In this document: in pieces, positions 1 through 61,070 of the stretch
Layout: each line of letters begins with the position of its first letter
Position numbering within the stretch: the stretch's first letter is position 1
Assembly: GCA_027592645.1 (NCBI GenBank)
Contig: JAQCKI010000003.1
Span: 1 to 61,070 of the forward strand
Direction of reading: 5' to 3'
From: Chloroflexota bacterium
GTDB taxonomy: Bacteria > Chloroflexota > Dehalococcoidia > UBA2979
DNA: 61,070 nt
Notes under the pieces: generated by a model
What the model was told of the DNA's origin: nothing
The model's input: the letters and a program-made list of their open reading frames with translations, nothing else
Database searches by the model: none
Position numbers and translations under genes: made by a program

Positions 1-64
1 CCGTCCGGCCTACACTGCTCCCGGCGGCCACTCTCCGGGCGGCGATGTTCGGGATGGGGGGCCG

Positions 65-820
65 GTGTTCCCGCTACATGACCTGAACCCCACCGTGCGC
101 CGTCCACTCGCGACGCTGCTCTTCATCGCGGCGAACCTCGTGGTGTGGGTCGTCCTGCAGCCACACGGGACGGTCGAGGAAGAGATCCGCTTCCTCTACG
201 AGTACGCCGTCATCTCCTGCGAGGTCGTGCGCAACGCACCCCTGACCGTCACCGAGGTGCTCTCCGGCCAGTGCATCCCGGATGCGCGCGGGCCGGAGGC
301 GTTCCCCGGCAAGCAAGTCGCGCTCTCCGTGCTGGCATCAATGTTCTTCCACGGTGGTCTGTTCCACCTGGCCGGGAACATGTGGTTCCTCTGGATCTTC
401 GGCAACAACGTGGAGGACCGCCTCGGACCCCTCGCGTACATCGGGCTGTACCTCGCGACCGGCGTCGCCGGCACGGCCGCGTTCGTGCTGATCCGGCCGG
501 ACGAGGTGACGCCGCTGGTGGGGGCGTCTGGTGCGGTCGCCGGCGTGCTCGGCGCGTACCTCGTGATGTATCCGCGGCACTCGGTCGTGTCGCTGGTGGG
601 CTGGTGGATTCTCCCTATCCCCGCCGGCATCTTCCTGGCCGTGTGGTTCCTCGCCCAGTTCGTGGTGATCGATGTCGGTGTGGCGTGGGAGGCGCACGTC
701 GGCGGCTTCCTCGCGGGGATGCTGCTCGCCGTGGTGCTGCGGTCGATCATTCCGGCGCGACCTGGTGTGACGGACCGTCCGAGGGCCTCGTCGCGTCGAC
801 GATTGGGCGGGCGACGCTAA
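65..820 (+). CDS. Rhomboid family intramembrane serine protease
   Basis: Multiple TM segments; HxxxxHLxxNM (HGGLFHLAGNM), catalytic GASG motif, and AHVGG (catalytic His). Confidence 0.93.
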   Translation: MFPLHDLNPTVRRPLATLLFIAANLVVWVVLQPHGTVEEEIRFLYEYAVISCEVVRNAPLTVTEVLSGQCIPDARGPEAFPGKQVALSVLASMFFHGGLFHLAGNMWFLWIFGNNVEDRLGPLAYIGLYLATGVAGTAAFVLIRPDEVTPLVGASGAVAGVLGAYLVMYPRHSVVSLVGWWILPIPAGIFLAVWFLAQFVVIDVGVAWEAHVGGFLAGMLLAVVLRSIIPARPGVTDRPRASSRRRLGGRR

Positions 821-943
821 CGCACCGCTCATGGCGGCGCCCAAGGCGCGAGGTTCCGCGCGCTACCATGCGACAGTCGGTGCAAACGGGGTTTCCTTGC
901 ACGACGGCGGGATCGAGGCTCCGATGACGCTGTGCGCACGGTG

Positions 944-3055
944 ATGGATGCACCCGCACGGCGAGCCGTCCCGCCGCTGCTGCTCTTCGGGCCGGTGATC
1001 TTCCTCAGCGCCTTCCTGCTATTCCAGGTGCAGCCGATCATCGGCCGATTCGTTCTGCCGTGGTTCGGCGGCGGGTCGTCCGTGTGGATCACCACGCTAC
1101 TGTTCTTCCAGACGGCGTTGCTCGCAGGCTACGCATACGCGCACCTGCTCTCCGGGCGGCTCCCGCCGCGCGCGCAGACGCTGCTGCACGTCGCGCTGCT
1201 CGCGGCCGCCGCGCTCGTCCTCCCGGTGATCCCGGACGACGCGCTGAGGCCCGCCGAGGGCGCCGAGCCCACGACGGGCATCCTGCTGCTCCTGGCGCTG
1301 ACCGTGGGCGCGCCCTACGTCCTGCTCTCCACCACGGGCCCGCTGCTCCAGCGCTGGTTCGCCGAGGGACATCGAGGCCAGTCGCCCTACCCGCTATACG
1401 CCCTCTCGAACGCGGGCTCGTTGCTCGCGCTCTTGTCGTACCCGGTGCTGGTGGAGCCGTGGTTCGGGCTGCGTGCGCAGGCGTGGACGTGGTCCGCGGG
1501 CTACGTCGTGTTTGCGGCCGGCACCGCCGCGGCTGCGTGGTGGTACATGCGCACTGTCCGGCCGCAACGCGACCAAGCGCCCGAGAGGCGCGAGGACGGC
1601 TGGGACACGGCGCCTCGGCCCGCCGCGCGGCAGGTGGGCGCGTGGATCGTGCTCCCGGCGATCGCCACCGCGCTGCTGCTCTCCGGCACGAACCAGCTGA
1701 CGCAGGACGCCGCATCCGTGCCGCTCCTCTGGGTGCTCCCGCTGGCGATCTACCTGTTGACGTTCATCCTCTGCTTCAGCAGTGACCGCGCCTACGACCC
1801 GCCCGTCTTCACCTTCACGCTCATCACGGCCTGCATCTACGCGTTGTTCGTTCTCTACCGCCCGTTCGTCCCGCTCGGCTGGCAACTGGTGATCTACAGC
1901 AGCGTGATCTTCTTCGGCTGCATGTCGCTGCACGGCGAAACGGTGCGGCTGAAGCCGCATCCGCGGTACCTGACGCTGTTCTACCTCGCGGTCGCTACCG
2001 GGGGAGCGCTCGGCGGGGCGCTGGTCGCGTTGGCGGCTCCCGCGGTCTTCAACGGCTACTGGGAGTACCACGTAGCGCTGTGGGCGACGGCGCTGGTCAT
2101 CGTGGTGATCCGCCTCGGTGAGATCCGCGGCTCGTGGAGCACGGGGCTGCGCCCGGCCGTCACCGCCGTCTCCATGCTGGCTCTGTTCGGCTTCGGCGGC
2201 ATGTTGCTGGGCAATGTGCAGCGAGGTGCGGACGAGACCATCGCGCAGGTTCGCAGTTTCTATAGCGTCACGCGCATCAGCGAGCGTGTTTCGACGGACT
2301 CCGGCCTGGTGCTGCGAGAGATGCAGCACGGCCGCATCATCCACGGCATCCAGCGCGTCGACCCGGCGCACCGACGCGATCACGTGGGCTACTACGGCCC
2401 GCTCAGCGGCATCGGTGTGGCGGTGGCGCACTACGAACCGCCCGAGGACCGACCGCGCCGCGTCGGCGTGCTCGGGCTGGGCGCAGGGATGGTGGTCACT
2501 TACGCCGAGCCGGGCGAGACGTGGGTGTTCTACGAGATCGACCCGACCGTGACCGAACTGGCGGAGACGTACTTCACCTACCTGGCGGACGCCCGTGACC
2601 GCGGTGTCACCGTCGAGGTTCGTCACGGCGATGGTCGCCGCCTGCTGGAGCAGGAGGTCGCCGCCGGCGAGACGCACGGGTACGACCTGCTGCTGATGGA
2701 CGCCTTCAGTGGCGACTCAGTCCCCGTGCACCTGCTGACCCTCGAGGCGTTCGACCTCTACTGGCAGCACCTGCGACCAGATGGTGTGCTGGCCGTCCAC
2801 ATCTCGAATCTCCACATCGACCTGTCGCCTGTCGTCCGTGGTGCGGCCGCGGAGCGCGGTCTCCATGCGGCGGGAGTCGCCGATCCCGGCGCCGGCGCGG
2901 ACGTGTTCTCGACGGTGTGGGTACTGGTCACCGCCAACGAGGCGTTCCTGGCGGCGGCCGCACCCTGGATCGATGAATGGCCGGAGCGGGCACGTACGCC
3001 GCGTGTCTGGACGGACGACCGCAGCGACCTGTACGGCGTGATCCAGTTCCGCTGA
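944..3055 (+). CDS. Integral membrane protein fused to a spermidine-synthase-like SAM-dependent methyltransferase domain
   Basis: Long hydrophobic N-terminal region (FLLFQVQP, LYALSNAGS); C-terminal VLGLGAG, YEIDP, GDGR, MDAFS and WTDD motifs. Start uncertain (932/941/944). Confidence 0.85.
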   Translation: MDAPARRAVPPLLLFGPVIFLSAFLLFQVQPIIGRFVLPWFGGGSSVWITTLLFFQTALLAGYAYAHLLSGRLPPRAQTLLHVALLAAAALVLPVIPDDALRPAEGAEPTTGILLLLALTVGAPYVLLSTTGPLLQRWFAEGHRGQSPYPLYALSNAGSLLALLSYPVLVEPWFGLRAQAWTWSAGYVVFAAGTAAAAWWYMRTVRPQRDQAPERREDGWDTAPRPAARQVGAWIVLPAIATALLLSGTNQLTQDAASVPLLWVLPLAIYLLTFILCFSSDRAYDPPVFTFTLITACIYALFVLYRPFVPLGWQLVIYSSVIFFGCMSLHGETVRLKPHPRYLTLFYLAVATGGALGGALVALAAPAVFNGYWEYHVALWATALVIVVIRLGEIRGSWSTGLRPAVTAVSMLALFGFGGMLLGNVQRGADETIAQVRSFYSVTRISERVSTDSGLVLREMQHGRIIHGIQRVDPAHRRDHVGYYGPLSGIGVAVAHYEPPEDRPRRVGVLGLGAGMVVTYAEPGETWVFYEIDPTVTELAETYFTYLADARDRGVTVEVRHGDGRRLLEQEVAAGETHGYDLLLMDAFSGDSVPVHLLTLEAFDLYWQHLRPDGVLAVHISNLHIDLSPVVRGAAAERGLHAAGVADPGAGADVFSTVWVLVTANEAFLAAAAPWIDEWPERARTPRVWTDDRSDLYGVIQFR

Positions 3056-3134
3056 GGCCACGCGCCGCGTCGATGGCCCCTATCGCGCGTCGCTGCGTGA
3101 TAGAGATCACACCGGACGTGTAAGGGGGCTCGCG

Positions 3135-4715
3135 ATGGCGGTCGACGGTGTTCAGGTGGTCGGCTCAGTCGAGGGGCGTCGAAGCGAGATCCTCTCGGAT
3201 GCTGCGCTCGCCTTCCTCGCTGCCCTCCACCGCCAGTTCGAGCCCGGGCGGCGCGAGGTACTGGCGGCGCGCGCCGATCGACAGGCGCAACTGCGCGCCG
3301 GCGAGCGACCGGGATTCCTTGATGAGACGCGCGCGGTGAGGGAGGGCGACTGGCAGGTGACGCCGCCACCCGCGGGGCTGCGCGACCGTCGCGTGGAGAT
3401 CACCGGCCCCACCGACCGCAAGATGGTGATCAACGCGCTGAACTGCGGCGCGCGCGGCTTCATGGCCGACTTCGAGGACGCCAACTCCCCGACGTGGGCG
3501 AACATGATCGATGGCCAGGTGAACCTGTACGACGCCTCCCGTCGCACCATCGAACTGACCGAGGGTGACCGGCACTACCGGCTCAACGATGAGATCGCGA
3601 CCGTGCTGGTGCGCCCACGCGGCTGGCACCTGGTGGAGCGCCACCTGCAGGTGGATGGCGAACCGATCTCCGGCTCGCTGTTCGACTTCGGCCTCTACGT
3701 GTTCCACAACGCGCGCGCCCTGCTGGAACGGGGCAGCGGGCCCTTCTACTACGTCGCGAAACTGGAGGGGCATCGGGAAGCGCGCCTGTGGGCGCAGACA
3801 TTCGCGTTTGCGGAGGATCACCTGGGCCTGGAGCGCGGCACGATCCGCGCGACGGTACTGATCGAGACCGTGCTCGCGGCGTTCGAGATGGACGAGATCC
3901 TGTACGAGATGCGGGAGCACTCGGCCGGGCTCAATGCCGGGCGGTGGGACTACATCTTCAGCATCATCAAGAAACTGGGCGACGATCGTGCGTTCCTGCT
4001 GCCGAACCGCTCGCAGGTCACTATGACCGCGCCCTTCATGTCCGCATACGCGCGGCTGCTGGCCGCGACCTGCCATCGACGTGGCGCGCACGCCATCGGC
4101 GGGATGTCCGCGTTCATCCCCAACCGCCGCGACCCGGAGGTCACCGAGCGCGCATTCGACCGCGTGCGGGAGGACAAGCGTCGCGAGGCGTCGCAGGGGT
4201 TTGATGGCACCTGGGTCGCGCATCCCGACCTCGTGCCCATCGCAAAGGATGTCTTCGATGGCGTCCTCGGCGACCGCGCGAACCAGGTGGAGGTGCGCCC
4301 GGACGTCTCCGTGGCCGGCGCCGACTTGCTCACCGTGAGCATCGAGGGCGCGGCGTTCACGGAGGCGGAACTGCGCAACAACGTGCAGGTCGGCATCTGG
4401 TACGCCGCTGCGTGGCTCGCCGGCTCGGGCGCGGTCGCGATCCACAACCTGATGGAGGACGCGGCCACCGCGGAGATCTCCCGGTCGCAGATATGGCAGT
4501 GGATCCGCCACGGCGTGGTGCTGGACACGGAGACGCGTGTCACCGCCGACCTCGTCCGCACGGTTGCAGCCGAGGAATGCGAGGCGCTGCGCTCGGTGGT
4601 TGCGCCTGCGGTCGCGGAGCACCTCGACCGGGCGCGCGCACTCTTCGAGCAGTCCGCGCTGACCGAGGAGTTCGTGGAGTTCCTGACGCTGCCCGCGTAC
4701 GAGGCACTGACGTAG
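3135..4715 (+). CDS. aceB: Malate synthase A
   Basis: DRRVEITGP, MADFED, VRPRGWHL, LNAGRWDYIFS, LMEDAATAEISRSQ, FLTLPAY motifs. Confidence 0.97.
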   Translation: MAVDGVQVVGSVEGRRSEILSDAALAFLAALHRQFEPGRREVLAARADRQAQLRAGERPGFLDETRAVREGDWQVTPPPAGLRDRRVEITGPTDRKMVINALNCGARGFMADFEDANSPTWANMIDGQVNLYDASRRTIELTEGDRHYRLNDEIATVLVRPRGWHLVERHLQVDGEPISGSLFDFGLYVFHNARALLERGSGPFYYVAKLEGHREARLWAQTFAFAEDHLGLERGTIRATVLIETVLAAFEMDEILYEMREHSAGLNAGRWDYIFSIIKKLGDDRAFLLPNRSQVTMTAPFMSAYARLLAATCHRRGAHAIGGMSAFIPNRRDPEVTERAFDRVREDKRREASQGFDGTWVAHPDLVPIAKDVFDGVLGDRANQVEVRPDVSVAGADLLTVSIEGAAFTEAELRNNVQVGIWYAAAWLAGSGAVAIHNLMEDAATAEISRSQIWQWIRHGVVLDTETRVTADLVRTVAAEECEALRSVVAPAVAEHLDRARALFEQSALTEEFVEFLTLPAYEALT

Positions 4716-4730
4716 GCCGGGAGACACAGC

Positions 4731-4758
4731 AGGTGGGGCCGCACGTGCGGCCCCACCT
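4731..4758. terminator. Perfect 28-bp palindrome between convergent genes; probable bidirectional terminator
   Basis: AGGTGGGGCCGCACGTGCGGCCCCACCT lies between the aceB stop and the CoA-transferase beta stop; no U-tract. Confidence 0.65.
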
Positions 4759-4781
4759 CTCAGTTCTGCGAGCGACCGGTA

Positions 4782-5522
4782 TCAGGCCGGTTGCAGGATC
4801 GTCTTCGCCCACTGGGGGTAGGTACCGGTCTCGATCATCCGCTCCTTCACCTCGGTGCGGAGGGTGCCCACCTCCTCGTCGGTCGGTGGCGGTGTCACCG
4901 GCACATTGGAGATGTCGCCGAGTTCGAAGCCGGTGTTGTCCTGCACCTGCTGCGCGGTGAACCCCTCGTGCACTGACTCAAGGCCGTAGCGGTTGGCGGC
5001 ACGGTCGAACGAGAGCACCGCCATGGTGGTGAAGATCTTGAACGCCTCCTGCGGGCGCTTGATCGATGGCGGCGTCACCATCGCGCCGGAGACAAAGTCC
5101 ACCTTTGGGACAAAGGTGCGCTTCGTGTGCTCGGTGCGGAAGAACAGGATCCGCTTCGCCGTGTACGACATCAGCCCGGAGCCGTAGCCACCCGGCAGCC
5201 GCAGGTCTGGCGCGTTGGGGTCGCCGACCACATGGAGGTTGAAGTTCCCCTCCGCATCGAACTGGATCGCGCTGTGGAAGAACAAGTCCAGCTTCCCGCG
5301 CTGTGACAGGAAGTGGATGTCCTTCCCCAGGTTCCGATCCAGTTGCTCGCTGCCCAGGATGATGATCTCCGCATTCGGGGCGTGGCTTGCCTCAGCGAGA
5401 AGCAGCGCCGCCGCCGGGATCATCGAGACTGCCCCGCACGCCGAGATCTCCCAATCGCGGATCTCCCGCGACATGAGAATGGCGAGCAGTTCGTCCGAGT
5501 TACAGGCGACGGCGCTGGTCAT
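4782..5522 (-). CDS. CoA-transferase-fold beta subunit (GctB/IpdB-like)
   Basis: DLFFHSAIQFDAEGNFN, RLPGGYGS, HTKRTFVPKVDFVS, LESVHEG, VQDNTGFEL; ATG directly follows the alpha-subunit TAG. Confidence 0.88.
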   Translation of the reverse strand: MTSAVACNSDELLAILMSREIRDWEISACGAVSMIPAAALLLAEASHAPNAEIIILGSEQLDRNLGKDIHFLSQRGKLDLFFHSAIQFDAEGNFNLHVVGDPNAPDLRLPGGYGSGLMSYTAKRILFFRTEHTKRTFVPKVDFVSGAMVTPPSIKRPQEAFKIFTTMAVLSFDRAANRYGLESVHEGFTAQQVQDNTGFELGDISNVPVTPPPTDEEVGTLRTEVKERMIETGTYPQWAKTILQPA

Positions 5523-6401
5523 CTACGCTCCCCCTCCGGCCGCGTGGGTCTCCACCCGGCTCCCCTGGCGAACCATCGCCTGGTACTCTTCCTCCGTCTT
5601 ACCGATGACGTACTTCTGCAGGTACGCGCGGTACGTGGCGTCGTCGGAGGCGGCGCGCAGGTACTCGCGGATGTGCTCCGCGTCCTGCTCGTAGTAGCCG
5701 GGAACACCAGCGGGGTGCGCGCCGCCCGGGGCGTGCACCACCGCAGTGACGTTGATGGCGGAGATGAACTGGCCGCCCTCGTCGTCCGCGGTGACCTTGT
5801 CCACGATCTCCTCGGCGGTGACGATGACGCGGTTGGAGGCCTGCGCCACCATCACGTCTTCGCCGTGCTTGCGGAGCAGCGCGTTGCCGTCTCGATCCGC
5901 CTTCAGCGCGTGCAGGATGGCGACGTTCGGCGTCTGCGCGATCGCGACGACGGTTTCCTCGGTCGGGTCGAAGGGGTTCGGGGCGATGATCATGTCATCG
6001 CGCCGCTTGAATACGTCCGTGCCGGCAAGGCCACGAACCGGGATGTAAGGGACGCCCATAGATCCAGCCTGGATCATCGAGTAGTGGACGCCTCAGGTGT
6101 TGTCGAGCGCGAAGATTCGACTTTGCTTCAAGAATCGGTCGAAGTTCGGTGCTGCCTGTGCGTACGGCTGGAAGCCGATGCTGCAGCACTCCATCGTCTT
6201 CACCTTCTCGGCACCGACGAGGAAGTCGAGGTTGATCGAACCGCCGACGACTCCGATGACGTGCAGATCCTGCACGTCGCCCCGCGCGAGTTCGCGGAGC
6301 ATTGCCATGGGCGCGTGGTTGAATCCCGCGCTCATCACCACCTGGTCACCGTCACGGACGATCCGCGCGGCGGCCTCCAGGCTCACCAGTTTGCTGCGCA
6401 T
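5523..6401 (-). CDS. CoA-transferase-fold alpha subunit (GctA/IpdA-like) with in-frame TGA at 6093-6095; probable selenoprotein (292 aa)
   Basis: ORFs 6093..6458 and 5523..6077 share a frame and join as ALDNT*GVHYSMIQAGSMGVPYIPVRG. N-terminus MRSKLVSLEAAARIVRDGD with AGAAAGGG upstream; C-terminal HALKADRDGN and GGAHP motifs. Hairpin follows the TGA. Confidence 0.85.
6051..6092 (-). promoter_or_regulatory. Putative bacterial SECIS element
   Basis: mRNA after UGA reads GGCGUCCA-CUACUCGAU-GAUCCA-GGC-UGGAUC-UA-UGGGCGUC: 8-bp lower stem (2 GU pairs), 6-bp perfect upper stem, G-initiated apical loop 23 nt from UGA. Confidence 0.7.
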
Positions 6402-6531
6402 CTCAGCCCTTTCTGCCGGGCGCATATCGCGTACCGGCTCGACGCATGTGCATAACATGCATCATTCGGGTAAAACCTACGCCTGCACTCACGTGCGCGT
6501 CAACGATTCCGCATAGCGATCGGAGCCAACG

Positions 6532-7044
6532 ATGACCACCGCGAGCGGCCTGCTTGGCGCCGGCGAGATTGCGCCCGATTTCACGCTCGCCGCCGCCGAT
6601 GGCGAGCGGTACGCCCTCGCCGGTGCGCTCGCCCGCGGCTCCGTGCTGCTCACGTTCTTCTCGCTCGACTGCCAGGCCTGTGACGCCGCCTATCTCCACT
6701 GGGACGCAGCCTTCGAGGCGTACGCGGGCGACGACTTCTCACTCTGGGCGGTCGGTCTCGACCCGGAGCCGCAGGCGGCAGCGTTCTGGGAGAAGTCCGG
6801 TGTCTCGTTCCCAGTGCTCTTCGACGAAGGCGCGAGCGTGGGGGGCTACCGCCTCGCCTCCACGCCCTCACACGTCCTCGTCGGGCAGGACGGGCGCGTC
6901 GTCACCTCGTTCGACGCGTGGGACCGGCTCGCCTGGAACGGACTGCTGGCCGAGATCGCTTCACGCCTCGGCCGCCCCGCCATCGAGGTCGCCCCCGGCG
7001 ACGCACCGGAGTTCCGCCCCGGCTGCACGGTGCATGCGGGGTAG
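6532..7044 (+). CDS. AhpC/TSA (TlpA/peroxiredoxin-like) thioredoxin-fold protein
   Basis: GEIAPDFTL, CQAC (CxxC), SFPVLFD, STPSHVLV; extra C-terminal RPGC. Confidence 0.82.
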   Translation: MTTASGLLGAGEIAPDFTLAAADGERYALAGALARGSVLLTFFSLDCQACDAAYLHWDAAFEAYAGDDFSLWAVGLDPEPQAAAFWEKSGVSFPVLFDEGASVGGYRLASTPSHVLVGQDGRVVTSFDAWDRLAWNGLLAEIASRLGRPAIEVAPGDAPEFRPGCTVHAG

Positions 7045-7073
7045 TGTGTCACGATGTAATACACTGTGTGACA
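7045..7073. promoter_or_regulatory. Three TGT-N3-AC(A/G) boxes at 10-bp spacing; probable antitoxin operator
   Basis: TGTGTCACG (7045), TGTAATACA (7055) and TGTGTGACA (7065), about 20 nt upstream of the RHH antitoxin start. Confidence 0.6.
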
Positions 7074-7092
7074 GATTGATCGAGGAGTCCTG

Positions 7093-7515
7093 ATGCCCGC
7101 CCGTCACCTGTCGATTCGCATGGATGAAGACGCGCTCGACCGCCTGGACGCCGAGAGTCGGCGCACCGGTCGCACCCGCTCGGACATCGCCAAGACGTTG
7201 CTGGACGAGGGGCTCCGCATGGAGCGCCACCCCGGCATCGTCTTTTGCACCGGCCCGGCCGGGCGTCGCCCCGCGCTCGCCGTCGGTCCCGATGTGTGGG
7301 AAGTCGCGCGGGTGGTGCGAGACCTCCGCGGTGGCCCCGGAGTCATCGAGCAGGCCGCCGAACTGACCGGACTGCCCGCGCGCGACATCGAGGTGGTCAT
7401 CCGCTACTACGCGGAGCACGCCGCTGAGATCGATGCATGGATCGACCGCGTCGATGCCGAAGCCGCGGAAGCGGAACAGCGCTGGCAGCGGGAGCAGGCG
7501 CTGCTCCAGCGGTGA
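7093..7515 (+). CDS. Antitoxin: ribbon-helix-helix plus DUF433-like domain
   Basis: HLSIRM...RSDIAKTLLDEGLRM (RHH); HPGIVF..GPAGRRP..GPDVWEV..IRYY; GTGA overlap with the PIN toxin gene. Confidence 0.82.
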   Translation: MPARHLSIRMDEDALDRLDAESRRTGRTRSDIAKTLLDEGLRMERHPGIVFCTGPAGRRPALAVGPDVWEVARVVRDLRGGPGVIEQAAELTGLPARDIEVVIRYYAEHAAEIDAWIDRVDAEAAEAEQRWQREQALLQR

Positions 7516-7868
7516 AGTTGCTGCTGGATGAGATGTGGCCACCCTCGATCGCCCGGACGCTGCGGGAGCGGGGTCACGATGTGATCGCCGTCGCGGAGCG
7601 TGACGACCTGCGATCGCAGCCGGACGAGTACATCTTTGCTGCCGCGCAGGTTGAGGGCCGTGTGATCGTCACCGAGAACGTCGCCGACTTCCGCCGCCTG
7701 GCTGAAGAGTTCGTTCGCCTCGGTCGTACCCATCCCGGCCTGATCTACACCACCAACCGCCAGTTCCCACGGGCCGATGCCCGCACCCCCGGGAGCCTCA
7801 ACCGTGCGCTGCTGCGTTTGCTCGACGGCGATGCCGCAATCACCGAGGTCTGGCTGTCGCCCGAGTAG
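7512..7868 (+). CDS. DUF5615 (VapC45-like) PIN-domain toxin
   Basis: MKLLLDEM, RGHDVIAV, PDEYIF, VIVTENVADF, HPGLI; GTG start overlaps the antitoxin TGA. Confidence 0.85.
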   Translation: MKLLLDEMWPPSIARTLRERGHDVIAVAERDDLRSQPDEYIFAAAQVEGRVIVTENVADFRRLAEEFVRLGRTHPGLIYTTNRQFPRADARTPGSLNRALLRLLDGDAAITEVWLSPE

Positions 7869-7883
7869 CGGTCGGCTCCCGGC

Positions 7884-8441
7884 TTACTCCCAGCCGCGCC
7901 ACGACACGGCGGCGGGTGAGCGGTCGGCGCGCTTCGGTGGTGCGGCGTCGGCGGGGTAGCCGAGGTAGATGTACGCCACGATTCGATCCGTCGGGGCCAG
8001 GCCGAGGTAGGTGAACGCGGCGGGCTGCTCCGCCATCTCGCCGGTGCTCCACTTCGCCGCGAGGCCCTCGGCGTGGACGGCGAGCAGCAGGTTCTCCGCC
8101 GCGCACGCACAGGCCGCATAGTCCTCACGGTCGCGCTCCGGGTCGTCCGGGGTGCCGTGCTGCGCGAGCACGAGCAGGATCGGCGACCGCAACGGCTTCG
8201 TGCGGGCCGACTCGATCAACTTCGGCGATGCGCTCTGCTGCTCCAACTCGGCGGCGAGTTCCCCGGCGAAGCGAGCGCGCTCGTCGCCGGCGAGCACGAA
8301 GAAGCGCCACGGCTGTGTGCGGTGGTGGTTCGGTGCCCACGTCGCCGCCTCGATGATGCGCTCGATCGCCTCGCGCGGCGGCATCGCCGGCGCGAACTTG
8401 GAGGCGGTGCGGCGCGTGGCAAGCGCCTCGTAGAGGTCCAT
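7884..8441 (-). CDS. Nitroreductase family protein
   Basis: LATRRTA, WAPNHHRTQPWRF, AAENLLLA, YLGYP. Confidence 0.9.
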   Translation of the reverse strand: MDLYEALATRRTASKFAPAMPPREAIERIIEAATWAPNHHRTQPWRFFVLAGDERARFAGELAAELEQQSASPKLIESARTKPLRSPILLVLAQHGTPDDPERDREDYAACACAAENLLLAVHAEGLAAKWSTGEMAEQPAAFTYLGLAPTDRIVAYIYLGYPADAAPPKRADRSPAAVSWRGWE

Positions 8442-8523
8442 GGGCGTGGCTCCGACATCCGATGCGCTGTGTGTTGTCCTGACCATCGAGTCTACCGCCG
8501 GGCTCCGGCAGGCGCGGGGTACG

Positions 8524-9813
8524 ATGCGACCTTCCCAGGCCATCGCATCAGCACATCGGGAGCCCGTCATCGCCTTCGACGCCCCCGTCACGACCGAGGA
8601 AGACGCGCGCGTCACCCGCGCCGTCTTCGCCATCGCCGTGGGTGCAGGCATCGCCAGCATGTCGATGAACTTCTGGGTGCCGTTCCTGCCGCTGTACATG
8701 CGTGAACTCGGGGCGGTCTCGGACGCGGATGCGCTGTTCTGGGTGGCCGTGGCCGCGACCTGCCAGGGGATCGTCCGGCTCGCGTCTGGCCCGGTGTGGG
8801 GCATGCTCTCCGACCGATACGGTCGCAAGTTGATGTTCCTGCGCGCTCTCGTTTTTGCCTCCGTCACCACGGCGATCGCCGCGCTTGCGACGCAGCCGTT
8901 GCACATCGTGGTCGCGTTCGTGTGCCAGGGGTTGTTCTCCGGCTTCGTGCCGGCGGCCACGGCGCTGACCAGCGTCTCCGTGCCGGACCGAAGGATGAAC
9001 GGCAGCCTGAGCACGGTGACCGGCGCGGTCTACCTCGGCAACACCGTGGGGCCGGCGGCGGGCGCGGTGATGGCCGTGCTGATCGGCTATCGCGGCGCGA
9101 TCCTGGGCGCGGCGGCGATGCCCGCGCTGGCGGCCATGCTCGCCGCGATCACTGTGCCACGCGACCGTATCGGCCCCGAGGTGCGCCCGGTCACCGAGGG
9201 CGACGCCGTTGGGGCCACCGAAGCCGTGCCTCCGCGCACTTCGGCGCGGTCACTCTTCACCACGCAGTTCAGCCTCGTGTTGCTCGTGTTCTTCGCGACG
9301 ATCTCGCTGACGCAGGTGCTGCGGCTGGCGACGCCGGTGGCGCTCGAACGGATCGAGGGCCTCGGGCAGGCGACCGGCGCGTCGGGCGTGGCGTTCACCC
9401 TCGCGGGGCTGGCGAGCGTGGCGGGGATCGTCCTGTCGCAGCGCATCGTGCGGAGTGGCCGTCTGACGCGGGTGCTGGGGCTCGCCTGCCTCGTGACCGC
9501 CGGTGCGCACCTGGTGCTGCCGTTCTCCACGACGGCGGTCACGTTCATCGCCGCGTTCGCGCTGATCTCGTTGCTCCAGGCCGGCATGGTGCCCGCGACC
9601 AACACCCTGATCGCCGCCAACGCCCCGCGGGAGCGTCGCGGCACGGCGTTCGGCTTCGCGAGCGGCGTACAGGCGATCGGGTTCATGGTGGGCCCGGCGA
9701 TGGCGGCCGGGTTCGCGGCGGTGTCGCTGGACCTGGGCTTCGTGGTACTCGCCGGGCTGTTCGCGGCGCTCGCGGTGCTGGTCTTCGCGGCGATCCGCGA
9801 GCCGCGGATGTAG
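8524..9813 (+). CDS. MFS transporter (DHA1/MdtG-like)
   Basis: PFLPLYM, GPVWGMLSDRYGRK (motif A), about 12 TM segments, RERRGTAFG. Start uncertain. Confidence 0.9.
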   Translation: MRPSQAIASAHREPVIAFDAPVTTEEDARVTRAVFAIAVGAGIASMSMNFWVPFLPLYMRELGAVSDADALFWVAVAATCQGIVRLASGPVWGMLSDRYGRKLMFLRALVFASVTTAIAALATQPLHIVVAFVCQGLFSGFVPAATALTSVSVPDRRMNGSLSTVTGAVYLGNTVGPAAGAVMAVLIGYRGAILGAAAMPALAAMLAAITVPRDRIGPEVRPVTEGDAVGATEAVPPRTSARSLFTTQFSLVLLVFFATISLTQVLRLATPVALERIEGLGQATGASGVAFTLAGLASVAGIVLSQRIVRSGRLTRVLGLACLVTAGAHLVLPFSTTAVTFIAAFALISLLQAGMVPATNTLIAANAPRERRGTAFGFASGVQAIGFMVGPAMAAGFAAVSLDLGFVVLAGLFAALAVLVFAAIREPRM

Positions 9814-9817
9814 CGGC

Positions 9818-11113
9818 TCAGTCCGCCAGTTCGCCCTCGGTCAGCACGTGGCCGTCCGAGGGGTCGCGGAGCGTGGCACCCAGGCCGTGCGGCATCGGCG
9901 TGGCGAGTTTGCGGAAGAAGTCCGGGAACGTCTTGGAGACGCACGCGGGGTTGCGGATCAGGATCCCCGGCACGAACAGCCCGAGCATCGCGAAGCACAT
10001 CGCCACCCGGTGATCCTCGAACGTCTCGATCTCGGCGCCGTGCAGTGCGGAGGGGTGGATGACCAGGTCGTCGCCTTCCATCTCCACGCGCGCGCCGCAG
10101 AGCGTCAGGCCCTCATAGAGCGCCTGCACGCGGTCGCACTCCTGCACGCGCAGCCGGTCGAGGCCCACGAACCGCACCGGCCGGCTCAGCAGCGGCGCGA
10201 TCACGATCGCGGTCATGATGCTGTCGCCCAGATCGGTATTGCGGGAGACCAGCGGCGGTACCTGCTCTGCGAGCGCGGCGGCGCAGAACCGCTCGAACCG
10301 CTCGTCGAACTGCCACCCGGAGTGCGGCCAGTTGGTCACCGTCACGGACTCCGCGTCACCACCCCGCAGCCGCGCCATCAGATCCGCGCCGACAAGGTAA
10401 GAGGCGCTCGATGCGTCGCCCTCGATCTGATGGACGCCCGGCTGCGTGTAGATCGGAATCATCTGCTCGGTCATCGTCACGTACGGCGACTCATCGGCGT
10501 TGGCGTCGATGACCTCCACCTCCCACCCGCCGACGCGTGCGCCGAGCAGCAGCGCGGAGGCGAACTGGGAAGAGTCGCGAATGCTCACCGTGCATTGGCC
10601 CGGCCGCGGCCCTGCGCCGCGCACCACGGCAGGTAGGTGCCCGTCCTCCGCGTCGATGCGGTAGCCGAGTTGCCCGAGCGCGTCGAACAGCGCGCCCTGC
10701 GGGCGCTCGTGCATCCGCTTCGTGCCGCTCAGCCGGTACGCCCCGCTGCCGAGGCACACCAGTGCGACGAGGAACCGCGCGGCGGTACCGGCGTTGCCGA
10801 CGTACAACTCGACTGGCGAGTCCTCGGTGCCGCCGGGGGCAAGGCGTCCGCCGCAGCCCTGCACCACCAGCGTGCGGTTGTCGGGCTCGGTCGGGTCGGG
10901 GGTGATGGTGACGCCCACGCCGAGGGTGCGCAGGCACTCGACCATCACCTGCGTGTCGTCCGACCACAGCGCACCGTGGAGCGTGAACTCGCCCTCGCCG
11001 AGTGCGGCGAGGATCAGCGCGCGATTCGTCTCGCTCTTGGAGCCGGGCACGCTGACACTCGCACGGATCGGCGCGGGCGGTGGGACGACCTCGAGCAGTG
11101 CGGGGAGTGCCAT
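9818..11113 (-). CDS. aroA: 3-phosphoshikimate 1-carboxyvinyltransferase (EPSP synthase)
   Basis: VPGSKS, GNAGTAARF, RMHERP, SSQFASALL, DASSASY, LRVQECDR, DHRVAM, CVSKTFPDF. Confidence 0.93.
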   Translation of the reverse strand: MALPALLEVVPPPAPIRASVSVPGSKSETNRALILAALGEGEFTLHGALWSDDTQVMVECLRTLGVGVTITPDPTEPDNRTLVVQGCGGRLAPGGTEDSPVELYVGNAGTAARFLVALVCLGSGAYRLSGTKRMHERPQGALFDALGQLGYRIDAEDGHLPAVVRGAGPRPGQCTVSIRDSSQFASALLLGARVGGWEVEVIDANADESPYVTMTEQMIPIYTQPGVHQIEGDASSASYLVGADLMARLRGGDAESVTVTNWPHSGWQFDERFERFCAAALAEQVPPLVSRNTDLGDSIMTAIVIAPLLSRPVRFVGLDRLRVQECDRVQALYEGLTLCGARVEMEGDDLVIHPSALHGAEIETFEDHRVAMCFAMLGLFVPGILIRNPACVSKTFPDFFRKLATPMPHGLGATLRDPSDGHVLTEGELAD

Positions 11114-11171
11114 GCACCGATTCTAACGGCGCATGGCACTCCGCTCGCGATCTGCGCGGCTGTGTCGAGGG

Positions 11172-12134
11172 CTACTCGAACGCCGAGGGCGGGATGATGC
11201 CCAGCCGACCGGCGCGATAGTCCTCGAACGCCTGCACCAGTTGCTCTCGGTTGTTCATCACGAACGGCCCGTACCAGGCGACCGGCTCACCGATCGGCTG
11301 GCCACCGAGGATCAGCACGTCGAGGTTCGGGCTGCGGCTCTCCTGCTCCCGATCCGCCTCGATGGTGATGCCGCCGGGACCTCCGGCGAACAGCGCGAGT
11401 TGCCCCATCTTCACCGGGCGTCGCTCCGGCCCGACCGTGCCGAGGCCGTTGAGGACGTATGCGACGGCGTTGAAGCCGGGGTCCCACGGCAGCCGCAGGC
11501 GTGCGCCCGGGTAGATCGTCGCGTGCAGCATCGTGATCGGCGTGTGCGTGACGCCCGGCCCGGCGTGGCCGTCCAGGTCGCCCGCGATCAGGCGCACCAG
11601 TGCGCCGCCGTCCGCCGAGGTGAGCAGCGGCACGTCGCTCCCTCGGAGGTCCTGGTAGCGCGGCGCCAGGAACTTGTCCTTGGCCGGCAGGTTCACCCAC
11701 AACTGGAAGCCGTGGAACAGGCCGCCTGAGACGACCAGCGCCTCCGGTGGCTTCTCGATGTGCAGGATCCCGGCGCCGGCGGTCATCCACTGCGTGTCGC
11801 CATTGGAGATCACGCCGCCGCCGCCCTGCGAATCCTGATGTTCCATGATGCCGTCGATCATGTACGTCACGGTCTCGAAGCCGCGGTGCGGGTGCCATGG
11901 CGTGCCCTTCGGCTCGCCGGGGGCGTATTCCACCTCGCCCATCTGGTCGAGGTGGACGAACGGGTCGAGGTCCGCCAGGTCCACGCCCTGGAAGGCGCGG
12001 CGCACGGGGAAGCCCTCGCCCTCGAATCCCTGCGGGGCGGTGGTCACGCTGCGCACGGCGCGGTCGGGCGCCTCGTCCGAGGGCTCGGCGATGCGGGGGA
12101 GGGTGAGGAGGTCGTCAACGGTTACTGCTGGCAT
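11172..12134 (-). CDS. Pirin family protein
   Basis: DPFVHLD, WHPHRGFETVTY, HQDS, QWMTAGAGILHIE, FQLWVNLP, GPFVMN. Confidence 0.95.
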   Translation of the reverse strand: MPAVTVDDLLTLPRIAEPSDEAPDRAVRSVTTAPQGFEGEGFPVRRAFQGVDLADLDPFVHLDQMGEVEYAPGEPKGTPWHPHRGFETVTYMIDGIMEHQDSQGGGGVISNGDTQWMTAGAGILHIEKPPEALVVSGGLFHGFQLWVNLPAKDKFLAPRYQDLRGSDVPLLTSADGGALVRLIAGDLDGHAGPGVTHTPITMLHATIYPGARLRLPWDPGFNAVAYVLNGLGTVGPERRPVKMGQLALFAGGPGGITIEADREQESRSPNLDVLILGGQPIGEPVAWYGPFVMNNREQLVQAFEDYRAGRLGIIPPSAFE

Positions 12135-12167
12135 GGAGGTCTCCATTCGTTCGTTCCATCCTGCCAT

Positions 12168-12195
12168 AGCATACCAGAAGTAAGTAAGTAATCAA
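12168..12195 (-). promoter_or_regulatory. Putative sigma70-type promoter of the pirin gene
   Basis: Minus strand TTGATT-16 nt-TATGCT in an AT-rich patch; the spacer contains (ACTT)3. Confidence 0.5.
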
Positions 12196-12268
12196 GTGTT
12201 TGACAGGGCCGGCCCGCCGAATGCCTCGGCCGGGGTGTTATCGTCGCGGCCGGTCAGGGGAGGTGCGG

Positions 12269-12661
12269 ATGTCGGTCGATGTGGCCCGCGAGGTGATCGA
12301 GCGCTGGGTCGCCGCCTTCAATGCGCGCGACGTCGAGGGCGAGATCGCCGCGTTCAACTTCCCCCACGTGCGCCTCGCCAACGGGCGCTTCGAGACGATC
12401 GAGAGTCCCGACACGCTCCGGATTCGCCACGAGCGGTCGACCGCCGGGTTGCAGGCCGAGGGATGGCACCACACCGACCTCGATGTCATCGAGGCGGTGC
12501 AGAGCGGCACGGACAAGGTCCACTTCACGCTGCGCTACACCCGCTGCCGTACGGACGGGACGCCGTATGACACGTTCGATTCACTCTGGATCGTCACCGA
12601 CCAGGACGGCCACTGGGGCGTGCAGTTCCGTTCGAGTTACCTCTCGGCCCGTGGCCGGTAG
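12269..12661 (+). CDS. SnoaL/NTF2-like family protein
   Basis: VIERWVAAFNARD, FNFPHVR, W.HT..D, SLWIVT..DGHWGVQFRSS. Confidence 0.72.
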   Translation: MSVDVAREVIERWVAAFNARDVEGEIAAFNFPHVRLANGRFETIESPDTLRIRHERSTAGLQAEGWHHTDLDVIEAVQSGTDKVHFTLRYTRCRTDGTPYDTFDSLWIVTDQDGHWGVQFRSSYLSARGR

Positions 12662-12679
12662 GCGCCAGGAGGCTCCCCG

Positions 12680-13006
12680 ATGATCTACGAACTCCGTATC
12701 TACACCGCCAACACCGGCAAGATGGCCGCGCTGCAGGCGCGCTTCCGCGACCACACGGTGGCGCTCTTCGAGCGGCACGGCATCAAGAACGTCGGCTACT
12801 GGACGAACGCCGTGGGCGGCCGCAGCGACGAACTCTGGTACATGCTCGCCTTCGAGGATGCCGGGCAGCGTCAGCAGGCGTGGGCGGCCTTCCAGGCCGA
12901 CCCGGAGTGGCAGCGCGCCCGCGCCGAGTCCGAGAAGGACGGGCCGCTGGTTCACCACATCGAGAACCGGCTGATGAGCGCCACGGACTACTCGCCGCTC
13001 AAGTAA
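12680..13006 (+). CDS. NIPSNAP family protein
   Basis: MIYELRIYT..GK...L.ARF.DH, GYW, W.AF.ADPEW, ATDYSPLK. Confidence 0.93.
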   Translation: MIYELRIYTANTGKMAALQARFRDHTVALFERHGIKNVGYWTNAVGGRSDELWYMLAFEDAGQRQQAWAAFQADPEWQRARAESEKDGPLVHHIENRLMSATDYSPLK

Positions 13007-13131
13007 CCCTGAAGCGACCCCGATATGGCTCGCGGGGGCCTCGGGAACCCGCTGACCCTCCCGTGCGTCTACGATCACAGTGCTGAGGCGGGCCGCAGGC
13101 CCACGCCGGCAGTCGGGACGAGAGGCGCACG

Positions 13132-13626
13132 ATGAGCGCATCCACGCGATGGCTGGCCGGGGTCGGCGGTGTCTTGCTGGTAGCGGCGGTGGTCAGCGCC
13201 GCCGTCGCGCTGATGGCCAGCGGCACGCAGCAGTTCGATGAGGGCACGCCCGAACGCACCGTCCAGCGCTACCTGGAGGCGGTCGCCGAGCGCGACGCCA
13301 CCACGGCGCTCGCCCTGATGTCGGACGAACTCGTCGCGCGGTGCGGCCCGATGCCGCGCGACTCGATCATCCACCGTGGCACCTCGCGCTTCCGCGCCGC
13401 CCTCGAGGAGACGCGGGTGCGCGATGCCGGCGGGGTCGAGATTCGCGTTGCCATCACCGAATCATGGGGCGACTCGCCGTTTGGCGGCGGCGACTCTACG
13501 TGGTCGGTGTTCTTCGAACTCGTCGAGCAGAATGGCGAGTGGCGATTCTCCGTGGAGCCGTGGCCCACCTACTGCCCGAACCCCCGAGAGCTCCCGCCGG
13601 TTCCTGCCAAGCCTGCAAACCGTTAG
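13132..13626 (+). CDS. Membrane-anchored NTF2-like hypothetical protein
   Basis: N-terminal TM; TPERTVQRYLEAV..RD...A, LVEQNGEWR; 9 nt upstream of the DUF5671-like gene. Confidence 0.68.
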   Translation: MSASTRWLAGVGGVLLVAAVVSAAVALMASGTQQFDEGTPERTVQRYLEAVAERDATTALALMSDELVARCGPMPRDSIIHRGTSRFRAALEETRVRDAGGVEIRVAITESWGDSPFGGGDSTWSVFFELVEQNGEWRFSVEPWPTYCPNPRELPPVPAKPANR

Positions 13627-13635
13627 GTCGTCGTC

Positions 13636-15438
13636 ATGGCATCCGGCCTCCTCTTTGGCATCCTGGGTACCCTGCTCCCGTTCGTGGTCATCGGCGCGAT
13701 CATCGCCGCCGCGATCAGGTCACGCACTGACGATGACGACGCTGACGTGCCGCCCGGCATTGGCACCGCACGGCGCCTCTTCCTCTACGGCATCGGCTTC
13801 GTGGCGCTTGCCTTCGCCGCGTCAGGCGTCGCGCTGCTCATCGGCGGGGCGCTGGATGCCGCGACCGGGTCGCTGCTGATCGATCAGAGCGGGACGCGCG
13901 TCGCGGTGGCACTCTCGTTCGCGACCGTCGGCATCCCCGTGTGGGGCGTGCTGGTGCTGCTCGCGCAGCGCTCGGTCACCGCGCACCCGGTGGAGCGCCG
14001 GTCGCAGGCGCGTCGGTTCTACTTCAGCCTCGCCCGAGGTGTGGCGATCACCATCGTCGCGTTCAACGCAGCGGAGGTGCTGCGCGTCATCCTCCAGGTC
14101 AGTGACTTCTCCGGCGGGCCGTGGGGCTGGCTGGTCGCGTGGGCGGCGGTCTGGCTGATTCACGACCGCCTAGCCGCTGCCGAGCCGGCAGAGTCCGCCG
14201 TCACCTCGCTGCTGGACCGCCTCTACCGCTACTACGCCACCCTCCTGGGTCTCGTGTTCCTCTTGGTTGGTGCCGTGGGCGCGGTCTCCGTGCCGCTACA
14301 GGCCGCGTACGACGGCCTCTTCCGCACCACGCTGGTGGCCGGTGCCTGGTCCGAGGAGTGGCGCGAGATGATCGCGCTGCTGGCGGTCGGAATCGTCGTC
14401 TGGGTGCCCGCGTGGGTCATGCGCCTCGGCCGGATCGATGCCGGTTCACCGCTCTGGCGGGTCCAGGTCTTCCTCGCGGGCGTGCTCGTCGCGGTGATGC
14501 TGACGGTGGGCTCCGCCGGCACCCTGGTGCACCTGGTGCTCCAGTGGCTGATCGGCGTCCCGGAGGCCGCCCGCGCGGCGAACCATTTCGAGTTGCTGCC
14601 CGGTGCGATCGCGATCGCGCTCGTCGGCCTCGCTTCGTGGGGCTACCACCACGCGCTGCTCGATGAGACGGCACGCATCGGCGAGCCGAGGAGCGAGCCG
14701 GAGCGGGTATACCGCTACGTACTGGCCGGCAGCGGACTGGTGGCGGTGGCCGCAGGCGTCACACAACTCATCGCGCTGTTGATTGAGGTCATCGCCGGCA
14801 CCGACTCCGTGATCGTGAGCGGCGACGGCTGGTGGCGGAACCGCATCGTGCTGGTGTTGACGCTGTTCGCCGTCGGTGCGCCGCTGTGGGCCTACGGCTG
14901 GCTCCGCATCCAGCAGGCCGTGCGCTCCGGCAGCGCCGCCGAGCAGCAGGCGACCAGTCGCCGTGTCTACCTGTTCGGCATCTTCGGCGTCGCCGCGCTC
15001 GTGATGCTCGTGAACCTGACGGTCGTCCTGTTCCAGGTGTTCGAGGCATTGCTGGAGGATGGCCTCTCGTCCGGCCTCATTCGAGACGTGCGCTGGAGCA
15101 TCGCGCTGGTCACGGTCGCCGGTGCCATCGCCGGGTACCACTGGCTCGTCCTGCGCGAAGATCAGTCCGAGCGCGAAGGTGCGCCCGAGGCCACCCCGGT
15201 GCGCCGTCGCGAGGTCACGCTCGTCGTCGCCGCCCGCCGCCGCGAGGGCATCGTCGCGGCGCTCGAAGGGATCGAGGGTGTCGCCGTGCGCACCTGGGAA
15301 CACCTCGGTGATACGGGCGGCGCGCTGCCGGCATCCGCGCTCGAGGCGCTCATCGATGAGGTCACGGCCAGCGAGCACTCCCGCCTGCTGCTGGTGGTCG
15401 AGGGTGACGTGTACCAGTTGACGCCCTTCAGCGTGTAA
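13636..15438 (+). CDS. DUF5671-like repeat membrane protein
   Basis: About six (R/D/E)RxY/FxY-initiated hydrophobic units (RRLFLY, RRFYFS, DRLYRY, WRVQVF, ERVYRY, RRVYLF), several ending in W..H/W; small soluble C-terminal domain. Confidence 0.75.
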   Translation: MASGLLFGILGTLLPFVVIGAIIAAAIRSRTDDDDADVPPGIGTARRLFLYGIGFVALAFAASGVALLIGGALDAATGSLLIDQSGTRVAVALSFATVGIPVWGVLVLLAQRSVTAHPVERRSQARRFYFSLARGVAITIVAFNAAEVLRVILQVSDFSGGPWGWLVAWAAVWLIHDRLAAAEPAESAVTSLLDRLYRYYATLLGLVFLLVGAVGAVSVPLQAAYDGLFRTTLVAGAWSEEWREMIALLAVGIVVWVPAWVMRLGRIDAGSPLWRVQVFLAGVLVAVMLTVGSAGTLVHLVLQWLIGVPEAARAANHFELLPGAIAIALVGLASWGYHHALLDETARIGEPRSEPERVYRYVLAGSGLVAVAAGVTQLIALLIEVIAGTDSVIVSGDGWWRNRIVLVLTLFAVGAPLWAYGWLRIQQAVRSGSAAEQQATSRRVYLFGIFGVAALVMLVNLTVVLFQVFEALLEDGLSSGLIRDVRWSIALVTVAGAIAGYHWLVLREDQSEREGAPEATPVRRREVTLVVAARRREGIVAALEGIEGVAVRTWEHLGDTGGALPASALEALIDEVTASEHSRLLLVVEGDVYQLTPFSV

Positions 15439-15514
15439 CCCCTGACCCGCCGCCCGCCTGTCCGAAGTTCGCTACCATCCCCGCGCCACAGGTGACGGGT
15501 GATGGGAACTGACG

Positions 15515-16315
15515 ATGCCGTTTGTGCAGGCAGGCGATGTCCGCCTCGAGTACTTCGAGGCGGGCGAGGGCGATCGGACGATGGTGCTGGTGCATGGCGC
15601 TTCGTCCTCGTCGCGGGCGTGGGCCGGTGTGCAACGCGCGCTAGCCGAGGCCGGCGTGCGGTCACTCGCCATCTCGACGCGCGGCGCCGGCGGCTCTGAC
15701 CGCGCCGCCACCTTGGATGGCTACACGCCGGAGTCCTACGCGCGCGACCTCGCCGCGGCGGTGGATGCACTGGGCCTCGGGCGCTTCGTGCTCGTCGGGC
15801 ACTCGCTGGGGACGCTGGTGAGCCGCTACTACGTGCGCGACCACGCCGACCGAGTGCGCGCGCTGGTGCTGATTTCCGGGCCCGACCCGGGCACGGGGCC
15901 GCGGACGCCTGAGCAACTGGCCGCCCGACAGGCCTCGCCCGCCGCGCAGCGACCGGCGGACGGCCGCCCCGGCGCGGCGTGGCTCCACCATCACGCCGGT
16001 CTGAGCGAAGCGGAGCGTGAGGCGCTGTGGGGCGACTTGCAGCAGAACCCGCCGGAGCGCGCTCAGGGCCAGGCACCACCGTGGCCGGGCCTTGATGGGC
16101 TCGCCGCGCAGATGCCGGTGGACACGCTGGTGGTGCTGGGCGATCAGGATGAGACGGTGGCGCCGTCCACGCCGCTGCGCGGCTTCCTGGAACTACCGGT
16201 GGAACGTCGGTCGTTGCACGTGTTCCACGGGGTGGGGCACTACCCACCGGCGCAGGTGCCGGAACGCCTGACCGGCGTGCTCCTCCGCTTCACGAAGGAA
16301 CACGCCGGCTGGTGA
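15515..16315 (+). CDS. Alpha/beta fold hydrolase
   Basis: LVHG, GHSLG nucleophile elbow, GDQD, GVGHY. Confidence 0.9.
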   Translation: MPFVQAGDVRLEYFEAGEGDRTMVLVHGASSSSRAWAGVQRALAEAGVRSLAISTRGAGGSDRAATLDGYTPESYARDLAAAVDALGLGRFVLVGHSLGTLVSRYYVRDHADRVRALVLISGPDPGTGPRTPEQLAARQASPAAQRPADGRPGAAWLHHHAGLSEAEREALWGDLQQNPPERAQGQAPPWPGLDGLAAQMPVDTLVVLGDQDETVAPSTPLRGFLELPVERRSLHVFHGVGHYPPAQVPERLTGVLLRFTKEHAGW

Positions 16316-16339
16316 CGTTCGACCGATGGCCCTCGGCTG

Positions 16340-16777
16340 CTACTTGCCGCGCGAGGGGAGGGCGATCACCGCGTGCCCGGGGCACGTGGGGTCACCCTTC
16401 TGGTTGACGACGTTCATCTCCAGGAAGACCCGGTTCTCACCGTCCACGACTTCCTTCTTGGTGACCTTGCCGGTCACGGTCAGGATGTCGTTCTTCTGGT
16501 TGATCGCGCGGTATTGCAAGCCGCACTCGCGGATCTCGGCCTCGTCGCCGATCCAGTCACGGAGCGCGTTGAGCATGTACGTGTAGCGCAGGTTGCCCAT
16601 GCCAAAGGCACCGGCCTCGTTCAGCGCCTTACGGCCAGACTCGTCATCCATGTGGATGTAGACGAACTCGTCGTTGACGGCGGCGTACCGGTTCCAGTTC
16701 ATGAAGTCGGTCTGGCGTGACCACGGCGGCGACTCGTCGCCCATGTTCACGTCCTCGAAGTAGACGTTGACTGCCAT
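16340..16777 (-). CDS. MaoC-like (hotdog) dehydratase
   Basis: YFEDV..GD, YAAVNDEFVYIHMDD, GMG, NQKG; follows a second hotdog-fold gene. Confidence 0.8.
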   Translation of the reverse strand: MAVNVYFEDVNMGDESPPWSRQTDFMNWNRYAAVNDEFVYIHMDDESGRKALNEAGAFGMGNLRYTYMLNALRDWIGDEAEIRECGLQYRAINQKNDILTVTGKVTKKEVVDGENRVFLEMNVVNQKGDPTCPGHAVIALPSRGK

Positions 16778-16805
16778 CTGATGCTTCCTTCTCGCCTGTG
16801 GGCGA

Positions 16806-17306
16806 CTAGTAGCGGATGCCGGTGGAGATGCGAACCTTGACGACTTCGTCCTTCTGGTTGCGCCACTCCATTTCGGTCTCGGTGAACAGGGTCAGGCCCA
16901 GGCGCGTGGTGCGCTCGTTCCACTCCTTCAGGCGGGTGCGCGAGGTGATGACATCGCCCGGGCGCATCGGCACGCCGAAGGTCTCCACCTGGCCGCCGTT
17001 CATGCCTCGGGTGCCGGGCGTGCTACCCATGCCCTGCGGCGCACCACCGGCCGTGCGCGGCCGGTCGATCGGCCACGCGAACGGGTTGAAGTCGTTTGGC
17101 GCGATGATCCCGCCCCAGCGCGTGCCCTTCGCGTACTCCGCGTCCCAGAAGACGCGCGGCGGCGTGTCCGGCCAGTAGGAGGCGATGCCCCACTTGCGCA
17201 GGTCAGACTCCGCGATCGGCGGCGAAACCCGCACGTTCTCCCACACGCCCTTGCGGGCCTCCATCTCTGGCGTGACCAGAGTCTCCAGCTTCTGTTCGGA
17301 CGTCAC
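16806..17306 (-). CDS. MaoC_dehydrat_N (FAS1-like) hotdog protein, partner subunit
   Basis: D.EYAK.TRWGGIIAP, MNGG.VE....MRPGDVI, NQKDEVV; AAGGAG RBS before the GTG. Confidence 0.8.
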   Translation of the reverse strand: MTSEQKLETLVTPEMEARKGVWENVRVSPPIAESDLRKWGIASYWPDTPPRVFWDAEYAKGTRWGGIIAPNDFNPFAWPIDRPRTAGGAPQGMGSTPGTRGMNGGQVETFGVPMRPGDVITSRTRLKEWNERTTRLGLTLFTETEMEWRNQKDEVVKVRISTGIRY

Positions 17307-17426
17307 CGTCCCGCTCCTTTCCCCCGCGTGCTGACCGGATACCCCTTGAGGGTGACCGGGCGAGCACAATTGTAATCAGCCTGTCATCCCCACCTGTGAA
17401 GGCGGGCGCGAACCGGGCGAACGGTA

Positions 17427-18338
17427 CTACTGGAGCGGTGCCAGTGGGGGCAGCGCGAGCGGGCGAACCCAGAAGAACGCCTCGCCCGATGTCACGCGTA
17501 GCATCTCCGCCGGCATCGTCGGGCCGCAGCCGAGGCTGAACCACGTCACGCCGCCGCCCGCAGCATCGACCCACATCTGGCGACCCTCGCCACCCTCGAA
17601 CGCGAATATCGCGACGAACTGGGGATCGAGGTTCTCGCCGCCCGGCGCGCCAACCACCGCGTACAGCCGCAGCGGTGCCTCCGGGCCCGCGACGTCGCTC
17701 GTGAAGAACCGGTCGAGGTACTCGGGCATCTCTGTGGCCGCGCGGGTGCCGTCCGGGCACGCGTCCACGCGCGGTGGCGTGGCGTCCACGCCGCCGTCCG
17801 CACCCGTCGAGGTGCTCATCACCCGCAGCATCGCGTCGCGGTCGCCTCGGACCACCACGCCCACGACCTCGTCCACGACCGGCAGGCCGGTGCTGGCGGT
17901 CTCCGGGTGCAGCGCCCCGGCGAACTCGAAGCCGGCGGCCAGGGGCGTGATCTCGGGCAGCGCCTCGTAGGCCACGTCCAGGCTGACCCACTCTTCGACG
18001 TACGCGATCCAGCCGATGCCGGTGAGCGCGACCCAGCGGCCCGCTGCTCGGCCGGAGACCGGGACCTCGTCGCCGGGGTTCAGCCGTCCGATCACCACCG
18101 CGCTGGTGCTGGGCGCGGCGCGCACGTTCAGATCGTCGGTGGTGATCCGTGCGGTACCGATCGCCGGCCACGCAATCGAAGGTGTGGGCTCGGGCGTGGA
18201 GGTCTGCACCGCGACCGTCGGTGTCGGCGTCGATACCGCAGGGGGCCGGGCGTCGTTGCCGGAGCAGGCGGTGAGGGTCAGTGTCGCGATCATCGCCAGC
18301 ACCACACCAGTGATCGGCCATCCGCGGTGTCCGGACAT
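17427..18338 (-). CDS. Lipoprotein with bacterial SH3 domain
   Basis: Lipobox LTAC, Pro/Thr linker, LNVRAAPST..VIGRL..G..V...W...GWI (SH3b). Confidence 0.75.
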   Translation of the reverse strand: MSGHRGWPITGVVLAMIATLTLTACSGNDARPPAVSTPTPTVAVQTSTPEPTPSIAWPAIGTARITTDDLNVRAAPSTSAVVIGRLNPGDEVPVSGRAAGRWVALTGIGWIAYVEEWVSLDVAYEALPEITPLAAGFEFAGALHPETASTGLPVVDEVVGVVVRGDRDAMLRVMSTSTGADGGVDATPPRVDACPDGTRAATEMPEYLDRFFTSDVAGPEAPLRLYAVVGAPGGENLDPQFVAIFAFEGGEGRQMWVDAAGGGVTWFSLGCGPTMPAEMLRVTSGEAFFWVRPLALPPLAPLQ

Positions 18339-18642
18339 GATTCCCTCCGTGATCCGGTGGAGCGGACTACGCCCACCAGCATGCCAGCAAACCGTTCGAC
18401 CGTGTCGACACGAGGAATCGCGCGCTGATGATGTCGCGCGGGCGCGTACGCACGGGTGGCTGGAGAACACCGTAGGAGGAACGAGATTGCCGCTGGCGCG
18501 GTTCGCCATCCCGGTGCCGCGCCCCGTACGATGTCGCCGCCAGCGCGGGGGAGCACACTTCGTGTAGCGCGGGCGTCCACCACTTCAACGCGTCGGGATT
18601 TGCAGACCACGCGACGCCACAGGCGCCGCTGGAGGGGATGTC

Positions 18643-19953
18643 ATGCAATCTCGAACTGGTGGACTCACGCGGCGGCGCGTGATCGCTGGCTCGGGTGGTG
18701 CCGCTGCCGCGGCCCTCATCGCACCCCGCACGCTCCTTGCCAGTGGCCAGCCGATCACCGAGTCCCTCCTGCGCGACGCCTCGCGCTCGTTTGCCGCCGG
18801 GCCGGCACCCCGCCATATTGCCTGGGTCTGGCAGTTCCGCCACGATGGCGACCCCGTGGCCATCCGCGACGCGCTGAAGGCGCACGGACTGGGCATTGCC
18901 CTCAAGACCCACGATGGCGCCCAGTGGATGTCGCGCTACGACCCGACCGATACCGCGGTCTCCGGCGCAAGGCGCGTGCAGGAATACGCCGACTTCTTCG
19001 AGAACGGAGGCGTCCCATTTCACGCCTGGGCCGTGACGAAGGGCACCAACCCGACCCGAGAGGCGGCGATCGCCTCCGACGTCCTGAACGCCGGGGCCCG
19101 CAGCCTATTCCTGGACCTGGAGGCCCACGCAGGCTTCTGGGTAGGGACGAAGCGCACGGCCGAGCAGTACGGCGAGACGTTGAGGCGGCTCCAGCCGTCT
19201 GCGCGGCTCTCCACCTCCATCGACCCGCGTCCGTGGGAGATTGACCGCATCCCGCTCACCGAGTTCGCCTCGTTCACGGACGAGATCGCGCCCCAGGTGT
19301 ACTGGGACCTCTTCTCCAGCAACGCCAACGTGAAGAAGTACGTCACCGCCGGCCACGCGGTCGCACCGGGACAGGTGACGCCCGCTTTCATCGTGGACAC
19401 GATGATGAAGCGGCTCACTGACTTCGGTCGTCCCGTACACCCGATCGGCGACGGTACCTCCAAGGCCCGCGAGGCGTGGGTGGAGTTCATCGACCGCTCG
19501 TATGTGGCAGAGGCGGAGACGGTCTCGCTCTGGCGCTATGGCGTAGCCGATCGCCGCATCCTGGAACTGCTGCGCGACACGCCACCTCGCGTGACCGCTG
19601 CCGTCTACTTCGTGCAGCCAGGCGACACGCTGGGCCGCATTGCGGCCCTGCACAACACCACGGTGGGCAGGTTGGTGGAGGCCAATGGCATCGCCAATCC
19701 GAACCTGATCAGCGTCGGCCAGTCGATCATCGTGCCCGGCACCGGTGGCGCCGTTGCTTCCGGTGCGGTCGCCGCGCCGGCTGCTGCGCCTGCCGCGGCT
19801 CCATCGTCGTCGCGGTCGTACCGGGTGCAACGCGGCGACACGCTCTCCCAGATCGCGGCGCGGCATGGCGTGACCACGGCGGCTGTCGTCAGAGCGAACC
19901 GCATCGCAAACCCGAACGCCCTGCTCGTCGGGCAGGTGCTGGTCATCCCGTAG
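18643..19953 (+). CDS. Tat-exported protein with putative glycoside hydrolase domain and two LysM domains
   Basis: TRRRVI Tat-like signal; LFLDLE and APQVYW in the central domain; two LysM repeats (YFVQPGDTL..IA, YRVQRGDTL..IA). Confidence 0.83.
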   Translation: MQSRTGGLTRRRVIAGSGGAAAAALIAPRTLLASGQPITESLLRDASRSFAAGPAPRHIAWVWQFRHDGDPVAIRDALKAHGLGIALKTHDGAQWMSRYDPTDTAVSGARRVQEYADFFENGGVPFHAWAVTKGTNPTREAAIASDVLNAGARSLFLDLEAHAGFWVGTKRTAEQYGETLRRLQPSARLSTSIDPRPWEIDRIPLTEFASFTDEIAPQVYWDLFSSNANVKKYVTAGHAVAPGQVTPAFIVDTMMKRLTDFGRPVHPIGDGTSKAREAWVEFIDRSYVAEAETVSLWRYGVADRRILELLRDTPPRVTAAVYFVQPGDTLGRIAALHNTTVGRLVEANGIANPNLISVGQSIIVPGTGGAVASGAVAAPAAAPAAAPSSSRSYRVQRGDTLSQIAARHGVTTAAVVRANRIANPNALLVGQVLVIP

Positions 19954-19976
19954 CGGCGAGCGCCCGAGGGCACTCC

Positions 19977-22031
19977 CTACAGGTAGCGCTGAATCGGCAA
20001 CTCGCGGTGCCGCTGGCCCGTCGCGCCGAAGACCGCGCCAGAGATCGCCGCCGCGATCGGCACGATGCCTGGCTCACCAGCGCCGGTCGAGGGCGCGTCG
20101 TCGTCGCCGACGAATCGCACGTCGATCTTCGGCGCGTCCACGATGCGCGGCACGCGATAGCGCGCAAAGGTCGTCGTCAGCAGGCGCCCATCCTGGAAGT
20201 CGGCCGCCTCGAACAGCGCACCACCGAGGCCCATGACGATGGAGCCTTCCATCTGGTTGGCAGCACCCTCCGGGTTCACGACGAGCCCGCAGTCCAGTGC
20301 CGCGGAGACGCGGTGCACCCGCACCTCCTTCTCCTGCACGGAGACCTCCGCCGCCGTCGCCACGTACGAGCCGACATCGATGCCGAGCGCGATGCCGGCA
20401 CCATGGCCGTTCGCCAACCGCGGGCCGGTCCAGCCGAACGCCTCGGCGGTGGCCTCCAGCACACGACGGAAGCGCGGCTCGCTCAGGTTGCGCAGGCGCA
20501 GTTCTACCGGGTCGACGCCGATCGCCTCAGCGATCTCGTCCATGTGGACCTCGCGCGCGAAATGGTTCACCGCCGCACCGAGTGAGCGGTATGAGCCAGA
20601 TGGCAACGGGCTGTCCGAGCGGTACACGACTGACAGCACGTGCGGTGCGTCGTACGGCGTGTCCGCGCCGCGACGGCCGATCATCACGCGCTCGCCCGAG
20701 TGGTACGCGACGCTGTCCCACGCGGTCAGCCGGCCGTCGGCCCCGAAACCACTGCGGATCTTCACCAGCGCCGCCGGGCGGAAGTTGGACCACGCCATCT
20801 CGTCGGCACGTGAGTACGCCACGCGTACGGGCCGCCCCGCGACCTTCGCGAGCCGCGCCGCCTCGGTCGCGAGTCCGTAGGGCGACTTGGCACCGAAGCC
20901 GCCGCCGATCTCCGGCGCGATCACGCGGACGCGCTCCTCCGGCATGTCGAAGGCCGCCGAGAGTTCCTGGCGGATGCCAAACGGCCGCTGTGTGCCCGCC
21001 CACACGGTCAGGTGGTCGCCCTCCCAGAGCGCGACCGCCGCGCGCGGCTCCATGGGCGCGGGGGCGATGTACGGGATGTAGTAGGACGACTCCAGCACGT
21101 GCGCCGCACCGCGGAAGCCCTCACCCAGGTCACCGCGCTCCTGCATCGTGAACGGCTCGGTGCCGCTTTCGACCAGGTGCGAGGGCATCTCGAACCGCCC
21201 GGGTTGGCCCGGCGTCAGTTCCCAGTCGATGGTTGCGACGCGTGCACCGAGCGCCGCCGCCTCGTCGTCTTCCGCCAGCACGGCGATCAGGCTGCCCTCG
21301 TGCACTACGCGCACCACGCCGGGCATCCGCTCGGCGGCGGCAAAATCGACGCTTCGCGCTCGCGCGCCGTATGCGGGCGGGCGAATCACCGCGGCGTACA
21401 GCACGCCCTCCGGCAGCACGTCCTGCGAGTAGACGGCGCGCCCGGTCACCCGGTCGATGCCATCCACGCGGATGAGGTGCTGGCGGCCCATCTGGGTGAA
21501 CTCGGACGGCGGGGTCACCGTCGGGCGCTCCGCGATCTCGATCTCCAACTCCTGCTCGCCGAGGAGATCGGCGTAGCCGACGCCCCGCGACGGGTCGCTC
21601 TTCGAGACCACGCGACCATCGCGCGCTTCGAGGTCGGCGGCGGGCAGATCCAGGCGGTCGGCGGCCATCGAGAGCAGCGCCTCGCGCGCCGTGGCGCACG
21701 CCTTGCGGAGTTGCCACCCGACGCGCGCGGTGGACTGGCTGCCGAACGTGCCCATGTCCCACGGCACACGGTCGGTATCGCCGAGGATCACCGTGACCGC
21801 AGCGAGCGGCACGCGGAGTTCGTCCGCAACCTCGATCGCGAGACCGGTGCGGATGTTCTGGCCGTACTCCACCTTGCCGGCGAACGCGGTCACCGAGCCG
21901 TCCGGCTCGATCCGCACCCACGTGGCGCGCTGCGTCTGCGGCTGGGTGTTCCCGTACGTCTGCTGGCCGTACCCGGTGCGGACGGCGGGGAACCCCACCT
22001 GCACATCGCCGACGATGCTCAGCGGGCTCAT
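19977..22031 (-). CDS. Xanthine dehydrogenase family molybdopterin subunit (IorB-like)
   Basis: GKVEYGQ, GTFGSQS, APMEP, IGGGFG, YRS, GAGEP (catalytic Glu). Confidence 0.9.
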   Translation of the reverse strand: MSPLSIVGDVQVGFPAVRTGYGQQTYGNTQPQTQRATWVRIEPDGSVTAFAGKVEYGQNIRTGLAIEVADELRVPLAAVTVILGDTDRVPWDMGTFGSQSTARVGWQLRKACATAREALLSMAADRLDLPAADLEARDGRVVSKSDPSRGVGYADLLGEQELEIEIAERPTVTPPSEFTQMGRQHLIRVDGIDRVTGRAVYSQDVLPEGVLYAAVIRPPAYGARARSVDFAAAERMPGVVRVVHEGSLIAVLAEDDEAAALGARVATIDWELTPGQPGRFEMPSHLVESGTEPFTMQERGDLGEGFRGAAHVLESSYYIPYIAPAPMEPRAAVALWEGDHLTVWAGTQRPFGIRQELSAAFDMPEERVRVIAPEIGGGFGAKSPYGLATEAARLAKVAGRPVRVAYSRADEMAWSNFRPAALVKIRSGFGADGRLTAWDSVAYHSGERVMIGRRGADTPYDAPHVLSVVYRSDSPLPSGSYRSLGAAVNHFAREVHMDEIAEAIGVDPVELRLRNLSEPRFRRVLEATAEAFGWTGPRLANGHGAGIALGIDVGSYVATAAEVSVQEKEVRVHRVSAALDCGLVVNPEGAANQMEGSIVMGLGGALFEAADFQDGRLLTTTFARYRVPRIVDAPKIDVRFVGDDDAPSTGAGEPGIVPIAAAISGAVFGATGQRHRELPIQRYL

Positions 22032-22492
22032 GCCTCACCTCCCGCGGCGCGCTGCACGGCCTTCTCGATGCGCTGGTAGGTGCCGCAGCGGCACATGTGC
22101 TCCGCCAGCGCCTCCCGGATCTGGCCGGCACTCGGGTGCGGCTCGCGGTTCAGGAGGCCGATCGTGCCCATCACGAAGCCCGGGATGCAGTAGCCGCACT
22201 GCATCGCCTGCTCCTCCACGAACGCGCGTTGGACGGGGTGCAGATCCTCCAGCGTCTCACCGGTCGCGACACCCTCGATGGTCGTGACCTCGCCGCCGGC
22301 GACCGCGCCGGTGGTCGTCATGCAGGCGCGCAGCGGCTGGCCGTCCACCAGCACGGTGCACGCCCCGCACAGCCCCTCGCCGCAGCCGTACTTGCTCCCG
22401 GTCAGGCCGAGGTCGTAGCGCAGGAACGAGAGCAGGTTGCGGTCGCCGCGCACCACCTCGCGCGGGACACCATTCACGGTCACGGTCAGCAT
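22028..22492 (-). CDS. 2[2Fe-2S] subunit (IorA/CoxS-like)
   Basis: GCGEGLCGACT..C, QCGYC, CRC; ATGA overlap with the large subunit gene. Confidence 0.93.
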   Translation of the reverse strand: MLTVTVNGVPREVVRGDRNLLSFLRYDLGLTGSKYGCGEGLCGACTVLVDGQPLRACMTTTGAVAGGEVTTIEGVATGETLEDLHPVQRAFVEEQAMQCGYCIPGFVMGTIGLLNREPHPSAGQIREALAEHMCRCGTYQRIEKAVQRAAGGEA

Positions 22493-22578
22493 CGGGCACC
22501 CTCCAGCATTCGGGCAGCAGGATACCCCGACGCGCGCAGGCGTTGAGGTGCACCGCGGCGAATGTGTAAAGTCCGGCG

Positions 22579-23061
22579 ATGCAGCAGGCCACCCTCGTCA
22601 CCCTGGTCGATTTCAACTACTGGGCGAACCGCAAGGTTCTGCAGGTCTGTGAGCGCCTGACCGCCCAGCAGTGGACGCAGGCGGCCACCGTCAGCACCCG
22701 CACTCTGCGCGGGACGCTCGTACACACGCTGGACACCGAGTGGTCGTGGCGCCTGCGGCTCATCGATCCCGCGGCGCGCGGCGAGGAGATGCGCGAGGAG
22801 GATTTCCCTACCGTGGCGAGCCTGGTGGCCGCGTGGGTGCGCGACGAGCGGGAGATGGTGGCCTGGGTCGCCTCGCTGTCCGATGCCGACCTCGTCCGCC
22901 TAGTGCCCGTCCCGTGGGGCCCCGAGTACCCGCGCTGGCAACTCATCTTCCACCTGCTGTCGCACAGCACTCAGCAGCGTGCGAAGGCATCCACGCTCCT
23001 GACACTGGCCGGGCACTCGCCGGGCGACATCGAGTTCCTGAATTACATCGGGCAGGCGTAA
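22579..23061 (+). CDS. DinB family protein
   Basis: FNYWANRK, TLVH...EWSW, HLLSHSTQ.R...L...G. Confidence 0.85.
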   Translation: MQQATLVTLVDFNYWANRKVLQVCERLTAQQWTQAATVSTRTLRGTLVHTLDTEWSWRLRLIDPAARGEEMREEDFPTVASLVAAWVRDEREMVAWVASLSDADLVRLVPVPWGPEYPRWQLIFHLLSHSTQQRAKASTLLTLAGHSPGDIEFLNYIGQA

Positions 23062-23152
23062 CGCGCCGCCTATCCTCCCGCGCCTCCCGATCTGATTTAC
23101 TGCGCGGGCACCTCCCGACCTTGGGCGAGGCGCACGAGGCGACGGAGGCAGC

Positions 23153-24208
23153 ATGAAACTCGGACTCACCATCGGTTACGCGGGAGCCACGCTGGAGGTG
23201 CCCGTCGACCTCGTGCAGCAGGCGGAGCGCCTCGGCTTCGACTCCGTGTGGACGGCCGAAGCGTACGGCTCGGACGCCATCACGCCGCTCGCCTACCTCG
23301 CCGCCAAGACGGAGCGCATCCGCCTCGGCACCGGCATCATCCAGGTCGCCGCACGGACGCCCGCCGGCACGGCCATGGAATTGCAGACTGTCGACGCGCT
23401 GGCGGGAGGCGGCCGGGTGATCGGCGGCCTCGGCGTCTCCGGGCCGCAGATCGTGGAGGGCTGGTACGGGGTGCCGTGGGGCAAGCCGTACTACAAGCTC
23501 CGCGACTACATCACGATCATGAAGAAGATCTTCGCCCGCGAAGAGCCGGTCACGCACCAGGGCCGCGAGATCTCGCTCCCGTACACCGGCCCCGGCTCCG
23601 CGGGCATGGCGAAACCGCTGAAGTCGATCCTGCACATGAACCCGTACCTGCCGATCTGGCTGGGCTCCGGGAACCCCTCGAACCTGCGCCTTACCGGCGA
23701 ACTGTGCGATGGCATCCTGCCGCTGGGCTTTGTGCCGGCGCGCATGGACTACTACCTGGAGCACCTGCAGGAGGGCTTCCGACGCTCCGGCACGGACAAG
23801 GCGATTGGCAATGGCTTCGAGTTCCAGCCGCGGGTCGCCGTGAACGTCACCGATGACGTGCGAGGTGCGCTGCGGGCGATGAAGCCGCGCATTGCGCTGT
23901 ACGTCGGCGGCATGGGCCACCCGGAGTTGAACTTCCACAACCAGCAGATGGTCCGCCGTGGCTATGGGGACGCCGCGGGGCGCATCCAGGAGTTGTACCT
24001 GGCCGGCCGCAAGGCGGAGGCGCTGGAGGAAGTGCCGAACGAGTACTGCGACGAAGAGGCGCTGGTGGGCCCGCCCGCCCGCATCCGCGAGCGTGTGCGC
24101 GCCTGGCAGGACTCCGGCATTACCGGCCTGACCCTGCAGACCCGCCAGCCGGAGGCGCTGGAGGTGATGGCCGAAATCACCGGTGCCAGCAAGGGCGCGA
24201 GGGACTAG
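23153..24208 (+). CDS. LLM class (probably F420-dependent) oxidoreductase
   Basis: AERLGFDSVWTAEAYGSDA, RTPA, GLGVSGPQIVEGWYG, YVGGMG..NFH. Confidence 0.9.
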   Translation: MKLGLTIGYAGATLEVPVDLVQQAERLGFDSVWTAEAYGSDAITPLAYLAAKTERIRLGTGIIQVAARTPAGTAMELQTVDALAGGGRVIGGLGVSGPQIVEGWYGVPWGKPYYKLRDYITIMKKIFAREEPVTHQGREISLPYTGPGSAGMAKPLKSILHMNPYLPIWLGSGNPSNLRLTGELCDGILPLGFVPARMDYYLEHLQEGFRRSGTDKAIGNGFEFQPRVAVNVTDDVRGALRAMKPRIALYVGGMGHPELNFHNQQMVRRGYGDAAGRIQELYLAGRKAEALEEVPNEYCDEEALVGPPARIRERVRAWQDSGITGLTLQTRQPEALEVMAEITGASKGARD

Positions 24209-25251
24209 CGCGCCACGACCGGCGCGGGCCACGAGTACGCCTCGAACGCCCAGTCGAGGAGGCGGCGCGCGTCCTCCTCGCGGTTCGGCGCGTCCAGCAG
24301 CACCACGTAGATGCGGTGGCCGTCGCGCGTGGCGCTGCCGGCGTACGTCTTGCCCGCGGAGCGCGTGTACCCGGTCTTGAGGCCGTCCGCGCCCGCGTAG
24401 GTGTACAGCAGCGCGTTGTATGTCGACATCCGGATCGTCCGTGAACCCTCCGCGACCCACGAGCGCGCACCGGCGATCTCCGCCAGCACGGGGAACGTCA
24501 TCAGATAGCGCGACATCGCGGCGAGGTCGTACGCGGTCGTGTACTGCGAACGACTGCCGAGCCCGTGCGGGTTGCTGAAGCGCGAGTCCTGCAGGCCGAG
24601 GCGCTTTGTGAGCGCCGTCATCTCCTCCGCGAACGCGAACTCGGAGCCCGAGAGGTGGCGGGCGATGGCGAGCGCAGCGTCGTTGCCGGAGGGCAGCATC
24701 AGCCCGTAGAGCAAGTCCAGCAGCGTGAACTCGTCCTCAGGGCGCAGCCCCATCACGGTGCTGCGCCTCATGGTGCTGGCGTCTACATCCACCGTCACCA
24801 GAGCATCGAGGTCGCCGCGCTCTGCCGCGATGATCGCCGTCGGGATCTTCGCCAGGCTGGCCGGGGCACGGCGCAGGTGTGGGTCGTGCTCATACAGCAC
24901 CGCCATCGAGGCTTCGTCGACCACGATCGCAGAGGTGGCGGAGATCTTCGGCGGCGGCGCGTTGCCGCGACGCGCAGGGGCGGACGCCCACGGCTCCGGT
25001 ATCGCGCGTCCGGGCTGGTACAGCACCGGTGGCGGCGCGTCGGTCGCAAGGTCAGCGTCGAGCGGTGCGACCAACCGGTCGGAAGCGAGCACGGCCGCGT
25101 CCGCCGTCGCAGCCGGGAGCATAAATGACGCTGGCTCCGTCGCCTCGGTCGCGCCCGTTGTGCAGCCGGCGATGAGCAACCCGGCCACCGCCGTCAGCAG
25201 CGACACGTTGCGCCAGCGAGGGAGCCGGTGGGTGGCAAGCGGTCGGGTCAT
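24205..25251 (-). CDS. D-alanyl-D-alanine carboxypeptidase (peptidase S11), lipoprotein
   Basis: SxxK (ASLAK), SGND, NPHGL, KTGYT; lipobox LIAGC. Confidence 0.92.
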   Translation of the reverse strand: MTRPLATHRLPRWRNVSLLTAVAGLLIAGCTTGATEATEPASFMLPAATADAAVLASDRLVAPLDADLATDAPPPVLYQPGRAIPEPWASAPARRGNAPPPKISATSAIVVDEASMAVLYEHDPHLRRAPASLAKIPTAIIAAERGDLDALVTVDVDASTMRRSTVMGLRPEDEFTLLDLLYGLMLPSGNDAALAIARHLSGSEFAFAEEMTALTKRLGLQDSRFSNPHGLGSRSQYTTAYDLAAMSRYLMTFPVLAEIAGARSWVAEGSRTIRMSTYNALLYTYAGADGLKTGYTRSAGKTYAGSATRDGHRIYVVLLDAPNREEDARRLLDWAFEAYSWPAPVVAR

Positions 25252-25382
25252 GTTGCCTCGGCCAGCGGTGGAAGCGGCGAGTGGCGCGCATCCTACGCCC
25301 TGCGAGCGCGTGGCGTCCGCAAGGCCGGGGCTCGCTCGCCTACAATCGTGCGGCGCGTCCCACCCGCGCGTGGAGCCCGACC

Positions 25383-26444
25383 ATGGCCTGGACACGCCTG
25401 CTCGTGGCCGCGCTCGGCATCGGCCTGCTCGCTGGCTGCTCGACCTCGTCGACGCCGGCGTCACCCGCAGTCAACGCGTCACGGCCCGCCGCGATGGCGA
25501 GCGACGCCGTGCATGTCACCGGCGAGGGCATCCCCGTCGCCGTCGAGCCTGCCCCTCTCGCTCCGGCACCCGAAACAGTGGTGACCGCCGGCGTGGTGCC
25601 TGTCGAGCCGGCGCCGGTGCAGGTCGTCGCGCCGAGCGCGATCGCTGCCGCCGCCCTAGCGCTGTCGCAGACACCAGGGCCCCCGGTGATCGTGCTGGAC
25701 CCCGGCCACGGCGGCGCCGAGGTGGGCGCGGCGAATCACGGCATCGTCGAGAAGGAGTCCAACCTGGATCTCGCGTTCCGCGTGGAGGCGCTGCTACGTG
25801 AGGCGGGCGTGCGCGTCCTGCTCACCCGCGAGGACGACTCGCGCGCCGTGCCTCCGCCCGGCCTCCGGCCGGTGCCCGGCGGGAGCACCCGTCCTGCTCG
25901 TGTCGACGTGCAGGCCCGGGTCGATCTCGCCAACCTCGCCGGCGCCGCCGCGTTCGTCTCGATCCACTCCAACGGCCACAGCGACTCAAGCCTCCGCGGC
26001 ATCGAGACCTACTACTCAAGCGTGCACGCGGAGGCGCCTCGCAGCCTCGCACTGGCGACGCACCTCCAGACGACTGCGCTCGGCGAACTCGCCGCCGCCG
26101 GGTTTCCGGCGGTGGACCGAGGCGCGCGCGACACCCAGTGCATGTACAACCGCAGCGGCACCTGCCGCGGCATCTTCGTGATCTCGCCGCCTCGGGTTAC
26201 CCGACTGGAGGACGTGCTCCAGCGGGGCGGCGATCCAGTACGCGCTGGACTGGCACCGGGGGAGACCGAGGCCTCTACGCGCGCCACGTTGATGCCTGCA
26301 GCGCTCATCGAGCTGCTCTTCGTCAGCAACCCACAGGATGCCGCGATTCTCGCGGTCGAGGAGTCGCGCCAGGCGATGGCGCGTGGCGTGGCGGCCGGCA
26401 TCCTCGCGTTCCTCGCCGAGGAAGGATTGTGGCCGGCGCAGTAG
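25383..26444 (+). CDS. N-acetylmuramoyl-L-alanine amidase (Amidase_3), lipoprotein
   Basis: Lipobox LLAGC; LDPGHGG, EKESNL, LTR, SIHSN, GIETYY, ALIELLFVSN. Confidence 0.9.
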   Translation: MAWTRLLVAALGIGLLAGCSTSSTPASPAVNASRPAAMASDAVHVTGEGIPVAVEPAPLAPAPETVVTAGVVPVEPAPVQVVAPSAIAAAALALSQTPGPPVIVLDPGHGGAEVGAANHGIVEKESNLDLAFRVEALLREAGVRVLLTREDDSRAVPPPGLRPVPGGSTRPARVDVQARVDLANLAGAAAFVSIHSNGHSDSSLRGIETYYSSVHAEAPRSLALATHLQTTALGELAAAGFPAVDRGARDTQCMYNRSGTCRGIFVISPPRVTRLEDVLQRGGDPVRAGLAPGETEASTRATLMPAALIELLFVSNPQDAAILAVEESRQAMARGVAAGILAFLAEEGLWPAQ

Positions 26445-26469
26445 CCCGGTCGAGTGCTCGCGCGCCGCC

Positions 26470-27384
26470 TCAGTCCTGAACGTGATCCGCCAGCACCTCC
26501 GCAATCGTGCGGCGGGCGAGCGCGGCGAACGGGGGGTTCGACTCCACGTAGTACGGCAGCGCGATGAGCGCCCACGAGAGCGCCCAGCCGCGCCCGCGCG
26601 CCCACGTTGCGCGGTCCACGTCCAGCGCCGCCCGGAACACGTCGCGCACCTCGCGTGGGAGCAGCGCCCACGCGGGTAGTACGTCGCCGGCGGGGTCGCC
26701 GGTGCCCATGCACCCGAAGTCCATCACGGCGCTGAGCGCGCCATCGCGCACGAGCAGGTTGCCTGGCAGCAGGTCGCCGTGAATCCAGACCGGCGGCCCG
26801 TCCCACGCCGGTGCGCGCAGTGCGTCCTCCCACGCTGCCGTCGCGGCGCTGACATCAACCAGGCCGGCGCAGGCCGCCAGCGCGTGACGAGTGGAGGCGT
26901 CGCGCATCGCCAGCGGCACGCCACGCTGGTTGTTCTCCGGGCCGGGGCGTGGCCCGTCGGTCGCGTCGATTCCCCTCATCGCGACGATGAACGAGGCGAG
27001 CGCCGTTGCTGCCTGTCTGGGATCAGCGATGCGGTCGCGCTCGGCCGGTTCGCCCTCGATCCAGCGGTGGATCGCCCAGCGCGACGGATAGTCTTCGACC
27101 GGTTCGCCGATCGCGAGCGACGTCGGGATCGCGAGCGGCAGGTGTGGCGCGAGCCGGGGGAGCCACTCGTGCTCGCGCTCGATCTGGCGCTGCGGGCCCT
27201 CACCGGGCCGCCGAGGCAGCCGCGCGGCCATGCCATCGCCCAGCCGGTAGATCGCGTTGGAGGTGCCACTGCCTGCGACACGTTCGAGCGGCAGCGCGGC
27301 CCATTGCGGGAACTGCTCGGTGAGCAGCCGCCGCACGAGGGACTCGTCGATGTCGAACTCGTCGGCGTGCAGCCTGGCGATCAT
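26470..27384 (-). CDS. Aminoglycoside phosphotransferase-like kinase
   Basis: GTSNAIYRLG, RLP, WIHGDLLPGN, MDFG, GDPA.D. Confidence 0.9.
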   Translation of the reverse strand: MIARLHADEFDIDESLVRRLLTEQFPQWAALPLERVAGSGTSNAIYRLGDGMAARLPRRPGEGPQRQIEREHEWLPRLAPHLPLAIPTSLAIGEPVEDYPSRWAIHRWIEGEPAERDRIADPRQAATALASFIVAMRGIDATDGPRPGPENNQRGVPLAMRDASTRHALAACAGLVDVSAATAAWEDALRAPAWDGPPVWIHGDLLPGNLLVRDGALSAVMDFGCMGTGDPAGDVLPAWALLPREVRDVFRAALDVDRATWARGRGWALSWALIALPYYVESNPPFAALARRTIAEVLADHVQD

Positions 27385-27416
27385 CGTCGGCCTTCGTGCG
27401 CGAGGTGAGGTGAGGT

Positions 27417-27492
27417 TGGTGGGCCCACTGGGATTCGAACCCAGGACCGATGGATTAAAAGTCCACTGCTCTGACCACTGAGCTACGGGCCC
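27417..27492 (-). tRNA. tRNA-Lys(UUU), CCA encoded
   Basis: GGGCCCGTAGCTCAGTGGTCAGAGCAGTGGACTTTTAATCCATCGGTCCTGGGTTCGAATCCCAGTGGGCCCACCA: 76 nt cloverleaf, anticodon TTT. Confidence 0.97.
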
Positions 27493-27540
27493 GGATCGAG
27501 ATTACCCGGATCAAGCCGCGCGAGACAGGCCGGGTTGTAT

Positions 27541-27573
27541 CTTGCAGCGGTCCCGAACGGATCGGGATAGTGG
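27541..27573 (+). repeat. Direct repeat copy 1 flanking the LuxR-Kelch gene
   Basis: CTTGCAGCGGTCCCGAACGGATCGGGATAGTGG; 30/33 identical to 29210-29242. Confidence 0.85.
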
Positions 27574-27601
27574 GGCGGCTGCTGGGCCCAGGCGCCGCCT
27601 A

Positions 27602-29104
27602 CTAAGGGATAAACCGAAACGTGCCTGGGTCAGGGAGGTTGTTTGGACCGACGACAAGCACGCTCCCGTCTGGTAGGCGCGTTGCGGTGTGGTTGGTCCG
27701 CGGCTCGGACATGGGTGGGAGCGATCCGAAGGCTCCGATCGTCGGATCAAACAACTCGACCGTGGCTAGTGCCTCGCCGAAACCATGACCCGCGTTCGCA
27801 AGTCCACCGACGATCAGGATCCGTCCGTCGGCGAGCAGCGTCATAGTTTGTGAAGTGCGTCCGGTGCTCATCCCAGGCAGCTTGTGCCCGGCGCGGGCTG
27901 AGGGCATGAGGAGCGCTGCGTCAGACAGCGTGTCGTTTTCCTCGCAACAGCCGCCTGCGAACAGCACGCTACCGTCTGCCAGCGCGACTACGTTCGTGGG
28001 CCAGGCGTCGAGGCCTTCAGGTGGGGAGAGATGGTCGAGCGTGCCGGCTGCGAGATCGAATATGGCCACCTCGCCGCCTCCGACGATGAGCACCTCGCTC
28101 TCCCCGACGAGCAGCGCGCGCGGCATGTCGAAGGCCGGAGGCAATTCAACCGACAAGCTCACCGTGCCGCCCGTCGTCGGATCGAAGATCTCCATGTTCC
28201 GCGGCCGATCGCCGCGCCCGATCCCTCCTATGACGAGCACCCGACCGTCCGGCATGAGTATGGCGTCGTGGGACACTCGCGGGGCACTGAGCGTTCCCGC
28301 CACCGCGAACACTCCGAGTTCCGGATCGTAGATCTCGATCTCCGCCAGGTACGGGTAGGGCTCGACGGATGGATCGCTCATGCCGACACCGCCAATGAGG
28401 ACCACGCGACCGTCCGGCAGGAGCGTCGCCGTGTGAGTCTGACGGGGAAACACGAGCGCGCCGGCTGGCGACCACCTGTTGGTGTCAGGGTCGTAGCGCT
28501 CCGCCTCCGCCACGAGTCCCGATGACCCGACACAGCACCCTCCTGCGACGAGCACTGTGCCACCGTTCAAGAGCGTCGCGGAGTGGAATGAGCGGGCGAT
28601 CTCGGGACTCGCCGCAACAACGAACGTCGATTGCGGTGGTGCAGCAGGTGCTTCGGTGGCTGTTGCTGTTGGCGCTGGCGGGGTGGCGGCCGGCCCCGCC
28701 CCAAGCGGTGCCCCCGACTCGTTCATCGACTGCATGGCGATGAGGAAGACAGCGCCGGCGGCCACGGCGCCAGCCCCCAGGGCGATCCGCCCGGCCCACG
28801 TGGCAACGCGTTCGCCGAGCCAGCCGAGCGGCCCGGCAAGGTGCATCCGACCGCGGGCGGTTCGAGACGCCTCGGCCGGCTCGCCGTCCCAGGCCGCGAG
28901 TTGGTATCGATCCGGGAGCTCCAGCTTCGCGAGCATGTTCGAGACGTGCATCTTCACGGTCGGCAGGGCGACATGCAGCTGATCGGCGATCTCGGCGTTC
29001 GAGTGGCCAAGACGCAACTGATCCAGCACTCGCCACTCAGCGGGCGTGAGTACATCGGGGTGCGGCGGACGACCGCGAACGTGCCGATTCTTGAACCATT
29101 GCAT
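27602..29104 (-). CDS. LuxR-type HTH + TM + extracytoplasmic Kelch beta-propeller protein
   Basis: LTPAEWRVL..G.SNAEIA..L....TVKMHVSNMLAKL; one TM; Pro/Thr linker; repeated H.ATLL.DG.VL..GG...E.YDP units. Confidence 0.85.
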   Translation of the reverse strand: MQWFKNRHVRGRPPHPDVLTPAEWRVLDQLRLGHSNAEIADQLHVALPTVKMHVSNMLAKLELPDRYQLAAWDGEPAEASRTARGRMHLAGPLGWLGERVATWAGRIALGAGAVAAGAVFLIAMQSMNESGAPLGAGPAATPPAPTATATEAPAAPPQSTFVVAASPEIARSFHSATLLNGGTVLVAGGCCVGSSGLVAEAERYDPDTNRWSPAGALVFPRQTHTATLLPDGRVVLIGGVGMSDPSVEPYPYLAEIEIYDPELGVFAVAGTLSAPRVSHDAILMPDGRVLVIGGIGRGDRPRNMEIFDPTTGGTVSLSVELPPAFDMPRALLVGESEVLIVGGGEVAIFDLAAGTLDHLSPPEGLDAWPTNVVALADGSVLFAGGCCEENDTLSDAALLMPSARAGHKLPGMSTGRTSQTMTLLADGRILIVGGLANAGHGFGEALATVELFDPTIGAFGSLPPMSEPRTNHTATRLPDGSVLVVGPNNLPDPGTFRFIP

Positions 29105-29209
29105 GCATACAACCTACGCGGCCGATCGGACGATTTACTACATACTCGGTGATGTGGTGGGTGAGGTGGCGCGCAGAGGGGTGTGCTCCGTGGGCGGTGC
29201 AAGCGCGGA

Positions 29210-29242
29210 CTTGCCGCGGTCCCGAACGGATCGGGACATTGG
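29210..29242 (+). repeat. Direct repeat copy 2 flanking the LuxR-Kelch gene
   Basis: CTTGCCGCGGTCCCGAACGGATCGGGACATTGG; palindromic core GTCCCGA-ACGGA-TCGGGAC. Confidence 0.85.
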
Positions 29243-29319
29243 TCCATAGAGCCTGCCGTGCAGCCCATCGACCCAATAGATGCAGCGGCGTCCGACGTGG
29301 CGTCCGCGGAAGGATCTCC

Positions 29320-30645
29320 ATGTCAGTTCTCCGAAGGTTCTCCGGCCTCGCGCTCGTCGCCGTAGCACTCGTCGCAGTGGGATGTTCACCCGCGGCGCCG
29401 TCCGGCATGGCCACGCCCGCGGCGGGTGGCGAGACGATCGCCACTACGCCCGCGCCCCAGACCGTCGAGGTCATGCTGGGCGAGCTCTACATCGAGCCGA
29501 AGATGATCGAGGTGCAGGGCGGGACCGACTTGACACTGAAGGTCTACAACGAGGGCGTCATCGCCCACGACCTGCAGGTGGAAGGGGTGGGACAGACCGC
29601 CCTACTGAACCCGAAGACGGGCGAAGACCTGAACCTCGGTGTGCTGCCCGCGGGTGAATACAACCTGTTCTGCAGGGTGGCCGGCCACGCGCCCGGTGGC
29701 ATGACGGCGCGCCTCACTGTCACCGAAGCGCCCGAGGGTGCCGCGCACGCCGACCCGTCTCACACGCCGGCCACCCCGGGCGTGATGACCGCGGACGAGA
29801 TGGACGCCCTGCACATGGCGGTCATTGCCGCGTTCCCGGCGGAGACGCAGGGCAAGGGCAACCTGCCAATGGAGCCCGTCATTGTCGATGGGGTGAAGGT
29901 CTTCGAGCTCACGGCAACTGAACTCGACTGGGAGGTGGAGCCGGGCAAGTTTCGCAAGGCGATGGCCTACAACGGCCAGGTGCCCGGCCCGCAGATCCGC
30001 GTGGACCTGGGCGATACGGTTCGCATCGTCTTCCACAACGAACTGCACCACTCATCCTCGATCCACTTCCACGGCCTGTTGGTACCGAACAACATGGACG
30101 GCGTCCCCGGCCTGACCCAGGACCCGGTGAAGCCGGGCGAGACGTTCGTGTACGAGTTCACGGTTCGCAACAACGGGTCGCACATGTACCACTCGCACCA
30201 TGACGCCGCGACACAGGTGCCGATGGGCTTGCTGGGCGCCTTCATCGTGAACGACCCCGCCGATCAGGTCACCGACCAGGACTACGTGATGATCCTGAAC
30301 GACGGCCCACTGGGGTACACGATCAACGGCAAGGGCTTCCCGGCGACGGAGCCGCTGGTCCTGAACTTCAACGAAACGATCCGCATCCGCTACATGAACG
30401 AAGGCCTGCAGATCCACCCGATGCACTTGCATGGCATTGCTCAGCAAGTTGTCGCGCGCGATGGCTTCCCGTTGCCGCAGCCGTACTGGGCGGACGTGGT
30501 GACCATCGCTCCGGGCGAGCGCATCGATGTGATCGTGACCGCCAACGAACTGGGGGTGTGGGCCTTCCACTGCCACATCCTCACTCACGCGGAGAGCTCG
30601 GAAGGCATGTTCGGGATGGTGACGGCGATGATCGTGACCGAGTAG
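29320..30645 (+). CDS. Lipoprotein: N-terminal cupredoxin + two-domain multicopper oxidase
   Basis: VAVGC lipobox; HDL..CRVAGH..GGM (cupredoxin); IHFHG, MYHSH, HPMHLHG, FHCHILTH...GM. Confidence 0.88.
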   Translation: MSVLRRFSGLALVAVALVAVGCSPAAPSGMATPAAGGETIATTPAPQTVEVMLGELYIEPKMIEVQGGTDLTLKVYNEGVIAHDLQVEGVGQTALLNPKTGEDLNLGVLPAGEYNLFCRVAGHAPGGMTARLTVTEAPEGAAHADPSHTPATPGVMTADEMDALHMAVIAAFPAETQGKGNLPMEPVIVDGVKVFELTATELDWEVEPGKFRKAMAYNGQVPGPQIRVDLGDTVRIVFHNELHHSSSIHFHGLLVPNNMDGVPGLTQDPVKPGETFVYEFTVRNNGSHMYHSHHDAATQVPMGLLGAFIVNDPADQVTDQDYVMILNDGPLGYTINGKGFPATEPLVLNFNETIRIRYMNEGLQIHPMHLHGIAQQVVARDGFPLPQPYWADVVTIAPGERIDVIVTANELGVWAFHCHILTHAESSEGMFGMVTAMIVTE

Positions 30646-30674
30646 CGGGCTGTCACGGCCCGCCATGAGGACAC

Positions 30675-30702
30675 CGAACGGGGCGCGTGAGCGCCCCGTT
30701 CG
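30675..30702 (+). terminator. Hairpin after the multicopper oxidase gene
   Basis: CGAACGGGGCGC-GTGA-GCGCCCCGTTCG, a 12-bp perfect stem with a GNRA loop. Confidence 0.65.
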
Positions 30703-30827
30703 CGTTCCCATCACCAGAAGTCGGCGCAATCCGCGCAAATGTGCGTCCGTCCCGGGCAAGGGTGACGGCACCGTATGGCCCCAACCATATGCGCCGCCGC
30801 GCGGCAATTCGCCGTGGCGAGCTGTTC

Positions 30828-31088
30828 ATGATCAAAGCTCGCTACGGCCACGTGCTGATTCGCTCGGCGTACGCGCCGGTCGACCCGGCTCACCGTCGCG
30901 GCGTCACGGTGTCCCGCATCGAAGAACTCGCCGCGCTGGCGGACAGCCGCCACGAACCGATCATCTACGTAGAGACGCCCACCGAGACATCGTTCTTCGT
31001 GCAGGACCTCCCCAACTCCATCTACTCGTTTGTGCTGCCCAATGCCGGCGGAGAGCAGGGAGCGTATGACCCCGCCTTCGCCCGGTAG
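30828..31088 (+). CDS. Small hypothetical protein
   Basis: 86-aa ORF with protein-like composition (MIKARYGHVLIRS...); no family recognised. Confidence 0.5.
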   Translation: MIKARYGHVLIRSAYAPVDPAHRRGVTVSRIEELAALADSRHEPIIYVETPTETSFFVQDLPNSIYSFVLPNAGGEQGAYDPAFAR

Positions 31089-31473
31089 GCTGCTGGTGAT
31101 GGTGGTGGCGATTGGCATCCTGATCGGCGTGGTCGGGATCGTCCAGGGCTCCACGCCCGCGAACTACGTGCCGGCTTCGTTCGCGGGCGTGAGAGCCGTG
31201 CCCTACGACATCAGTCAGATCACCCCTTACGAGTGTCTGGGGCAAGGGGTGAGCACGCTCATCACGGGGTCGGGCGGAAACATCAAGGGAACCAAGGGCA
31301 ACGACCTCATCCTGGGCTCCTCAGCAAAGGGGTCACTTGCGGGGCAGCAGGGCAACGACTGCCTGGTAGGCGGTGCCGGCGCGGACTCACTCGATGGCGG
31401 GCCCGGCACCGACGTGTACATCGGCAACTCGCTCGCCACCTTCAAGCGCTGCGCGGTGATCATCCGCCGCTAG
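31066..31473 (+). CDS. Small secreted protein with RTX-like GGxGxD calcium-binding repeats
   Basis: Hydrophobic signal; GTKGNDLILG, GQQGNDCLVG, GGAGADSLDG, GGPGTDVYIG. Confidence 0.72.
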   Translation: MTPPSPGRLLVMVVAIGILIGVVGIVQGSTPANYVPASFAGVRAVPYDISQITPYECLGQGVSTLITGSGGNIKGTKGNDLILGSSAKGSLAGQQGNDCLVGGAGADSLDGGPGTDVYIGNSLATFKRCAVIIRR

Positions 31474-31508
31474 CATCCGCTAACCTCGTCCCCGCACCGG
31501 CCGAGGGG

Positions 31509-32300
31509 ATGCGCATGCTGATCGCCACCTGGAACGTGAACTCCGTGAGCGCGCGCCTGCCCCGGCTGCTGGAGTTCCTGGAGGCCGTCAGTCCGGACGT
31601 GCTCTGCCTGCAGGAGACCAAGGTCACGCAGGACACCTTCCCGAGGATGGACGTGGAGGCCGCCGGCTACCGCGTGGTGGACCACAGCGGTGGCCGCTGG
31701 GCCGGTGTCGCGCTGCTGGTGCGCGAGGGTCTGCCGGTCGAGGACGTCGCCATCGGTCTGCCCGGTGAACCCCTGCCCGATGAGGCGCGCTGGATCGAGG
31801 CGACCGTGAGCGGCATCCGTGTCGCCTCGGTGTACGTGATCAACGGGCGCACGCTGGATGATCCGATGTTCGCGCACAAGCTGGTGTTCCTGGAGGCGAT
31901 GCGCCGCCACATCGCCGCGCACGCCGCCGCGCATCCGGACATCCCACTCGTCATCTGCGGTGACTACAACATCGCTCCGGCAGACATCGACGTGTACGAC
32001 CCGCGGGCGTGGACTGGCACCACGCACACGTCGCCGGAGGAGCGTGGCCTGCTGAGCGGCATGCTGGAGGCCGGTATGGTGGACGCCTACCGGCACCTGT
32101 CACCGGAGACGGTGCAGTACACGTGGTGGGACTATCGCGGTGGCGCATTCCACAAGAACGAGGGCCTGCGGATCGACCTCATCCTCACCAGCCGGTCACT
32201 GGCGCCGCGGCTCCGCTCGTGTGCGATCGCGCGTGACTTCCGCAAGGGTGCCAAGCCATCCGATCACGTCCCGCTGCTGCTGGAGATCACCGACGCGTAG
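31509..32300 (+). CDS. xth: Exodeoxyribonuclease III
   Basis: ATWNVNS, LCLQETK, SVYVING, CGDYNIAP, YTWWDYR, GLRIDLIL, PSDHVP. Confidence 0.95.
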   Translation: MRMLIATWNVNSVSARLPRLLEFLEAVSPDVLCLQETKVTQDTFPRMDVEAAGYRVVDHSGGRWAGVALLVREGLPVEDVAIGLPGEPLPDEARWIEATVSGIRVASVYVINGRTLDDPMFAHKLVFLEAMRRHIAAHAAAHPDIPLVICGDYNIAPADIDVYDPRAWTGTTHTSPEERGLLSGMLEAGMVDAYRHLSPETVQYTWWDYRGGAFHKNEGLRIDLILTSRSLAPRLRSCAIARDFRKGAKPSDHVPLLLEITDA

Positions 32301-32311
32301 CGCGTGCCCGC

Positions 32312-33088
32312 TTAGCGCCGACGAGGGCGGTCGGGAAGCACCATCCACGTCATGAACCGCGCCATCCGCACGGCGCGACGCAGCGCCACGCGCACGCCGC
32401 CGCGTGCCCGCGGCTGCGCCGCGAGCGTCCGCAGTGCCTCCGCGAACCCGCTGAGCACCGGGTAGCCGTGCCCCGCCAGCGCCGCGTCCGGCGTCATCTC
32501 CGCGAAGCGCGAGAGCGTCCGCAGGTACTCGCCATCGTCGAGGTTCGCCGCACGTAGTGACCGCGCGAGGCCGTCCTGGTGCGAGATCACGAGGTCGCCG
32601 ACGAACGCCACGCCCGCCCGACGCGCGATGAAGCACATCGACCCGGCCGTATGCCCGGGCGTCGGGATCGCGTCGATCCCCGGTGCCACCTCACAGGCAC
32701 CGTCGAGCGGCTGGTCGACGCGCACCGTGCTGCTACGCCCCGGGCCGCGTCGCGGGCCTCGACGGCGGGCGAGCGCCGCTGAGACGCGCCAGCCGCTCGC
32801 ACTGCCGTCCCCCTCGCAGTCGCCACGTCCGAGGGCGACACGCGCGCCGAGCGCCGTCGCGACCGTCTGAGCGGACGCGGCGTGATCGAAGTGACCGTGC
32901 GTCAGCAGCACGTGCGTCACCGCCGCGCCGGCGGCCGCCTCGCGCGCCTGTTCGATCAGCGCGTCCGCGTTCCGCGCGAAGCCGGGATCGATGAGCACAA
33001 ACGAGCCGTCATCGGCGCGTGCCAGGTACGCGTTGCAGCCGCGCGTGCGTTCCATCCACCAGACGCCGGGCAGGAGTTCAACGGCCAT
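32312..33088 (-). CDS. Metallo-beta-lactamase fold hydrolase
   Basis: LIDPG, THGHFDH (HxHxDH), TPGHT, GDLV, GHG. Confidence 0.9.
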   Translation of the reverse strand: MAVELLPGVWWMERTRGCNAYLARADDGSFVLIDPGFARNADALIEQAREAAAGAAVTHVLLTHGHFDHAASAQTVATALGARVALGRGDCEGDGSASGWRVSAALARRRGPRRGPGRSSTVRVDQPLDGACEVAPGIDAIPTPGHTAGSMCFIARRAGVAFVGDLVISHQDGLARSLRAANLDDGEYLRTLSRFAEMTPDAALAGHGYPVLSGFAEALRTLAAQPRARGGVRVALRRAVRMARFMTWMVLPDRPRRR

Positions 33089-33094
33089 GTGGCA

Positions 33095-33652
33095 TCAATT
33101 CACCGAAGGGTCTTCGGGATACCAGCCGTACATCGCCATCGGCCCGTGCTGACGTCGAAGGACGCGTTGCCAGAGCGTGCCGGGGTCATCCGTGAACGGG
33201 TCATCCGGTGCCGCGTCCGCCACGAACCACGCCTCCTCGACGATCTCGCCCTCCAACTGGCCGGGACGCCAGCCGGCGTAGCCGTGGAACACGCGCAGCG
33301 CGAGCACCGCGGACATCGCTTCGATCGTGGACACCGCGAGGTTCAGCAGCCCCACGCCGTCCCGGATCTGCGTCCACCACTCGACGGGGGTTCCCTCGCG
33401 CATCCGCGCCAGCCCGAGGATGGCGGAAGGCTCCACCGGGCCGCCGCTGAACAGCGCCGCCGGGTGCGAGGCGACGCCCGCCCACTCCAGCGCGGCATCC
33501 GCGGCGCGCATCTCCTGAGGCCGGTTGATCACCAGCCCGAACGCGCCCTTCTCATCGTGGAAGCACATGTAGACCACCGTCCGCTCGAAGTTTGGGTCTT
33601 CGAGCACGGGCGTGGCGATGAGTAACCGGCCGGCAAGCGATGGCGTCATCAT
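33095..33652 (-). CDS. YqgE/AlgH family protein
   Basis: GRLLIATP...DPNFERTVV, GLVINRP, GGPV, GYAGW..GQLE.EI...AW, DPSVN. Confidence 0.93.
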   Translation of the reverse strand: MMTPSLAGRLLIATPVLEDPNFERTVVYMCFHDEKGAFGLVINRPQEMRAADAALEWAGVASHPAALFSGGPVEPSAILGLARMREGTPVEWWTQIRDGVGLLNLAVSTIEAMSAVLALRVFHGYAGWRPGQLEGEIVEEAWFVADAAPDDPFTDDPGTLWQRVLRRQHGPMAMYGWYPEDPSVN

Positions 33653-33733
33653 TGGATCATCCGCGCCCGTGGGCGCTCGGGCCAGCGACGCGCGATACCC
33701 TGTCTTGAGAAGAGTTCGTGCAGGGAGCGATGT

Positions 33734-34576
33734 ATGGCCGGCACCGGTGTGATTGATGTAACCGATGTGACGTTCGAGCGGGACGTGATCGAGGCTTCCT
33801 ACCGGCAGCCCGTGGTCGTTGACTTCTGGGCGCCGTGGTGCGGCCCGTGCGTCACCCTGGGCCCGATGATCGAGCGCATCGCCGCCGAACACCCGGATGT
33901 TCGCCTCGTGAAGATCAACGTGGACGACAGCCCGATGGTGGCGCAGGCGTTCGCGATCGAGAGCATCCCCGCCGTGATGGCGTTCTTCAATGGCGATGTC
34001 GCGAGTTCGTTCCTCGGTGCCATGCCGGAGCCGGACGTGCGCGCCTTCTTCGACCGCCTCGGGCCAGCGCCAGCCGACTTGCTGGTGGCTGAGGCGGACG
34101 CCGCGCTCGCCGCTGGTGACTTCGAGGGCGCAGCCGCCCGCTATGGCGCCGCCTTCAGCATCGATGGCGCGCATCCCGGCGCGCGCGCCGGGCTGGCGTC
34201 GCTGCTCATCGATGAGGGCGAGATCGACGAGGCCGAGGCGCTGCTCAACGGCACCGAGGCGACGGCAGCGGTGCAGGCGCAGCGCGCCCGCATCGCCTTC
34301 GCACGCGGCACGGCCGATGTGGACGTTGACGCGCTGCTCGCGCGCCTCGCCGCGGACGAGGACGACGTGCCCGCGCACTACGGCCTCGGCTGCATCGATG
34401 CCAGCGCGGGCCGGTACGAGGACGCGCTGGAGCACTTCCTGACGGTCGTAATGTTCAACCGCGAGTACGAGGCGGATGGCGGCCGGCTACGGGCGCTGGA
34501 AATCTTCGACCTGCTCGGTCCGGATGACCCGCGGACGCACGAATACCGGCGGCGCCTGGGGATGCTGCTCTTCTAG
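33734..34576 (+). CDS. Thioredoxin + TPR protein (CnoX/YbbN-like chaperedoxin)
   Basis: DFWAPWCGPC, SIP, helical TPR region, C-terminal YRRRL..LLF. Confidence 0.9.
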   Translation: MAGTGVIDVTDVTFERDVIEASYRQPVVVDFWAPWCGPCVTLGPMIERIAAEHPDVRLVKINVDDSPMVAQAFAIESIPAVMAFFNGDVASSFLGAMPEPDVRAFFDRLGPAPADLLVAEADAALAAGDFEGAAARYGAAFSIDGAHPGARAGLASLLIDEGEIDEAEALLNGTEATAAVQAQRARIAFARGTADVDVDALLARLAADEDDVPAHYGLGCIDASAGRYEDALEHFLTVVMFNREYEADGGRLRALEIFDLLGPDDPRTHEYRRRLGMLLF

Positions 34577-34589
34577 CCGCCCGTTCGTC

Positions 34590-35357
34590 TCAGGCGTGCG
34601 GGTGACCGTGCATCGAGAGCGGCTCCAGGCCATGCTCGAACAGCAGCGCGGAGTCGGTCAGCACGTCACGGCTCGGGCGGTCCGCCACCACGCGCCCCCC
34701 GTCCAGCACCACCGTCCGAGGCAGGATGTCGCCCACCAGCGCCAGGTCGTGCGTCGCCACGATGATCGTGAGCCGCAGGCGATCCAGCAGCTCGATCAAC
34801 TCGCGCCGAGACCGCGGGTCCAGGTTTGCGGTCGGCTCGTCCAGTGCGAGCAGCGGTGTCCCCATCGAGAGTACCGAGGCGATCGCGACCCGCTTCTTCT
34901 GTCCGAGGCTCAGGTGATGGGGCGCACGCGACTCGAACTCCTGCATTCCCACGGCGGCCAGCGCTTCGCGAGCCCGCGCCAGCACCTCGTCGCGTGGGAG
35001 ACCCATGTGCAGCGGGCCGTATGCCACGTCTTCCAGCACCGTGGGCGAGAACAACTGGTCGTCCGGGTTGGAGAACAGCAGGCCGACCTTCGCGCGGATC
35101 GAGCCGAGCGTGCGCTCCTCTAACCGTTCGCCGAACACGGTGATGTCGCCCCGCTGCGCGCGGTAGATGCCGTTCAGGTTCAGGAGCAGCGTGGACTTCC
35201 CGGAGCCGTTCGGCCCCACCAGCGCCACCTTCTCGCCCGGCTCCACCCGCAGGTTGATGCCGTGCAGCGCCTGCGTGCCGTCCGGGTACGCGTACTCGAG
35301 GCCTTCGACCTCCAGCGCCGCGACGCTCTCCGTCCGTTCGCTCACATCGAGGGTCAT
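34590..35357 (-). CDS. cbiO: ECF transporter ATPase (CbiO/NikO)
   Basis: GPNGSGKST, NPDDQLF, LSLGQKKR, LDEPT, ATHD. Confidence 0.88.
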   Translation of the reverse strand: MTLDVSERTESVAALEVEGLEYAYPDGTQALHGINLRVEPGEKVALVGPNGSGKSTLLLNLNGIYRAQRGDITVFGERLEERTLGSIRAKVGLLFSNPDDQLFSPTVLEDVAYGPLHMGLPRDEVLARAREALAAVGMQEFESRAPHHLSLGQKKRVAIASVLSMGTPLLALDEPTANLDPRSRRELIELLDRLRLTIIVATHDLALVGDILPRTVVLDGGRVVADRPSRDVLTDSALLFEHGLEPLSMHGHPHA

Positions 35358-36142
35358 AGCCGCGCTCCCGCCTGCATCGCCACGCCGAGCACCACGAACG
35401 CGGCCGCTGCCGCGAGGTGCAGCGCGGGCAGCGGGGGATCGTCGAGGAATCTCGGTTCGCCTCGGTAGCCGCGCGCCTGCATCGCGGCGTGGACGCGCTC
35501 GCTGCGCTCCAGGCTGCGCACGAACAGCGACCCGGCCATGTGGCCCACCACCCGTGCACGCCAGCGCACCGAGCCGCCCCCGTGCAACCCGGGCAGCCGC
35601 GCGCTGCGGCTGTCGCGCGCGCGGATCATTCGTTGCGCCTCCTCGCCAATGACGAAGAAGTAGCGGTAGGTGAACGAGATCGTCGCGACGAGCAGCCGAG
35701 GGACGCGCAGCCACCTCAGGGCGCGCAGGATCTGCACCATCGGCGTGGAGGAGACCAGCACCACTGCCATCGCCACCGAGAGCCACGATCGCGCGAGGAT
35801 CGTCGCGACGGCCTGGATGCCCTCGTCGCTGGCGGTCCAGCCCAGCAGCGGCAGCGTGAACACCGTCTCACCGGGGCGCGTGAACATCAGCGGCACGGCG
35901 GCCATCACGAACGGCAGCGCCAGAAACGTCCGCCGCAGCACCAGCCACGGCCCCAGGCGCGAGGCGATGACGAGCGCCAGCACCGGCAGCGCCAGCAGGC
36001 CGATCGCCGTCCAGTCCGCCTCGCGCGTGGTGCTGATCACCAGCACGTACGCGAACACCGCGGGCACCTTGGCACGCGCATCCAGCCGATGCACCGGGCT
36101 GTTGCGGTGCGCGTATCGATCGAGGTGCGCGGCGATGCTCAT
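35354..36142 (-). CDS. cbiQ: ECF transporter T component (CbiQ/NikQ)
   Basis: SPVHRLDARAK, YRY, ARDSR, ERSERVH.AM.ARGY. Confidence 0.9.
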   Translation of the reverse strand: MSIAAHLDRYAHRNSPVHRLDARAKVPAVFAYVLVISTTREADWTAIGLLALPVLALVIASRLGPWLVLRRTFLALPFVMAAVPLMFTRPGETVFTLPLLGWTASDEGIQAVATILARSWLSVAMAVVLVSSTPMVQILRALRWLRVPRLLVATISFTYRYFFVIGEEAQRMIRARDSRSARLPGLHGGGSVRWRARVVGHMAGSLFVRSLERSERVHAAMQARGYRGEPRFLDDPPLPALHLAAAAAFVVLGVAMQAGARL

Positions 36143-36163
36143 CGGGCGGCCGTTAGCAGGGCG

Positions 36164-36463
36164 TCATCCACCCGGCGTCGCGCGGCGCCGCAGGACCTGG
36201 CCGAAGCCGTAGGTCAGTCCTGCCACGATGACCACGCCGGCGATGCCGGCTAGCGCCGTGGAGAGCACCTCGTTCTCGATGCCCGGGATGGTGTAGTCCG
36301 GCAGGATCTCGTAGCCGGGGACCTTGGCGGTGTCGATGAACTCGTGATCCTCGGCGACGCGCTCCAGGCCGTCCGGTTCGCCGGAGGCGAGCCAGGCCGT
36401 GGAGACGGCGAACACCGCCGAGATCAGGATGCCCGCAAGAAGCAGACCGCGTGTACGCCCCAT
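36164..36463 (-). CDS. PDGLE-domain auxiliary subunit (NikN-like)
   Basis: AS..PDGLERVA, LPDY, two TM segments. Confidence 0.85.
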   Translation of the reverse strand: MGRTRGLLLAGILISAVFAVSTAWLASGEPDGLERVAEDHEFIDTAKVPGYEILPDYTIPGIENEVLSTALAGIAGVVIVAGLTYGFGQVLRRRATPGG

Positions 36464-36473
36464 GTGCAGTCTC

Positions 36474-37172
36474 CTACCGTGTGGCCGCGGCAGGGCGCGG
36501 CACCAGGTCTGGGCGGGTGGCAAGGACGAATCCGAGCGCGGCGGCGGTGATCAGCCCCTCGCCGATGCCGATCAGGGCGTGCACGGACACCATCGCCGGG
36601 AACACCACCTCCAGCGGCGACGTACCGGAGGCCGCGAGTTGCAGCGCGGTCGCGATCGCGGAGGCCTCCACCGTGATCCACGCTGCCACGAAGGCGATCC
36701 CGAGCGCGGCCGCGTTGCCGAGGGCGAACGGGCGGCAGACGCGGTAGATCAGCGTGGCGAGCAGCACTGTGATGATGCCCATGTTCAGAATGTTGGCCCC
36801 CATCACCACCAGGCCGCCGTCCTGGAACAGCAGTGCCTGCAGTGCGACCACGGCGGTCAGCACGATGATCGCGGCCCACGGGCCCAGCAGGATCGCCGCC
36901 AGAGCGCCGCCCACCATGTGGCCCGACGTGCCGCCCGCGACCGGGAAGTTCATCATCTGCGCGGCGAAGATGAATGCCGCCATCACGCCCATCAGCGGGA
37001 CGGCACGCTCGTCTAGGTCGCGATCCGCGAATCGCACCGCGAGTGCGAGTACCACGATGGCGATCACCCACGCCGCCAACGAGATCGGCGTGGAGAGGAA
37101 TCCATCCGGGATGTGCAATCCCGGTGGGAGCATGGCGCCTGCTGGCGCGGAGACTGTCGCGGCAAGGATCAC
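36474..37172 (-). CDS. cbiM: ECF Ni/Co S component (CbiM/NikM)
   Basis: HIPDGFLS, FAAQM.NFP..GGTSGH, QALLFQDGG...GAN..NM, H.LIGIGEG. Start ambiguous (GTG 37172, ATG 37133, TTG 37118). Confidence 0.88.
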   Translation of the reverse strand: MILAATVSAPAGAMLPPGLHIPDGFLSTPISLAAWVIAIVVLALAVRFADRDLDERAVPLMGVMAAFIFAAQMMNFPVAGGTSGHMVGGALAAILLGPWAAIIVLTAVVALQALLFQDGGLVVMGANILNMGIITVLLATLIYRVCRPFALGNAAALGIAFVAAWITVEASAIATALQLAASGTSPLEVVFPAMVSVHALIGIGEGLITAAALGFVLATRPDLVPRPAAATR

Positions 37173-37627
37173 GATGCTGCCTGTCCCTGCTCGATCCGCG
37201 CCCGGCACCCGGGGCACCGGCCGCGAAGCGCCAGGTGGCGCACCGAGACTTCGAATCCGGATTGTTCGCGGATTTCCCGCTGCAGGCCGGCGATCGAAGT
37301 GAGCGGCACTTCGACCTCTGCTCCACACCCGTCGCAGGTCACGTGGTGGTGCCCGGGCTGATCGGCGACCCACTCGAACCGCATCTCGGCCTGAGGTGTT
37401 CGCATGGCGTGCACCAGGCCAGCACCTTCCAGCGTCTCCAACGCGCGGTACACGGTGGATCGAGCCACCCGCGTCCACGCGTCATCCTCGTGCAGTTGCG
37501 CCAGCACCTCGTCCGCCGTCCGATGCCCACCGCCATGCCGTAGCGCGGCAGCCACGGCCAGCCGTGGCGCGGTCCGGCGCAGGCCGGCCGCGCGGATCGC
37601 CTCGGTGGTGTCGGTTTCGCAGCAGAT
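37169..37627 (-). CDS. Fur family transcriptional regulator (no canonical start; candidate ATC start at 37627)
   Basis: IRAAGLRRTAPR, STVYRAL..LE..GLV, HHHVTCDGCG, GRCPGC; the open frame continues past the GTG at 37555. Confidence 0.82.
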   Translation of the reverse strand: MCCETDTTEAIRAAGLRRTAPRLAVAAALRHGGGHRTADEVLAQLHEDDAWTRVARSTVYRALETLEGAGLVHAMRTPQAEMRFEWVADQPGHHHVTCDGCGAEVEVPLTSIAGLQREIREQSGFEVSVRHLALRGRCPGCRARIEQGQAAS

Positions 37628-37793
37628 CGTCGGCCACCTTCGGTGTTGCGACTATTCGCGTCTACGGAGCATCGCGGGAGCCGGAGCGCTCGTCAAGGCG
37701 GCCGTCACCAGCACCCCGCATTGGCCCGCTTGCGGACGCCGAGGGGAGCGCGACACACTGACAGCGCACCCCAATCTGAAGGCGAGCGTGTCC

Positions 37794-39140
37794 ATGCCGT
37801 CCATCCTTGAGACCTACGAGGCGATGCACGGAGGGTCGCGCGTGCTGGCCGCCCAGGCCGCCACCGTCTTCCCCTCCGGCGTTACGCACGATGCCCGAGC
37901 CTTCTCGCCGTTCCCCGTCTACATCCAGCGCGCCGATGGCCCACGTAAGTGGGACGTGGATGGCAACGAGTACGTCGACTACATCGGCGGTCACGGGGCG
38001 TTGCTGCTGGGCCACAACCGGCCAGAGGTGATGGCCGCGGCGCGCGCGGCGATGGAGCGCGGGACGCACTTCGGCGCCAGCCACGACCTGGAGATCCAGT
38101 GGGGCCAGCAGGTGATCCAGATGGTCCCCTGCGCCGAGCGCGTCCGCTTCACCTCCTCTGGCACCGAGGCGACGATGATGGCGCTGCGCCTGGCGCGCGC
38201 TTACACCGGCCGCGAACGCCTCGTGAAGTTCGTCGAGCACTTCCACGGCTGGAACGATCAGGTGGTGGGCCATCTCGTCGAGGATGACGAGCACCCTCAC
38301 TCGGTGGGCGTGCCGGACGCGCTGTACGAGCACCTCACGGTGCTGCGGGATGGCGACGAGGCGGCGCTGGAGACGGTGCTGAAGCGTCGTGACACCGCGG
38401 CCGTGATCCTGGAACCTTCCGGGGCGCACTGGGGCACCCACCCCGTCTCGCCTGAGTTCCTGCGCGCCATCCGCCGCCTGACCGCCGAGACCGGCACGCT
38501 GATGGTCATGGACGAGGTCATCACCGGCTTCCGCATGGCCCCCGGTGGCGCCTCCGAGCGGTACGACGTGATCCCGGACCTCACGACCCTGGCGAAGATC
38601 CTCGCGGGCGGCTTCCCGGGCGGGGCGGTCGCCGGTCGCTCCGAGATCCTCGACTTCATCGAACTGCGCGAGGCGGACACGGACTGGAACTCCCGCCGCC
38701 GCATCGCGCACCAGGGCACGTTCAACGCGAACCCAGTGTCCGCCGCCGCCGGTGTGACCGCACTCCGACTGATCGCGGAGGGCGACCACTGCGCTCAGGC
38801 GGATGCCACCGCCGCGCTGCTGGTGAGGTCGCTCAACGACCTGTTCCGGACGGCGTCCGTGCCTGGCTCGGCGTTTGCGACCTCCAGCATGTGGCACGTG
38901 AACCTCGGCTACGCCGCACCGAAGCCGGCCGACGTGGAGTGGGACGCCGCCGAGGAACCTCACGGCATCGTTCCGGCGCTCACACGGCCGCTGCGCCAGG
39001 CGCTGTATAACCACGGCGTGGACCTCATGGGTAACGGCGGCATGGTCTCCAGCGCCCACGGCGAGCGAGAAGTTGCGGACACCGTGCGCACCTTCCGCGC
39101 CGCGATCGATGACCTTCGCGCGGAAGGCCTGCTGGGCTAG
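37794..39140 (+). CDS. Class III aminotransferase (glutamate-1-semialdehyde aminomutase-like)
   Basis: WDVDGNEYVDY, FTSSGTEA, HFHGW, ILEP, MDEVITGFR, LAKILAGG, GTFNANP. Confidence 0.88.
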   Translation: MPSILETYEAMHGGSRVLAAQAATVFPSGVTHDARAFSPFPVYIQRADGPRKWDVDGNEYVDYIGGHGALLLGHNRPEVMAAARAAMERGTHFGASHDLEIQWGQQVIQMVPCAERVRFTSSGTEATMMALRLARAYTGRERLVKFVEHFHGWNDQVVGHLVEDDEHPHSVGVPDALYEHLTVLRDGDEAALETVLKRRDTAAVILEPSGAHWGTHPVSPEFLRAIRRLTAETGTLMVMDEVITGFRMAPGGASERYDVIPDLTTLAKILAGGFPGGAVAGRSEILDFIELREADTDWNSRRRIAHQGTFNANPVSAAAGVTALRLIAEGDHCAQADATAALLVRSLNDLFRTASVPGSAFATSSMWHVNLGYAAPKPADVEWDAAEEPHGIVPALTRPLRQALYNHGVDLMGNGGMVSSAHGEREVADTVRTFRAAIDDLRAEGLLG

Positions 39141-39218
39141 CGCACGCGGAAGCGGGCGAATCTCGGGCGCTGCGCCGGGATAACAGCAGAATTTTGCGCA
39201 AACACGGCTGTGCTCTCC

Positions 39219-39227
39219 TGTGGACAA
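39219..39227 (-). promoter_or_regulatory. DnaA-box-like 9-mer (TTGTCCACA)
   Basis: TGTGGACAA on the + strand, intergenic, upstream of the 3D-domain-like gene. Confidence 0.4.
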
Positions 39228-39279
39228 CTCGGGGGATGCGAGGGCGCCGCTGGTTCCCGATCACTGACATACTCCGCCC

Positions 39280-39999
39280 GTGCGGTGGAAACTCATCCGC
39301 GTCCTGCGGCAGTCAATGCTGCGCGGCGCATACGTGGCGGGTGCCGGTTTCGGTCTCGCGCTTGTCCCTGGGGCAGGCGGCTTCATGCTGGCCAGCGGCC
39401 CGGTGGTGACCATCGTCGAGAGCGTGGTCAGCGCCATCCCGGCCGGCCCGGCTGAACTCCGCGCCACCGTCGTCCCGCTCCGGGGTCCCACCGAAGGCGC
39501 AGTCTCTGTTGTCCTCGTGAGTGAGCGGGCGCTGGAGGCGTCCCGCATTGCGGTGGCCGAAGCTGACGCCGAGACGACCGCCGACGCTCAAGCCGCCATC
39601 GTGCAGCAGCCTGAACCGCCCGCTCCCACAGTGTCGGTGCCCGCGGTCATCAAGGATCGCGAGCCGCCCCTGCAGCCCGGCGATGTGGTTCCGGCCACGC
39701 TCTCGTTCTATTACTGCGAGGAAGGCCCCGGCGGCCTGCATCCTGGCGACGGGGGCGGCTTCTGTGGCGTGATGCGGGACGGGACCGTGGTGTATGAGGG
39801 CGCGGCTGCCTGTGCCTACGCGTACCTCGGCCAGCAGTTCCGCGTGATCGGCGACCCTCTGGGCCTGATCTACCGCTGTGCAGACACCGGAAGCGCCGTA
39901 CACGGCCAACACCGGGATATCTGGTTCCACGACAGCGACGCCGGCTGGTCCTGGCAACTGGCGATGGGCCAACAGGTGCTCATCGAGATTCTGCCCTGA
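39280..39999 (+). CDS. Secreted or membrane-anchored protein with C-terminal 3D-like (putative lytic transglycosylase) domain
   Basis: N-terminal hydrophobic segment, Ala/Pro linker, SFYYC...DGT....AAAC...G..F, CADTGSAV.G..RDIW. Start uncertain. Confidence 0.62.
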   Translation: MRWKLIRVLRQSMLRGAYVAGAGFGLALVPGAGGFMLASGPVVTIVESVVSAIPAGPAELRATVVPLRGPTEGAVSVVLVSERALEASRIAVAEADAETTADAQAAIVQQPEPPAPTVSVPAVIKDREPPLQPGDVVPATLSFYYCEEGPGGLHPGDGGGFCGVMRDGTVVYEGAAACAYAYLGQQFRVIGDPLGLIYRCADTGSAVHGQHRDIWFHDSDAGWSWQLAMGQQVLIEILP

Positions 40000-40191
40000 C
40001 CCCTGCCCGGACGGGCGTGCGAGGTCGGTTCCTCATCCAAACTTCACCATGCGCTGCGGGGCATGCACTTGCCCATCGGCTCAATGCACGTCATCATCGA
40101 TTGTGCAGGTATACACAAACCCACCGGGCATGATCCCGGTGCCACCGCCCCGTCCGCCCCGGGTGACACGCCCGTTAGAGGAATGGAACAG

Positions 40192-40512
40192 ATGACGACT
40201 GACGCCAGCCGCCGAGAATTGCGGGCCGATATCGGCCTGCGCATCCGTGAGTGGCGCCTCCGTCGGGAGATGTCCCAGGCGGACGTCGCCCGCCATGCGA
40301 GCATCACCCAGGCCTCCCTGTCCAACTACGAGAACGGCAAGCGCGATATGCCCCTGTCCACGCTGATTGGCGTGGCCGGTGCGTTGAACGTCTCGCTCGG
40401 TGACCTGCTCGACCTCCCCGACGTGATCGTCGTGCGGGACTCCCTGCTCGGCCGGGCGGTGGAGCAGCTCCAGACGCGCGTGCCGGTGGGCGCTGCGGAG
40501 GCCGCCTCCTAG
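40192..40512 (+). CDS. XRE family HTH transcriptional regulator
   Basis: IGLRIREWR..REMSQADVA...ITQASLSNYENGKR....L..VA.ALNVSL.DLL; AGAGGA RBS. Confidence 0.9.
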   Translation: MTTDASRRELRADIGLRIREWRLRREMSQADVARHASITQASLSNYENGKRDMPLSTLIGVAGALNVSLGDLLDLPDVIVVRDSLLGRAVEQLQTRVPVGAAEAAS

Positions 40513-40550
40513 GCCGCCTCCTAGGCACGGCACGGTTCGATGAACTCACG

Positions 40551-40589
40551 GACGGCCCCTGCAGCAATGCGGGGGCCGTCTGGTTTTTT
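40551..40589 (+). terminator. Rho-independent terminator
   Basis: GACGGCCCCTGCA-GCAA-TGCGGGGGCCGTC followed by TGGTTTTTT. Confidence 0.8.
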
Positions 40590-40665
40590 CCGCGGATCGG
40601 GCCCGCAAGCGGTTCCTCCGCCCGCGTATACTCACGACGACGCACATCGCTGAGGGGGGCACATC

Positions 40666-42066
40666 TTGGCCAATGACCGACCATCGACGCTCGGAGCCCT
40701 GAAGGCCGCAGGCATTCAGGTGCTGCCCGTTCGCGAAGAGATGAGGAACAACCTCATCGCGAAGATCCGGAGTGGAGAGACGATCTTCCCCGGCATCGTG
40801 GGCTACGACGAGACCGTCATCCCGCAACTCCAGAACGCGATCCTCTCCGGGCAGGACGTCATCCTGCTCGGTGAGCGCGGCCAGGCGAAGTCGCGCATCA
40901 TCCGCGCACTCACCTCGCTCCTGGATGAATGGACGCCGGTCCTCGCCGGGTGCGAGATCCCGGAAAACCCGTACCGCCCGATCACCTCATTCGGCAGGAC
41001 GCTGGTCGCGGAGCAGGGCGACAACGCCCCCATCGAATGGATGAACCGTTCCGAGCGATACGGCGAGAAGCTGGCCACGCCGGACATCACCATCGCTGAC
41101 CTCATCGGCGAGATCGACCCGATCAAGGTGGCGGAGGGCCGCTACCTCTCCGACGAACTGACGATTCACTTCGGGCTGATCCCGCGCACCAACCGCGGCA
41201 TCTTCGCGCTGAACGAACTCCCTGACCTGCAGGAGCGCATCCAGGTGGGCCTCCTGAACGTCATGGAGGAGCGCGATGTCCAGATCCGCGGCCACAAGGT
41301 GCGCCTGGAATTGGACGTGCTGGTGGTCGCCACGGCCAACCCGGAGGACTACACCAACCGCGGTCGCATCATCACCCCGCTGAAGGACCGCTACGGCTCT
41401 CAGATCCGCACCCACTACCCGCGCAACATCGAGAACGAGATCGCGATCATGGAGGCGGAGACCACCCACCTCCGCACGGACGAATTCGAGATCATCGTGC
41501 CGGAGTACATGAAGGAGATCGTCGCGGAGATCACGCGTCTGGCGCGCCGCTCGCCGGACGTCAGCCAGCGCTCCGGTGTCTCCGTCCGCGCCTCCGTCGC
41601 GAACTACGAGGCGATGCTCGCGAACGCGATGCGCCGCGCGATCCGCCTCGGCGAGACCGTCGTCGTGCCGCGCATCTCCGACCTGCCGTTCGTCGTCCCC
41701 TCGCTCCAGGGCAAGGTGGAGTTCGAGACGGTGGAGGACGGCAAGGACGAGCAAATCCTCGATCGCCTGATCCAGGGTGCCGTGGTCGCCACCTTCAACC
41801 GCACCGTCGGCGAGGTCGACCTCGAGCCCATCGTCGAGGCGTTCAAGACCGGCCGTGCCGTGGAGGCCGGCGAGGCGCTCCCGTCCGCTAACTACACCCG
41901 CCTGCTCCGCGACATCGAGGGGCTCGCCGAGGTCGTCGGTTCGATCACCAGCGATGAGCGGCCGCAGGTTCAGGCCTGCGCCGTGGAGTTCGTGCTGGAG
42001 GGCCTGCACCTCAACAAGCGCCTGAACAAGGACCGCGTCGGCGGACAGGCGCTCTACCGGGGGTAG
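40666..42066 (+). CDS. AAA+ ATPase (Mg-chelatase/MoxR-like, Rv0958-type)
   Basis: TTG start after GAGGGGG; GERGQAKS Walker A, RGIFALNELPDL, ATANPEDYTNRGRIITPLKDR. Confidence 0.88.
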   Translation: MANDRPSTLGALKAAGIQVLPVREEMRNNLIAKIRSGETIFPGIVGYDETVIPQLQNAILSGQDVILLGERGQAKSRIIRALTSLLDEWTPVLAGCEIPENPYRPITSFGRTLVAEQGDNAPIEWMNRSERYGEKLATPDITIADLIGEIDPIKVAEGRYLSDELTIHFGLIPRTNRGIFALNELPDLQERIQVGLLNVMEERDVQIRGHKVRLELDVLVVATANPEDYTNRGRIITPLKDRYGSQIRTHYPRNIENEIAIMEAETTHLRTDEFEIIVPEYMKEIVAEITRLARRSPDVSQRSGVSVRASVANYEAMLANAMRRAIRLGETVVVPRISDLPFVVPSLQGKVEFETVEDGKDEQILDRLIQGAVVATFNRTVGEVDLEPIVEAFKTGRAVEAGEALPSANYTRLLRDIEGLAEVVGSITSDERPQVQACAVEFVLEGLHLNKRLNKDRVGGQALYRG

Positions 42067-42108
42067 CCGCGAGGCCGACCCCCACGCCGAGGAGAATCGA
42101 GGCCGCGC

Positions 42109-44457
42109 ATGCCCCTCACGTTTCGGTACAGCGAATGGGACGGGACCCAGACGATCCCGTCGCTGGACGCGGACGACGTGCTGGAGGCGCTGTCCGACGA
42201 CCTGATGAACTTCGGCGACCTGCAGCACGCGCTGCGCAACCTGATGCAGCGCGGCACGCGCACGCCGCAGGGCGACCGGATGCAGGGCCTCCGCGACATC
42301 CTCCAGCGGCTGCGCCAGATGCGCCGCCAACGCCTGGATCAGTACGACATGGGCGGCGTGATGGATGACATCCGCCGCCAACTCGAAGAAATCCTGGAGA
42401 TGGAGCGGGACACGCTCCGCGACCGCATGGGTGAGGCGGGCGAGCAGGGCCTTCAGGACCAGCAGCCCGGCGATGGGCAGCAGGGCCGCTCCGAGCAGGG
42501 CCAGGACGCGCAGGGTGACCAGCCGCAGGGCCTGGAGGGCATGGACGGCGAAGGCGACGCGGACGGCCACTCCGCCGATGGCGAAGCGGACATGGGCACG
42601 CCCGGCCAGGCCGGGCGCCGTCAGCCCGGCGCGCAGGCCCAGCGCGGGCAACAGCAGCGCGGTCAGCGCGGACAGTCATCGCCACAGTCCGGACAGCCCT
42701 CGGGCAGCCCTCAGTCGGGCGAGCCCGGCGATGGCAGCGAGCCCGGTCAGTCGGGCGAGCAGGGCCAGGCCGGCGGTGGGCAGCAGTCCCCGGAGCAGCA
42801 GTTCCAGGAGATGCTCCAGCGCATCGCGCAGCGCAAGCAGGACTTCCTGGACGGCCTCCCGCAGGACGCCCCCGGCCAGATGAAGGAGCTCCAGAACTAC
42901 GAGTTCCTGAACCCGGAGGCACAGCACAAGTTCCAGGAGTTGGTGGATCAACTCCGCCAGGCCATGACCAACCAGTTCTTCAAGGACGTCGAGAAGATGG
43001 TCCAGGAGATGTCCGAGGGCGACGTCCAGCGGATGAAGGACATGGTGAAGGCGCTCAACGACATGCTCGCGCAGAAGATGCGCGGGCAGGAGCCGGACTT
43101 CGAGTCCTTCATGGACCAGTTCGGCGACATGTTCGGCGACAACCCGCCGCAGTCGCTCGACGAACTGATCGATCAGATGCAGGCGCAGATGCAGGCGATG
43201 CAGTCGCTGATGCAGTCGATGCCCGGTGACCAGCGCGATGCGCTGCAGAGCCTGCTCTCGGACCGCCTCGGCGACCCGGAACTGCAGTCGGAACTCTCCG
43301 AACTGGCGCAGAACCTGGACTTCATGAACCCGAACCAGGGCGACCCATCCTCCTACCCGTTCCGCGGCGACGAGGAAATCGGCCTGGAGCAGGCGATGCA
43401 ACTGATGTCGGAGATGCACGACATCGACGACATGGAGCGCGACCTGGAGCGCGCCCAGTACACGGGCGACCTGGAGAACGTGGACCTGGACCAGCTCCGC
43501 GACCTCCTGGGCGATGACGCCGCCCAGCAGTTCGAGGAGTTGAAGAAGCTGCTCGAGGTGCTGGAGCAGGCCGGCTACGTCCGCCGCGAGGGCGACGAGT
43601 GGAAGTTGACCCCACGCGGCACGCGCATGATCGGCCAGCGCGCCCTCACCGAGATCTACAAGCAACTGAAGAAGCACGGCCTGGGCAACCACGCCATGCC
43701 AGAGGCGGGACGCCACGGCGAGCGGCTGGACGAGTCCAAGCCGTACGAGTTCGGTGACCCGTTCCACCTGGACATGCGCCGCACGATCATGAACGCGCTG
43801 GAGCGCGAGGGCCGCGGTGCGCCGGTCAGCCTGGACCCCGAGGACTTCGAGGTCTACCGCACCGAGATCGTCACCACGACGGCGACGGTGCTGATGGTGG
43901 ACCTCTCCTGGTCGATGGCACTCCGAGGCTCCTTCCAGGCCGCCAAGAAGGTGGCGCTGGCGCTGCAGAACCTGATCCGCACGCTGTACCCGAAGGACAC
44001 GCTGTACGTCATTGGCTTCTCCGCCTACGCGCGCGAGTTGAAGCCGCAGGAGTTGCCGTACGTCCGCTGGGACGAGTCCGTGCTGGGCACCAACATGCAC
44101 CACGCACTGATGCTGGCGGAGCGGATGCTGGCGAAGCATCGAGGCGGTTCCAAGCAGATCCTGATGATCTCGGACGGCGAGCCCACGGCGCACCTGGAGC
44201 GCGGCCGCTCCCAGTTCGCCTACCCGCCGAGCCCGATCACGATCCGCGAGACGCTGAAGCAGGTGAAGCGCGTCACCCAGCAGGGCGTGACCATCAACAC
44301 CTTCATGCTGGACCGCAACCACTACCTGAAGGAGTTCGTGAACCAGCTGGCCAAAATCAACGGCGGCCGTGTCTTCTACACCACGCCGGACCGGCTCGGC
44401 GAGTACCTGCTCGTCGACTACGTCTCGCACAAGCGGAAGCGCGTCAACCCGCGCTGA
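42109..44457 (+). CDS. VWA domain protein (Rv0959-type) with Gln/Gly-rich insertion
   Basis: FRYSEWDG, LTPRG, PYEFGD, MIDAS DLSWSM, TNMH, ISDGEP. Confidence 0.88.
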   Translation: MPLTFRYSEWDGTQTIPSLDADDVLEALSDDLMNFGDLQHALRNLMQRGTRTPQGDRMQGLRDILQRLRQMRRQRLDQYDMGGVMDDIRRQLEEILEMERDTLRDRMGEAGEQGLQDQQPGDGQQGRSEQGQDAQGDQPQGLEGMDGEGDADGHSADGEADMGTPGQAGRRQPGAQAQRGQQQRGQRGQSSPQSGQPSGSPQSGEPGDGSEPGQSGEQGQAGGGQQSPEQQFQEMLQRIAQRKQDFLDGLPQDAPGQMKELQNYEFLNPEAQHKFQELVDQLRQAMTNQFFKDVEKMVQEMSEGDVQRMKDMVKALNDMLAQKMRGQEPDFESFMDQFGDMFGDNPPQSLDELIDQMQAQMQAMQSLMQSMPGDQRDALQSLLSDRLGDPELQSELSELAQNLDFMNPNQGDPSSYPFRGDEEIGLEQAMQLMSEMHDIDDMERDLERAQYTGDLENVDLDQLRDLLGDDAAQQFEELKKLLEVLEQAGYVRREGDEWKLTPRGTRMIGQRALTEIYKQLKKHGLGNHAMPEAGRHGERLDESKPYEFGDPFHLDMRRTIMNALEREGRGAPVSLDPEDFEVYRTEIVTTTATVLMVDLSWSMALRGSFQAAKKVALALQNLIRTLYPKDTLYVIGFSAYARELKPQELPYVRWDESVLGTNMHHALMLAERMLAKHRGGSKQILMISDGEPTAHLERGRSQFAYPPSPITIRETLKQVKRVTQQGVTINTFMLDRNHYLKEFVNQLAKINGGRVFYTTPDRLGEYLLVDYVSHKRKRVNPR

Positions 44458-44477
44458 CGCGCGTCACACGTTCGAGG

Positions 44478-44515
44478 AACAACGAGGCCCGGCAGCGATG
44501 CCGGGCCTCGTCGTT
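44478..44515. terminator. Hairpin between convergent VWA and VOC genes
   Basis: ACGAGGCCCGGCA-GCGA-TGCCGGGCCTCGT. Confidence 0.7.
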
Positions 44516-44545
44516 GTGTGCGAAGGGAAGGAAGGTGCGCCGTCG

Positions 44546-45463
44546 CTACTCCCAGATGCCGGGGCGCTCTTCCCAGAAGAACTGCACGAGCATCCCACCG
44601 GTGTGGCGCGGGTGAATGAATGCCTCGCTCCATGCGGAGCCGTCGCTCATGCCGGTGTCCTGCCCGAAGACAGGGATCTTGTGGTGTGCCAGCGCGGCGA
44701 GCGCGTGCTGGAAGTCGCGTACCTGCACGGTGATGTGGTGCATGTTGGGTCCCCGCGCGTCCAGGAAGCGCTGGATGAACGAGTCCTTACCCGCAGGCTC
44801 GATCATCTCGAACCGCATCTGCCGGGTGGGCGTATCCAGCACCGTGGTGCGGAAGCCGCTCGACGTGTTGCTGTCCGTGGCGGAGCGGTACGCGGTCTGG
44901 CAGCCCAACACGCGCTCGTACCACCCGGCCAGCGAGTCGCGGTCGTGCGTCGCGTAGGCCAGGTGGTTCACCGCCACGATGCCCAGCGTGCGCTCGCCCT
45001 CGTCCTCGTACGGGTCAGAGGCGTGCCACGGGTCGCCGGTGTACATCTGCCACAGGAACCCGTGTCCGGCACCCCGAGGGTGCATGTAGACCATGCCCCG
45101 GCCGTCATCGCCATCTGCCCCTGGCTCTGTGGCCGGCTCGTATCCCCACGGCTCGAAGCCCTCGGTGCGGATCGTTTGCACGGCCTCGTCCACGTCTTTG
45201 ATTTGCAGCGCTACGTGGTGCAGGCCCGGGCCGGAGACGCCGTTCAGGAACCGGTGCAGGTAGGAGTCCGGCCCGTTCGGGGCCAGCACCTCCCACGCGA
45301 GGTCCGAGGATCCCGGCACGTCCAGGTTCGCACCGAAGTAGCCCTCCGGGCTTTCGAACTGGTCGACGAAGCGGAAGCCCATCACCCGTGTGAGGAACTC
45401 GATCTGCGGGCCCAGCACGGGCACCGCCATGCTGATGTGGTCAACCTTCACGATCTCAATCAC
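44546..45463 (-). CDS. Tandem VOC (methylmalonyl-CoA epimerase-like) protein
   Basis: Two modules: DHISMAV..WEVLAP..FL..GPGLHHVA..YMHP..G.L.Q and NHLAYA..FEMIEP..FL..RGPNMHHI..FIHP..GGMLVQ. Confidence 0.8.
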   Translation of the reverse strand: MIEIVKVDHISMAVPVLGPQIEFLTRVMGFRFVDQFESPEGYFGANLDVPGSSDLAWEVLAPNGPDSYLHRFLNGVSGPGLHHVALQIKDVDEAVQTIRTEGFEPWGYEPATEPGADGDDGRGMVYMHPRGAGHGFLWQMYTGDPWHASDPYEDEGERTLGIVAVNHLAYATHDRDSLAGWYERVLGCQTAYRSATDSNTSSGFRTTVLDTPTRQMRFEMIEPAGKDSFIQRFLDARGPNMHHITVQVRDFQHALAALAHHKIPVFGQDTGMSDGSAWSEAFIHPRHTGGMLVQFFWEERPGIWE

Positions 45464-45538
45464 ACGGACCTCCCGGACGGACGCCCTTCGATTCTATCGG
45501 TACGCCTCCTACAGCCCACCCGCGATAGCATTTGACCG

Positions 45539-46558
45539 ATGTCCCTAGAACCGTTTCCCTCCACGTCGCGCCCCGCGCCCGCTCCGCGCCGGGTCGTGAT
45601 CATCGCCAACCCCGCGGCCCGTAGAGGAGTACCGGAGCACGTACTGCGCGTCGCCGCCGGGCGCGCCCTCCCCGGCTGGGACGTCGAGATCGCGGTCACC
45701 CAGGGCCGGGCGGACGCCGCGCGCCTCGGCGAGGCCGCCGCGCGTGTGGGCGTGGAGGTGGTCGTCGCCTGCGGTGGCGATGGCACGCTGAACGGCGTCC
45801 TGAACGGCGTCCTCGCCGCGCCGGGTAGCAAGGGCGCTCGACCTGCCATCGGCCTGATCCCCGCCGGCACAGCTAACGTGTGGGCGAAGGAGGCGGGCAT
45901 CCCCCACGACCCCGAGCGCGCGCTTGCGCTGTTGGAGGCAGGCCTGCGCGTCCCGCTGGATGTGGGTGTCGCCACGCTCCGAGGCGTCGACCGACGGTTC
46001 CTGCTGATGTGTGGCATCGGCCTCGATGCCGCCGTGGTGCGTCGGGTGGAGGCGCGACCGAGGCTGAAGTACCGGCTGGGCCCACTGGCGTTCGCCGGTC
46101 AGGGGCTCGGCGTCCTCGCGCGCCTGCATGCGCCATACGCCCGCGTCACGGTCGATGGCGTGGAGGAGCGCCTGCGTCTCGCGCTCGGTGTGGCGGCGAA
46201 CACCCGGCTGTACGGGGGCGTCACGCGGATCGCCGCCACGGCGCGCGCGGACGATGGCCTGTTGGACATGGTGACGTTCGCCTCCGGCGGTCGAGGTGCG
46301 GTCGCCGCCAGTGCCCGGCAGGTGATCGCCGCTCTGCGGGGCGGCCTCGACCGTTCGACCGTGCGAGGCGTCTCCTACCGCCGCGGTGCACGGGTCACGG
46401 TGGCACCGGAGCGGGCACTCGCGGTGCAGGTCGATGGCGAGTGGATCGGTGAGTGCGGGCCAGAGGCGCCGTTGACGCTCACGGTGGAGCCGCGTGCCGC
46501 CACGTTCGTAGTGCCTGCCGTGCCGAGCCCGCTGTTCAGCCTGCCGGCAGTGCCGTGA
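45539..46558 (+). CDS. Diacylglycerol kinase family lipid kinase
   Basis: IANPAA, CGGDGTLN, IPAGTANV, GIGLDA, YGG, DDGLLD, QVDGE. Confidence 0.92.
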   Translation: MSLEPFPSTSRPAPAPRRVVIIANPAARRGVPEHVLRVAAGRALPGWDVEIAVTQGRADAARLGEAAARVGVEVVVACGGDGTLNGVLNGVLAAPGSKGARPAIGLIPAGTANVWAKEAGIPHDPERALALLEAGLRVPLDVGVATLRGVDRRFLLMCGIGLDAAVVRRVEARPRLKYRLGPLAFAGQGLGVLARLHAPYARVTVDGVEERLRLALGVAANTRLYGGVTRIAATARADDGLLDMVTFASGGRGAVAASARQVIAALRGGLDRSTVRGVSYRRGARVTVAPERALAVQVDGEWIGECGPEAPLTLTVEPRAATFVVPAVPSPLFSLPAVP

Positions 46559-47714
46559 CCTCGCCCGCCGCCAGGCGGTAGCGCGTCGCACCCGGCAGTT
46601 CCTCGCGCGACGGTCGATCCGCATCGGGCGTCGTGATCAACACCTGGTCGACGCCATAGGCGACGTTCAACACGCGCTGCCGGCGGCCCGGGTCGAGTTC
46701 CGACAGGATGTCGTCCAGCAGCAGCACCGGTGGGTCGCCTGTCCTGGACTTCGATAGTTCGACCTCCGCCAGCCGCAGCGCCAGCACTGCCGTCCGCTGC
46801 TGCCCGCGCGAGGCGCTGATCGCCGCGGGGTGACCGCCGATCGTGAAGCGCACATCGTCGCGATGTGGCCCCCAGCGCGTCATCCCGCGGCGTAGGTCCT
46901 CGGCGCGCTCCACCTGCAGCGCCGCGCGGATGCGTGCGCCCAGGTCATGCTCGCGGACGACCTCGGGCAGATCGCCCGGCAGGCGCGGCTCGTAGCAGGC
47001 CTCGAGTTGCTCCGCCTCGGTCGCGGCGAGTTCCACGTACTTCGCGGCCGCGTCCCGTGCCAGCCGCCGGATCGCCTCTGCGCGCGCGGCGACGATGATT
47101 GCGCCGGCCTCGGCGAGTTCGTCGTCCCAGAAGTCCAGTTCATCCTGCCGGCCGCGGCGTTCCGCGAGTCGGCGGAGCAGCGAGTTCCGCTGCTCCAGGA
47201 CGCGCTGGTACCGCTGCAGCGCGCGCAGGTAGGCCGGGTTCAACTGCGAGATCGTGATATCCAGGTAGCGCCGCCGGTTTGCGGGCGGACCGTCGATGAT
47301 CGAGAGGTCGTCCGCGGAGAACATCACCACGCGCAACTGCCCGACGAGGTCGCTCGCGCGGCGGGCGACGCCGTTCACCCGGAAGCGCCGAGACGCGCGC
47401 GTCGGTGGGATACCGGGCATCGTCTCGCCCGCGATCACCACGATCTCCAGCGCTCGCCGGCCCTCGCGCGTCTCGACGATCGCCTCCATGCGCGCCGCGG
47501 GGAGCGGGTCGTCTCGCACCGCGTTCCACGCGATCAGGTCCAGATCTGAGCCGGTCCGAAGCGTGCGTGTGGTCGCCAGCATCTGGATCGCGTCCAGCAG
47601 GTTGCTCTTGCCCTGCGCGTTCTCGGCTTCGATTACGTGCACGCCGGGGGAGAGCGCCAGTTCCAGCCGGCGGAAGGTGCGCACGTTGTTCAGGGTGAGG
47701 TGGGAGAGGTGCAT
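46536..47714 (-). CDS. recF: DNA replication/repair protein RecF
   Basis: NAQGKSNLL, GPP..RRRYLD, LEQRNSLL, GPHRDD, ASRGQQR, LLLDDILSELD. Confidence 0.95.
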   Translation of the reverse strand: MHLSHLTLNNVRTFRRLELALSPGVHVIEAENAQGKSNLLDAIQMLATTRTLRTGSDLDLIAWNAVRDDPLPAARMEAIVETREGRRALEIVVIAGETMPGIPPTRASRRFRVNGVARRASDLVGQLRVVMFSADDLSIIDGPPANRRRYLDITISQLNPAYLRALQRYQRVLEQRNSLLRRLAERRGRQDELDFWDDELAEAGAIIVAARAEAIRRLARDAAAKYVELAATEAEQLEACYEPRLPGDLPEVVREHDLGARIRAALQVERAEDLRRGMTRWGPHRDDVRFTIGGHPAAISASRGQQRTAVLALRLAEVELSKSRTGDPPVLLLDDILSELDPGRRQRVLNVAYGVDQVLITTPDADRPSREELPGATRYRLAAGEVTALPAG

Positions 47715-47751
47715 GCAGCCGCGATTATCGCACGCGTCGCCCGTGCGTCCG

Positions 47752-49143
47752 TCAGGCGGAGCGGGGGACCTCCACCGAGAGCCGCGCCCCGCCCGCGTCC
47801 GATGCCTCTGCCCAGATACGCCCACCGCATGCATCGGTCAGGCGCTTGGCAACGGCCAGCCCCAGGCCGGAGCCGGGCACGGCGTGCTCCATATCCTTTG
47901 CGCGGTAGTACGGCTCAAAGATGCGGTCGCGCTCACCCGCAGGGATACCCGGCCCGGAGTCTTCCACCACGATCCGCACCAGAGTCCCATCCACGGGGAA
48001 CGCCGTCAGACCAATGGTGCCGCCGGGCGGCGTGTAGCGGTTGGCGTTGGAAAGTAGATTGAGGAGTATCTGCTCCAGCAACCGTGGATCCACCCACGCA
48101 CGGAGTTCACCCCCCGGCAGGTCGACGGTGAGTTCCTGCGCGCGCAGGATCACGGCGGGCCGCAGGGTGGCCTCGGCCGCGCGGATGATCGGTGCGATGT
48201 CCACCTCGCGACGGTCGACCGCCAGCTCGACGGCGGACGTCCGCCCGAGGTCGATCAGGTCGTTCACCAGTGCGCTGAGGCGATCCACGCTGGTTCCGAG
48301 TGACGCCACCAGGTCGCGTGCCGTCTCATCCATCGTGTTCTGGTCGAGCCGGAGCAGTTCGGCGAACGCCTGGATCGAGGTGAGGGGCGTCCGAATCTCG
48401 TGGGAGATCGAAGCCATGAACTCGCGGCGGCGCTCGTCCAACCCTTCCAGGTCGCGCTCGCGGCGGTAGGCGGCCTCGTAGAGGGCGGCGTGGTCAAAGG
48501 CGGCACCGAGGCGGTTCGCCAGCATCTCTCGCATCACCGGGTCGGCGAGCGGCCCCGGGCGGCGGGAGGCGATCAGCACCAGGCCGACCGGCTCCGCGTC
48601 GGTGCGCAGCGGTATCTGTGCCACCCAGGGCCGTGCGCCCAGGATCTCACGCGCCGGCTCAAGCCATTCGTGGACGTGGCGCTGCCGCTCCCATGCGACG
48701 GCCTCGTCCACCACTTCGGCCCCGGCCGGGGGTGCCGAATCCAGCCATGCGCGCGGGTAGCCCGTCGCAGCGAGCGGGCGGATCGGCCCGCCGTCTGAGT
48801 CCACGATCGACACGATGCTTGCGTCGCCGACGCCGAGCGAGGCGAGCAGGTGCAGCACCTCGGTGGCGGTGTCCTGGATGTTGCGCGGCTCGGACAGCAG
48901 ATCGAGCAGCACTGTCGACGTCGCCGCGCGGCGTCGGTCGCGACGGAGGCGCCGGAGCGACCATCCTGCGACCAGCAACAGTGCCAACGCGAAGCCGCCG
49001 TTCACCGCGAGCCCTCGGTCAGTCAGCGGCTCGCCAACCGCCGCCAGCAGCGCGGCGTGGACACCGAAGAGCACACCGGTGGCAGCGATCAGCGCCATCC
49101 AGAGGCGTCGCGTGCTCAGGCTCGCCTGATGTAGGGGATTCAC
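47752..49143 (-). CDS. Sensor histidine kinase (2 TM, GAF-like, HisKA, HATPase)
   Basis: SHEIRTPLTSI, QILLNLLSNA.RY, DSGPGI, IFEPYYR, GSGLGL. Confidence 0.92.
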   Translation of the reverse strand: MNPLHQASLSTRRLWMALIAATGVLFGVHAALLAAVGEPLTDRGLAVNGGFALALLLVAGWSLRRLRRDRRRAATSTVLLDLLSEPRNIQDTATEVLHLLASLGVGDASIVSIVDSDGGPIRPLAATGYPRAWLDSAPPAGAEVVDEAVAWERQRHVHEWLEPAREILGARPWVAQIPLRTDAEPVGLVLIASRRPGPLADPVMREMLANRLGAAFDHAALYEAAYRRERDLEGLDERRREFMASISHEIRTPLTSIQAFAELLRLDQNTMDETARDLVASLGTSVDRLSALVNDLIDLGRTSAVELAVDRREVDIAPIIRAAEATLRPAVILRAQELTVDLPGGELRAWVDPRLLEQILLNLLSNANRYTPPGGTIGLTAFPVDGTLVRIVVEDSGPGIPAGERDRIFEPYYRAKDMEHAVPGSGLGLAVAKRLTDACGGRIWAEASDAGGARLSVEVPRSA

Positions 49144-49202
49144 AGGGGAGTTCCGCCGTCCGCCAGATGATCACTCGCCGGCGGCACTGCCGCCGGCGCA
49201 GG

Positions 49203-50363
49203 TTACCGCAGGGCGATCAGTAACTCGCGATCAACCTCGGAGGCGCCGCGCACGTAGGCAGGCTCCTGGAGGCCTTCGCTCAGGCCGGCCGCGATCTCGT
49301 CGGAGTCCGTGGCCTCCAGCAGTTCAATGCGCAGCCGCGCCTCGCCCTGCGAGTAGGCCTCGACGGCGGCGTGACAGACAAACGGCAGGTTCGCCAGGAT
49401 GTCCTGCACGCGCATGAGGCCCTGGAAGCCGGAGACGGGGATCACCCGGAGGATCAGCGTGCCCTCGTCAGGCAGGAAGGTCGCCAGCGGCGGACCGTCA
49501 TCTTCCTCGGATGGGGCGTCGAATGCGTCGTGCGGCTGTGGCTGCGCCCGTGGTGCAGGTGCAGGCGGGGCCGGCGGAGCGATTGGGGGAACAGCCGCAG
49601 CCGGTGGCGGCGGCGGGGGAGCAGCCGGTGGCGGGGTGACGATTGGCGGTGCGGTGAAGACCGGCGGCGGTGCAGCGGGACGTACCGGCGGCACCGCAGA
49701 TCGAGGCAGCCCCGGCGCCTCGTCGGCCTGTTCCGGTACGGGCGCGGCGAACCGCTCGGCGACCGGGAGTGGCACCACCGTGAAGCCGGGGGTGCGCGGG
49801 GGCACCGGCTCCGCCACGGGGGCGGTTACGCGGGCCTCCGGCGTTGGGATCGAACGACCTTCGTGGAGCAGCGCCTCGATGCGATCCAGGCGCTCCTGCA
49901 CGGACCTTACTTCGCCCGTCAGGTCAGTGATTGCCTGTCGCACTTCGATGACGGACTGCTCGCTGGCCGCGCCGTGGCGGGCCTCCAGCAGGGCACGAGC
50001 GCGTTCCATGGACTCGTCCAGGATGCGCTGCGCCTGTTCGCGCGCATCCGTCAGCACGAACTCCACGTCGCTGCTTGAGCCGGTTTGGTCCGTCACGTTG
50101 TCCCGATGCTCCACCGGCCGTGGTGCCGGAATGTCGTTTTTGGTGGCCCGTGGCTGCGGCGTTTCCGGGTCGCGGGCGGGCGGTGCGGCAGAGGCTCGAG
50201 GCGCCGTGCCGGAGGCTGGACGGGAAGGCGGCGGAACCTCCGCGCCGACGGCGCGGGCGATCCGCTGCATCGCCTTCTCTTCGCTGCCGCTCAGCGCGAC
50301 GAGCAGTTCGCCTACGGCTCGAAGGACTGCGGAGGCGTTGGCGTCCGTCCCGTCCATGGTCAT
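49203..50363 (-). CDS. Hypothetical protein: coiled-coil, Pro-rich linker, small C-terminal alpha/beta domain
   Basis: ATGA overlap with the response regulator; AREQAQRILDESMERAR and LTGEVRSVQERLDRIEALL helical segments; poly-Pro stretch. Confidence 0.7.
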   Translation of the reverse strand: MTMDGTDANASAVLRAVGELLVALSGSEEKAMQRIARAVGAEVPPPSRPASGTAPRASAAPPARDPETPQPRATKNDIPAPRPVEHRDNVTDQTGSSSDVEFVLTDAREQAQRILDESMERARALLEARHGAASEQSVIEVRQAITDLTGEVRSVQERLDRIEALLHEGRSIPTPEARVTAPVAEPVPPRTPGFTVVPLPVAERFAAPVPEQADEAPGLPRSAVPPVRPAAPPPVFTAPPIVTPPPAAPPPPPPAAAVPPIAPPAPPAPAPRAQPQPHDAFDAPSEEDDGPPLATFLPDEGTLILRVIPVSGFQGLMRVQDILANLPFVCHAAVEAYSQGEARLRIELLEATDSDEIAAGLSEGLQEPAYVRGASEVDRELLIALR

Positions 50364-51078
50364 GATCGCGATCCGCGTGCCGCGCCACGATCGCGCCGGA
50401 CGAACTTATACCCCACGCCACGTTCGTTGACGATCATCGGGTCGTTCTGGGGATCGTCGCCAATCTTTCGGCGCAGGTGCTGAATGTGGACTTTCAGGTA
50501 GTCCGTCTCATCCATGTACTCGCGTCCCCATACCTTGGCGAGCAGGGTGCGGAACGTCAGCACGCGGTTCTCGTTACGAGTGAGGTGGTACAGCAGGCCG
50601 TACTCGATCGGCGTCAGTTTGATCGGGTCGCCGCTCAGCAGCACATCGCGGCTGGCGTAATCGATGAAGAGCGGGCCCGCCTCGTAGGGTGGGCCGTCGC
50701 TGGCGGGAACCTGTGACTCCGTACGACGGAGGACGGCGCGCACGCGGGCGAGCAACTCGGTGTGGGAGAACGGCTTCGTGACATAGTCGTCCGCGCCCAG
50801 TTCCAGTCCCTTCACCTTGTCCACTTCCTCGTGGCGGGCGGACAGCATCACCACCGGCACGTCCGAGGACTGGCGGATGCGCGCGAGCACCTCAAAGCCG
50901 TCGATGTCTGGCAGACCGATGTCCAGGATGATGATGTCCGGGGCGTCCTGCTCCGCGAGCAGCACGCCCTCCTCGCCGGCCCCAGCGCTGACGACATCCG
51001 CCTCCGGCCAACGGAGGTTGAACGTCATCGAACGATCTCGACGACATCCGGCTCATCATCGATCACCAGTACGCGCAT
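50360..51078 (-). pseudogene. OmpR-family response regulator with apparent 1-nt deletion near 51029-51033 (real lesion or sequencing error)
   Basis: ATG at 51078 gives MRVLVIDDEPDVVEIVR then TGA; the rest (MTFNLRW..ILDIGLP..GADDYVTKPF..wHTH) is in another frame. Confidence 0.8.
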
Positions 51079-51087
51079 GTGCACAGT

Positions 51088-51096
51088 TTATCCACA
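51088..51096 (+). promoter_or_regulatory. Perfect DnaA box TTATCCACA
   Basis: Exact consensus 9 nt upstream of the response regulator ATG; a degenerate TGTGCACA abuts the ATG. Confidence 0.55.
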
Positions 51097-51214
51097 TTGT
51101 CATCTTCCGGCAGCGATCCGTATTCCCGGTCGCAGCCACTCTGACAGGCTCCCGATCCAGTGCGCAGACGCTACGCTGCGCTCCGAAGTTCGCCATTGCG
51201 AGGGAGAGTGACCG

Positions 51215-52879
51215 ATGCAGATGACTGGTGGCCAGGCGCTGGCCCAATCACTCAAGATCGAGGGCATTGACACGCTCTTCGCGCTACCCGGCATTCAACT
51301 GGACTACCTCTTCGATGCGATCTGGGAGGAACGCGCGCACTACCGCGTGCACCACACCCGCCATGAGCAGGCCACCGCCTACATGGCGGATGGTTACGCG
51401 CGGGCCACGGGCCGCATCGGCACGTTCGTGGTGGTGCCGGGCCCGGGCGTGCTGAACGCCTCGGCGGCACTCTCGACGGCCTACGCGTGCTCGTCGCCTG
51501 TCCTGTGCGTGACCGGCCAGATCGACTCCGCGCAGATCGACAAGGGTCGAGGGGCGCTGCACGAGATCAACGACCAGCCGGGCCTGCTCTCCCACCTCAC
51601 CAAGCGTTCTGAGCGGGCGATGCGGCCGGAGGAGATCCCGGCGATGGTGCGCCGTGCGGCGGAGTCGCTGCAGACCGGCCGCGCTCGCCCCGCCTCGATC
51701 GAGGTGCCACCGGACGTGCTGGGCACGGTCGCGGACGTGACGCTGCTGGAGCCAGAGTCGTGGGATCGGTCGGCACTCCATCGCGCCGATCCTGATCTGC
51801 TTGAGCAGGCCGCGAAGATCCTCGGCCAGGCGGAGCGCCCGCTGATCTGCGCCGGTGGTGGCGTGCTCTCCGCCGATGCCTGGGAAGAGGTGGCGGAACT
51901 TGCGAGGATGCTCGAGGCGCCGGTGCTGATGACGCCCAACGGCCGCGGCATCCTCTCCGACCGCGACTACCGAGCGCACTCGGGCCGCACGGCCACCGTG
52001 GAACTGGTCCCGAATGCGGACGCGATCCTGGTGATCGGCACGCGCTTCGTGCTCGCTGCGAACATGGGCGCGGGTGCAACCAAGGTGAACGGCCGCGTGG
52101 TGCAGGCCGACATCGACCCGGAGGAGGTTGGCCGCAACGTCACCCCGGAGGTCGGCCTCGTCGGTGACGCGCGCTACACGGCGTCCGAGTTGCTGAAGCG
52201 CGTCCCGAAGTACAACCGCGCCCGTGCCTCGCGCGAGACGGAACTGCGCGCGCTGCGCACCGGCCACGAGGCGGCCCTCGCGCGCACGCCGTGGCAGCAG
52301 GAGATGGCGAACGCGATCCGGGACGTGCTGCCAGAGGATGGCATCCTCGTCTCGGAGAGCACCCAGGTCGGCTACTACGTGCAGGGCGGCGGCTTCCCGA
52401 TCTACCAGCCGCGCACGATGTTCACGTCCGGCTACCAGGGCACGCTCGGCTACGGCTTCGCCACTGCGCTCGGGGTACAGGTCGGCAGTCCCGGTCGCAA
52501 GGTGGTCTCGATCAATGGTGATGGCGGGTTCATGTACAACGTGCAAGAACTCTCCACGCAGGCGCAGCAGAACATTCCGCTGGTGACGATCGTGTTTAAC
52601 GACGGCATGTTCGGGAACGTGCGACGCATCCAGGAGCAGCGCTACAACGGCCACGGCATGGGCACGGAACTGAACAACCCGGACTTCGCGCGCGTCGCGG
52701 AGTCCTTCGGTGTCGCCGGGTTCAAGGCGAAGACCGGTGACGATCTGCGCAAGGTGCTGCGCGAGGCGTTCGATCTCAACGGCCCCGCGCTGATCGAGGT
52801 CACCCAGCCGCCGACGCCCACGCTGCCCGGCATGGCGCCGATGCAGCCGCTGCCGCCGCGGCCTACGTTGAACCTGTAA
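51215..52879 (+). CDS. Thiamine-diphosphate-dependent enzyme (acetolactate synthase-like)
   Basis: TRHEQ...MADGYAR, VVPGPG, GTLGYG, GDGGF...FNDG ThDP motif. Confidence 0.92.
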   Translation: MQMTGGQALAQSLKIEGIDTLFALPGIQLDYLFDAIWEERAHYRVHHTRHEQATAYMADGYARATGRIGTFVVVPGPGVLNASAALSTAYACSSPVLCVTGQIDSAQIDKGRGALHEINDQPGLLSHLTKRSERAMRPEEIPAMVRRAAESLQTGRARPASIEVPPDVLGTVADVTLLEPESWDRSALHRADPDLLEQAAKILGQAERPLICAGGGVLSADAWEEVAELARMLEAPVLMTPNGRGILSDRDYRAHSGRTATVELVPNADAILVIGTRFVLAANMGAGATKVNGRVVQADIDPEEVGRNVTPEVGLVGDARYTASELLKRVPKYNRARASRETELRALRTGHEAALARTPWQQEMANAIRDVLPEDGILVSESTQVGYYVQGGGFPIYQPRTMFTSGYQGTLGYGFATALGVQVGSPGRKVVSINGDGGFMYNVQELSTQAQQNIPLVTIVFNDGMFGNVRRIQEQRYNGHGMGTELNNPDFARVAESFGVAGFKAKTGDDLRKVLREAFDLNGPALIEVTQPPTPTLPGMAPMQPLPPRPTLNL

Positions 52880-52969
52880 GGGCGAACCGGGCACATCCGA
52901 GGGGCTGCACACCTGTGGAGGCCGCGGAGCCCTCGTTGCGAGACTGACGGATCGTGAGTGGAGTACGGC

Positions 52970-54010
52970 ATGGCTGATCGCATCCGCATAGGCGTCATTG
53001 GCGCAGGTGGGAACACCCGCGTCCGCCACATCCCCGGCCTCCAGGCGATCGAGGGCGTGGAGATCGTGGCGGTCTGCAACCGCTCGCAGGAGAGCGGCCA
53101 GCGCGTCGCGGACGAGTTCGGGATCGCTCGGGTGGTGACTGACCCCCGCGCGATCATCGACGACCCGGAGATCGATGCCGTGGTCATCGGCACGTGGCCC
53201 TACCGCCACCGCGAGTACGTCGTGGCGGCGCTGGAGGCCGGCAAGCACGTCCTCACCGAAGCGCGCATGGCGATGGACGCGACCGAGGCGCGCGAGATGC
53301 TCGCCGCGGCACGTCAGCACCCGGATTGCGTCGCGCAGATCGTCCCCTCGCCGTTGGACTTCAAGACCTGGCGCACGATTCGACGGATGGTGCAGGACGG
53401 GACGCTGGGTGACGTGCTGGAGGCGCACGTCAACATCCTGGGCGGCGGTAGCCTGAACCGCGCCACGCCGCTGCACTGGCGCGAGCGGGCCGACTACTCC
53501 GGCACCAACACTATGACGTTTGGCCTCTACCTGGAGGCGCTGCACCGCTGGCTCGGCCCGACGAAGCGTGTGATGGCGGACGGACACGTCTTCGTCGCCG
53601 AGCGCATCGATCCCGAGACCGGCAAGCCGCACACCATCGACGTGCCGGACAGCCTCGGCGTGCTCGCGGTGATGGAGAGCGGGACGCGCGTCTCCTACCG
53701 GGTGAGCGCCGTCACCGCCTCCCCGGCGGCGCCCAACGGCGTCTCGCTCTACGGCACGAAGGCGACGCTGCACTGGCAGCCGGGCGAGCGCATGACGCTG
53801 GTGCCGCTCGGTGGCGAGGCGCAGGCGGTGGAGCCTGACCCCGGCACCGCCGGCGACTGGCGCGTGGAGGCCGACTTCGTCGACTCGATCCGCGACGGCG
53901 CCCCGGTGATCCTCACCAACTTCGAGGACGGCCTGCTCTACATGCGTGTCACGGAGGCCGTGACCCGCTCCCGCCTCGAGGGCCGCGCAGTCGACATCGC
54001 GGAGGTGTAG
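52970..54010 (+). CDS. Gfo/Idh/MocA family oxidoreductase
   Basis: IGVIGAGG, DAVVIGTWP..H, AGKHVLTEARMA. Confidence 0.9.
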   Translation: MADRIRIGVIGAGGNTRVRHIPGLQAIEGVEIVAVCNRSQESGQRVADEFGIARVVTDPRAIIDDPEIDAVVIGTWPYRHREYVVAALEAGKHVLTEARMAMDATEAREMLAAARQHPDCVAQIVPSPLDFKTWRTIRRMVQDGTLGDVLEAHVNILGGGSLNRATPLHWRERADYSGTNTMTFGLYLEALHRWLGPTKRVMADGHVFVAERIDPETGKPHTIDVPDSLGVLAVMESGTRVSYRVSAVTASPAAPNGVSLYGTKATLHWQPGERMTLVPLGGEAQAVEPDPGTAGDWRVEADFVDSIRDGAPVILTNFEDGLLYMRVTEAVTRSRLEGRAVDIAEV

Positions 54011-54054
54011 CGATGCCCGGTTACGTGGTGCAGTCAGAGCGCGAACCATGGGGG

Positions 54055-54420
54055 ATGCAGGCGCTGCTGTTCCGCTTCGTCATCAACCTCGCCGGGTTGT
54101 TCCTGGCTGATGTGATCGTGCCCGGCATCGAAATCGGCGACTGGCAGTCGCTGCTGGCGGGCACTGCGATCTTCGCGATCGTGAACATCCTGCTGCGGCC
54201 GCTGGCGACGTTCTTTGCGTTCTGCCTGATCATCTTCACGTTCGGGCTGTTCGTGCTGGTCATCAACACCGCGCTGCTCGGTGCGACCGCGTGGGTCGCG
54301 GGGCAACTCGATCTCGCCTTCACGATCGATGGCTTCTGGTCCGCCTTCTTCGGCGCGCTCATCATCTCGATCGTCTCGATGATCGCCTCGATGACCGTGC
54401 GCGGGCGCGTCGTTCGCTGA
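54055..54420 (+). CDS. YvlD/DUF360 (4TM holin-like) membrane protein
   Basis: VPGI, VN.LLRP, TFGLF.LVIN, GFWSAFFGALIIS. Confidence 0.85.
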   Translation: MQALLFRFVINLAGLFLADVIVPGIEIGDWQSLLAGTAIFAIVNILLRPLATFFAFCLIIFTFGLFVLVINTALLGATAWVAGQLDLAFTIDGFWSAFFGALIISIVSMIASMTVRGRVVR

Positions 54421-54487
54421 CTGCGCGGGCACGAGGTGCCTCGGGCGGGCTGGTAGACTGCGGGAACCGCACCACCACCCCGAGAAA

Positions 54488-55591
54488 GTGAGCCACGCGA
54501 TGACGCGAACCGCGCGCCTCGCCGGCATGGTGTCGCTGACGTTGCTCCTCGCCGCCTGCACCGGCAATGACGAGGGACCGGTGGCCACCGCCACCGTCGA
54601 GGGCTCCCCGTCCGCCGCTGCCACGTCCTCGGCGTCCGCGACGGCGGAACCGACCCCCGAGGCCACCCCGGAACCCACCGCTACCGCACCCCTCGGGCCG
54701 TTCGAGGGCGTCGCGCAGTCCTACCCGGTGCCCCCCGGCAGCGGCCCGCACGATGTGGCTCCCGCCGTCAATGGTGGCGTGTGGTACACGGCACAGCGCG
54801 CCGGAGCGCTCGGGCACCTGGGTCCGGTGACGGGCGACACGCGCCACATCCCGCTTGGTGCCGGCTCGGCACCGCACGGCGTGATCGTCGGGCCGGACGG
54901 CGCCGCGTGGGTCACGGACAGCGGGCTGAACGCGATGGTGCGTGTCGATGCCGTGACCGACGAGGTCACCGTGTACCCGCTCCCGGGCCCGCGCGCGAAC
55001 CTGAACACCGCAGCGTTCGACGGCCGCGGCCGCATCTGGTTCACCGGACAGGCGGGTTACTACGGGCGGCTGGACCCGGCGACCGGCGACCTCGCGGTCT
55101 TCGATGCGCCTCGGGGCCGCGGTCCGTACGGCATCGCCGCCACGCCGGGCGGCGAGATCTACTACGCCTCGCTCGCGGGGAACCACATCGCGCACATCAA
55201 CCTGGACACGGACGAGGCGACGGTGATCGAGCCGCCCACCGCCGGCCAGGGCGCGCGTCGTGTGTGGTCGGACTCGCAGGGCAACATCTGGGTGAGCGAA
55301 TGGAACAGTGGCCAGGTCTCGCGCTACACACCTTCCAGCGGCGCATGGGCGGCGTGGCGGCTGCCCGGCGAATCGCCGCAGGCGTACTCGGTCTACGTCG
55401 ATGAGCGCGACGCGGTCTGGCTCACCGACTTCCGCGCGAACGCCGTCGTCCGCTTCGACCCGGTGACCGAGGAGTTCGTGTCGTTCCTGAACGCCGGTAC
55501 GCCCGGCAACGTCCGCCAGATGCTCGGCCGGCCGGGCGAGGTGTGGGCGCCCGAGTCGGCGAACGATCTGCTGACTGTGATCCGGTACTAG
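54488..55591 (+). CDS. Virginiamycin B lyase (Vgb)-family beta-propeller lipoprotein
   Basis: Lipobox LLAAC; repeats PHDVAP..G.VWY, PHGV..GPDG.AW, GPYGI..TP.G, GARRVWSDS.G.IW. Confidence 0.8.
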   Translation: MSHAMTRTARLAGMVSLTLLLAACTGNDEGPVATATVEGSPSAAATSSASATAEPTPEATPEPTATAPLGPFEGVAQSYPVPPGSGPHDVAPAVNGGVWYTAQRAGALGHLGPVTGDTRHIPLGAGSAPHGVIVGPDGAAWVTDSGLNAMVRVDAVTDEVTVYPLPGPRANLNTAAFDGRGRIWFTGQAGYYGRLDPATGDLAVFDAPRGRGPYGIAATPGGEIYYASLAGNHIAHINLDTDEATVIEPPTAGQGARRVWSDSQGNIWVSEWNSGQVSRYTPSSGAWAAWRLPGESPQAYSVYVDERDAVWLTDFRANAVVRFDPVTEEFVSFLNAGTPGNVRQMLGRPGEVWAPESANDLLTVIRY

Positions 55592-55612
55592 CGCCGGGCG
55601 ACCTCGGCCATG

Positions 55613-55927
55613 TCAGTCGAGGTCGAACGCCCAGCGGAGGGCGGCGTCGACTTCACCCATTCGCGTCGGTGACAGCGAGCCTATCCGGCGGATGAACTGC
55701 CGCTTCGGGATGGTGGAGAGCGTCTCCATGTTGGCGACGCTCGGTCGGTTCAGTCCCTCGGCGGGGCCGAGTTCGACCTCCGCTCTGAGTGACCGCGGCC
55801 GTGTCGTCACCATGGCGGCCGTGACGAGATCACGCTGATCGTAGGAAGAACTTCGCGCGATGAGCAGAACCGACCGGCGACCGATCGGCGGAGGCTGGTC
55901 GGTCAGCCAGACCTCTCCTCGCTCCAC
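55613..55927 (-). CDS. PemK/MazF family toxin
   Basis: ERGEVW, RR.VL.I, VTT, EGL..PSVAN, IG.LS..RM.EVDAAL; GTG overlaps the antitoxin TAG. Confidence 0.88.
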   Translation of the reverse strand: MERGEVWLTDQPPPIGRRSVLLIARSSSYDQRDLVTAAMVTTRPRSLRAEVELGPAEGLNRPSVANMETLSTIPKRQFIRRIGSLSPTRMGEVDAALRWAFDLD

Positions 55928-56214
55928 TAGTCCTCGTCCCACTCAAACGGAAACTCATCGGCCATCTCCGCTGCGTAGGTGCGCTGGATCGCCTCGTACA
56001 GGGCGACGTCCTCGGGAGTCTCCGGGTTCGCCAGATAGGCCTGGCGGTCCATTTCCTCCCACTCGCGAACCTGCTCCTGCTTCAACAGCCGCTCGACGGC
56101 CTCGCGAATCGTTTCGGAGCGAGTCTCGCCGCGCGCCAGCCGTCGGGCCTCGATGCGGTCGAGGAGTTCCTGGGGGAGTGAGACGGCAATCTTGGCGTGC
56201 GGTGTCTTAGGCAT
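55927..56214 (-). CDS. Ribbon-helix-helix (CopG/MazE-type) antitoxin
   Basis: KIAVSLP.ELL..I.....TRSE.IREAV; acidic C-terminus. Confidence 0.85.
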   Translation of the reverse strand: MPKTPHAKIAVSLPQELLDRIEARRLARGETRSETIREAVERLLKQEQVREWEEMDRQAYLANPETPEDVALYEAIQRTYAAEMADEFPFEWDED

Positions 56215-56221
56215 ATTCGCA

Positions 56222-56260
56222 TCATACCGTCGTCATACCGGCGGTACTACCCGGGTATGA
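56222..56260. promoter_or_regulatory. Repeated TCATACC / GGTATGA boxes; probable antitoxin operator
   Basis: TCATACC at 56222 and 56233, GGTACTACC at 56243, inverted GGTATGA at 56254. Confidence 0.62.
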
Positions 56261-56267
56261 CCGGTGT

Positions 56268-59090
56268 CTATTCCGGTCGCAGTGCGCCGCCGCCGACCGG
56301 CGCCTGGCCCTTGCGGAGCGCCCGAGGGGCCCGCCCGGCCCGCGAGGCCGTCCCGACGGCCTCGACGCGCACGGCGCACGCCTTGAACTCCGGGATGCCC
56401 GAGGGCAGGTCGAGGGCGTCGTTGGTCAGCACGTTCGCGGCCTCGCCCTGCAACTGCACGAACGGTACGAACAGCTCGCCGCGCCGCATCGAGTCGACGA
56501 CGTGCAACCGGGCCACGATCTCGCCGCGGCGGGACGCAAGTTGCACGTCCTGCCCGTCCGTCAGGTGCAGCATCTCGGCATCGCGTGGGTGCATGTCCAC
56601 CGTGACCTGCGGCATGTGGCCGAGCAGGCCCGGTACGCGGCGCGTCATCACGCCGGTGTGCCAGTGGTAGAGCGAACGCCCCGTGATCAGCGTGTACGGG
56701 AACCGTTTCGAGGGCAGCTCTGCCGCCGCCGGTCCCTGCTCGACCGCGACGAAGAGGCCACGGCCGCGCGGGAACTCCGTCTCGAACAGTCGAGGGGTGC
56801 CGGGGTGGCCCGGCTCCGGGCACGGCCACTGGATGCCGCCGTCGCGCTCGAGCCGCGTGTGCGACAGCCCCCCGATGATCGAGGTCAGGCCGGCCATCTC
56901 ATCGAACACCTCGGAGGGGCCGTCCCACTCGAACTGGTCGGTGGGCCGCTCCAGCAGGCGCAGCACGCGGCGTGCGATCTCGGCGGTGATCTCCCAGTCG
57001 GGCCGTGCCTCGCCGGGTGCCGCCGCGAACGGCCGCACCAGTTGCACGCGGCGTTCCGAGTTGGTGAACGTGCCGTACTTCTCCGCGAACGAGGCCGCCG
57101 GCAGCACCACGTCCGCGATCTCCGCGGTCTCGTGCATGAAGATGTCCTGCACCACCAGGAAGTCCAGCGACTGGAACGCGTCGCGCGCGTGCGCCAGGTA
57201 GGGGTCCGAGATCAACGGGTTCTCACCCACCACGTACATCGTCCGCAGCGCGCCCGTCAGCATCTCCTCGATCATGTGCGTCGCCTGCAGGCCGGGGCTC
57301 CGAGGAATTTCGACGGCCCACGCGCGCTCCCAGTGCTCGTGCGCGGGGCCACCGACGGCGTCGTAGCCGGGGAAGACGTTCGGCAGGCAACCGGAGTCGG
57401 AGCAGCCCTGCACGTTGTTCTGGCCCCGCAGTGGCGAGATGCCGTTGCTCTCTCCGCCCACCTGACCGGCGAGCAGCGCGAGGTTGATCAGCGCGCGCGC
57501 ATTGTCTGAGCCGTTGGTGTGCTGCGTGACGCCCATGCCCCAGATCAGGCAGGAGCCGCGCGCGTTGCCGTCCGCGTCCGGTCGAGGGCGCGCGTAGAGT
57601 CGCGCCGCGCGTCGGATCTCGTTCGCCGGGACGCCGGTGATCCGCTCAGCCTCCTCGGGCGTCACCTGCTCGGCCACGCGCCGCCACGCATCGAAGCCCT
57701 CCGTGCGCGCGGCGACGAACGCCTCGTCCCACAGCCCCTCATCGAGGAGGACGTGCGCCATCGCGTTGAATAGCGCGACGTCCGTGCCGGGGCGTGGTTG
57801 CAGGTGCACTTCGGCCACGTCGCAGAGGTCGATCCGGATCGGGTTCACTACGATCAGCGCCGCGCCGCGGTCTTCCACCGCCCGGCGGAGGCGCGAGGCG
57901 ACGACGGGGTGGTTCTGCCCCGTGTCGGAGCCGACGACCAGCAGCGTGCCGGCGCGGTCGTAGTCCTCGTACGAATTGCTGGTGGCGCCGGAGCCGACCT
58001 GCTCCTGTAGCGCAACGACCGAGGGCGCGTGACAGAGCCGCGAGCAGTGGTCGATCGAGTTCGTCCCCATCACCGCCCGCACGAACTTCTGCATCACGTA
58101 GCCGTCCTCGTTGGTCGCCTTGGCGGAAGCGATGCCGGCGAACGCGCCGACCGAGGCGGCGAAGCGGCGCGCCACCAGATCCAGGGCCTCGTCCCACGTC
58201 GCGGGCTGCAGCTCACCCTCGCGCCGTACGAGCGGCGTCGTCAGGCGGTCCGGCGCGTGGACGAACTCCAGGCCGAAGCGGCCCTTCACGCAGGTCATCC
58301 CCTGCGATGATCCGTTCGAGGCGATGCCGTCCACCCACGCGACCTCGCCGTCGCGCACGTTGACGCTCAGCCCGCACCCGACGCCGCAGTACGGGCAGGT
58401 GGTCTCGACGACCTCGATCGCCGTGTCCTGCCGGCCGGAGGCGCGTGCCGGCGCGCCCACCTTCGGGAGGATGGCGCCGGTGGGGCACTGCGACACGCAC
58501 TGACCGCAGGAGGTGCAGGTCGAGTCCTCCCATGCCAGGTCAAACGCCACGCCGATGCGTGCGTCAGGCCCGCGGCCGTTGATGCCGATCGCGCCGATGT
58601 GCTGGGTGCGCTGGCAGGCATCTACGCAACGGCCGCACAGGATGCAGTCGCCCATCTCGAAGTCGAAGAACAGGTTGCTCTCATCGCGCTTCACGCGCGG
58701 GGCCGGCGCATACGTGGAGACGCCGAGGCCGTGGCGCTGTGCCTCGGCGGCGGCGTGGCCCTTTCCGCGCCCGTCCGTGGACATGCCCAGCGTCAGATCC
58801 AGCACGCCGCGCCGCACGCGTTCCGCACGCTCCGAGGTCGTGCGAAGCGCCATACCGTCCGCGACCGGCGTGTGGCATGCCGCCGCGAGGCGTGGTGCGC
58901 CCTCGATCTCCACGAGGCAGGTGCGGCATGCACCGAGTGGCCCTCGGTCGTCCGGGCGGCAGAGGTGAGGCAGCGCCACCGAGGCACGCTCGACGGCGTC
59001 CAGGATCATCGCGCCGCGCGGCACGGAGACGGGGACACCGTCCACGGTGACACCGACGTTCGAGACGATGACGGGCATCTGCAGGGTCAC
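56268..59090 (-). CDS. Formate dehydrogenase alpha subunit (FdsA/FdhF-like, Cys-type)
   Basis: N-terminal 2Fe-2S (GACRTC), two 4Fe-4S (CILCGRC, CTSCGQC), CPYCGVGC, IDHCSRLCH, LRGQNNVQG, C-terminal molybdopterin dinucleotide domain; GGAGG RBS. Confidence 0.92.
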   Translation of the reverse strand: MTLQMPVIVSNVGVTVDGVPVSVPRGAMILDAVERASVALPHLCRPDDRGPLGACRTCLVEIEGAPRLAAACHTPVADGMALRTTSERAERVRRGVLDLTLGMSTDGRGKGHAAAEAQRHGLGVSTYAPAPRVKRDESNLFFDFEMGDCILCGRCVDACQRTQHIGAIGINGRGPDARIGVAFDLAWEDSTCTSCGQCVSQCPTGAILPKVGAPARASGRQDTAIEVVETTCPYCGVGCGLSVNVRDGEVAWVDGIASNGSSQGMTCVKGRFGLEFVHAPDRLTTPLVRREGELQPATWDEALDLVARRFAASVGAFAGIASAKATNEDGYVMQKFVRAVMGTNSIDHCSRLCHAPSVVALQEQVGSGATSNSYEDYDRAGTLLVVGSDTGQNHPVVASRLRRAVEDRGAALIVVNPIRIDLCDVAEVHLQPRPGTDVALFNAMAHVLLDEGLWDEAFVAARTEGFDAWRRVAEQVTPEEAERITGVPANEIRRAARLYARPRPDADGNARGSCLIWGMGVTQHTNGSDNARALINLALLAGQVGGESNGISPLRGQNNVQGCSDSGCLPNVFPGYDAVGGPAHEHWERAWAVEIPRSPGLQATHMIEEMLTGALRTMYVVGENPLISDPYLAHARDAFQSLDFLVVQDIFMHETAEIADVVLPAASFAEKYGTFTNSERRVQLVRPFAAAPGEARPDWEITAEIARRVLRLLERPTDQFEWDGPSEVFDEMAGLTSIIGGLSHTRLERDGGIQWPCPEPGHPGTPRLFETEFPRGRGLFVAVEQGPAAAELPSKRFPYTLITGRSLYHWHTGVMTRRVPGLLGHMPQVTVDMHPRDAEMLHLTDGQDVQLASRRGEIVARLHVVDSMRRGELFVPFVQLQGEAANVLTNDALDLPSGIPEFKACAVRVEAVGTASRAGRAPRALRKGQAPVGGGALRPE

Positions 59091-59119
59091 CGGCGGGCCT
59101 CCATCCGCACGTGCCGATG

Positions 59120-59581
59120 CTACCGCGCGGCGCGCCCGCTGCGGATCAGGTCACGCGTCAGTTCTGCGTGGGCCAGGTGTTCCGCTGCGTGCCGTGCGAC
59201 GACCACCAGGATCGCCGCGCCCGTAATCTCGCCTCGGCGGGGATGCACGGTGGGCGTCAGCAGCCGAGCGTCATCGAGTTCGTCGAGGCGTGCCGCGAGG
59301 GCGGCGCGTACCCGCTCCCAGCGTGCGCGCACCTGTTCGATGTCCGTCTCCGGCGCGTCGAAGTCGCGTTCGCGGTCGTAGGCGACGGGGTCGCCGAGCA
59401 GCGTCCCCAGGAGGTTGTCCTCCGCGTTGGCGATGGTGTGGCCGGTGAGCGTGGCGATGCTGTTGGCGCCGTCGAAGTCTGGCCTGTGTGCGCGCTCATC
59501 AGGCGTCAGGGACGCGGCGAGGTCAACGAGGCGATCGATGCTGTTCTCGATGTACGGCCAGGTGATGCGCGCGAACGTCAT
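59120..59581 (-). CDS. DinB/DUF664-like protein
   Basis: ANSIATL..H, DRERDF, H.AEHLAHAELTRD. Confidence 0.75.
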   Translation of the reverse strand: MTFARITWPYIENSIDRLVDLAASLTPDERAHRPDFDGANSIATLTGHTIANAEDNLLGTLLGDPVAYDRERDFDAPETDIEQVRARWERVRAALAARLDELDDARLLTPTVHPRRGEITGAAILVVVARHAAEHLAHAELTRDLIRSGRAAR

Positions 59582-59602
59582 CGATCACCTCGCCGGTGGG
59601 CG

Positions 59603-59881
59603 CTAGCGGACGGGGCGGCGGGTCGCGGCGCGCTTCTTGGCTTCTTCGATCGCCGTCGCCTCGTACCGCTCACGTGCCTCGTTGGAGTCTTCACCAAAGG
59701 CATAGAAGCCGTCCGGCGACTTCACGATCTTGCCGGCGCGGATCTGCTTCAAGTGCTTCGGGCATGCCTGCACGGAAATCGTCGTCTGTGTCGAGGCGGC
59801 GCGGCGTCCCTTCAGGAGCATCCAGCGCACCATCGCAATGCGCTCCAGGTCATCGGCTCCGGCGCAGAAGTTACAGGTCAT
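59603..59881 (-). CDS. Small hypothetical protein with CxxC...CxxH (possible Zn finger)
   Basis: MTCNFC...ACPKH; ATGA overlap with the NuoF-like stop. Confidence 0.6.
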   Translation of the reverse strand: MTCNFCAGADDLERIAMVRWMLLKGRRAASTQTTISVQACPKHLKQIRAGKIVKSPDGFYAFGEDSNEARERYEATAIEEAKKRAATRRPVR

Positions 59882-61070
59882 CGGTCGAACGCCTCCGGGA
59901 ACAGCACCAGCGCCGAGGTCACCGGACGCCCGGCCATTCCGCCGAGCATGCACAGTGACGCTTCGGACATCACTTCGATCAGGTCGTCTATCTCCTTACG
60001 GTACGCCATCGGGTCCGCAAGAAACTCCACCAGCCGCTGCGTTCCCTCGCGACAGGGTGTGCATTCGCCGCACGACTCCTGTGCGTTGTACGCGGCCAGC
60101 GACCGCGTGATGCGCGCGATGTCCGCATCCAGCGGCAGCACCACGATCCCCCCGGCACCCAGGCCGCGCATTGTCAGCGGTTCTTCGTACTCCTCGGGCG
60201 GGACGAAGCGGCCAGAGGGGCCGCCGAGCAGTAGCGCGCGTGTGCGATGGGGGTTTGCACCCGCCATCGCCAGCAGGCCCGCCCATGTGGTCGCGCCATC
60301 TACCGGCACCTCGTACAGACCCGGCCGCGCGATGGCACCCGAAAGTGGGATCAACTTCGTTGGCGGGGGCGGGTCGTCCAGGATCGTGGTGACGGCACAG
60401 ATCGTCTCCACGTTGTTGATGACGGTCGGGCGGCCCCACAGCCCCGCGTCCGTCGCGAACGGCGGCTTGAAGCGCGGCACCGGCCGTTCGCCCTCGATCG
60501 AGTTGAGGATCACCGACTCCTCGCCGCAGACGTAGCCGCCCGCGCCGGAGCGCACCTCGATCGCCACGGGCGCGCCACCGAGCGCCCGACCATCGAGGAT
60601 GCCCGCGGCGTCCGCCTCGGCGAGCGCCGCCTCGAGTGCCGCGCGCGCCCGTCGCGCCTGACCGTTGATGTAGATGTACGCGCGGTCCGCGCCGATTGTG
60701 TGGCACGCGATCAGCACGCCTTCGATCACGCGGTGCGGGTCGCCCTCGATCAGGTGGCGATCCTTGAAGACACCCGGCTCACCCTCCTCGGCGTTCACCA
60801 CCAGCAACTTCGGCCCGTCATGGCGCGCGGCGAGCCGCCACTTCTGCGCCGTCTCGAAGTGCGCGCCGCCTCGGCCGGTCACCCCCGCGGAGACGACCAG
60901 CCCCAGCACCGTCTCCGCCGGCGCATTCGCGACCAGTGCCAGCGTGGCGTAGGCCCCGTATCCCAGCGCCTCGCCCAGCGACCGGTCGTGGCGACCGAGG
61001 CGCGCCGTCAGGCCGCGTTCGCCGCGCCCGGCGTATTCGTCAGCGCATTCGCCGCCGAGGCAGGCATCGA
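59878..61070 (-). CDS. NuoF/FdsB-like FMN/NAD-binding subunit (5' end beyond the window)
   Basis: GRGGA.F, NAEEGEPG.FKDR, GAGGYVCGEES, INNVET, ESCGECTPCREG, SLCMLG; frame stays open to the window end. Confidence 0.9.
   Translation of the reverse strand, partial: DACLGGECADEYAGRGERGLTARLGRHDRSLGEALGYGAYATLALVANAPAETVLGLVVSAGVTGRGGAHFETAQKWRLAARHDGPKLLVVNAEEGEPGVFKDRHLIEGDPHRVIEGVLIACHTIGADRAYIYINGQARRARAALEAALAEADAAGILDGRALGGAPVAIEVRSGAGGYVCGEESVILNSIEGERPVPRFKPPFATDAGLWGRPTVINNVETICAVTTILDDPPPPTKLIPLSGAIARPGLYEVPVDGATTWAGLLAMAGANPHRTRALLLGGPSGRFVPPEEYEEPLTMRGLGAGGIVVLPLDADIARITRSLAAYNAQESCGECTPCREGTQRLVEFLADPMAYRKEIDDLIEVMSEASLCMLGGMAGRPVTSALVLFPEAFDR

Follow-up and report, generated by a model that had tools for sequence, protein, structure and literature searches.

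Conserved in-frame TGA at the IpdA Glu105 column suggests a selenocysteine-based active centre in CoA-transferase-fold enzymes of Dehalococcoidia

In family I CoA-transferases, a glutamate of the β subunit, within a (S/V)E(S/N)G motif, forms the enzyme–CoA thioester. IpdAB is the COCHEA-CoA hydrolase of steroid ring degradation, and its genes lie in a steroid-catabolic (KstR2-type) neighbourhood with ipdC, echA20 and fadA6. Crowe et al. 2018 (PNAS) reportedly describe IpdA Glu105 in their abstract as the 'catalytic base'. Passages in published work describe IpdAB as lacking both CoA-transferase activity and the β glutamate, with Gly57 in β (PMC5380842), its cleavage reaction as a retro-Claisen hydrolysis (PMC6678751), and AibAB as a decarboxylase with Cys56 of β in place of the Gct glutamate (PMC7756340). 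[quoted passage not shown]

The window, by which we mean the whole 61,070-nucleotide stretch of Chloroflexota DNA analysed, contains a pair of genes related to these systems. The features discussed below are as follows.

5523..6401, minus strand: α subunit gene, CoA_trans fold, selenoprotein with U103; 292 codons plus a TAG stop (5523–5525)
6093..6095, minus strand: in-frame TGA, read as Sec (U103), in the column of IpdA Glu105; TGA conserved, Cys in rare homologues
6051..6092, minus strand: SECIS-like element, recognised by fold, pairing conservation, one covarying pair and a dip in synonymous-site diversity
4782..5522, minus strand: β subunit gene, CoA_trans fold, without the catalytic Glu; 246 codons plus stop
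5355..5357, minus strand: β Leu56 codon, in the column of the GctB catalytic Glu (VESG) and of AibB Cys56, by profile alignment
5436..5438, minus strand: β Cys29 codon, in the motif ACGAxSxIP; clade-conserved, possibly a second active-site thiol
6532..7044, plus strand: AhpC/TSA-redoxin gene, divergent from α; Pfam AhpC-TSA 1.5e-12, Redoxin 2e-12

Both products match PF01144 in Pfam (E = 2.5e-18 for α and 1.3e-10 for β). Against PDB chains, HMMER matched α to GctA (1.3e-23), AibA (1.8e-20) and IpdA (about 1e-18), and β was matched to IpdB (9e-13), AibB (about 1e-10) and GctB (4e-10); a profile of 34 β orthologues reached GctB with E = 5e-23. GctAB (PDB 1POI) is the best sequence and fold match of α and shares its two-subunit architecture and gene order. 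The AlphaFold2 model of P0003, a natural Cys homologue of α, has a mean pLDDT of 77.4, with values of about 53–56 around the site, and Foldseek returned GctA, AibA and IpdA as its closest structures (TM 0.73–0.83; for GctA, E = 2.3e-22 and TM 0.80/0.73). An 83-residue piece of α gave no match in the PDB, and matches in the ESM Atlas were to generic CoA-transferase clusters only. The coding part of α runs from 6401 to 5526, and three full-length homologues start at the same point, which confirms the Met at 6401 as the start. On these alignments, α and β are assigned to the GctAB/IpdAB/AibAB branch of family I CoA-transferases.

The β open reading frame (4785–5522, minus strand; 246 residues) starts with an ATG at 5522 that abuts the α stop and is preceded by GGAGGGGGAG; its residues 47–60 read ...SHAPNAEIIILGSEQ... 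The profile of 34 β orthologues places GctB ...HIIVESG on ...eliilgs with the GctB glutamate over Leu56, so that 'ESG' of GctB matches 'LGS' here. The N-terminal stretch of this alignment is weak alone (i-E 1.7) but runs ungapped from the common (H/Y)AP(N/D) motif. Residue 56 is Leu in 107 and Arg in 14 of 121 orthologues and Glu in none, in agreement with the initial annotation, according to which β lacks the transferase glutamate motif. With Leu56 in place of the catalytic glutamate (VESG) of GctB, ping-pong catalysis through a CoA thioester on Glu would be impossible. The initial annotation had also considered that the nearby glutamate of GSEQ might occupy the catalytic position. We ruled out Glu59 as a displaced catalytic residue on conservation: Glu is found at this position in only 33 of the 121 orthologues, beside Val in 32, Pro in 22 and Asp in 14. 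The alignments show no conserved substitute glutamate near β Leu56. AibB has Cys at the β glutamate position, whereas the present enzyme has Leu56 there and Sec in α.

Read with TGA as U, α contains ALDNTUGVHYSMIQAGSMGVPYIPVR. Its alignment with R. jostii IpdA (6co6_A, HMMER E = 1.4e-18) is ungapped from the site to the PF/YxPxR motif and sets U103 on the E of IpdA ...REMDEGM...; in chain 6coj_A, which bears the PDB title 'IpdAB E105A COCHEA-COA complex', the U103 column holds A. The ungapped placement of Sec on the Glu105 column of IpdA, proposed from the sequence at the outset, was thus borne out; the IpdA string cited with it is close, but not letter-for-letter identical, to the RHA1 chain. 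Like the present enzyme, IpdAB (PDB 6CO6, 6CO9, 6COJ, 6CON) combines an α/β CoA_trans fold and loss of the β catalytic Glu with a key residue in the same α column of an ungapped ...x-G...PF/YxPxR segment. It differs in having Glu105 in α where Sec (rarely Cys) is read here, at an identity of about 25%, and in adjoining steroid-catabolic genes, instead of which redoxin and malate synthase genes are found here. The residue under U is Gln in the GctA alignment, and AibA has Gly in this column, counted back from the common PF/YxP motif.

Comparison of 34 Chloroflexota loci revealed the co-occurrence that had been predicted for the family as a whole: the β glutamate is kept in 17/17 loci with Asn, Ser or His at the α site and in 0/17 loci with Sec, Cys or Glu. 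This count left out L017, L037, L039 and L043, which have no same-strand β in the fetched stretch, and L016, which represents the same place as L052. A single branch (SH-aLRT 95) separates the two α-site groups, so the pattern amounts to one event and not to 34 independent cases. The aligned loci show that the enzyme belongs to a lineage with Sec, Cys or Glu at the α column and with the β glutamate gone. Taken together, the Sec column, Leu56, the unconserved Glu59 and the split between loci lend comparative support to the idea of a catalytic swap from β to α.

We consider it moderately probable that this is an enzyme of the GctAB/IpdAB/AibAB branch other than a ping-pong CoA-transferase, that its active centre has moved from β to α, as in IpdAB, and that catalysis on the acyl part of bound acyl-CoA is carried out by Sec. 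Because selenolates are poor bases, the chemistry may depart from that of IpdAB. The most likely role of Sec would be that of a selenolate nucleophile, an acid/base role being less likely, and the mechanism would then probably differ from that of IpdAB. The selenolate could attack a β-keto carbonyl, a thioester or an activated double bond, giving an Se-acyl or Se-alkyl intermediate to be resolved by water or a thiol; the overall chemistry would be a thiolase-like version of the retro-Claisen hydrolysis of IpdAB. In the closest subclade only, the adjacent redoxin might keep Sec reduced. β Cys29, which is Cys in 119/121 orthologues and in 25/39 loci, with Thr or Ser in the sister clade, is a possible second active-site thiol.

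More tentatively, the locus may represent an unlisted, almost obligately Sec-containing family with non-redox covalent selenium catalysis on acyl-CoA, in which Sec would replace both the β glutamate and the α glutamate of IpdA. Its Se-acyl (selenoester) or Se-alkyl intermediate would then form during C–C cleavage, hydrolysis or isomerisation. Sister clades of the same phylum have Sec at this column too, and if this reading is correct, a whole radiation of 'seleno-CoA-transferase-like' enzymes may exist. To our knowledge, selenoenzymes are, with few exceptions, redox enzymes. This prevalence, together with a CxxC redoxin as the only conserved neighbour in the closest subclade, counts against the preferred acyl-CoA reading.

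We regard it as rather unlikely that the protein is instead a redox enzyme, in which Sec would run a selenenylsulfide cycle with α Cys73, β Cys29 or the CoA thiol, making it a thiol-dependent reductase of a CoA compound. Such an enzyme might catalyse a glycine-reductase-like reductive cleavage of an α-substituted acyl-CoA, or reduce a CoA disulfide or persulfide, and would be recycled by the adjacent CxxC redoxin. The CQxC motif and the C-terminal Cys of that redoxin are both invariant (alignment A2). Its gene divergently adjoins α in 12/12 loci with α at an identity of at least 69%, and stays beside α though other neighbours change, the redoxin itself having diverged to 45–49% identity. Consistent with redox chemistry, the selenoprotein family tables in the main text of PMC13188914 and PMC9312934 are made up mostly of redox proteins; α Cys73 is kept in 26/26 DNTUG-type loci, and β Cys29 is nearly invariant among orthologues. 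However, where α identity is 61% or lower, none of the fetched flanks (about 1.5 kb) contains the redoxin, and the sister DSTUP clade keeps Sec with Gly at α 73 and Thr or Ser at β 29. Furthermore, the Sec column holds Glu in the non-redox IpdA-type relatives, and no flavin, Fe–S or nicotinamide domain was found in α or β by Pfam. A local CxxU-type redox motif was ruled out, as none is present; the candidate partners, Cys73 of α and Cys29 of β, lie far off in sequence and are not retained in the sister clade.

The annotated few kilobases on each side of the locus hold the redoxin, malate synthase and an RHH/PIN-like gene pair, and none of echA20, ipdC and fadA6. An IMPDH-like TIM-barrel gene follows β in the sister clade, and one sister clade with Sec at the same column adjoins biotin transport and ligase genes. 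Across clades, the neighbours include Zn-ADH, malate synthase, MscS, enoyl-CoA hydratase, FAD oxidase, amidohydrolase, SecDF, Glu/Leu dehydrogenase, cupin, PCMT, HDAC-like, HpcH/CitE-like and SMC-like ATPase genes. Assignment of a pathway from gene context was rejected, as the neighbours differ between clades and no pathway emerged.

It seems improbable that Sec serves as an acyl carrier, taking up the acyl group as a selenoester and passing it to another thiol or an amine by transthioesterification or acyltransfer. The enzyme would then work by ping-pong as transferases do, except that the protein would hold the acyl group instead of CoA. Retention of the CoA_trans fold and of the CoA-binding parts agrees with this, and the fact that Sec is used almost exclusively suggests that both nucleophile and leaving group must be very good; Sec or Cys is also a classic acyl-accepting nucleophile, for example in thiolases. 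On the other hand, no acceptor-related gene is conserved nearby, and we know of no precedent for a Sec/Cys acyl carrier in the CoA_trans fold.

In support of the preferred reading, in which Sec of α acts on bound acyl-CoA, the TGA column is occupied by TGA in 37/38 scorable related loci and by Cys in 1/38 (L087, whose α is cut by the contig end, is excluded), a degree of conservation that places the same-column TGA beyond chance. This conservation spans clades down to 38% identity. Pattern scans of genome contigs and of metagenome contigs returned only 6 and 4 loci, respectively. The full-length homologues P0003, P0004 and P0020 have Cys at the Sec column, and the site is U or C in 12/12 rows of alignment A1. 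Among the best 120 database matches of α, 117 are fragments that start 2–12 residues past the site and three are full length with Cys; two N-terminal database fragments stop at ...DNT, immediately before the TGA. From the TGA to the next Met, the frame is maintained and no residue varies, non-synonymous change being zero. The genome encodes the Sec machinery (selA, 546 bits; selB, 302 bits; selD, 352 bits) and a tRNA-Sec of 69.4 bits with the anticodon TCA. The selD gene carries one TGA of its own.

A predicted SECIS-like hairpin lies just 3′ of the UGA, a feature expected of bacterial selenoproteins. The inner hairpin (6061–6075, minus strand), a 6-bp stem with a GGC loop, begins 17 nt past the UGA. 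Across 31 distinct loci, pairing holds in 97.3% of cells, versus 7–44% when the partners are slid, and pair 22–34 covaries (GU 14, CG 11, AU 5); the set comprises 31 of 33 distinct segments, L054 and L056 having been dropped as near-copies of L014 and L055. The GCT-GGA codons are frozen in 31/31 loci, and codons U+1 to U+14 have a synonymous diversity of 0.068, versus a gene mean of 0.210. By energy, the 71 nt that follow the site have a minimum free energy no better than that of shuffles (z 0.95), and the hairpin energy of a 32-nt stretch did not tell 15 Sec loci apart from 29 non-Sec loci (mean −10.8 in each group). A perfect stem of at least 6 bp occurs in 8/8 Sec loci and also in 10/25 non-Sec loci. 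RNA energy was ruled out as SECIS evidence by the z value and the equal means; since it fails to discriminate, the case for a SECIS rests on conservation, covariation and synonymous sites.

Column conservation, Cys relatives, the sel genes with tRNA-Sec and the downstream hairpin all point, as first proposed, to a genuine Sec codon, and on this comparative evidence we conclude that α is a genuine selenoprotein, with UGA 6093–6095 decoded as Sec103. That the TGA is a stop codon, and α a split or decaying gene, is scarcely credible: gene callers do split α in nearly every database entry and the downstream fold is without significance by energy, but against this stand the same-column TGA down to 38% identity, the unchanged residues up to the next Met, the Cys orthologues, the complete Sec machinery, the conserved and covarying hairpin, and a true α stop that is TAG.

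Like known bacterial selenoprotein families, this one has an in-frame UGA followed directly by a hairpin, a few Cys orthologues and a full set of sel genes. It differs from them in its fold: a term search of the main text of PMC13188914 (2026) and PMC9312934 (2022) found no CoA-transferase-fold member in their selenoprotein family tables, and we could not find a description of a Sec-bearing CoA-transferase-fold enzyme. Because gene callers cut nearly every α in two, the family is invisible in current annotation; in practice, the two pieces of each split α ought to be merged into a single selenoprotein gene in annotation. Sec or Cys would represent a third route by which the GctAB fold has left CoA transfer, beside the α Glu of IpdAB and the β Cys of AibAB. 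If Sec lies at the catalytic centre, selenium biochemistry would be extended to acyl-CoA chemistry, or a new thiol-dependent reductase of CoA compounds would be added to it. The family is almost wholly Sec-containing and common in Dehalococcoidia, where it was detected in 56 of the 401 genomes sampled from this class (E ≤ 1e-45) and, in three families, in 25/25, 11/12 and 5/5 genomes. At E ≤ 1e-20, 446 β clusters match.

Within the CoA-transferase fold, the alpha and beta genes encode a new, Sec-bearing form of its non-transferase branch, one that merits experimental work. The features of the pair are as follows.

6401 to 5526, minus strand: alpha gene, one in-frame TGA (codon 103), stop TAG at 5523-5525
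6093-6095, minus strand: in-frame TGA of alpha, codon 103 (Sec codon)
5522 (ATG) to 4782, minus strand: beta gene, abutting the alpha stop, with the stretch GGAGGGGGAG immediately 5' of its start

Pfam CoA_trans matches both products (E = 2.5e-18 for alpha, 1.3e-10 for beta), and no NCBIfam model attains its cut-off for either. The best solved-structure matches were GctA (1.3e-23), AibA (1.8e-20) and IpdA (about 1e-18) for alpha, and IpdB, AibB and GctB for beta; by this sequence measure, the closest solved structures of the two subunits are one group, GctAB/AibAB/IpdAB. A model of P0003, a natural Cys homologue of alpha (mean pLDDT 77.4), had the GctA, AibA and IpdA chain families as its top structural matches (TM 0.73-0.83).

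We assign the alpha TGA as a Sec codon with high confidence. The assembly of the window's genome (2.15 Mb, 87.5% complete) carries selA, selB and selD, each above its curated cut-off, together with a tRNA-Sec with anticodon TCA. C-terminal pieces, aligned from 2-12 residues past the U103 site onwards, make up 117 of alpha's 120 best database relatives; the remaining three are full length, share the start Met of 6401 and have the sequence ...DNTCG.... A search with the N-terminal 141 alpha residues returned only two of these full-length Cys forms and two fragments terminating at ...DNT. Across loci of other genomes, with identity down to 38%, the U103 column holds TGA in 37 of 38 scorable genes and Cys in one. 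The reading of U103 as selenocysteine in the initial annotation is borne out by the sel genes and tRNA-Sec, this retained TGA, the Cys homologues and a downstream hairpin. The selD gene of the same genome (G000:C73:60816-61754, minus strand) has one in-frame TGA of its own and encodes a Sec-containing selenophosphate synthetase.

The hairpin, a 6-bp stem with a GGC loop, starts seventeen nucleotides 3' of the UGA. Its positions pair in 97.3% of cells across 31 distinct loci; sliding the partners brings this down to 7-44%. One pair covaries in these loci (GU 14, CG 11, AU 5). In the stem, Ala is encoded by GCT and Gly by GGA in 31/31 loci, despite genome G+C contents of 44-69%. Among seven distinct close genes, synonymous diversity over the 14 codons 3' of the UGA is 0.068, compared with a gene mean of 0.210 and flanks of 0.24 and 0.29, and non-synonymous change in these codons is zero. 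By itself, the folding energy of the RNA downstream of the UGA was not significant, and perfect stems are not Sec-specific, occurring also in 10 of 25 non-Sec relatives.

HMMER aligned the alpha segment ...LDNTUGVHYSMIQAGSMGVPYIPVR... without gaps to R. jostii IpdA ...REMDEGMVKCGLEAAAARLPFLPIR.... The 6COJ chain, whose entry title is 'IpdAB E105A COCHEA-COA complex', has Ala in the U column, so that U103 is, as aligned, the positional counterpart of IpdA Glu105, in agreement with the initial placement of U on the IpdA Glu. Crowe et al. 2018 reportedly found Glu105 to be essential and positioned as a catalytic base. According to PMC5380842, IpdAB has no CoA-transferase activity and carries beta Gly57 at the position of Gct beta Glu54; PMC6678751 describes its ring cleavage as retro-Claisen hydrolysis.

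In a 34-orthologue beta profile, GctB ...APDCHIIVESG aligns with ...aPnaeliilgs, which places the catalytic Glu of GctB at Leu56; on its own this stretch matches weakly, but no gap separates it from the shared AP motif. The Leu56 column reads L in 107 and R in 14 of 121 orthologues and never Glu, which upholds the earlier observation that beta lacks the catalytic Glu motif. Glu59 of the GSEQ motif was rejected as a substitute because it is not conserved (E 33, V 32, P 22, D 14 in the same 121). Cys29 (ACGAxSxIP) is retained in 119/121 orthologues, and His70 is invariant. With Leu in place of the catalytic Glu, the enzyme cannot perform the ping-pong through Glu-CoA that family I transferases use.

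Co-occurrence was scored in 34 loci of Chloroflexota, each with alpha and beta present in the stretch examined; four in which no beta could be detected and one duplicate had been dropped. All 17 loci with Asn, Ser or His in the alpha column keep the beta Glu (F/Y/N-E-x-G), and none of the 17 with Sec (8), Cys (3) or Glu (6) there has it. Its loss accompanies alpha Sec or Cys, as anticipated, and also alpha Glu. In a maximum-likelihood tree the two groups lie on opposite sides of one branch (SH-aLRT 95), and for this reason the clean pattern reads as one deep event in this sample. On the U/C/E side, the Glu-type clades stand apart from two clades that have U and C, our own and a second (EHxU/EHxC), and these two are separate from each other; on this tree Sec/Cys exchanges occurred several times, with at least three changes required per label. 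The comparison supports a putative catalytic swap from beta Glu to alpha Sec.

Alphas of the second, paralogous clade, from other Chloroflexota genomes, have TGA (EHxU; L044, L046, L047, L048, L050) or Cys (EHxC; L018, L030, L038) in the same column as U103, likewise without the beta Glu. Two of the EHxU loci have biotin-related neighbours: L046 has a co-oriented BioY biotin-transporter gene immediately upstream, and in L050 beta is followed by a biotin protein ligase gene.

The sole near-invariant Sec-encoded residue of the enzyme sits at the alpha position used by IpdAB. The active centre would be an IpdAB-type alpha/beta cleft that binds an acyl-CoA and in which Sec would act on the acyl group. 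Sec may attack a beta-keto carbonyl, leading to thiolase-like retro-Claisen cleavage, or else the thioester or an activated double bond. Selenolates make excellent nucleophiles and leaving groups but weak bases, and we therefore favour covalent Sec catalysis over a copy of the base-assisted hydration of IpdAB, the least certain part of our reading.

That the pair is instead a redox enzyme, its Sec cycling with thiols and a CxxC redoxin as partner, appears rather unlikely. In each of the 12 loci whose alpha is at least 69% identical, the divergently oriented neighbour encodes this redoxin (AhpC/TSA fold, with CQxC and a C-terminal Cys both invariant), which stays there while other neighbours change and its own identity falls to 45-49%. 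Two cysteines, alpha C73 and beta C29, are also conserved in our own clade. Two findings speak against an obligatory redox cycle: no redoxin was seen in the examined flanks of any locus with alpha at or below 61%, and the sister DSTUP clade, which keeps Sec, replaces C73 by Gly and C29 by Thr/Ser. Maintenance of Sec in its reduced state by the redoxin would fit both this alternative and covalent Sec catalysis. Besides CQxC, the redoxin gene of the window (6532-7044, plus strand) encodes a C-terminal ...FRPGCT.H tail cysteine, invariant in 6/6 orthologues.

Of 401 genomes sampled from the class, 56 have the alpha gene (E <= 1e-45), and TGA is carried by 53 of the 58 alpha matches in this sample. 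Three families have it in 25/25, 11/12 and 5/5 genomes; within the family of the window itself, however, only 4 of 25 further genomes have it, and neither of the two further genomes of its genus does. The intact beta subunit matches 446 database clusters at E <= 1e-20. Literature searches on selenoproteins or selenocysteine with CoA-transferase or glutaconate CoA-transferase found no such protein described, and the accessible text of two reviews with family tables (PMC13188914, 2026; PMC9312934, 2022) and of the deep-Sep and BSepDB papers holds no CoA-transferase, glutaconate or PF01144 entry. Within the reach of these searches the Sec family is absent from print; we do not go so far as to call it unknown.

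In the sister DSTUP/DTTUP clade (L052, L058, L091, L093-L095, L097-L099), an IMPDH/GMP-reductase-like FMN TIM-barrel gene follows alpha-beta on the same strand in at least nine loci; this order recalls ipdA-ipdB-ipdC, but the Pfam family is unlike that of IpdC. The gene after beta in one genome (L088:2-721, minus strand) has the same orientation and encodes an HpcH/HpaI-type (CitE-like) lyase, and a convergent malate synthase gene lies near in the window and three relatives. These lyase and malate synthase neighbours hint faintly, too thinly for use, at C4/C5-dicarboxylyl-CoA metabolism. Elsewhere in the window, a crude scan flagged one more candidate in-frame TGA (36164-36166, minus strand) with high third-position G+C on both sides, which may be two same-frame genes, and overlapping RHH (CopG-like) and DUF5615/PIN-like genes at 7093-7868 (plus strand) resemble a toxin-antitoxin pair.

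What the first reader, a model, noticed from the sequence alone, without database searches (positions are those of the whole stretch)
5523..6401. Hidden selenoprotein: CoA-transferase-fold alpha subunit with in-frame UGA and a SECIS-like hairpin
Seen: the two ORFs in the track (6093..6458 and 5523..6077) are one frame broken only by TGA at 6093-6095, reading ALDNT*GVHYSMIQAG. The next 42 nt fold into a two-stem hairpin (GGCGUCCA/UGGGCGUC and GAUCCA/UGGAUC) with a G-initiated loop 23 nt from the UGA. Established: bacterial SelB-dependent Sec insertion uses an in-CDS hairpin just 3' of UGA with a G in the apical loop. From memory, related alpha subunits have Cys here (DATCP-type motif). Inference: a full-length 292-aa selenoenzyme that standard gene callers would split. 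I cannot tell whether this family is already catalogued as a selenoprotein.
Basis: partly seen in the sequence, partly recalled or inferred. Interest (0 to 1): 0.9.

Follow-up and report, generated by a model that had tools for sequence, protein, structure and literature searches.

The report
Uncatalogued selenoprotein with CoA-transferase fold
A gene that annotation pipelines cut in two at a TGA codon most likely encodes one 292-residue enzyme subunit with selenocysteine in its active site, a selenoprotein family common in Dehalococcoidia bacteria that I did not find in current catalogues.

Summary
On the minus strand, 6401..5523 is one frame, interrupted only by TGA at 6093-6095.

The selenocysteine reading is strongly supported:
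- The genome has selA, selB, a selD with its own in-frame TGA, and tRNA-Sec.
- 33 of 34 homologous loci from other genomes have TGA in the same column. The remaining locus has TGC.
- Three full-length database homologues have Cys at that position.
- 117 of the 120 best database homologues are fragments that start 2-12 residues after the TGA.
- A hairpin with a GGC loop, 23 nt downstream, is invariant at synonymous sites in all 34 TGA forms and in 0 of 7 Cys forms. Two of its pairs covary.
- All 55 TGA-bearing genomes in a 401-genome class sample have selA. The figure for the whole sample is 300 of 401.

The protein is the alpha subunit of a family I CoA-transferase-fold pair. Sec replaces the alpha Gln of true transferases, in the same column as the Glu that is Ala in an IpdA crystal variant. 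The beta subunit has no conserved catalytic Glu. I infer that the enzyme is not a transferase and that Sec is the catalytic residue.

No such family appears in the 119-family inventory of May 2026, nor in NCBIfam 20.0. The substrate is unknown.

The parts
5523..6401 (-). Alpha-subunit gene: 292 codons plus a TAG stop, read through one in-frame TGA (Sec103). Family I CoA-transferase fold.
   Evidence: Searches show the frame. Pfam CoA_trans PF01144 matches at E = 2.5e-18 and spans residues 28-225 of the 311-aa read-through, crossing the TGA. A profile of the family matches GctA 1poi_A at 7.2e-58, IpdA 6co6_A at 2.1e-47 and AibA 5mzw_A at 4.1e-47. The start at 6401 fits the homologues' N-termini.
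6093..6095 (-). TGA codon read as selenocysteine.
   Evidence: The same column is TGA in 33 of 34 loci from other genomes and TGC in one. It is Cys in P0002, P0003 and P0019. No alternative base appears in contigs of 4 runs.
6061..6075 (-). Conserved apical hairpin of the SECIS-like element: GAUCCA-GGC-UGGAUC. The loop starts 23 nt after the UGA.
   Evidence: RNAalifold recovers it in 25 sequences. It is 97% paired, and pairs 23:39 and 25:37 covary. The codons xTC CAG GCT GGA are invariant in 34 of 34 TGA forms, while 0 of 7 Cys forms have GCT GGA.
6051..6092 (-). The lower stem (6085-6092 with 6051-6058) is specific to the window's clade.
   Evidence: Both stems appear in the MFE fold. The lower helix is only 70.8% paired across the family.
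4782..5522 (-). Beta-subunit gene, 246 aa. Its ATG directly follows the alpha stop codon. It has no conserved catalytic Glu.
   Evidence: Pfam CoA_trans matches at 1.3e-10. A profile matches AibB at 2.3e-26, GctB at 8e-25 and IpdB at 5.1e-21. The gene follows alpha in 36 of 36 loci. The Glu columns are variable or hydrophobic.

Best explanation
The TGA at 6093-6095 is a selenocysteine codon. SelB with Sec-tRNA(Sec) is recruited by the hairpin 6061-6075, which lies inside the coding sequence. The ribosome then makes one 292-residue alpha subunit (Sec103), translationally coupled to the beta subunit gene (4782-5522). The two form a heterodimer with the family I CoA-transferase fold. Shown by sequence: Sec occupies the active-site column that holds Gln in true transferases (E. 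coli AtoD 'VPQGT', GctA). The same column holds a Glu in IpdA that is Ala in one crystallised chain. The beta subunit has no conserved Glu at the position of the transferase nucleophile. Inferred: like IpdAB and AibAB, the enzyme acts on an acyl-CoA thioester but is not a CoA-transferase, and Sec (Cys in some relatives) is its catalytic nucleophile or acid/base. I put that Sec is inserted at about 0.9. Given Sec insertion, I put the non-transferase reading with catalytic Sec at about 0.5. The substrate is unknown. The confidence figure given for this explanation refers to the shown part: Sec insertion at an active-site column of a CoA-transferase-fold subunit.
For: Sec machinery in the same genome:
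- selB, selA, selD with TGA at its known Sec site SCAG*AGK, and tRNA-SeC.

Conservation of the codon:
- TGA is at the exact column in 33 of 34 loci from other genomes, down to 38% protein identity. The remaining locus has TGC.
- In the 401-genome class sample, 55 of the 60 best rows carry an in-frame TGA. I verified the column in 28 of those 55.
- Extra stops in the '2 TGA' rows lie upstream of the start codon in the four loci examined, two of them '2 TGA' rows.
- The Sec/Cys pair is seen in P0002 (78% identity), P0003 and P0019, which all have DNTCG.

Mis-splitting in public databases:
- 117 of the 120 best hits start at query residues 124-134, just after residue 122.

RNA-level constraint:
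- TCCAGGCTGGA is invariant in 25 aligned sequences.
- The synonymous codons GCT GGA are fixed in 34 of 34 TGA forms and 0 of 7 Cys forms.
- The covariation score is 0.216 against 0.083 for shuffles, reached by 0 of 500 shuffles, and it drops when the register is slid.
- The loop core resembles that of E. coli fdhF (CAGGTCTG against CAGGCTG) and that of this genome's own selD hairpin.

Co-occurrence with the Sec trait:
- 55 of 55 genomes with the TGA form have selA, against 300 of 401 in the whole sample.
- Two of the four genomes with close Cys forms (G106, G085) are not on the selA-positive list.

Active-site position:
- Searches place Sec on the Gln/Glu column. The 6co6_A and 6coj_A alignment lines differ at this column, E against A.

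Beta subunit:
- The column fixed by five AibB chains that differ only at the residue the literature calls Cys56B falls on I55/L56, which is hydrophobic.
- The alternative hhalign register with AtoA SENG falls on E59, which varies among E, R, D, P, A, S and others across the 36 non-window beta sequences aligned with the window's own.

Literature, read as passages:
- IpdAB lacks the beta Glu and shows no transferase activity (PMC5380842).
- AibAB replaces that Glu with Cys56B (PMC7756340).
Against: - No protein-level evidence exists. Selenium incorporation has not been shown, and no RNA run was available.
- The hairpin's folding energy is ordinary (z = +0.95), and no Rfam family matches it.
- The loop is GGC, not the GGUC of E. 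coli fdhF.
- The covariation involves related sequences, so shuffles overstate its significance. The covarying columns also change the amino acids encoded (I/V/L and S/A).
- In the window itself, pair 23:39 is U-U.
- The window's own beta subunit does have Glu59 in the register that hhalign gives with AtoA (probability only 68%). A transferase function for this particular clade is therefore not excluded.
- Gene neighbourhood gives no consistent pathway.
- No partner Cys is conserved near Sec, so a classical redox motif is absent, and the chemistry is unsupported by any assay.
- The name 'Glu105' and its catalytic role in IpdA are recalled. The paper was not held.
Confidence: 0.88

Rival explanations
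1. The TGA is a real stop. The alpha subunit is naturally split into an N-terminal protein of about 102 aa and a C-terminal protein of 172-184 aa, which assemble with beta.
For: Gene callers annotate it this way in 117 of 120 database entries. In-frame Met codons lie 6 and 12 codons after the TGA in the window.
Against: - Close homologues are contiguous, with Cys exactly at this codon.
- The residues between the TGA and the next Met are conserved in frame (GVHYSM, GVLYSM). The f6 clade (PVTLTGLQAGANGVP...) has no Met near the TGA.
- Synonymous sites downstream are frozen only in TGA forms.
- All 55 TGA-bearing genomes have selA.
Confidence: 0.04
2. The gene is a pseudogene, or the TGA is an assembly or sequencing error of TGC or TGG.
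For: The source is a single MAG of moderate quality: 87.5% complete, 157 contigs.
Against: The same TGA occurs in 33 loci from other genomes. It also occurs in contigs from runs of 3 studies, with no variant at the site. The frame is otherwise intact and conserved, and beta has no stops.
Confidence: 0.01
3. The TGA is read through by some route other than Sec, such as near-cognate Trp, Cys or Arg insertion or a lineage-specific reassignment. The conserved hairpin would then be a general read-through stimulator.
For: Nothing here shows selenium in the protein. The hairpin's loop differs from that of E. coli.
Against: - The aligned residue in homologues is Cys, which is the hallmark of Sec sites.
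- The complete Sec machinery is present, and selD uses TGA at its established Sec site.
- Co-occurrence with selA is perfect, 55 of 55.
- Each gene has a single internal TGA, so there is no sign of a general reassignment.
Confidence: 0.03
4. Sec is inserted, but the enzyme is an ordinary family I CoA-transferase. A beta-subunit carboxylate still carries CoA, and Sec merely replaces the Gln that hydrogen-bonds the thioester, or serves a redox-regulatory role.
For: - The fold and the closest solved relative are those of glutaconate CoA-transferase.
- JGI names the fragments 'glutaconate CoA-transferase subunit A'.
- The window's beta has Glu59 on the SENG Glu in the hhalign register.
- A ResA-like thiol-disulfide oxidoreductase gene lies divergently upstream in 9 close loci.
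Against: - Glu59 is replaced by R, D, P, A, S or N in orthologues of 40-73% identity.
- In the better-supported register, anchored on the AibB variants (E = 2e-26), the nucleophile column is hydrophobic.
- Both solved relatives that lack the beta Glu, IpdAB and AibAB, are not transferases.
- Encoding Sec is costly. A residue invariant as Sec or Cys across the clade suggests direct catalysis.
Confidence: 0.15

Closest known systems
Glutaconate CoA-transferase GctAB (Acidaminococcus fermentans, PDB 1POI) and E. coli AtoDA, true family I CoA-transferases
   Same: Same fold and the same two-gene alpha-beta arrangement. GctA is the best solved match (7.2e-58 for alpha, 8e-25 for beta). The motif around the site (x-G-x4-Q/R-A-G-x-x-G-x-P) is shared with AtoD.
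   Different: True transferases have Gln where this protein has Sec. They also have an essential beta Glu (Glu54-beta in GCT, PMC5380842 passage) that is not conserved here. None of them is a selenoprotein.
IpdAB, the COCHEA-CoA ring-opening hydrolase of steroid catabolism (PDB 6CO6, 6CO9, 6COJ, 6CON)
   Same: CoA-transferase fold without the beta Glu, and not a transferase. The alpha residue in the Sec column is Glu. It is Ala in chain 6coj_A, which is the difference seen at this column between the alignment lines of 6co6_A and 6coj_A. By recall this is the catalytic Glu105.
   Different: This protein has Sec or Cys instead of Glu. No steroid-catabolism neighbours such as echA20, ipdC or fadA6 were seen. 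Only about 25-30% of the alignment is conserved. The host lineage is Dehalococcoidia, not Actinomycetota or Pseudomonadota.
AibA/AibB, the 3-methylglutaconyl-CoA decarboxylase of Myxococcus xanthus (PDB 5MZW-5N03)
   Same: CoA-transferase fold re-used for a non-transferase reaction on an acyl-CoA. It has a thiol in the active site in place of the carboxylate nucleophile (PMC7756340 passages). It is the best solved match for the beta subunit (2.3e-26).
   Different: The AibAB thiol (Cys56B) sits on the beta subunit at the Glu54-beta column. Here that column is hydrophobic, and the Sec or Cys is on alpha. AibA has Gly at the Sec column.
Catalogued bacterial selenoprotein families (119 families and subfamilies, Table 1 of PMC13188914)
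   Same: In-frame UGA, Cys-containing homologues, a hairpin inside the coding sequence just after the UGA, dependence on selABCD, and routine truncation in databases.
   Different: The table has no entry for PF01144 or any CoA-transferase. Most catalogued families are thiol oxidoreductase-like with UxxC or CxxU motifs. This one has a lone Sec (motif D-N/S/T-T-U-G/P) in an acyl-CoA enzyme fold, with no conserved partner Cys.

Membership tests
Bacterial SelB/SECIS-dependent selenoprotein gene | In-frame UGA at a position where homologues have Cys | tested here: met
   TGA in 33 of 34 other loci and TGC in one. Cys in P0002, P0003 and P0019. Seven Cys-codon homologues.
Bacterial SelB/SECIS-dependent selenoprotein gene | selA, selB, selD and tRNA-Sec in the same genome | tested here: met
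   all above the curated cut-offs. 55 of 55 TGA-form genomes have selA.
Bacterial SelB/SECIS-dependent selenoprotein gene | Stem-loop just 3' of the UGA with G in the apical loop. The spacing range of roughly 16-37 nt in the bSECIS model is recalled. | tested here: met
   Hairpin at 6061-6075 with loop GGC, 23 nt from the UGA. It is conserved, covaries, and is fixed at synonymous sites only in TGA forms. The folding energy alone is not significant. bSECISearch itself could not be run.
Bacterial SelB/SECIS-dependent selenoprotein gene | Selenium shown in the protein (75Se labelling or mass spectrometry) | not testable with these tools
   No proteomic or labelling data were available, and no RNA-holding run was listed.
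Family I CoA-transferase (Pfam PF01144) | Sequence and fold membership, with adjacent alpha and beta genes | tested here: met
   Pfam matches for alpha and beta. PDB profile matches. Beta is adjacent in 36 of 36 loci.
Family I CoA-transferase (Pfam PF01144) | Catalytic Glu in the beta subunit (SENG motif; Glu54-beta of GCT) | tested here: not met
   The AibB-anchored register gives hydrophobic I55/L56. The AtoA register gives E59, which varies among E, R, D, P, A, S and N. No acidic residue is conserved at positions 50-60.
Family I CoA-transferase (Pfam PF01144) | Alpha-subunit Gln of the P-Q-G-T motif | tested here: not met
   Replaced by Sec or Cys.
IpdAB-type CoA-transferase-fold hydrolase | Absence of the beta Glu | tested here: met
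   Literature passage.
IpdAB-type CoA-transferase-fold hydrolase | Glu in alpha at the column that is Ala in chain 6COJ_A | tested here: not met
   That column is Sec or Cys here. A distant paralogue, L066, has Glu.
IpdAB-type CoA-transferase-fold hydrolase | Steroid ring-degradation gene context (echA20, ipdC, fadA6) | tested here: not met
   The neighbours are malate synthase and a redoxin in the window; a GuaB3-family gene, a deaminase and a family III CoA-transferase in clade f6; and SecDF in clade f21. Flanks of only 1.5-3 kb were examined.
AibAB-type decarboxylase | Cys at the beta nucleophile column (Cys56B) | tested here: not met
   The column aligned to the AibB variant site is hydrophobic.

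The most novel reading that the evidence does not exclude
This would be the first selenoenzyme built on the CoA-transferase fold. The selenolate of Sec103 would attack the thioester or beta-carbonyl carbon of an acyl-CoA and form a selenoester or seleno-hemiketal intermediate, opening or cleaving a carbon skeleton in a thiolase-like or retro-Claisen reaction. That is a use of selenium in C-C or acyl chemistry rather than in redox. It would define a catabolic step that is widespread in Dehalococcoidia.
Probability: 0.3. Interest if true: 0.85.

Novelty: new variant of a known kind. Interest (0 to 1): 0.66.

Why it matters
- Annotation: this gene is cut in two across public databases. 117 of the 120 nearest entries are C-terminal stubs, some named 'hypothetical protein' or 'glutaconate CoA-transferase subunit A'. 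Metabolic reconstructions of Dehalococcoidia therefore miss or misread an enzyme present in 55 of 401 sampled genomes.
- Selenium biology: it adds a family to the selenoproteome that is not a thioredoxin-like redox protein. It widens the list of chemistries for which cells pay the cost of Sec. It also offers a natural set of Sec and Cys pairs, 78% identical, for comparing selenium with sulfur in catalysis.
- Enzymology: the same active-site column holds Gln in transferases, Glu in IpdAB, Gly in AibA, Ser, Thr or Asn in paralogues, and Sec or Cys here. This column looks like the switch that retunes the CoA-transferase fold to new reactions. That idea can be tested directly by expression and mutagenesis.

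Tried and rejected
- Folding energy as evidence for the hairpin: rejected. The z-score is +0.95.
- Rfam scan of 5800-6300 with permissive thresholds: four chance-level matches and nothing related to SECIS.
It is 70.8% paired and often broken.
- Genome-wide scan for in-frame TGA followed by a CAGG(N)CTG core: 13 hits. Apart from this gene they looked like shadow frames. I did not follow them up.
- Gene neighbourhood as a guide to function: only the beta gene is conserved in all 36 loci. The other neighbours differ by clade and suggest no single pathway.
- Expression: no RNA holder was listed. The contigs laid are DNA, so they bear only on the base call.
- Extra stops in rows marked '2 TGA' or 'TAA/TAG': in the four loci examined (two '2 TGA' rows, two with TAA) they lie upstream of the start codon or are the terminal stop. 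The G185 row (1 TGA at 7.8e-38) and 27 of the 55 TGA rows were not examined at codon level.
- Literature: I found no paper on a CoA-transferase-family selenoprotein with these searches: 'selenoprotein' + 'CoA-transferase' + 'selenocysteine' (6 papers, none relevant); 'selenoprotein families' / 'bacteria' / 'SECIS' / 'CoA transferase'; 'Dehalococcoidia' + 'selenoproteins'; 'CoA transferase' + 'selenocysteine' (43 papers, 25 listed, none relevant by title or abstract; one, PMC1924859, checked, has the term only in a reference); and IpdAB-like terms (0 papers).
Only their main texts were searched.
- I did not run a structure prediction, a complex prediction, the protein-representative search or the ESM Atlas search. 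The sequence-profile matches to solved structures already fixed the fold and the column.
Full report
**Observation.** On the minus strand, the frame from 6458 to 5523 has a single stop, TGA at 6093-6095, and reads ...RIFALDNT*GVHYSMIQAGSMGVPYIPVRG.... The two ORFs that a gene caller would list (6093..6458 and 5523..6077) are therefore one frame. The Pfam CoA_trans domain (PF01144, E = 2.5e-18) runs from residue 28 to 225 of the read-through, straight across the TGA. The ATG at 6401 (MRSKL...) matches the N-termini of full-length homologues. That gives a 292-residue product with the TGA at codon 103. The next gene (5522..4782) starts on the base after the alpha stop codon and is a CoA_trans beta-type subunit.

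**The hairpin in the window.** The energy is unremarkable, however: z = +0.95, and 164 of 200 shuffles fold at least as well. The case for the hairpin has to come from comparison with other sequences.

**Sec machinery.** The window's genome is G000: 2.15 Mb, 157 contigs, 69% G+C, 87.5% complete. Its relatives are labelled Chloroflexota/Dehalococcoidia. It encodes the following:
- selB, 302 bits against a cut-off of 242
- selA, 546 bits
- selD, 352 bits, with one in-frame TGA at the canonical site SCAG*AGK
- tRNA-SeC(tca)

So this organism decodes UGA as Sec in at least one established selenoprotein.

**The codon in relatives.**
- A search of a 5.8-billion-protein collection gave 326 hits and listed the best 120. 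Of those, 117 begin at query residues 124-134, which is 2-12 residues after the TGA at residue 122. Of the 120 listed, 119 start with M and one with V. The three that span the site (289, 288 and 291 aa; 78, 63 and 50% identity) all have Cys there (alignment). Some NCBI entries among the stubs are named 'hypothetical protein', and JGI names them 'glutaconate CoA-transferase subunit A'.
- At the DNA level, 6 of 6 loci from named MAG records carry TGA at the aligned codon.
- Among the 30 loci fetched from the class-wide genome search, one is the window itself and one is a contig-end fragment that does not reach the site. Of the other 28, 27 carry TGA and one carries TGC.
- Together, 33 of 34 non-window loci have TGA, down to 38% protein identity. 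L019 and L041 are identical and may be one genome seen twice.
- In the 401-genome sample of the class, 113 genomes have a match at E <= 1e-30. Of the 60 best rows (E <= 8.1e-44), 55 contain an in-frame TGA. Four of the rest have a Cys codon, and one is the fragment. I checked the column in 28 of those 55. In the four loci examined, two of them '2 TGA' rows, the second stop lies upstream of the start codon.
- Weaker rows are paralogues with Ser (5), Thr (2), Asn (4), Glu, Ala or a gap at the site, or Cys (3).
- A maximum-likelihood tree of 55 rows puts 34 Sec rows and 4 Cys rows in one clade with 100/99 support, apart from the 17 paralogues. L020 and L037 were left out of the tree, and the Sec column was set to X.

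**RNA element.**
- I aligned 25 stretches starting 3 nt before the TGA. The eleven bases TCCAGGCTGGA are invariant.
- RNAalifold predicts a 7-bp hairpin around a GGC loop.
- The pair count gives 97% of cells paired in this helix. Two pairs change on both sides: 25:37 is CG, GU or AU, and 23:39 is UA, GC, UG or GU.
- The covariation score is 0.216 against 0.083 for shuffles (0 of 500 shuffles reach it), and it collapses when the partner columns are slid.
- Because the sequences are related and the covarying columns also change amino acids, I give more weight to an internal control. All 34 TGA forms write (I/V/L)-Q-A-G as xTC CAG GCT GGA. The 7 Cys-codon homologues use GCC, GCG or GCA and GCG, GGA, GGG or GCC, and none has GCT GGA. 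Synonymous sites are frozen only where a UGA has to be recoded.
- The loop core resembles the experimentally defined E. coli fdhF element fetched for comparison, and a hairpin after this genome's own selD UGA.
- Rfam has no matching family.

**Co-occurrence.** selA is found in 300 of the same 401 genomes. All 55 genomes with a TGA form are among them. Of the four genomes with the close Cys forms, G063 and G177 have selA, while G106 and G085 are not on the selA-positive list. Related genomes are not independent, so I offer this as consistency and not as a statistic.

**Base call.** Contigs from four runs in three studies cover 6093-6095, and no alternative base is reported there. Two of the runs may be the source of this DNA. 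X3 record 6 and X4 record 8 cover the site with 0 other letters.

**What the protein is.**
- A profile of 20 family members matches the alpha chains of glutaconate CoA-transferase (1poi_A, 7.2e-58), IpdA (6co6_A 2.1e-47, 6con_A 8.2e-44) and AibA (5mzw_A, 4.1e-47). It matches classical succinyl-CoA:3-ketoacid and acetate CoA-transferases more weakly.
- In those alignments the Sec/Cys column is Gln in GctA and Gly in AibA. It is Glu in 6co6_A and 6con_A, and Ala in 6coj_A. That is the difference visible at this column between the alignment lines of 6co6_A and 6coj_A, so it appears to be a deliberately mutated residue. By recall it is the catalytic Glu105 of IpdA. The paper was not held.
- hhalign against E. 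coli AtoD (97.6% probability) puts Sec on the Gln of VPQGT.

**Beta subunit.**
- The profile matches AibB (2.3e-26), GctB (8e-25) and IpdB (5.1e-21).
- Five AibB chains differ at one residue (C, V, A, S or N). This is the Cys56B that replaces the catalytic Glu of glutaconate CoA-transferases (PMC7756340, passages). That column falls on I55/L56 of the window's beta, a hydrophobic position throughout the family.
- A weaker alternative register with E. coli AtoA (68% probability) puts the SENG Glu on Glu59. This residue is E, R, D, P, A, S or N in the 36 non-window beta sequences aligned with the window's own.
- Under either register, the transferase nucleophile is not conserved.
- IpdAB likewise lacks it (Gly57-beta against Glu54-beta in GCT) and showed no transferase activity (PMC5380842, passages).

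**Mechanism.**
- Shown: this is a Sec codon with its machinery and recoding element. Sec lies in the active-site column of a CoA-transferase-fold heterodimer, and the canonical beta Glu is missing.
- Inferred: the enzyme binds an acyl-CoA and uses Sec (Cys in some relatives) as nucleophile or acid/base in a non-transferase reaction. Hydrolytic or retro-Claisen C-C cleavage, decarboxylation and isomerisation are the precedents within the fold.
- No second Cys is conserved in alpha or beta, which argues against a classical selenenyl-sulfide redox couple.
- A ResA-like redoxin gene lies divergently upstream in 9 closely related loci.
- Neighbourhoods differ by clade and do not name a substrate. 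Clade f6 has a GuaB3-family gene after beta, a TRZ/ATZ-type deaminase and a family III CoA-transferase. Clade f21 has SecDF and an amino-acid dehydrogenase.

**Is it known?**
- I read all of Table 1 of the May 2026 review. It calls itself the most comprehensive inventory, with 119 families and subfamilies, and it has no CoA-transferase or PF01144 entry (term searches).
- The main texts of deep-Sep (2025) and BSepDB (2026) do not mention such a family.
- BSepDB does list Dehalococcoidia MAGs with 46 and 49 selenoprotein genes, so the lineage is known to be rich in selenoproteins.
- NCBIfam 20.0 gives only sub-threshold hits to generic transferase models.
- The full-text searches found nothing on point.
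- I therefore rate the family as not catalogued in what I could search, but I cannot show that it is absent from every database.

**Distribution.** In an even sample of the phylum, 3 of 401 genomes match at E <= 1e-40: the window's genome, one from the same class, and one from another class (G674, with TGA). The family is mainly a Dehalococcoidia trait in the genomes searched. Near-identical contigs occur in runs labelled aquatic, estuary and marine metagenome.

**Verdict.** This is a genuine, widespread and systematically mis-annotated selenoprotein gene. The recoding mechanism is the ordinary bacterial one. The new points are the protein family, and the position of Sec in an acyl-CoA enzyme fold whose canonical nucleophile is missing.

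Noticed in passing
G000 contig C73:60816-61754 (-), locus L010: The genome's selD is itself a selenoprotein. It has an in-frame TGA at the SCAG*AGK site, followed by a hairpin with an AGGUC loop about 32 nt downstream.
   Followed up: partly
window 6532-7044 (+): An AhpC/TSA / Redoxin-family gene (ResA-like, with a DCQAC motif) is transcribed divergently from the alpha gene. It is conserved next to alpha in 9 closely related loci. It may be a redox partner, or the arrangement may only reflect synteny among close relatives.
   Followed up: partly
window 3135-4715 (+): Malate synthase (all three Pfam domains, E = 1.5e-102), convergent with the beta gene. No functional link to the alpha-beta pair was established.
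   Followed up: no
L019:4643-6046 (+), and 7 further loci of clade f6: In the most divergent Sec clade (motif DST-U-PV), a GuaB3-family IMP-dehydrogenase-related gene (TIGR01304, 401 bits, above cut-off) directly follows beta. A TRZ/ATZ-type deaminase lies upstream and a family III CoA-transferase lies downstream.
   Followed up: partly
Loci L053-L069 (paralogues in other Dehalococcoidia genomes): The column that holds Sec or Cys holds Ser, Thr, Asn, Glu or Ala in paralogous alpha subunits, each in its own clade. The fold seems to diversify at this one active-site position.
   Followed up: partly
window 7093-7515 (+) and 7437-7868 (+): Two small overlapping ORFs of 140 and 143 aa lie just beyond the redoxin gene, in an arrangement that looks like a toxin-antitoxin pair. 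I did not annotate them.
   Followed up: no
G185:C254:1142-2014 (-): A weak paralogue row (E = 7.8e-38) also shows one in-frame TGA. I did not check whether it lies at the same column or upstream of the start codon.
   Followed up: no
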